Shown: piece after piece, positions 1-19,245 of the stretch
How positions within the stretch are numbered: the stretch's first letter is position 1
How the letters are laid out: each line of letters starts with the position of its first letter
Assembly: GCA_964493715.1 (NCBI GenBank)
Contig: CAZBPC010000066.1
Location: 1-19,245, forward strand
Length of the DNA stretch: 19,245 bases
Source: an uncultured archaeon
GTDB lineage: Archaea > Asgardarchaeota > Lokiarchaeia > Sigyniarchaeales > SOKP01
Direction of reading: 5' to 3'
Translations under genes and position numbers: made by a program
The notes under the pieces: model-generated
The model's input: the letters and a program-made list of their open reading frames with translations, nothing else
Databases searched by the model: none
What the model was told of the DNA's origin: nothing

Positions 1-34
1 AATTCAAATTTACAATTCAAAAATTAATTAAAGA

Positions 35-400
35 GTGAATATAAACATGAGTATGGATCCGATTTTATTGCAAGTCGTAATATACATAATTATCCTCGTT
101 GTAATGGCTATTTTTCTTAAGGTTGCATTGAACTTTGTTAAAAATTCAAATAACACTCAATTTGGTCGAGTATTTTTAACTGCTTTCTTGATTACTTTAG
201 TGTTTTTCCTTTTAGATTACTTTGTAGGTGGATGGATAGGAATAATAATTGCTCTAGTCATAATATGGGTACTTATAAGCGTAATACATCATACTGGTTT
301 TGGTACAGCAATAATAGTCACAGTTGTAGCCGTGATATTGTATGTTATTGTCTTTTGGCTTCTTGGTTATTTCTTTGGAATACCATTTTTCTTATTCTAG
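35..400 (+). CDS. Small polytopic membrane protein (about 4 TM helices), function unknown; true start may be ATG 47 or 53
   Basis: 121-aa ORF with four hydrophobic stretches; internal repeat NTQFGRVFL / HTGFGTAII; T-rich tract at 430-440 downstream. Confidence 0.75.
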   Translation: MNINMSMDPILLQVVIYIIILVVMAIFLKVALNFVKNSNNTQFGRVFLTAFLITLVFFLLDYFVGGWIGIIIALVIIWVLISVIHHTGFGTAIIVTVVAVILYVIVFWLLGYFFGIPFFLF

Positions 401-631
401 AGATCGTAACCTTAATTTTAAATTTTAAATTTTTTTCTTTAATTATATCGAGCTTTCATTAATAAATATTTTAAAATTTTTTTAATTTCTAAATTAGGGA
501 GAATCTAAGATACTCTAATATGTTCTATTATAATAATAGAAATTCCTATAACGTTTTCTAGTCCAGGTAAGCCAGTTGGGCAAAGAATGAAGGAATAAGT
601 TAAATATTGTTCTATATGTATTGAAGAAATT

Positions 632-642
632 AAAAAAAAAAA
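632..642 (-). terminator. Oligo-T (T11 on minus strand), archaeal-type terminator candidate
   Basis: A11 run on the plus strand, about 22 nt past the TAA (666-664) of the minus-strand membrane ORF. Confidence 0.4.
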
Positions 643-663
643 GAAATTTTTATAGCTGAAATA

Positions 664-965
664 TTATTTAAGATAACCTAAAATTCCTGCAATTAAGACT
701 AAAACTCCACCGAGCCAACTTCCAAAAATTAGTATTAGAATACCCATTATCAATAAAACTATTAGTGTAAAAGGAAGAGGTTTACCTGGTTGTACAACCA
801 TTAGAATTACAAGGATCCCAAGAATTATTGCTATAATAGGCCATACATAAGAATAACCCCAATAACCCGATGAAAAGCTAAAACCGAAAAAACTACCTAT
901 TTTTAGGCCTCTTCTTTCGTAAATAATTAAGATGAATATTATACTTAACTTTTTTTTCCTTACAT
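664..965 (-). pseudogene. Small membrane protein (about 3 TM) with an out-of-frame start; pseudogene, sequencing error or non-canonical start
   Basis: Manual translation: frame open from 987 to the TAA at 666-664, reading ...KKKLSIIFILII...IGSFFGFSFSSGYWGYSYVWPIIAIILGILVILMVVQPGKPLPFTLIVLLIMGILILIFGSWLGGVLVLIAGILGYLK*. ATG at 965 is one base out of frame. TATTTAAA at 994-987 lies about 29 nt upstream of it. Confidence 0.6.
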
Positions 966-1001
966 TCCTCTTTAGAATAATAATTCTTTAAATACAGATG
1001 C

Positions 1002-2042
1002 ATGTCAACATACCATAGAGTTTTTTATAAAAAAGCACAAGAAATGGAAGAGGTTCAGGACAATTCCATTGCATTAGTTGTTACTTCACCCCCATATCCA
1101 ATGATAGAAATGTGGGATGAAATTTTTTCCTTACAAAATAAAGAAATTAAAATAGCATTGGAAGCTGGAGATGGCTTACTAGCTTTTGAAAAAATGCATG
1201 AGGAACTTGATAAAGTATGGAAAGAACTATATAGAATTTTAATACTTGGTGGAATTGTATGTATCAATATCGGAGATGCTACTCGGACAATTAATAATAA
1301 CTTCCAACTTTTTCCTTCTCATTCAAGAATCATCAATGCATTTCAAAAACTTGGATTTCAAATGCTACCTGAAGTATTATGGAGAAAACAAACTAATGCA
1401 CCAAATAAATTCATGGGATCAGGGATGTTTCCGCCTGGAGCATATATAACTTTAGAACATGAGCATATCTTGATATTTCGGAAAGGAGAAAAAAGAGAAT
1501 TTAATACAAAAGCTCTCTTGAAAAACAGAAGAGAAAGCGCATATTTTTGGGAAGAAAGAAATTCATGGTTTTCAGATGTATGGGATTTTAAAGGAATTTC
1601 ACAAGATCTAAATAATAAAGAAACACGAAAAAGAAGTGCTGCTTACCCATTCGATCTAGCGGTTAGATTAATAAACATGTTTTCAGTTAAAAATGACACA
1701 ATTTTAGACCCTTTTCTTGGAACTGGAACGAGTTCAATAGCAGCGATGGTTTCTGAGAGAAATAGTATTGGATATGAAATTGATGAGAATCTCAAAGAGA
1801 TCATTAGAGAACGGTTTCTTGGTGTTGTATCTCTCGGAAATAAATATATTGATAATAGACTCAATGATCATATCTCATTTATTACTGAGAGAATAAATGA
1901 AAAAGGACCAACAAAATATGAGAATGAAATTATAGGCTCAGTTGTTACAAATCAAGAGAGATATTTGAAAATTAATAAATTAAGTTCAATTAAGGAAATT
2001 AACCAGGAATTTGTATTGAATTATAAGGAGATCGGAAAATAA
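1002..2042 (+). CDS. Beta-class N4-cytosine/N6-adenine DNA methyltransferase (orphan within the window)
   Basis: Catalytic motif IV (VVTSPPY) near the N-terminus and SAM-binding DPFLGTG near the C-terminus, the beta-class order; SPPY is typical of m4C enzymes. Confidence 0.9.
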   Translation: MSTYHRVFYKKAQEMEEVQDNSIALVVTSPPYPMIEMWDEIFSLQNKEIKIALEAGDGLLAFEKMHEELDKVWKELYRILILGGIVCINIGDATRTINNNFQLFPSHSRIINAFQKLGFQMLPEVLWRKQTNAPNKFMGSGMFPPGAYITLEHEHILIFRKGEKREFNTKALLKNRRESAYFWEERNSWFSDVWDFKGISQDLNNKETRKRSAAYPFDLAVRLINMFSVKNDTILDPFLGTGTSSIAAMVSERNSIGYEIDENLKEIIRERFLGVVSLGNKYIDNRLNDHISFITERINEKGPTKYENEIIGSVVTNQERYLKINKLSSIKEINQEFVLNYKEIGK

Positions 2043-2054
2043 TTCGATGATTAC

Positions 2055-3293
2055 TTATTTGGATAATTTTCTTTTTCTAATATTTCTCTCCAAATCTTCA
2101 GGTTCAATTGTTATTTTTTCGCCACTCAATAATGCAGAAACACCAATTTGTTTTTCGCAATTTTCGCAATGACAAATTGGTACATAATCTTTAGGTTCTT
2201 CATAGGTAGTAATAACACCTTCAAAGTTCCTTAGGACAACCCTACTATTTCCTTGAGAGATTGTATAATCAGGCATGACAGGTATTTTACCTCCTCCTCC
2301 TGGAGCATCCACAACGAATGTGGGAACGCAAAGCCCAGAAGTATGTCCTCGAAGACCCTCAATGATTTCAATGCCTTGAGCAACACTCGTACGAAAATGT
2401 CCGAGTCCAACAGATAAATCACACTGATATATATAATAAGGTCTTACTCTTATTTTGACTAAATCTTGAACCAATTTCTTCATTACGTGGATACAATCAT
2501 TAACACCTCGCAAGAGTACTGATTGATTTCCAAGAGGGATACCCACATCAGCTAACATTTCACAAGCTCTTTTGGAATCTTCTGTAATTTCATTTGGATG
2601 GTTAAAATGAGTATTGAACCAAATAGGGTGATATTGTTTTAACATTTCACATAAGTCAGGAGTAATCCTTTGGGGCATGACTACAGGACATCTTGAACCT
2701 ATTCTTATAATCTCAACATGAGGAATTTCCTTCAAGCTAATTATAATTTCTTCTAATAATTTGTCTGAAATTAGCATTGCATCACCTCCAGATAAAAGAA
2801 TATCCCTTATAGAAGGTGTTTCTTTAATGTAATCAATGCATTTTTCAATTTGGTCCTTTGGAGGGGCTTTATCGTGATGTCCCGCAAATCTTCGTCTAGT
2901 ACAATGTCGACAATACATGCTACAGTTCTCTGTAACGAGGAACAGAACTCTATCAGGATAGCGATGGGTTAACCCAGGCACTGGGGAGTCAACTTCTTCG
3001 TGAAGGGGATCTTCTAAATCACCAAGTGATCTATGGAGTTCATGAATAGTTGGAATTGCTTGTTTGCGTATTGGGTCATAAGGATCGTGAGGATCTATTA
3101 ATGATAAATAATAAGGGGTGATTGCCATTCTCATTTTTTCCAAGATTTTTGGATCATCCTCTTCTTTCATCAATGGGACAAGCTCTTTTACTTCTTCAAG
3201 AGTGGTTATCCTATTACTAAATTGCCATCTCCAATTGTTCCAATCCTCATCCGAGATATGCCCAAATAATTCTTTTCGTCTATTTACTCTCAT
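2055..3293 (-). CDS. kamA: Lysine 2,3-aminomutase (radical SAM, PLP-dependent)
   Basis: DWNNWRWQ N-terminus, PGLTHRYPDR, radical-SAM CSMYCRHCTRRR, LLSGGD, HFNHP, PLP lysine in DAPGGGGK, C-terminal CHCENC Zn site; neighbours kdd. Confidence 0.95.
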   Translation of the reverse strand: MRVNRRKELFGHISDEDWNNWRWQFSNRITTLEEVKELVPLMKEEDDPKILEKMRMAITPYYLSLIDPHDPYDPIRKQAIPTIHELHRSLGDLEDPLHEEVDSPVPGLTHRYPDRVLFLVTENCSMYCRHCTRRRFAGHHDKAPPKDQIEKCIDYIKETPSIRDILLSGGDAMLISDKLLEEIIISLKEIPHVEIIRIGSRCPVVMPQRITPDLCEMLKQYHPIWFNTHFNHPNEITEDSKRACEMLADVGIPLGNQSVLLRGVNDCIHVMKKLVQDLVKIRVRPYYIYQCDLSVGLGHFRTSVAQGIEIIEGLRGHTSGLCVPTFVVDAPGGGGKIPVMPDYTISQGNSRVVLRNFEGVITTYEEPKDYVPICHCENCEKQIGVSALLSGEKITIEPEDLERNIRKRKLSK

Positions 3294-3478
3294 GATGATT
3301 ACTAATTATTGTATCTATTTTAATTTAAGTATCCTTATTTGTTAAGCTTTAGGAGTCTGTGGGAGAAAAACCCCATTAAAAGTGCAAAATCCTATTATTA
3401 TATAAATTTCTCTTGGGATGTATAATACCAAGGTTTGTATATCAAGCCTTTAAAAAGAGCGAAAACTTAATTTGATCA

Positions 3479-4516
3479 CTACGCGTATTTTTCATTAAAG
3501 ATTTCTCTTAACTTTTTTGATTCTCTTAAAAGATCAAGAGTAATTTGAGCATGGTTCTTAGTATATCCATTACCAATAATCATCGTTACATCTTTACCTA
3601 CACCTTCAGCTCCTAAAGCTGCTTTTGTAAAACTCGTGGCCATCGAGAAGAAATACACAGTTCCACCGTCTTTAACAGGCAAAATACATGACATTTCAAC
3701 ATTAGGAATGGATAAACAATTAATAGAAATGTCAACTTCTTTTCCACCATTTGCTTTCAAAGCTTCCTCTAAGATATTGACTGGATTTTGTACATCTGCG
3801 ATAATAACCTTATCGCAAAAACCTGTATTTTTGAGAAATTGTCCTCTATTTTCATTTCTAGCTTGACCGATTACTATTCCTTTAGAGCCAACCATTTGTT
3901 TTGCCATGCAAGAGCACATTAATCCAGATTTTCCAGTTGCACCTAAAATCAAAACACTATTCCCAAGATTTACTAATTTCTTTACTTGAGCCGGTGCTCC
4001 TGCTACATCAAGAGCTGCCAAAGCGAGAGTATCTTCCATATCTTCAGGAAGTTTGGCATAGATTCCACTTTCAAAAAGAATTGCTTTTCCATCTATTTCA
4101 ACACGATCAATATCAGAGTCAATTTTTATTATTTTTTTGATATTTAAGGGAGTTAATGAAAGAGAAACCAAGGTAGCAATCCTATCACCAACCTTTAAAT
4201 CTATATTGCTGGATATTTTCGATCCAATTTCTTCAACACGCCCAATAAGCATGCCTCCTGAACCAGTGACAGGATTTTGCATTTTTCCTCGTTGATTCAC
4301 TATTTCAATGATCTTATTTTTTACTTTCTCAAGATCTCCTTGAGCTTCTTGCTTTAATTGTGTAAAACTTGCTGAATCAATATTTAAATAATCTACATCA
4401 ATTAAAATCTCATTATCATAAAGTTCCATATCATTAGAAATTTTTAAAGCTGGTTGAGGTAAAGAACCTTTAGGATCAATTACTCTATGAGTTCCGTATA
4501 ATGTACCCTTTTTCAT
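3479..4516 (-). CDS. kdd: L-erythro-3,5-diaminohexanoate dehydrogenase (start revised to ATG 4516)
   Basis: MKKGTLYGTHRVIDPKGSLPQPA, LNIDSASFTQ, GKMQNPVTGSGGMLIG, ATLVSLSLTPL, LDVAGAPAQ and FFSMATSF are characteristic Kdd segments; GGAGA SD-like motif upstream of 4516; adjacent to kamA. Confidence 0.92.
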   Translation of the reverse strand: MKKGTLYGTHRVIDPKGSLPQPALKISNDMELYDNEILIDVDYLNIDSASFTQLKQEAQGDLEKVKNKIIEIVNQRGKMQNPVTGSGGMLIGRVEEIGSKISSNIDLKVGDRIATLVSLSLTPLNIKKIIKIDSDIDRVEIDGKAILFESGIYAKLPEDMEDTLALAALDVAGAPAQVKKLVNLGNSVLILGATGKSGLMCSCMAKQMVGSKGIVIGQARNENRGQFLKNTGFCDKVIIADVQNPVNILEEALKANGGKEVDISINCLSIPNVEMSCILPVKDGGTVYFFSMATSFTKAALGAEGVGKDVTMIIGNGYTKNHAQITLDLLRESKKLREIFNEKYA

Positions 4517-4625
4517 GATTATATCTCCAAAATAGTTTGATGTGATATTTACAATATTAACTTTAATAAGAATTTTTTCTACCATTCAAAAATAGGAATA
4601 AGAAAACAATACATATGGATAATTC

Positions 4626-4706
4626 ATAAATTCAAATGATGATTATGAGCGTTATGGAATCCCTGGTACTGGAACAGAAGAAGTATCAATCGCTATCATG
4701 GTTTAA
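4626..4706 (+). pseudogene. Possible remnant of an archaeal extracellular beta-helix (NosD/CASH-like) protein
   Basis: Reads INSNDDYERYGIPGTGTEEV..., resembling the 'I-x-x-N-D-D-F-x-x-Y-G-F-P-G-x-G-T-x-x-D-P-Y' cap motif; flanked by stops, no start codon. Confidence 0.3.
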
Positions 4707-4962
4707 TGTCCATTTTAGGGCATTAATTAAACCAGTTATACCTCCACCGATTACTATTAAACTATAATTATTCAAATCAGTCATGATTTAAACATTTAAT
4801 GTCCCAATATTTATAGGTTTAATTTTTCTTCATGTTTTTTCCTATAATCAGTAAGCTTAGAAAATAGTTAACTTTTTTAGTTGACGGTGCATAGAATAGT
4901 TATTAGAAAATGTCTTAGCAATATTAGCTAACTCTAGAATTAAAACTCAATAGGGAATCGAT

Positions 4963-5109
4963 ATGGTGTTTATAAAAATGAAAGGTATTTATCTATTGAG
5001 TTTAGTCTTTGTTGATGGATCAAATGACACTTTTGTTATTAGATCGGATGATGTACAGAATTTTCCTTTATTTTTTTCGCATCTACATCATCATCAACAT
5101 CATAAATAA
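4963..5109 (+). CDS. Candidate histidine-operon leader peptide (HisL-like), start uncertain (ATG 4963, ATG 4978 or TTG 4996)
   Basis: MVFIKMKGIYLLSLVFVDGSNDTFVIRSDDVQNFPLFFSHLHHHQHHK*; CAT CTA CAT CAT CAT CAA CAT CAT at 5080-5103, TAA at 5107-5109, 86 nt upstream of hisIE. Confidence 0.7.
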   Translation: MVFIKMKGIYLLSLVFVDGSNDTFVIRSDDVQNFPLFFSHLHHHQHHK

Positions 5110-5195
5110 TTCCGATGAATTAAGGTAGTAAATTTACTCGATTATTCATTGGAATTGAATCGAACTGAAATCTAATTCAGTTTTGGGGGTATATT
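5010..5195 (+). promoter_or_regulatory. Putative attenuator / structured 5' leader of the his operon
   Basis: 13-bp stem 5108-5120/5144-5156 (one G-U); stem 5162-5169/5176-5183; competing stems 5047-5055/5084-5092, 5043-5048/5111-5116 and 5151-5160/5175-5184; SD-like GGGGGT at 5185-5190. Confidence 0.6.
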
Positions 5196-6107
5196 ATGTT
5201 AATATTAAAAGTGGAAATAAAGGATATAGAATTGCTGGGAGGAATTACCCAGTTTATTAAAGAAGTATTTTTAAAAAGGAATTGGGATGTTTTTTTAACT
5301 TTAGTCCTAAAAGTCAATAAGCAAGATTTCGATAGACTGAACATGAATGATAATAATTTGAAGGAAATTTCTCAGAATCTAGATTTAATATTTGAAATAG
5401 TTGATGGTCAGAATGAGATGAAAAAACTGCTATATAAAAGAGGTTATAAAACCATTATTCAATCATCACCTAACCGCTATGAAATCATCTATTTTAATTC
5501 AAAAATGAATTATTCATTAATAGACGATAGTTTGCTAAATATTCTCGATTTTGATAAAGAGCATGGGTTAATTCCAACAATAGTACAAGATCAGAGCAAT
5601 ACCGTGTTAATGCTTGCATACTCTTCTAAAGAATCATTAAAAGAAACAATAAAAACTCGGAAGGCAACCTATTTCAGTAGATCAAGAAACAAACTATGGA
5701 TAAAGGGAGAGGAATCTGGAAATTTTCAAGAAGTAAAAAGAATTCTTTTTGACTGTGATAAGGATGCTCTCTTGTTTAAAGTTGAACAAACGGGATACGC
5801 TTGCCATACAGGAACATATTCTTGTTTTGCTGATAGAGAATTTTCATTAAATGTTCTCTATGATATAATCAACAATAGAATAGAGAATTCTACAGTATCA
5901 GATTCTTATACTAAGAAGCTAGCTGAAGACAATAAATTACTACTTTCAAAAATCAAGGAAGAAAGTTTAGAAGTGATAAATTTTACTGATAGAGACAATC
6001 TTATCTGGGAGATTTCTGACATAACATATTTTATCCTAGTTTTAATGGCAACAAAAAAAATTATACCTCGTGAAATTTTAAATGAATTAAGGAGGCGGAA
6101 TAAATGA
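5196..6107 (+). CDS. hisIE: Bifunctional phosphoribosyl-AMP cyclohydrolase / phosphoribosyl-ATP pyrophosphatase with an ~115-aa N-terminal extension
   Basis: HisI motifs [42 protein letters not shown]; HisE motifs [20 protein letters not shown]. Confidence 0.92.
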
Positions 6108-7111
6108 AAAAAACAGAGTTTTATTATAAATCACGGCAAGTGAGATTAGCTATACCTTCAAAAGGAAGAATGGAAAAAGAGACTCAAGATTTCTTGAAGG
6201 AATGTGGTTTTAACATACAAAGGAATAACAGACAATATATTGGCTCTATAAATGGACCCATTGATCTCCAATTAGTGTATCAACGACAAGTAGATATTGT
6301 CAGAGGCGTGCTTAACGGTTCTTTAGAGCTTGGAATAGTTGGTTATGATTTAGTCCTTGAATATTTACCTGACGAGAATAAGGAATTAGTAGTTATACAT
6401 GAAGCGTTAAATTTTGGAAAATGTAGTATTGAAATTGCAGTTCCTGAAGATTGGGACGAGAAATCAATTGAAGAAATTAAACAAAACAAGGAAAATTTAA
6501 AAGTAGCAACAAAATTTCCAAAACTTACTGAACAATACCTTAACTTGAAAGGGATTTCTTGTGAATTAGTTAAAGGAAATGGTTCTCTTGAAGTTTATCC
6601 TGAGTTAGATTATAGCGATATAATAGTTGATTTAGTTTCTACAGGTCAAACATTAAAGGATAATCGTCTAAAGACAATAGATGGCGGTCAAATATTAAAA
6701 TCCGAGGCTGTACTCATTGGGAACCGATCAGCATTAAAAAATGATCCCACCTTAAAGATCGCTAGAGGATTAATAGAGTATTTTGAAGCAACTCTCAGAG
6801 CACAGAATTTTGTTTCTGTATTTGTGAACATGAGAGGGGAAAGTCAAGAAGAAATAGCTAATGCGATCTTCTTGAAAGATGGACTTGAGGGTCTTCAAGG
6901 ACCTACAATTTCTCCTGTTTTCACAAAATCTGGAGAAAAGATGCATGCTGTTCACGTTATTGTTGAGAAAGAAAGATTACAAATAGCTATTAGAAATTTA
7001 CGTGAGATTGGTGGAAGTGGAGTGGTTGTCGCACCAACACTCTATATTTTTGAGGAAGAACCAATCAGATATATAAAATTATTAAAAAATTTGGGGAAGA
7101 ATTATGATTAA
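6104..7111 (+). CDS. hisG: ATP phosphoribosyltransferase, long form with C-terminal regulatory domain
   Basis: [57 protein letters not shown]; ATGA overlap with hisIE and AAGGAGG SD. Confidence 0.95.
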
Positions 7112-8387
7112 GATTTATTCAATAGAAGAAGCAAGAACCAGTATACTTAAAAGAGGAATTAAACAAGAATTGCCAGAAGAAAATGTAAGAAGAATAGTAA
7201 ACGATGTGAAGGAACGAGGAGATATAGCTCTTAGAGAGTGGACTGAAAAATTTGACAAAGTAAAAATTGATCAATTTGAGGTTCTGAATTTAAACTATAC
7301 AGAATATCTAAACAACATCACTCAAGAGTTAAGACAATCTCTCGAACTCGCTTGCGATAGAATCTATAAATATCACAAATCTCAGCCAAATTCTCCTTGG
7401 GAAAATAATGATCTTGGAGGACAGCTAGGTCAAATAATAAGACCTATTGGAACAGTTGGTATTTATATTCCGGGAGGCACAAGTCCTTTATTCTCATCTA
7501 TATTAATGACTGCAATTCCTGCTATAGTGGCGGGGACTAAAAACCTAATTTTTGCCACTCCTCCTAATCAAGATGGAACTTTATCAAAAATTATTCTTGC
7601 AACCTTCGGAATAATAGATTCCTTGGGTGTAAATTTTCGTGTGTTTAAAATGGGGGGTGCTCAAGCAATTGCTGCCATGGCATTTGGTACTGATCAAATC
7701 CCAAAAGTAGATAAAATTGTAGGACCTGGGAATATTTATGTGAATTTAGCTAAAAAAGAAGTTTATGGATATGTTGGAATTGATGGTATATATGGTCCAA
7801 CTGAGGCGTTAATTATTGCCGATGATACTGCAAATCCATCATTAATTGCGTCAGATCTTTTAGCACAAGCTGAACATGACGTTTTAGCGATACCAATTTT
7901 AGTAACACATGCAAAAAGTATAATTTTTGCTGTCAAAAAGGAGTTAAAAACTCAAATTGAAAACCTTGAGAGAAAATCTATCATAAGAGAATCAATAAAT
8001 AATAAAGGTGGTATTATTCTAACAAATTCAATTGAAGAATCATTTAATATTTCAAATGAGTTTGGTCCTGAACATCTATCCTTAATGCTCAAAGAACCTT
8101 TAGAATATATTGATTTAATTGAAAATGCTGGAGGGGTATTCATTGGTGAAAATTCTTTTGAAGTATTAGGAGATTATATTGCAGGTCCTAGTCATGTGAT
8201 GCCTACAAATGGAACAGCTCGATTTTCTTCAGCCTTATCAGTGTATGATTTTGTTAAAAGGATTAGTTTTGTAAACTTGAATAGAAAAACTGTTCTAGAC
8301 TTATCCAAATTTGCTGAGATTATGGCAAGTAATGAGGATTTGACAGGACATGCAAACTCTGCAACTATAAGAAGGAGAGTGATTTAA
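7104..8387 (+). CDS. hisD: Histidinol dehydrogenase
   Basis: VGIYIPGG, GGAQAIAAMAFGT, KIVGPGNIYV, GPTE, DLLAQAEHD, PEHL, GDYIAGPSHVMPTNG; overlaps the hisG stop. Confidence 0.96.
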   Translation: MIKIYSIEEARTSILKRGIKQELPEENVRRIVNDVKERGDIALREWTEKFDKVKIDQFEVLNLNYTEYLNNITQELRQSLELACDRIYKYHKSQPNSPWENNDLGGQLGQIIRPIGTVGIYIPGGTSPLFSSILMTAIPAIVAGTKNLIFATPPNQDGTLSKIILATFGIIDSLGVNFRVFKMGGAQAIAAMAFGTDQIPKVDKIVGPGNIYVNLAKKEVYGYVGIDGIYGPTEALIIADDTANPSLIASDLLAQAEHDVLAIPILVTHAKSIIFAVKKELKTQIENLERKSIIRESINNKGGIILTNSIEESFNISNEFGPEHLSLMLKEPLEYIDLIENAGGVFIGENSFEVLGDYIAGPSHVMPTNGTARFSSALSVYDFVKRISFVNLNRKTVLDLSKFAEIMASNEDLTGHANSATIRRRVI

Positions 8388-8388
8388 A

Positions 8389-9519
8389 ATGAAGAGAAAA
8401 AATTTTATTATCAAACCATCAAAAGCAATTCAAAAATATTTGGGCTCAATGGATGCTTCATTATATCTAGAAGAACAGAACCAAGGAGGAAGTAAATTCA
8501 TATACCTAGATAAAAATGAAAATCCTTTTTCACCTCCTTTAGAAGATTTATCCTCTTTAATCTCTTTAGATGTCCTAAAAAACTATCCAGATCCTAATTC
8601 TAATGAAATATTAAACAGATTGTCGCTGATTCTTGAGGTTCCGACATCATTTTTAATTGCTGGATCGGGTTCTGATGAGTTGCTAGATCTTGTAATTCGA
8701 ACATTTGCAACATCTAAAACAATGATATTGAGTATATGTCCTACATTTTCAATGTATAAATTTTATGCAAGCATAAATAATGCGAAATACGTAAGTGTAC
8801 CTTTAAAACTCTCGGTAAATGAAGCATCTGGACTGGCAAAATTTAACTTAGATCCAGAAATTTTTATTAAGAAAGCTAAAATGTCAGACATAATCATTCT
8901 GGCAAGACCAAATAATCCTGACGGAATGGTTATCGATATTGAATTCATTGAGAAGCTTCTGGAACTGGAAAAGTTAATCATTATTGATGAAGCTTACATT
9001 GACTTCAGTTATAAACCCAGTTTAATAGGTTTGGTAAAAAATTATCAAAATTTAATTATATCACGATCATTTAGCAAATCCTTTTCGCTCGCTGGGTTAA
9101 GATTAGGATACATTATTGCAAATCCTTCAATAATAAAGATACTAATGAAGGTGAAAAGCCCATTTAATGTTAACAATATGGCTTTACAAATAGGTTTGGT
9201 ATTATTGAATAACTACGATAAGGTTAGTGCCAATGTTAATAAAATTAAACAAATTCGAGAAGAATTTTACAGTGATCTCACCAAATTAAGAGAGAAATGT
9301 AAAGGATTTTATTACCATCCAAGTGAAGCAAACTTTACTTTATTGAGATTTCAATCAAAAGAGAGATCACAATCAGTGTATCAATTTTTCCTAAAAAACC
9401 AAATAAAAGTGAGGAAATTCGATTCAGAACTCTCAAACTGTCTAAGAATTTCAATAGGTAAAAGGTTACAAATGAAAAATGTAATAAAAATTTTAAATTT
9501 ATACTTTGAGGTGAATTAA
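8389..9519 (+). CDS. hisC: Histidinol-phosphate aminotransferase
   Basis: LDKNENP, NYPD, GSGSDE, PTFSMY, PNNPDG, IIDEAY, PLP lysine in SRSFSKSFSLAGLRLG; located inside the his operon. Confidence 0.9.
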   Translation: MKRKNFIIKPSKAIQKYLGSMDASLYLEEQNQGGSKFIYLDKNENPFSPPLEDLSSLISLDVLKNYPDPNSNEILNRLSLILEVPTSFLIAGSGSDELLDLVIRTFATSKTMILSICPTFSMYKFYASINNAKYVSVPLKLSVNEASGLAKFNLDPEIFIKKAKMSDIIILARPNNPDGMVIDIEFIEKLLELEKLIIIDEAYIDFSYKPSLIGLVKNYQNLIISRSFSKSFSLAGLRLGYIIANPSIIKILMKVKSPFNVNNMALQIGLVLLNNYDKVSANVNKIKQIREEFYSDLTKLREKCKGFYYHPSEANFTLLRFQSKERSQSVYQFFLKNQIKVRKFDSELSNCLRISIGKRLQMKNVIKILNLYFEVN

Positions 9520-9520
9520 A

Positions 9521-10126
9521 TTGGAAAGAAAAACACATTTAGAAAGGAAGACTAAGGAAACCAATATTAAAGTGGATTTAAATCTCGATGGTGTAGGAGA
9601 ATCTAAAATTAGTACTTCGATAGCTTTATTTGATCATCTTCTCACTCAGATTGCTGTCCATGGATGTTTTAATCTAAATATTAATGCAGAAGGTGATCTC
9701 CCAATAGATAATCATCATATAATTGAAGATACTGCAATTGTTTTGGGAAAAGCTTTTAAAAAAACCTTAGATTATAAAAAAGGGATTACTCGGGTAGCAC
9801 ATTCTTTTTTTCCGATGGATGAGTGCCTTGCTTTTGTTGCAGTGGATATTTCTTCAAGACCATTTTTTCGAAAAGAAATCAACTGGAAAAATCAATTTTT
9901 AGGCTCTAAAGAGGAAAATTTAATTCCAGTAGACTTAATAGAGCATTTTCTATATTCATTTTCGATAAATGCTAAAATAACGCTTCATGTAAGGTCGCTA
10001 TATGGTGATAACAATCACCACATAACAGAAGCGATATTTAAAGCTCTTGGGAAGGCTCTAGATTATGCCTCGAGATTCGATCCAAAACGTGAACAAACTC
10101 TTCCTTCAAGTAAAGGATATCTATAG
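9521..10126 (+). CDS. hisB: Imidazoleglycerol-phosphate dehydratase (monofunctional)
   Basis: RKTKETNI, FDHLL, DNHHIIED, PMDE, NNHHITEAIFKA, PSSKG; TTG start preceded by GAGGTGA (9508-9514); no N-terminal phosphatase domain. Confidence 0.95.
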   Translation: MERKTHLERKTKETNIKVDLNLDGVGESKISTSIALFDHLLTQIAVHGCFNLNINAEGDLPIDNHHIIEDTAIVLGKAFKKTLDYKKGITRVAHSFFPMDECLAFVAVDISSRPFFRKEINWKNQFLGSKEENLIPVDLIEHFLYSFSINAKITLHVRSLYGDNNHHITEAIFKALGKALDYASRFDPKREQTLPSSKGYL

Positions 10127-10136
10127 AGGGATTCAT

Positions 10137-10733
10137 ATGATTATTATAATAGATTATGGAAGTGGGAATCTTAGGTCGATTCAAAAAAGCTTTGAGAGAT
10201 TTTACTCTGATGTGAGGATTTCGAATGACATAAATTTAATAGAGCAAGCACATGGATTAATTCTTCCAGGTGTAGGATCTTTTGGAGATGCGATAAAGGA
10301 ACTCGCACGATACAATCTAATCGATGCTTTAAGAAAAATTTTCAAACATGTTCCAACTATGGGAATCTGTTTGGGTATGCAGTTATTTTTCTCAAGATCA
10401 GAAGAATCTTTTGGTATACGTGGATTAGATGTAATTCCTGGGGTCGTAATTAAACTTAATAGTAATGAAACGATAAAAATTCCTCATACTGGTTGGAATA
10501 GATTAATTCCAACTTCAGAGCCCTATTTTTTAGGTTATGCATACTTCAATCACTCTTACTATTGCTTACCAAACGAGAAAAAAGTATGTATCACATACTT
10601 TAACCATGGAAAATCTATTCCTGCAATTATAGTTAAAGATCAAATAATTGGTGTACAATTCCATCCAGAAAAAAGCAAAAATGTTGGTGATAATATAATT
10701 AAATATTTTATTTCAATGCTTAGAGGGAGTTAG
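10137..10733 (+). CDS. hisH: Imidazole glycerol phosphate synthase glutaminase subunit (start revised to ATG 10137)
   Basis: IIDYGSGNLRS, LPGVGSF, GICLGMQ (nucleophile Cys), PHTGWN, QFHPEKS; GAGGG upstream of 10137. Confidence 0.95.
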   Translation: MIIIIDYGSGNLRSIQKSFERFYSDVRISNDINLIEQAHGLILPGVGSFGDAIKELARYNLIDALRKIFKHVPTMGICLGMQLFFSRSEESFGIRGLDVIPGVVIKLNSNETIKIPHTGWNRLIPTSEPYFLGYAYFNHSYYCLPNEKKVCITYFNHGKSIPAIIVKDQIIGVQFHPEKSKNVGDNIIKYFISMLRGS

Positions 10734-10736
10734 AAA

Positions 10737-12239
10737 GTGAAAAAGATAATTCCTGCTATTGATCTGTATAATGGAAATGCTGTTCGGTTATACCAAGGTG
10801 ATTTTAACAAAATTAAAATATATCATAGAAACCCGGTTGAGCTTCTAAAGAGTTTTCTTTCTCTAGGAGTTGATCTAGTTCATGTTGTAAATTTAAATGG
10901 AGTTAGACCTAGAAATTTCAAAGGAAATGACAATTTTAAAGTCATTAAATCTCTTATTGATGAAGCTAATAATTGGGGATCAAAAATAGAATTAGGAGGG
11001 GGAATTAGAACCATAGATACTATTGACAAACTTCTTGATTGGGGGCTTTATAAATTTATTATTGGAACCCTTGCTGTGGAGAATCCAACTCTTTTAAATA
11101 AATTTATTCTAAATTACAGAGACCAAATGATTGTGGCTTTAGATTTTCTTAAAGGGCACTTAAAGATTAAAGGGTGGACTGAAGAAAGCAATAGAAGTTT
11201 AGATTCCTACTTTTTAAAGCTAGAGGATCAAGGAGTTTCGCATTTCATAATAACCGACATCTCTCGAGATGGTACCTTGAGTGGTGTCAATATTGCTTCA
11301 TACAAGAAGATATCAAGTATTAAGCAAGATAATACAAAAATCATAGCATCAGGAGGGATTATAAATGAAAGTGATGTTCATAAGGTTTTGCAATACACAG
11401 ATGGAGTAATAATTGGGAAAGCATTATACAGCAACAATATAAGTTCTAAAAGTCTGCAAAATCTCATAGTTAATTATAATCCAACTAATTTAACAAAACG
11501 AGTGATCCCCTGTCTCGATGTTAAAGATGGGCGAGTCGTAAAAGGAGTACAATTCAATAATCTGCAAGATAGTGGAGATCCTGTAGAATTGGCTAAATTT
11601 TACAATGATGAAGGAGCAGACGAATTAGTTTTTCTAGATATTTCAGCTACACTAGAAGGACGAAAAAGTATGCTCAGTACAATCCATTCTGTTGCTGAAG
11701 AAGTATATATTCCATTAACAGTTGGTGGTGGAATAAAAACTATTGAGGATATGACTGCAATTATCAAAGCTGGAGCCGAAAAAGTGAGCATAAATTCCGC
11801 GGCTATAAAAAACCCAGATTTAATTACGAAAGGAGCAAAAAAATTTGGGTCTCAATGCATTGTTGTTGCTATCGATGCAAAAAAAAAAGGTGAATCATGG
11901 GAAGTTTATTCACATAGCGGTTCAAAACCTACTGGCATCGACGTTTTAGAATGGGTAAAAATTGTAGTGGAAAAAGGGGCGGGAGAACTTTTAGTTACAA
12001 GCATTGATAGAGATGGGACTAACATAGGATATGATATTGAGTTAATCCGAGCAATTACGAATATTGTGTCTGTACCTGTGATCGCTTCAGGGGGAGCTGG
12101 AACTAAAGAGCATTTTATAGATGCAATTAATAATGGAGCAGAAGCTGTGTTAGCGGCTTCATTATTTCATTACAATCGCATGAAAATTCAGGATTTAAAA
12201 GATTTTTTAGGTAATCATAATATTATGATAAGAAAATAA
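10737..12239 (+). CDS. hisA-hisF: HisA-HisF fusion: ProFAR isomerase (residues ~1-245) joined to IGP synthase cyclase subunit (from residue ~252, nt ~11490)
   Basis: HisA: [43 protein letters not shown]. HisF: [54 protein letters not shown]. No stop or ATG at the junction. Confidence 0.92.
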
Positions 12240-12262
12240 TTAGTTTTAGTATAAGTTTAAAT

Positions 12263-13819
12263 TCAATTTTTTTTATATCTTGCGTTCCCATCCATAATTT
12301 TTCTGTCAAGAATCATATCATTTGCTTGCATTCCGGCAAGCAACGTGGCAAAAACGCTATGGATGAATTTTGGTTGATAAAGTCCCTTTACGGGAGTTTT
12401 CATCTTGAGTCTTGTTCTACCAAAATTATCGGGATAAGGTGCCATATCATAAATCGCACCTGAAGGAGATCCGGAATATCGTGCATAAGTCGCTGGAGTC
12501 GAAATATCAACAACCTTTATATGTTTCCTTAGTTCAGGAATTAGATATTTTTCAGTTTTGTCTATAAAGAAATCTGCCCATTTTTGTTTCTTTTCATTAT
12601 ATTTTTGAGGATCTTTTTCTCGTAATTCTACCCAATCATCAATACCCATAGGAACAATCCTCAAGACAATATTAGGCTTTCCACCAGTTGTTAGCGAAGG
12701 ACATATGACACCAAGTCGAAATTCTTCATCTGTATATCCTATTTTTCCATTTTCCATATCATCAAATAGTCTATCGTAAATATCTCCTCCAGAAGAAATG
12801 ACACAATAGCCACAATCTAAACCTAACCCACCCAAATCGATTTCATCGTCAAGTCCGATGCTTACATTCATTGATGATGTTGACATTCTCACACTTTCGA
12901 TTTTATCAGCATACTTTTTATCCAAATCACGTATGATATCTAAACCCACCATTTTTTTCATTGCTACTAATGGATCTACAGTAGTAACAACATAATCCGA
13001 ATATATTTTTCTTCCGTCCTCAAGTTCAATCCCCCTCACTTCTCCGTTTTCTACTAATATCTTGCTTACTTTTGTGTTGAGCAGTAGCTCTCCTCCTAAA
13101 CTAAGATATTTTTCTTCAAATTTCTTGGGGAACTCGATGAATCCTCCCTTAGGTCGAAATGCACCATCAAGTAGTGAGTTCATTGCTGAAATTGGTACCG
13201 GTGCTGAGACCCTATTAGCAGGTAATCCACTAAATTCAGCAAAAACTGTAAATATCTCAATAACATCTGGTTCTGTGATATTAAACTGTTCAAAGTATTC
13301 TTTAAATGTTTTTCTGGAGTTTTTTACGATCTTTGGGCATGTTACTAACATTTTTAAGATTTCAATAATCGTTGGTTCTAGTTTAAGTTTAAATAACTCC
13401 AAATATAAGGCTCTTGAATAATCTAATAAATTTTCGATTTCAGTAGCATTATTAGGATATTTTTCCATTAATTCTTTTTTAAATTCTTGAAATCCAGAAG
13501 GTAAATCAATAGTCCTCACATTATTTGTTTTAATATCAACTAAGAAAATCCTCGTATAGTACCCTTTATACTCCTTAAGCTCAATATCAATGTCAAAAAA
13601 ATGTAATAAATCCGTAATATTGGGAATCATTTGACATGTATCGAAGGTATATCCTTGTCGTTCATAGGATGTGACATACCCACCAGTCTTTGGTTCTTTT
13701 TCTATTATTAATACTGGTTCCTTTTTAACATCATGGTATTTGGCCCAAGTTAGACCACTACTTAAGCCGGTTATGCCACCTCCGACTACTATTAAACTAT
13801 ATTTATTTGTATCTGTCAT
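12263..13819 (-). CDS. FAD-dependent oxidoreductase, phytoene desaturase (CrtI)/COG1233-like; substrate unknown
   Basis: VVGGGITG Rossmann motif, EKEPKTGG, GYTFD, PKGG, VSKILVENG.V.GIEL.DG, STPATYARY.GS..GAIY. Confidence 0.8.
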   Translation of the reverse strand: MTDTNKYSLIVVGGGITGLSSGLTWAKYHDVKKEPVLIIEKEPKTGGYVTSYERQGYTFDTCQMIPNITDLLHFFDIDIELKEYKGYYTRIFLVDIKTNNVRTIDLPSGFQEFKKELMEKYPNNATEIENLLDYSRALYLELFKLKLEPTIIEILKMLVTCPKIVKNSRKTFKEYFEQFNITEPDVIEIFTVFAEFSGLPANRVSAPVPISAMNSLLDGAFRPKGGFIEFPKKFEEKYLSLGGELLLNTKVSKILVENGEVRGIELEDGRKIYSDYVVTTVDPLVAMKKMVGLDIIRDLDKKYADKIESVRMSTSSMNVSIGLDDEIDLGGLGLDCGYCVISSGGDIYDRLFDDMENGKIGYTDEEFRLGVICPSLTTGGKPNIVLRIVPMGIDDWVELREKDPQKYNEKKQKWADFFIDKTEKYLIPELRKHIKVVDISTPATYARYSGSPSGAIYDMAPYPDNFGRTRLKMKTPVKGLYQPKFIHSVFATLLAGMQANDMILDRKIMDGNARYKKN

Positions 13820-13842
13820 GAATTAAAGAATTGATGTTCAAA

Positions 13843-13850
13843 TATTTAAA
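13843..13850 (-). promoter_or_regulatory. Archaeal TATA box candidate (TTTAAATA) for a leaderless CrtI-like transcript
   Basis: First T lies 31 nt upstream of ATG 13819, preceded by an A-rich BRE-like stretch; the upstream gene is followed by a T8-A-T6 tract. Confidence 0.5.
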
Positions 13851-13870
13851 GATTTAATTTTTCTTGTCAT

Positions 13871-13885
13871 AAAAAATAAAAAAAA
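13871..13885 (-). terminator. Oligo-T terminator candidate after the methyltransferase gene
   Basis: T8-A-T6 on the minus strand immediately after the TAA at 13888-13886. Confidence 0.45.
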
Positions 13886-14593
13886 TTATTCTTTAATACC
13901 AATAAATAACCCACGCTGCACTTCTAATCCTTCTTCTAAATATATAGTCTCTAATCCCGCTTCTTTCATAAAATTCTTAGTCTGCTCGGTTTCAAATAGA
14001 CCTAATTCATGAGTTTCTTTAAAGTAGGTTACATCCTGGTTTCTTTTGGCTATTAAGAAATGCATAACAAAGGAGGATATAATTCCTTCCACTTTGGAAA
14101 CGTTTAATCGAGCAATTTTGATATTATCATCTTCATATGTTTCCATACTTGGCAATCCGGGAGTAAAAATTGATGGTGTTAACCAGGGTTCAATGATTAC
14201 AATTCCACCTTGCTTTAAATGATTAGCAAATGTTATTATTGTTTTTCTAAGATTTTCAAGAGTTTTCACATATCCGATAGAACTGAAAAGACAAGTGATA
14301 ATATCAAATTTTTCTTTTAAATCCATATTTATCATATCAGCTTGAATAAATCGAACGTCACTAATTTTTTCTTTAGCATGATCAAGCATTTTTTTACTAA
14401 TATCGACGCCTGTGCAAGAAAAGTCGTTTTTAAAAAAGTTTATATGCTTGCCAGTACCACATCCTATATCTAATAGCTTATTTCCACTAGATAATTTATG
14501 ATTTTCAATTAAATTTTTAAGCATACCAACAGATTTATCATAATCTAAAAAAGAATATATCAAATCATAAATTTCAGCAAATTTATCATACAT
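13886..14593 (-). CDS. Class I SAM-dependent methyltransferase, TylM1/DesVI-like fold family
   Basis: AEIYDLIY, LLDIGCGTG, GVDIS..ML, DIITCLFSSIGY, GGIVIIEPW. Confidence 0.85.
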   Translation of the reverse strand: MYDKFAEIYDLIYSFLDYDKSVGMLKNLIENHKLSSGNKLLDIGCGTGKHINFFKNDFSCTGVDISKKMLDHAKEKISDVRFIQADMINMDLKEKFDIITCLFSSIGYVKTLENLRKTIITFANHLKQGGIVIIEPWLTPSIFTPGLPSMETYEDDNIKIARLNVSKVEGIISSFVMHFLIAKRNQDVTYFKETHELGLFETEQTKNFMKEAGLETIYLEEGLEVQRGLFIGIKE

Positions 14594-14609
14594 TTTAATT
14601 TTCTCATAA

Positions 14610-15431
14610 TTATAATTTCAAAATTTTTCTTGCTTCAATTGGAGATGCTATTTCTCGACCTAATTCAGAAGCAATCCTTACTACTTTTTCAACTAGTTGA
14701 CCGTTAGATTCTGCTAATTTTCCTTTAGAGAGGAATAAGTTGTCTTCTAAACCAACTCTAACGTGTCCTCCATATATTATTCCCATTGTAGCAACAGAAA
14801 ACTCATATCTTCCTACGCCAGTTACGGTATAAGTAGAATCTTTAGGTAAACTTTCAATTAAAAAAACTATATCTCTTGGTGTAGCCGTAATTCCACCATT
14901 CACTCCAAAAACTAAATTAAAATGCATTGGACTTTTTATGATACCTTTTTCGTAATGTCGGAGAGCCATATCGATATGACTTTTATCAAAACACTCCAAT
15001 TCAGGTTTTATACCAAGATTATTCATTTCTTTAGCAAAGTAATTAATGGAAGTTTCAGTATTGACGAATATTTCATCATTTCCGAAATTCATTGTACCAC
15101 AATCTAAGCTAGCAAGAAGAGGTGCCGGTTTTAGATATATTGGTTGTAATCTTTCTTCATTAGTCATGCCAACAGCACCTCCAGTTGAAGGCATTATTAT
15201 TACATCTGGACATCGCTTCTTAATCTCTTCAATGCATTCTTTAAATCTTTTTATGGATTGTGTAGGTTTTCCATCATCTTTCCTAACGTGTAAATGAATG
15301 ATACTAGCACCAGCTATATATGCTAATTCTGCTTCATTTCCTATCTCTTTAATAGTATAAGGAATATTAGGATTTTGTTCTTTTGAAACTTCTGCTCCAC
15401 ATATTGCCGCAGTTATTATTAATTTTTGCAT
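14610..15431 (-). CDS. kce: 3-keto-5-aminohexanoate cleavage enzyme (BKACE/DUF849); start revised to ATG 15431
   Basis: KLIITAAICGAEV, IIHLHVR (Zn HxH), STGGAVG, ASLDCGTMNFG, PELECFD, GGHVRVGLEDN; lysine-fermentation context; GAGGA upstream. Confidence 0.9.
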   Translation of the reverse strand: MQKLIITAAICGAEVSKEQNPNIPYTIKEIGNEAELAYIAGASIIHLHVRKDDGKPTQSIKRFKECIEEIKKRCPDVIIMPSTGGAVGMTNEERLQPIYLKPAPLLASLDCGTMNFGNDEIFVNTETSINYFAKEMNNLGIKPELECFDKSHIDMALRHYEKGIIKSPMHFNLVFGVNGGITATPRDIVFLIESLPKDSTYTVTGVGRYEFSVATMGIIYGGHVRVGLEDNLFLSKGKLAESNGQLVEKVVRIASELGREIASPIEARKILKL

Positions 15432-15555
15432 TCGTACTTTAGTCCTCTTCAATATATATGATACAAATTTTAAATTACATAAAAAGATTAGAATAAAATC
15501 ATGCTATTATATAAATTGATAAGTATTCTTTTTTAGTAATTATTTTTCAGGTGAA

Positions 15556-15651
15556 ATGATAATAAATTGGATAATTTGTATATCTTGTGGAGCTATATGG
15601 TGGTATTCTGAAAAAAGATTTAAAATATTCGTTCTAAATAGAAAGAAATAA
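15556..15651 (+). CDS. Candidate 31-aa microprotein with CxxCG motif
   Basis: MIINWIICISCGAIWWYSEKRFKIFVLNRKK*; AGGTGA just upstream, TTATATAA at 15507-15514, T-tract at 15653-15665. Confidence 0.25.
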   Translation: MIINWIICISCGAIWWYSEKRFKIFVLNRKK

Positions 15652-15698
15652 CTTTTATTTTTTTTAAAGTATATCAAATGATATATAAAAATTATATT

Positions 15699-16943
15699 TT
15701 ACATAAACTTTCTACACTCTTTTAGAGACTCACCAATCATGTTTGCTGCGTTATTCAAATCTTCCACTGTATGCCTATAACAGATATATCCATGATGATA
15801 AGGTTGTAGAAAAATGTTTCTTCTAATCAGTTGTCTATAAAATTCCTCTCTTAGTTTCCGATATAAGTAATTAGGATCAGAATCAAATGTGATATATGGC
15901 ATCCAAGGTCCTCCTGAAAATGTACATGGGACTTTACTATCTTCTATTACTTGCTTAATATTTTTAGCAAATATTTCACCATTTTTACGAATACTCCCTA
16001 AAACGTCGTCTCTCTCCATTATTTCTATTGTTTTCAATGCTGCAACTTGTGGCAAACTATTTGGAAAGAAAGTCGAACTTAAAAATACTTCTTCGATTAA
16101 AACATCCATGATTTCTTCCTTGCCTGCAAGAAAGCTAATTGAATAGCCATTTGCCAGCGCTTTGCCGAATGCCGCAAGATCGGGGATAACTCCAAATTTT
16201 TTTTGTGCGCCTCCAAGATTGACTCTAAAACCAGTACGTATCTCATCATACATCAATAGCGCTCCATGCTTATCTGCTAATTCACGTAATCCTTCTAGAA
16301 AGCCAGGTTTGGGCATTTCTACTTCATGCCCTCCAGGATGATTTATAGGCGTAACAATTATTGCAGCTACATCATTACCATAAGTATTCATCAGCTTGGT
16401 GACGTGATCTAAATTATTATATTCAAATTCATAAACATCCTCATATAATTTTTTAGGAATTCCCCCCTTATTTTCAACACACCAATCGTGCCAACCATGA
16501 TATCCACAACGGAGAATTTTTACACGTTTTGTATAACCTCGAGCAACTCGGATACCAATAGTAGTAGCATCAGAACCCGTTTTGACAAAAACCATCTTTT
16601 CACAGCATGGTATTAATTCTTTTAATTTTTTGGCTAATTTATTTTGTACTTGTTGAGTTAATGACATGCAAAAGCCCTTGTTTTTAATTTGGTCGATAAC
16701 CGCATTATCGATTTCTTCCTCTCTATGTCCAATAATAATTGGTCCATACGCGCATAACATGTCCAAATATTCATTTCCGTCCACATCAATAACTTTACCT
16801 CCTTTTGCAGTTTCAAAAAAGATGGGGTATTCTCCTTCAACAAAATTGTAGGGCCTTCTTATGCCTAAAATTGCACCGGGGATTAAATTCAATGCATCAT
16901 CATACAATTTAAAAGATTTTTCTAAGTTCAATTTTTCAGACAA
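15699..16943 (-). CDS. kat: Class III PLP aminotransferase, most likely 3-aminobutyryl-CoA aminotransferase
   Basis: GIRRPYNFVEGEYPIF, DVDGNEYLD, KTGSDAT, CGYHGWHDW, DEIRTGFR, FGKALANG (PLP Lys); directly upstream of kce; TTG start with AGGAG SD. Confidence 0.8.
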   Translation of the reverse strand: MSEKLNLEKSFKLYDDALNLIPGAILGIRRPYNFVEGEYPIFFETAKGGKVIDVDGNEYLDMLCAYGPIIIGHREEEIDNAVIDQIKNKGFCMSLTQQVQNKLAKKLKELIPCCEKMVFVKTGSDATTIGIRVARGYTKRVKILRCGYHGWHDWCVENKGGIPKKLYEDVYEFEYNNLDHVTKLMNTYGNDVAAIIVTPINHPGGHEVEMPKPGFLEGLRELADKHGALLMYDEIRTGFRVNLGGAQKKFGVIPDLAAFGKALANGYSISFLAGKEEIMDVLIEEVFLSSTFFPNSLPQVAALKTIEIMERDDVLGSIRKNGEIFAKNIKQVIEDSKVPCTFSGGPWMPYITFDSDPNYLYRKLREEFYRQLIRRNIFLQPYHHGYICYRHTVEDLNNAANMIGESLKECRKFM

Positions 16944-17147
16944 TTTGAATCTCCTAATAATATTATTTGAATTGATCAGTATGAATTATAATTATTGAAT
17001 ATTTTTAAATAATTGATTTCAATAATTTTTAGATTTATAAATTAAAATTTGGGTGCTTCATTGTTTTATATTCTATAAAGCGAGCTTTTTTTATTTCTGA
17101 TTTTTATGCGACTAATAGTTATAAGAAAATTTATTGGCATAAATATA

Positions 17148-17318
17148 ATGGCAAGATTGATTTGTGAAATATGTGGGAGTGAAAAAGATGTTCCAACTTG
17201 TTGCGATCATTCCATGATATTAAAAGAAAGTCATTTATTATGTTGTTGTAAGTCAACAACTTGTGATTATCAACAAATTCCTAAATGTTGTGGACAACAT
17301 ATGACATATGTTGAATAA
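17148..17318 (+). CDS. 56-aa Cys-rich metal-binding microprotein (tandem desulforedoxin/Zn-ribbon-like repeats); start revised to ATG 17148
   Basis: MARLICEICG...VPTCCDHSM...LLCCCKSTTC...IPKCCGQHM; 10 Cys; TTATAAGA 29 nt upstream. Confidence 0.75.
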   Translation: MARLICEICGSEKDVPTCCDHSMILKESHLLCCCKSTTCDYQQIPKCCGQHMTYVE

Positions 17319-17391
17319 AAGTAACTAGAATAATCAATTCTATAGAATAATTAATTAAAAAAAGAAAAATGACAAAAAAAAATTGATAATT

Positions 17392-18978
17392 CTACCATAT
17401 TAAATTATAAATAACCGTTTTTGCTCTCTCTGCTTCCTTCTTGCCAAGAACCTTATTTATCCTTAAATCATTAATTGCTTCTTCAAGCTTAGTATCGAGG
17501 TTTTTCATTTCCATTAAATTTCCTTTTTCTCCGCCTTTTTCAACAAGATTTATCATTGCATTATCTTTATTCATAAGGTCTCGTAATTTTGTCCTAAACG
17601 CATCTGTGACTTTTGTTTTTTGAACCTTACCATTTTGAACTAGTAATGGCAGAACAGGAGCCCTTTCAGTAGTTCTTCTGGTATTTGGGTCAACAAAATA
17701 GAATATGAACATTGGTATTCCTACAATCACATTTTGCGTGTTAATTTCAATCGAATATTGTTTAAAAAAGTTCTGCACGTTTCCCATTTCGATATCTTTG
17801 ATATATTCTATATTATCCAAACAAGATTGTTTTTCTTGCTTAACTTTAGCAACAATTGTCTCGGTATTAGTAAGATCGTTACTTAATTCACTATGTTTAG
17901 CTTGAATCTTACTTTCAACTTCAGACTTTTTTTGTTCCAATTCTCGAATCTTCTGCTGTTTGGATTTTTCTAAATCTGAAATTTCCTTCTGAACGTTTTT
18001 CTTCAATTGACCGATTTCAGTATTATACCTATTAATAGAATTTCCTAGATCTTGGTACTTTATTCCTAAATCGTTCAAAGCACTTTCAACTTCAAAAAGA
18101 TCATTCTTATTAATCGCGGCTTTAAGGCGATCAACACCATTTTTTATAGCATTATTATTGTTATATAATTCACTCGTTTTATCATTAATCTTGTATTTAC
18201 CGCTTTTTACCAATTCTTCAGGAGTACTCTCGATTTTCTTAGCTTTTTCAGCTTCGATTTCCTTGGTAAGTTGAGCAAGTTGTTTCTCTTCTTCGCTAGT
18301 ATCAATTTTTTTACTTCGAATTTTATCGGCGTCTTGAGCACCTCTTTGCAACCATTGATCACAGAGCTGTATTATGACTTGTCCATAATTATCGAGCATT
18401 CGCACATCTTGTTGTGAAATATAATCGAACACCTCTTGAACGATTTTTGCTTGGTTAATGCTCTTAGGTATTGGATCACCTTCCAATAAGAAATGAGGTT
18501 CACCAAATGAATTCAGGTTATATTGATTCAAGAAAAAATTCTTAAAATATTCTACCTCATCAGCACTGAATAAGGCTTCCTGAATTACAGTCCCTCTCTT
18601 AAAATTTTTGGATTTTTTGAGATATGTTGTGTTATATGATTGTAAGGAACTCAAAAATGTATCAATATCTGATCCTTTGATTAAATTTTCAGGGTTCGGT
18701 GGCACTTCTGCGAATTTGCCTACGCTTAATTTTTCTTGTTTATTAAGTAGATAACTACACACGCACGCCCTCGTTTCATTTAAAGGAATCAAGCGAACAG
18801 GCCAGAAGCAAATGCTTATTCTGTTGATTTTTCCTAGCTTCTTCAGAGATTTCGCATAAATATTTATGCATTCATTTAAGGCCATTGCCATTTCATCTAA
18901 TAAAGTCGCTTTACTTCGCGTGGGGATGATTTCACCAATATTTATTAGAAACGGAATTATTCTATCAACATTTGCCAT
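17392..18978 (-). CDS. Hypothetical protein with a long central coiled coil; start ATG 18978 (or GTG 18987)
   Basis: About 530-aa ORF; K/E/Q/L heptad-rich region at about residues 215-395, flanked by globular segments; no Walker A or TM helix seen. Confidence 0.8.
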   Translation of the reverse strand: MANVDRIIPFLINIGEIIPTRSKATLLDEMAMALNECINIYAKSLKKLGKINRISICFWPVRLIPLNETRACVCSYLLNKQEKLSVGKFAEVPPNPENLIKGSDIDTFLSSLQSYNTTYLKKSKNFKRGTVIQEALFSADEVEYFKNFFLNQYNLNSFGEPHFLLEGDPIPKSINQAKIVQEVFDYISQQDVRMLDNYGQVIIQLCDQWLQRGAQDADKIRSKKIDTSEEEKQLAQLTKEIEAEKAKKIESTPEELVKSGKYKINDKTSELYNNNNAIKNGVDRLKAAINKNDLFEVESALNDLGIKYQDLGNSINRYNTEIGQLKKNVQKEISDLEKSKQQKIRELEQKKSEVESKIQAKHSELSNDLTNTETIVAKVKQEKQSCLDNIEYIKDIEMGNVQNFFKQYSIEINTQNVIVGIPMFIFYFVDPNTRRTTERAPVLPLLVQNGKVQKTKVTDAFRTKLRDLMNKDNAMINLVEKGGEKGNLMEMKNLDTKLEEAINDLRINKVLGKKEAERAKTVIYNLIW

Positions 18979-19121
18979 TGATATCACTTTAGGATAGGAT
19001 TCTATATTAAAGTTTTAATGGATTCATATAATTAAATTTATGTTTTCAAGACTTTGAAAAAAACTAATATATATGCATGTTCAATTTAATTTTATTAGAA
19101 AATATATATAAATGAAATATC

Positions 19122-19245
19122 ATGTTGAATGAGAAATTTTTATCAGGCAAAGGAGCACTAATTACGGGAGGGGCTTCTGGATTTGGTCGCGGAGTTGCTC
19201 ACGCATATGCAAAAAGAGGTGCAAATTTGGTTTTAGTCGATGTAA
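19122..19245 (+). CDS. Short-chain dehydrogenase/reductase (classical SDR), 5' part, truncated by the window edge
   Basis: MLNEKFLSGKGALITGGASGFGRGVAHAYAKRGANLVLVDV: TGxxxGxG motif and Asp at the end of beta2 (NAD(H) preference); TTTATTAG 31 nt upstream. Confidence 0.88.
   Translation, partial: MLNEKFLSGKGALITGGASGFGRGVAHAYAKRGANLVLVDV

Follow-up and report, generated by a model that had tools for sequence, protein, structure and literature searches.

A candidate histidine-sensing leader peptide before the his operon of an Asgard archaeon, and its putative tryptophan and leucine counterparts

Leader peptides and the Asgard his locus

Leader-peptide attenuation is a textbook bacterial mechanism and requires ribosomes that translate an RNA still under transcription. 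The best-known case beside a histidine operon is enterobacterial hisL. An intrinsic terminator is not needed in tnaC (tna operon) or in the Salmonella mgtA and mgtCBR leaders, in which the position of the ribosome decides whether the nascent RNA is exposed to a termination factor. Aminoacyl-tRNA synthetases (aaRS) are subject to leader-peptide control as well, as in pheST of E. coli, again a bacterial case. Cysteine-responsive short ORFs have been described in mycobacteria (10.1101/834739). A search of openly accessible full texts returned no report of leader-peptide attenuation in archaea, Asgard lineages included, which agrees with a remark in the preliminary description of the locus that the mechanism is poorly documented there. 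In the available text of PMC2965389 and PMC12288461, archaea are mentioned only in passing.

The stretch of DNA analysed here (19,245 nt, "the window") is an entire contig (C66) of a 3.68-Mb genome in 160 contigs with 31% G+C. The preliminary description had placed an unannotated His-rich leader directly upstream of a his operon in a probable Asgard archaeon. The coordinates bore out the position and composition of this ORF exactly, Pfam and NCBIfam confirmed hisIE, and the Pfam families of the genes that follow showed a complete operon. The main features are:

4870..4880 (+), TATA-like AACTTTTTTAG, some 90 nt upstream of the leader start codon; candidate archaeal promoter
4963..5109 (+), leader ORF of 48 codons, ATG at 4963 and TAA at 5107-5109, peptide MVFIKMKGIYLLSLVFVDGSNDTFVIRSDDVQNFPLFFSHLHHHQHHK
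5185..5198 (+), hisIE ribosome-binding site (RBS), with the Shine-Dalgarno sequence (SD) GGGGG at 5185-5189, a 6-nt spacer and the ATG at 5196; conserved in two leader alignments
5196..12239 (+), his operon hisIE-hisG-hisD-hisC-hisB-hisH-hisA/hisF (the last two fused), from Pfam per ORF, the HisIE equivalog and the gene order in the ORF list

The host is an Asgard (Promethearchaeota) archaeon, as had been supposed. All six hisIE loci closest to that of the window in a species-representative genome collection are titled "MAG: Promethearchaeota archaeon", and an archaeal-type SSU rRNA is present in the same genome as the leader. Related MAGs carry the same his locus on long contigs (273 kb and 1.05 Mb).

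The first gene of the operon, hisIE, is a 303-aa ORF with PRA-CH and PRA-PH domains in Pfam, and it matched the HisIE equivalog NF002747 in NCBIfam (201 bits against a cut-off of 187). The six ORFs after it were assigned by Pfam to HisG, HisD, a class I/II aminotransferase (in the hisC position), IGPD (HisB), a class-I glutamine amidotransferase (in the hisH position) and HisA-HisF. The hisA-hisF fusion is one 500-aa ORF with two His_biosynth domains (10737-12239, +). HisIE has an N-terminal extension of 115 aa (5196-5540, +) without a Pfam family, for which a protein-atlas look-up gave no usable match. Extension and leader co-occurred at all 33 loci of the sample described below, and this could reflect either a functional link or joint inheritance. 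On the opposite strand, a 32-codon fragment at 4689-4784 (-) shared 20/30 residues (67%, E 1e-12) with the N-terminal end of an FAD-type oxidoreductase of 518 aa, encoded at 12263-13819 (-). The fragment, located in the spacer that separates the divergent gene from the his leader, has the appearance of a gene remnant.

The 48-aa leader peptide has the C-terminal end HLHHHQHHK (...FFSHLHHHQHHK). Six His codons, every one CAT, fall within eight consecutive codons (5080-5082, 5086-5094 and 5098-5103), and the stop codon is followed after 86 nt by the hisIE ATG. Since CAT is also the commoner His codon of the genome (77% of His codons), no rare-codon effect was seen at the leader. The leader has its own SD (GGGA, 4953-4956), and both this sequence and the hisIE SD are complementary to the 16S 3′ end (...GGAUCACCUCCC). 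Further upstream, ACTTTTTTAG (or CTTTTTTAG) was aligned in seven of the nine regions compared; the sequence of L025 was cut at TTTTTAG and G007 was without the motif. The occurrence ending CTTTTTTAG in the window is the putative TATA element listed above.

The arrangement resembles hisL in that clustered His codons occupy a short ORF immediately upstream of the first his gene, a series of hairpins surrounds this ORF, and ribosome speed on the His codons is presumed to be the signal. It has no sequence or structure homology to hisL, however, and is not a member of the hisL RNA family. Unlike hisL, the Asgard leader has four to six interrupted His codons rather than an unbroken run, its ORF is much longer (36-54 codons among relatives), and its His codons close the ORF and take part in a 3′ arm. 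No antiterminator/terminator pair was found, and the terminators of the archaeal host are T-runs free of hairpins.

Conservation and RNA structure of the His leader

The hisIE N-terminal extension was used as a query against 133 genomes of the same family (two genera). N-extended hisIE was found in 15 of them. In each, an ORF with three or more His among its final 14 residues stops 78-90 nt upstream of the hisIE start codon. When metagenomes were scanned with an alignment of 13 HisIE sequences, 80 loci were obtained, and 19 of these were examined. The leader was present in all 18 contigs whose hisIE match begins at residue 1. The nineteenth locus (L214) was matched only from residue 13, has a different N-terminus and is without a leader. 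The leader was therefore kept at 33 of 33 related loci (15 genomes and 18 metagenome contigs), down to 50% hisIE identity, and every one had an open frame, a stop 78-90 nt from hisIE and the HH-x-x-HH core (in the forms HHHQHH, HHHLHH, HHWLHH, HHCQHH and HHLHHC). The hisIE loci of other architecture (L006-L020) mostly lacked a window of four His in eight residues, the exceptions being L016 and L019.

Statistics were computed on 28 distinct sequences, from the 15 genomes and 13 of the 18 metagenome loci; L191, L192, L197, L203 and L209, whose leader peptides duplicate included ones, were excluded from the alignment. As these sequences are kin, representing two genera of one family and about six peptide types, the counts overstate independence. 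The His frame was open over 36-54 codons in all 28, while the other two frames each held 2-13 stops in the same interval. Differences in leader length were due to in-frame indels only (9-36 nt), among them a 12-codon deletion in one clade. The start codon occupied the same alignment column in 25 sequences (22 ATG and 3 TTG), and an SD-like GTGA, GGTGA, GGTG or GGGA was found 3-14 nt before the start in 25 of the 28. All sequences had 4-7 His among the last 14 residues, and in 26 the last His codon was 0-2 codons from the stop. A single CAC was found among the His codons of eight sequences. Both the upstream His run and the CAT/CAC variation sought by the preliminary description are thus present in relatives. 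The open frame, aligned start, SD and in-frame indels are signs that the leader is translated, and the conservation at 33 of 33 loci is decisive for a conserved element as opposed to a chance one. All of this evidence is comparative, from related MAGs, and it supports the interpretation first given to the locus.

Five covarying helices, with 47 pairs, were recognised around the leader in the 28-sequence alignment:

4945-4952 : 4994-5001 (+), helix P1, 8 pairs, 90.0% paired, 3 compensatory; loops out the leader SD and start codon
~5019-5028 : 5035-5044 (+), helix P2a, inside the leader ORF, from RNAalifold; 9 pairs, 85.7% paired, 5 compensatory
5047-5055 (GATGATGTA) : 5084-5092 (TACATCATC) (+), helix A:H1, 9 pairs, 89.6% paired; the first His codons are its 3′ arm
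5108-5120 (AATTCCGATGAAT) : 5144-5156 (ATTCATTGGAATT) (+), hairpin B:C, 13 pairs, 95.8% paired, 6 compensatory
5162-5169 : 5176-5183 (+), hairpin D, 8 pairs, 91.9% paired; runs into a T-run (5181-5184) and the SD

Overall, 91.1% of alignment cells were paired, as against 26-44.5% when the 3′ partners were slid by 1-3 columns. Compensatory changes were seen at 17 pairs, a number reached in none of 500 column shuffles. The closing pair of A:H1 was G-C in 13 sequences and A-U in 8, and this helix was also present in single-sequence MFE folds. One pair of hairpin D was G-C in 21 sequences and A-U in three.

Hairpin B:C is tied to the end of the leader ORF. Its first pairs involve the last two bases of the leader stop codon in the window; in all 28 aligned sequences its pairing begins between -3 and +4 nt relative to the first stop-codon base, and in 24 at least two of the three stop-codon bases are paired. 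The hairpin appeared in the MFE fold of all 15 genomes, with a mean dG of -16.5 kcal/mol compared with -5.9 for shuffles. Outside the family the exact B:C pattern was matched in G116 and G186, both times inside long ORFs, and these matches were rejected as chance.

Two smaller features were noted in this region. Arm B holds a three-codon mini-ORF, ATG AAT TAA (5115-5123, +), which many relatives share and others lack, and which probably just follows from the helix sequence. A T-run lies in the loop that joins the A and H1 arms, immediately ahead of the His codons (5068-5077, +); it is T7 in the window and, judged by eye, T4-T8 in most relatives. A pause or termination site inside the leader at this position is conceivable, because runs of T5 or more are the terminator signal of this genome.

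Window DNA was detected in some 22 metagenome runs from salt marsh or sediment. Read-length contigs in two metatranscriptome runs, each of a separate study, extended over 4969-5119, 5239-5388 and 5028-5175 (151-nt for the leader ones). They give a weak hint that the leader region is transcribed, as read-length contigs show no ends, strand or level and DNA carry-over is possible.

Tryptophan and leucine leaders in the same family

The genome was scanned for short ORFs that contain a run of a single amino acid and end within 200 nt upstream of a long ORF. This returned 34 candidates, three of which precede cognate genes, namely His before hisIE, Trp before a TrpB-like gene and Leu before the LeuRS gene. 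The two additional leaders are:

G000 contig C11:10501-10554 (+; locus L128/L130), Trp leader, 17 codons, ending ...FWRWQWQWRS, with 4 Trp in 7 codons
G000 contig C19:38744-38830 (+; locus L129/L160), Leu leader, 28 codons, ending ...DDLLVLLLLL

The Trp leader lies 156 nt before a TrpB-like PLP enzyme (NF009057, 583 bits), whose gene was found in 110 of the 133 family genomes. Among the best 30 loci, the upstream ORF had at least three W in eight residues (WQWPW and similar) in 20 and two W in six, and four loci, all from one genus, had none. A helix encloses the whole Trp ORF, a small hairpin covers the last Trp codons and the stop codon, and a conserved block of about 40 nt comes next. A simple window test did not detect a hairpin starting at the stop codon of the Trp leader (z = +0.5).

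The Leu leader lies 129 nt before an archaeal-type leuS (TIGR00395/NF008957, scored on the N-terminal 513 aa), which was matched in 72 of the 133 family genomes. All 30 loci fetched had a Leu-rich ORF (...DLLAVLLL...) ending 128-162 nt upstream of leuS, and in all 30 a conserved hairpin opens 2-7 nt downstream of the stop codon's first base. The pyrimidine loop of this hairpin is complementary to a purine block downstream (GAAAGAG). By eye, loop and block change together (CUCUUUC/GAAAGAG, CUUUUUC/GAAAAAG and AUUUCUUU/AAAGAAAU), and they may form a pseudoknot or an alternative pairing.

As in pheST and the mycobacterial cysteine ORFs, cognate codons are placed here ahead of a gene for an aaRS or a biosynthetic enzyme, and the leuS leader is the analogue. 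The pheST and mycobacterial elements differ in being bacterial and in acting through a terminator or through ribosome occlusion. Within the Asgard family, three unrelated sequences pair the codons of an amino acid with its cognate gene, which is hard to explain other than by ribosome sensing.

In five sister-family genomes, four of them closed, there was no Leu-rich ORF before five leuS-like loci and no Trp-rich ORF within 200 nt of four TrpB-like loci. Upstream of 13 other aaRS-family matches in the genome of the window, no convincing cognate leader was found. One ORF tail on contig C54 of G000 (...FSSCYSNIFSSSR) has six Ser in its last 12 residues and lies about 95 nt upstream of a candidate aaRS-like ORF. 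The latter has a weak, sub-threshold match to the class-IIb aaRS family PF00587 (7625-7963, -), and the pairing could be due to chance.

Sensing, output and rival explanations

We consider it likely that the leader ORF encodes a regulatory peptide which senses charged tRNA-His through the speed of the ribosome on the HH-x-x-HH codons and so sets his expression. Ribosome-mediated attenuators are recognised by a short ORF with its own start signals, directly upstream of and co-oriented with the operon, and this was found. They are also recognised by cognate-codon enrichment, which is conserved in frame in all 28 sequences, and by an RNA structure that depends on ribosome position. For the last, the leader stop codon lies in the covarying hairpin B:C, and its dependence on the ribosome is predicted from footprint geometry. 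At the sensing step the comparison supports membership of the bacterial leader-peptide class, the output mechanism being a separate matter.

In the mechanism we propose, the leader ORF would be translated, and a shortage of His-tRNA would probably make ribosomes pause on its His codons. A ribosome grips and unwinds its mRNA to about 11-15 nt beyond the P-site. One waiting at 5086-5103 would on this basis touch no more than the initial few pairs of B:C, and one whose A-site contains the stop codon would have opened essentially the entire 5′ arm of B:C. By this geometry the hairpin would report whether the ribosome is held back or reaches the end. There is perhaps an even chance that B:C acts as a gate in this way: a ribosome on the His codons stops short and the hairpin folds once transcribed, while a ribosome arriving at the stop codon must melt the whole 5′ arm. 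The folded hairpin would correspond to his expression being ON and the melted one to OFF, a direction taken from physiology.

The preliminary description's proposal of His-tRNA-sensing attenuation is supported, with a sensing step like that of hisL. It further implied a switch of folds as in enterobacteria, for which no conserved antiterminator/terminator pair was found. Neither a scan for pairable stacks nor constrained RNAalifold revealed a conserved, mutually exclusive fold. The scan returned three conserved pairable stacks, H1:B, C':D3' and P1-arm:D3'. The pairings H1:B (His codons with arm B) and C':D3' (the 3′ end of C with the 3′ arm of D) were pairable in 86.7% of cells but showed no covariation beyond shuffles, 108 of 500 of which matched the observed value. 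Constrained RNAalifold gave only B:C or nothing. That the last His codons can pair with the hisIE AUG (CAU:AUG) is a trivial conservation and carries no information.

Footprint-masked partition-function folds of 15 leaders showed, among the rows listed, no consistent change in the accessibility of the SD or the AUG; masking abolished B:C, by construction. Hairpin D persisted under masking (P(D) 0.74-0.99 among the rows listed), except in G227, where P(D) was 0.56 with the footprint on the last His codon. Sequestration of the SD was not supported: the hisIE SD is unpaired to any conserved segment, and the accessibility change among these rows was inconsistent. The leader is like ermC and cat translational attenuation in that a ribosome stalled near the end of the leader ORF would change a hairpin beginning at the stop, but it differs in that the ermC and cat hairpins sequester the downstream SD.

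At 1,772 gene ends of this genome, runs of T5 or more were enriched within 20 nt of the stop, and there was no hairpin signal (-0.93 versus -0.79 kcal/mol). A classical terminator was consequently rejected as the default reading of hairpin D with its T-run, since only T3-4 follow D and the terminators of the genome are T5+ runs without hairpins. If the leaders are real, their output would have to depart from the bacterial scheme, because archaeal RNA polymerase does without hairpin terminators, and it may reveal a new mode of conditional termination or initiation.

Three outputs of the sensing step were considered, and the confidence placed in them adds up to that placed in sensing itself. Premature loss of the transcript is ranked first, although we hold it at somewhat below even chances: the melted, unstructured 86-nt spacer would be open to factor-dependent termination or cleavage, or to oligo-U termination, and his would be OFF. 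The archaeal factor for termination or cleavage would be of the FttA/aCPSF1 type. Such an output would resemble tnaC and the mgtA and mgtCBR leaders, which fit an Asgard leader where only a hairpin folded or melted is visible; the factor in the Asgard case would be FttA/aCPSF1 and not Rho. This ranking follows from the layout of the Leu class, in which the conserved module ends well before a variable stretch of 40-100 nt and a non-aligned RBS, suggesting that the transcript, and not the RBS, is where the decision falls. Second, and rather doubtful, is a change of initiation at the hisIE SD beside hairpin D, again with his OFF. Protection of the mRNA by the stalled ribosome is ranked last and seems improbable.

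Other explanations of the leader can be weighed against sensing by the ribosome. The element could be a structured regulatory RNA (a riboswitch, a direct tRNA sensor or a protein-binding leader), with the open frame and the CAU repeats as by-products of helices; CAUCAU, for example, might be kept only through pairing with GAUGAUG. Most of the conserved nucleotides within the ORF do fall in helices (the 3′ arm of P1, P2a and A:H1), the peptide is poorly conserved outside them, and the first His pair is itself a helix 3′ arm. The second His pair (5098-5103) is nevertheless conserved while lying in no supported helix, and the frame stayed open in 28 of 28 sequences through indels of 9-36 nt, with both other frames closed and the SD and start conserved. 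An Rfam cmscan of 4780-5260 at E up to 10 returned seven weak, unrelated matches, with neither His_leader nor the T-box riboswitch model among them. The Trp and Leu elements, moreover, repeat cognate codons at the ORF end in unrelated sequences. We regard a purely structured RNA, in any of these forms, as a slim possibility.

Still less probable is a functional small protein with a His-rich tail, for instance for metal binding, with only its transcript in common with the his genes. Its size (36-54 aa) exceeds that of most bacterial leader peptides and its N-terminal half is hydrophobic; but the leader ORF matched no Pfam family, its sequence varies except in helix-fixed segments, one clade has lost 12 codons, it is always placed 78-90 nt before hisIE, and the Trp and Leu counterparts before cognate genes would be left unexplained. 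The view that a low-complexity (CAT)n stretch arose by chance in AT-rich intergenic DNA would be favoured by the low G+C content of the genome and by CAT being its commoner His codon. Only 31 six-frame windows with at least five His in eight residues were found, however, among the 7,355,820 codon positions of the whole genome, from which the expectation for the correct strand of the 250 nt upstream of hisIE is about 0.001 such windows. The His-rich windows on C117, C8 and C81 that end at a stop were rejected as leaders, two being out of frame or antisense in coding sequence and one a protein C-terminus. Conservation at 33 of 33 loci, with covarying flanking helices, refutes chance, for which we retain almost no probability, and the preliminary description's view that a His run would hardly arise there by accident is upheld.

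Sensing of charged tRNA-His by the translating ribosome thus remains the preferred reading. A wider proposal, which we advance only as a speculation that is on balance unlikely, is that one Asgard family runs a small regulon of ribosome-sensed leaders (His for the his operon, Trp for the TrpB-like gene and Leu for leuS), which arose independently of the bacterial ones and act through a hairpin that includes or adjoins the leader stop codon. A terminating ribosome would melt the hairpin and expose the RNA to factor-dependent termination, and a starved ribosome would let it fold and permit read-through. If true, this would be the first attenuation mechanism in Archaea, and would provide direct genetic evidence of transcription-translation coupling in the closest prokaryotic relatives of eukaryotes.

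The leader signature is conserved, covaries and is repeated for three amino acids in one Asgard family, in the lineage nearest to eukaryotes. What is seen in this archaeon looks like an amino-acid leader-peptide switch of a kind so far known only from bacteria. If the leaders are real, they would add three new cis-regulatory RNA families for annotation and, being compact and mutable, would lend themselves to tests of how transcription and translation are coupled in Asgard archaea, and archaea would have evolved ribosome-stalling amino-acid sensing on their own.

Follow-up and report, generated by a model that had tools for sequence, protein, structure and literature searches.

Could an archaeal his operon be regulated by the very ribosome that translates a short, histidine-rich leader ORF in front of it, and if so, do the RNA stems in and behind this ORF form a switch? 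This question is raised by a locus of a Promethearchaeota (Asgard) archaeon, contained within a stretch of 19,245 nucleotides that was analysed as a whole and is here called the window. Its his operon, which judging from the sequence is presumably controlled by the leader, directly follows an ORF whose codons for the operon's own product are clustered towards the stop (Table 1). An intact leader ORF, starting with ATG or TTG and carrying a GUGA-type SD-like element 8-10 nt upstream of its start, is present at 16/16 loci, and at all of these 4-8 of the last 12 codons encode His, compared with a genome-wide His frequency of 1.7%. The ORF spans 36-56 codons, the alignment gaps within it (3, 6, 9, 12 or 42 columns) are multiples of three, and across loci a spacing of 78-95 nt is preserved between its stop and the ATG of hisIE. 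The peptide itself differs between clades, with retention of the His tail and of a stop codon placed within a helix. This short ORF is hence conserved, can be translated from a start signal of its own, lies 5' of a his operon, and clusters codons for the amino acid which that operon produces. Within the family, it precedes all 15 hisIE loci that bear an extra N-terminal domain, and a scan of the 15 hisIE loci without that domain, nine of which were also inspected by eye, revealed no His-tail ORF.

Table 1. Positions of leader and operon features within the window.
Feature	Position	Strand	Remarks
Promoter-like element ACTTTTTTAG, archaeal TATA-like	4871..4880	+	about 92 nt 5' of leader start codon
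Helix P0	4945-4953/4993-5001 (4945..5001)	+	spans leader SD-like GGGAAUC (4953-4959) and start codon (4963)
Leader ORF, 48 codons, MVFIK...SHLHHHQHHK	4963..5109	+	stop TAA 5107-5109
Leader His codons	5080, 5086, 5089, 5092, 5098, 5101	+	six within the last 10 codons
Three-way junction within the ORF (C, P1, B)	5010..5099	+	B and C bury His codons
Helix C	5010-5017/5092-5099	+	8 perfect bp
Helix P1	5018-5021/5042-5045 and 5023-5028/5035-5040	+	covariation
Helix B, over His codons	5047-5055/5084-5092	+	9 perfect bp
Helix A, 13 bp (12 Watson-Crick, 1 G-U)	5108-5120/5144-5156 (5108..5156)	+	variable apical hairpin
Helix E, 8 bp (1 G-U), A+U-rich	5162-5169/5176-5183	+	ends 1-2 nt before hisIE SD
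hisIE SD GGGGGU (5185-5190) and start ATG (5196-5198)	5185..5198	+	pairs with 16S rRNA 3' end
his operon hisIE-hisG-hisD-hisC-hisB-hisH-hisAF	5196..12239	+	Pfam and NCBIfam matches
Pairing D, 6+6 perfect bp	5043-5048/5111-5116 and 5049-5054/5097-5102	+	complementarity only
Pairing F, 10 bp (3 G-U)	5151-5160/5175-5184	+	complementarity only
SD/AUG pairing	5101-5105/5194-5198 and 5109-5113/5186-5190	+	complementarity only

The start of hisIE is backed by HisIE relatives that align from residue 1, and its SD by the 16S rRNA of the same genome, which ends in ...GGATCACCTCC and pairs with GGGGGU through one wobble. Upstream of the leader, the TATA-like element is a putative promoter; of the 15 loci whose sequence reaches far enough upstream, 12 have such a motif 68-97 nt 5' of the leader start, one more has it at -120, and two lack it. 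Two metatranscriptome libraries yielded 151-nt contigs at 4969-5119 and 5028-5175, possibly through DNA carry-over; these contigs come with no condition, transcript ends, strand or levels, and stretches without RNA cover are uninformative.

Which of the possible stems have been kept by evolution? A DNA search with the leader as query returned only 2 strong matches, due to the fast divergence of the leader region. Alignments were made of 13 genome-derived relatives found via the HisIE protein (A2), and of these 13 together with 12 metagenome-derived sequences (A3). In A2, 90.8% of cells are paired, as opposed to 27-42% when the partners are slid, and 14 pairs are changed on both sides, a number matched by 0/500 shuffles; in A3, 40 cells are changed on both sides (0/500 shuffles), where it should be noted that the sequences are closely related and that the shuffle statistics hence overstate significance. 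Single-column covariation in the 25 sequences is dominated by clade structure. Only one fold, consisting of P0, P1, B, A and E, carries covariation. P0 is paired in 97% of cells in 13 sequences and 94.3% in 25, with two pairs changed on both sides, while B (87.6% in the 13, 91.9% in the 25) and P1 (88.5% and 86.4%, respectively) both show compensatory changes. Helix C, paired in only 69% of cells, holds solely in the clade of the window, and in one clade (5/25 sequences) the 5' arm of B is deleted and replaced by a C-like pairing. Helix A, whose first pair involves the second base of the leader's TAA and whose cap is the palindrome AGTAAATTTACT (5127-5138), pairs in 97.5% of cells among the 13 sequences and has three pairs in which both sides changed; one of its positions is G-U in 12 and G-C in 10 members of the 25-sequence set, and therefore it is the RNA of the + strand that pairs. 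Helix E is nearly invariant in sequence and 100% paired in both sets, 3 sequences having A-U in place of one G-C pair, although the pattern used for the metagenome search fixed both arms of E and parts of A, so that only the 13 genome sequences are unbiased. Together, A and E fold 69 of the 86 nt between leader stop and hisIE start, the single-stranded remainder being a 5-nt linker and the SD-to-AUG stretch.

Folding energies agree with this picture. The region 4960-5210 as a whole reaches z = -2.56 (2/200 shuffles as good), and its modules score better: helix A (-17.4 kcal/mol) has z = -4.96 (0/200), C+P1+B -4.39 (0/200), A+E -4.26 (0/200), P0 -3.80 (1/200) and E -3.71 (2/200). Comparison with shuffled controls had been proposed in the initial annotation of this DNA, and the modules pass it with z from -3.7 to -5.0. 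A covariance model of the module formed by His codons, A and E gives one match per genome in 13 of the 133 genomes of the family, and in the 12 of these 13 genomes for which its place was compared, this match lies at the 5' end of hisIE. The claim of that annotation that RNA structure links the His codons to the hisIE start region is supported by conservation, and all of its pairings A-F are indeed present in the sequence, including the palindrome, the perfect 9 bp of B and the 8 bp of C. Its further claim, that these stems are mutually exclusive, is not supported, as D, F and the SD/AUG pairing lack significant covariation and are weaker than A and E. Covariation, which it had suggested as a check, thus favours A, B and E along with P0 and P1, and fails for D, F and the SD/AUG pairing. 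The complementarity of these three stems from repeated motifs (GAUGA/UCAUC, UUCC/GGAA/GGGG and CAU/AUG); D, for instance, is paired in 85% of cells, and 184/500 shuffles reach as much. An all-against-all helix search in the 25 sequences gave no long alternative besides B', in which the 5' arm of B pairs with the second His cluster (5048-5054/5097-5103). Two further candidates were rejected: a helix between both start regions (4960-4969/5191-5200), part of the MFE structure, is intact only in the clade of the window, and b:c, a pairing between the first His cluster and A's 5' arm, is found in 83.9% of cells, a value reached by 93/500 shuffles, with 7 bp only in the HHW clade.

If there is no supported second fold, what then would compete with B and A? 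B overlaps the His codons, A overlaps the stop, both are conserved, and the competitor would most simply be the translating ribosome itself. We consider it somewhat probable that this leader attenuates in response to His by way of the ribosome, B or A being opened by the ribosome itself instead of by a competing helix. The region studied here would constitute the 3' half of a leader of about 300 nt that serves as a histidine gauge for the operon, with the leader ORF being translated from its own weak SD. In RNA free of ribosomes, the first His cluster would be buried in B (plus C in the window's clade), and the stop codon would form the foot of A. With generally known footprint sizes, a ribosome awaiting His-tRNA on 5080-5103 would melt B and C but reach no further than a few pairs into A, which would stay shut, while a ribosome that reaches the stop codon would unzip almost all of A. 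In folds with a ribosome mask, A and E stay intact when the mask lies on the early His codons, and A is lost in 8/8 core-type sequences when it lies at the stop. As a first choice for the output, a closed A would provide a compact spacer, allowing the polymerase to continue into hisIE and the open SD to be used, so that the operon would be on under starvation. If terminating ribosomes instead prevented A from closing, ribosome and polymerase would be separated by about 45 nt of unfolded, AU-rich RNA, which may invite factor-dependent termination of the FttA/aCPSF1 type, or decay, and the operon would be off. A translational effect on hisIE initiation would be the second choice. The ribosome geometry, direction and output step of this attenuator are inferred, and we agree with the initial annotation that the direction is not readable from the sequence. 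It must however be taken into account that A would be closed most of the time whether the ribosome stalls at His or is released at the stop, so that the two states would presumably differ in kinetics.

The earlier alternative of an exposed U-tract appears weak. As had been observed, T4 at 5181-5184 is the only T-run after the leader, with three of its four bases within the 3' arm of E; its length differs between the two clades (T4 versus T3), and it is always paired in E. In M. maripaludis assays (PMC8716108), two U4 tracts were bound well by aCPSF1, one about 5-fold less, and U3 tracts were unbound. With a run of only U4 or U3 that is moreover base-paired, no good factor site is visible. A terminator in the U-rich loop of helix B (5061-5077, with runs T4, T3 and T7) was considered and rejected, this loop being located 5' of the His codons, not conserved, and missing in the short-form clade.

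Could the leader instead act on translation of hisIE, in the manner of ermC? Here a stalled ribosome would trigger refolding that masks or unmasks the hisIE SD/AUG; for example, UUCC of the 5' arm of A and the last CAU would pair with GGGG...AUG, while the 3' arms of A and E would pair with each other, a combination of F and the SD pairing. As in ermC/cat-type attenuation, a leader ORF lies 5' of the regulated gene and stalling would remodel RNA beside the downstream ribosome binding site, but the SD-sequestering hairpin is absent, and the SD and AUG of hisIE are unpaired in the predicted ground state, in both the MFE and centroid folds. Complementarity of the SD/AUG region is kept in 89.1% of cells, as opposed to about 50% when slid, F pairs in 84.6% (13 sequences) to 86% (25 sequences), and the diverged leaders G007 and G104 are predicted to carry a GAGG SD in a small hairpin. 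However, 32/500 shuffles reach the former value, and 63/500 and 115/500 the latter two, so that none is significant, and both strands are conserved for other reasons (the His codon CAU versus AUG, the SD, and helix A). Furthermore, forcing the UUCC:GGGG pairing costs +6.7 kcal/mol (computed for the window sequence only), and E beats F in all masked folds, persisting in 11/11 folded sequences under a mask on A's 5' arm. A refolding, dependent on the ribosome, that would hide the SD was also sought in masked partition-function folds of 11 leaders, and rejected: the unpaired probability of the SD ranges from 0.19 to 0.69 across masked states with no consistent shift, and the ensembles of 16 sequences show no conserved SD partner. 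We therefore regard this explanation, and the example given for it, as unlikely.

Amino-acid sensing by the ribosome is also favoured by two other leaders in the same genome. The gene for TrpB2 (NF009057, 643.7 bits) is preceded by an ORF of 17 codons, four of them for Trp, with its stop within a hairpin loop, and 19 of the 20 loci fetched from the genus show at least three Trp in such an ORF; a 28-codon ORF ending in LLVLLLLL lies 5' of leuS (NF008957, 1044 bits), directly followed by a hairpin. Like the His leader, both have cognate codons at the end of the ORF and a stop in or at the foot of a conserved hairpin, and both have downstream U5-type tracts, which the His leader does not. The genome-wide scan for codon-rich short ORFs that yielded them gave 265 candidates, its noise being too high in the case of F, I and L; downstream ORFs of 36 candidates were translated, with the gene family confirmed only for these two cases.

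This sensing bears on the explanation that the leader ORF encodes a functional His-rich small protein, for instance a metal-binding one, or that a regulatory protein recognizes the folded leader, the His codons not being the sensor. The ORF is long for a leader peptide, the stem of E is nearly invariant, as would be expected of a protein site, and the fairly conserved middle of the peptide within clades (e.g. LLSLVFVDGSN..VIRS) could also mean a functional small protein. Yet this middle coincides with P1, B and C, where the changes are compensatory at the RNA level, and the His tail and stop-in-helix geometry outlast the divergence of the peptide between clades. The extra N-terminal domain of HisIE was rejected as an RNA-binding regulator, as it resembles a decayed His_biosynth barrel. 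Together with the cognate codons before trpB2 and leuS, this makes the explanation quite improbable.

Ribosome-mediated attenuation is a textbook mechanism in bacteria, and the enterobacterial his attenuator (hisL), laid out as A:B, C:D and E:F, is the obvious reference. It shares with the Asgard leader a short ORF with clustered His codons directly 5' of the his operon, a series of helices that covers its regulatory codons and extends past the stop, and, as proposed here, a ribosome whose position decides which helices form. The Asgard ORF is nevertheless three times longer, its His codons occupy the 3' strand of a helix and not the first one, and it has neither a hairpin-plus-U-run terminator nor a supported antiterminator. 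In a transcription attenuator of the bacterial type, E and its U-run would be an intrinsic terminator, F or another pairing the antiterminator, and A the anti-antiterminator. The order B, A, E does resemble the enterobacterial layout, E is a hairpin followed by U, and F excludes both A and E. However, E is A+U-rich with U3-U4 inside its stem, the latter being U3 in half of the sequences, and only one or two U past the stem before G5; F loses to E and has no covariation. This agrees with the initial annotation, which had seen no classical terminator. Moreover, archaeal polymerases are known to terminate at oligo-U and not to need hairpins, so that the host's polymerase also differs in this respect. 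The Rfam model His_leader (RF00514) has no match at gathering score in the whole window, and neither it nor another attenuator model gives one in 4860-5230 at E up to 10; with regard to a T-box or other riboswitch, no Rfam family reaches its gathering score, and a permissive scan remained at chance level (E of at least 1.4). We hold such an attenuator to be very unlikely. Finally, a constitutive element without sensing (an mRNA stabiliser, or a translational coupling or standby site for hisIE) would suit an SD counted as open across predicted states and a leader stop that A and E place spatially close to it, but hardly deserves credence, as it leaves unexplained both the strict His clustering at the ORF end in 16/16 loci and the bias of the Trp and Leu leaders towards their own cognate codons.

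For the ribosome-mediated attenuator, a closer parallel may be found in Rho-dependent attenuation by leader ORFs, known in bacteria from tnaC-tnaA, mgtL-mgtA and corL-corA. The shared principle would be that the position of the ribosome sets whether RNA is folded or exposed to a factor, so that an intrinsic terminator is not needed. Unlike bacteria, archaea are not known to have Rho, and FttA/aCPSF1 would be needed in that part, for which no factor site is identifiable; a role of FttA/aCPSF1 in the control of coupling is stated in PMC11616081 only as a hypothesis. Tentatively, and as an idea that we rate as possible yet improbable, the His, Trp and Leu leaders might belong to an Asgard regulon of ribosome-read leader peptides, in which a stop-anchored hairpin, unzipped by the terminating ribosome, exposes nascent RNA to FttA/aCPSF1. 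This would be neither an RNA-versus-RNA switch nor an intrinsic terminator. Instead, archaea would have their own counterpart of Rho-dependent attenuation, and with it the first cis-regulator from nature that builds on archaeal transcription-translation coupling.

Our literature search found no paper describing ribosome-mediated attenuation in any archaeon. If the attenuator holds true, the closest prokaryotic relatives of eukaryotes would make the expression of amino-acid operons depend on leader-peptide translation through coupling of the two, and the leader would provide a compact natural test object for functional transcription-translation coupling in archaea. It would likewise test whether FttA/aCPSF1 polices this coupling as Rho does, as hypothesized in PMC11616081. 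More narrowly, the value of this analysis lies in telling apart the helices kept by evolution (P0, P1, B, A and E) from look-alike pairings between repeated motifs; the switch, if any, operates without a supported second RNA fold.

The extra N-terminal domain of HisIE, which accompanies the leader, matched no Pfam or NCBIfam family, and in a longer relative it aligns weakly to the HisA-like His_biosynth domain (E = 1e-4). In a sister family, hisIE occurs in only 3 of 14 genomes, where it lies inside an operon.

The his operon of this genome, a Promethearchaeota (Asgard) genome that is 100% complete by marker genes, is preceded by a leader ORF with a His-rich tail (see table). CAT makes up six of its final ten codons, and at all 16 leader loci 4-8 of the final 12 codons encode His, against a genome-wide His content of 1.7%. 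Among relatives the tails read HLHHHQHHK, HLHHHLHHK, HHLHHK, HHHLHYK, HHWLHH(K/E), HHWHYHL, HHCQHHY, HHLHHCLRNE, HIMHHFPTHK and HHHHHHHH, the last of which uses both CAT and CAC, as expected under coding constraint. Every leader ORF starts with ATG or TTG, 8-10 nt downstream of a GUGA-type element that matches the anti-SD at the 3' end of this genome's 16S rRNA (...GGATCACCTCC), and the hisIE SD, GGGGGU, forms six pairs with the anti-SD, one of them wobble. Alignment gaps inside the ORF span 3, 6, 9, 12 or 42 columns, and the leader stop is 78-95 nt upstream of the hisIE ATG at each of the 16 loci. Contigs of 151 nt from two metatranscriptome libraries cover 4969-5119 and 5028-5175, and another covers 5239-5388, which gives weak support for transcription of the leader. 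In what is presumably the untranslated 5' part of the leader, a small putative hairpin, TTAGC/GCTAA, is present at 4915-4931 (+ strand); reading by eye showed inverted repeats like it in several relatives.

Features of the his leader and operon, with two sister leader ORFs of the same genome; paired cells are for 13 and 25 aligned leaders
Feature	Position	Strand	Description	Paired, 13 / 25 sequences
Leader ORF	4963-5109	+	48 codons, MVFIK...SHLHHHQHHK; TAA stop 5107-5109; 5' of hisIE	
P0	4945-4953/4993-5001	+		97% / 94.3%
C	5010-5017/5092-5099	+	8 perfect bp	69% / 69.1%
P1	5018-5045	+		88.5% / 86.4%
B	5047-5055/5084-5092	+	9 perfect bp	87.6% / 91.9%
A	5108-5120/5144-5156	+	13 bp, one G-U	97.5% / 96.8%
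E	5162-5169/5176-5183	+	8 bp, one G-U	100% / 100% (search pattern fixed parts of A and E in the metagenome rows)
Pairing D	5043-5048/5111-5116 and 5049-5054/5097-5102	+	6+6 perfect bp	
Pairing F	5151-5160/5175-5184	+	10 bp, three G-U	
hisIE	5196-6107	+	First gene of the his operon	
Extra N-terminal HisIE domain	5196-5510	+	About 105 residues	
hisG, hisD, hisC, hisB, hisH, fused hisAF		+	his genes after hisIE	
hisAF, an apparent hisA-hisF fusion	10737-12239	+	500-residue ORF with two His_biosynth stretches	
Trp leader ORF	Contig C11, 10501-10557 (locus L118, 602-658)	+	MLTEKMTFWRWQWQWRS; 17 codons, four Trp	
Leu leader ORF	Contig C19 (locus L210, 246-332)	+	MTNNSNIANHILKKNLALDDLLVLLLLL; 28 codons, ends LLVLLLLL, mixed Leu codons	

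A family search with the HisIE protein in 119 genomes returned 30 loci. The His-tail ORF was present upstream in all 12 loci where HisIE aligns from residue 1 and in three with a longer N-terminal extension; locus L001, added from the species collection, brought the leader loci to 16. At the 15 loci L103-L117, whose hisIE is without the N-terminal domain, a scan found no His-tail ORF (nine were read by eye), and the extra domain and the leader co-occur in 15 of 15 loci. No Pfam or NCBIfam family was found for this domain. In the longer relatives the extension measures about 200 residues and weakly matches a HisA-like His_biosynth domain (E = 1e-4, 30% over 67 residues), which other family members carry fused to HisIE; the extra domain may represent a decayed barrel. 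Searching 133 family genomes with a covariance model of the His-A-E module gave a single match in each of 13; in the 12 of these shared with the HisIE search the match is at the 5' end of hisIE, the 13th (genome G138) being outside that comparison. A pattern made of the 3' arm of A and of E was also run against metagenomes. Of the 68 stretches that it matched, 15 are true leaders with both the His-tail ORF and the hisIE start, and the others are chance matches. Twelve were distinct from the earlier set, and in these rows the search pattern had fixed parts of A and E.

A base-by-base script located all six pairings, A to F, listed in the initial annotation, and placed the T4 at 5181-5184 within a stem, the 3' arm of E, as had been noted. 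Compared with dinucleotide shuffles, the region 4960-5210 reached z = -2.56 and the separate modules did much better: -4.96 for helix A (-17.4 kcal/mol), -3.71 for E, -4.39 for the C+P1+B junction, -3.80 for P0 and -4.26 for A+E, so the stems are real and exceed chance. In the alignment of 13 genome-derived leaders, the fold P0+C+P1+B+A+E has 90.8% of its cells paired versus 27-42% with partners slid, and 14 pairs changed on both sides, values matched by none of 500 shuffles. With the 12 metagenome-derived leaders added (n = 25), 90.6% are paired, and both partners have changed in 14 pairs and 40 cells, again with 0/500 shuffles, although such counts overstate significance because the aligned leaders are kin. 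One position of A holds 12 G-U and 10 G-C pairs among these 25 sequences, and the foot of E 13 G-U and 10 A-U; so many G-U pairs show the pairing strand to be + strand RNA. Helix C is held in the window's clade only. In five of the 25 leaders (loci L090, L152, L156, L194 and L202) a 42-nt in-frame deletion has removed the 5' arm and loop of B, leaving a 36-codon ORF, ...VIRSEHHHLH(Y/H)K, whose His codons are covered by a C-like pairing instead; B is therefore dispensable for whatever the leader does. The arms of P0 (4945-5001) and E (5162-5183) are near-identical, AACUCAAU/AUUGAGUU versus AACUGAA/UUCAGUU; a flipped central pair keeps the two helices from cross-pairing. A promoter-like element at 4870-4883 likewise reads AACT-T6-AGTT, and the likeness may stem from duplication, from a binding factor common to these sites, or from chance.

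It had been proposed that mutually exclusive stems link the His codons to the hisIE start. Pairing F has 84.6% of cells paired in 13 sequences (63/500 shuffles as good) and 86% in 25 (115/500), pairing D 85% (184/500), and pairing of the last His codon plus UUCC with GGGG...AUG 89.1% (32/500), none with significant covariation. Their complementarity can be traced to motifs whose recurrence has other causes: GAUGA/UCAUC, UUCC/GGAA/GGGG, and CAU versus AUG. All-against-all helix enumeration yielded as long conserved stacks only A, E, P0, B, P1 and B', the 5' arm of B paired with the second His cluster. Furthermore, E was retained in every fold with the 5' arm of A masked, forcing the UUCC:GGGG pairing cost +6.7 kcal/mol (in the window sequence), and no conserved partner of the SD was found in the ensembles of 16 leaders. 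As such, the covariation sought among leaders speaks for a conserved single fold and not for D, F or the SD/AUG pairing, and since these rivals also lose energetically, the claim of mutual exclusion is unsupported. Two other candidates were set aside: pairing of the first His cluster with the 5' arm of A (83.9% paired, 93/500 shuffles as good, no significant covariation), and a helix joining both start regions in the MFE of 4960-5210, which is confined to the window's clade.

So what would compete with the helices? Helix B holds the His codons in its 3' strand and helix A the stop codon in its foot, a conserved geometry, and A and E fold 69 of the 86 nt from the leader stop to the hisIE ATG; apart from the stretch between SD and AUG, a linker of 5 nt is all that stays free. 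The ribosome masks use generally known footprint sizes; masking the early His codons leaves A and E folded, and masking the stop removes A. The simplest reading of this masked folding is that the competitor would be the ribosome itself. When His-tRNA is scarce, ribosomes would park on 5080-5103, melting B and C with A shut; when His is ample, they would reach the stop and unzip A. We consider it probable that the leader senses His. With A open, about 45 nt of RNA would lie naked and within reach of a termination factor or a nuclease; a closed A would protect it. Given His sensing, such a polarity-type output is put forward tentatively; it is favoured by the missing intrinsic terminator, by a U-run that is short and paired, and by a hisIE SD that is open in all predicted states. 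A translational output, acting on initiation at hisIE, comes second. A bacterial-type terminator is unlikely: as first described, a classical one is absent, the U-run being U4 or U3, paired, and followed by G5. In work on M. maripaludis aCPSF1, two U4 tracts are needed for efficient binding and U3 tracts are unbound (PMC8716108), and another paper proposes that FttA polices coupling lapses, as Rho does (PMC11616081).

By sensing His through ribosome position, the Asgard his leader would work like bacterial leader-peptide attenuators. It falls outside Rfam His_leader, whose model gave no match either at the gathering score or with E values up to 10, and it is without a terminator or a supported antiterminator. 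Neither does it show the sequestered SD that defines ermC-type control. In a full-text search, with subscription journals largely outside it, no paper describing leader-peptide attenuation for archaea turned up. The initial annotation is confirmed in part and its interpretation supported in part; fold and ORF are seen here, and the off-switch is still a proposal.

Two sister leader ORFs in the same genome support this reading of the His leader. The Trp leader ORF lies 159 nt 5' of a TrpB-like gene (NF009057, 643.7 bits), with its stop codon in the loop of a GGCGUU/AACGCU hairpin; of 40 other genomes in the genus, 21 have a match to its DNA, and W-x-W-x-W ORFs occur in 19 of 20 fetched genus loci. 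The Leu leader ORF lies 132 nt 5' of leuS, leucine-tRNA ligase (NF008957, 1044 bits), and an inverted repeat, read by eye, runs from its stop codon onward, followed by a T5 run.

Pfam gave no family for the ORFs at 35-400 (+) and 17392-18987 (-), of 121 and 531 residues. The his operon is flanked, at 2055-4585 (-) and 14610-16943 (-), by genes for lysine 2,3-aminomutase, a zinc-dehydrogenase-like protein, BKACE (beta-keto acid cleavage enzyme) and a class-III aminotransferase, which suggests a lysine-fermentation-type set. A 32-codon ORF at 4686-4784 (-), MTDLNNYSLIVIGGGITGL..., resembles an isolated N-terminal dinucleotide-binding motif of a flavoprotein and could be what is left of a gene between kdd and the his promoter.
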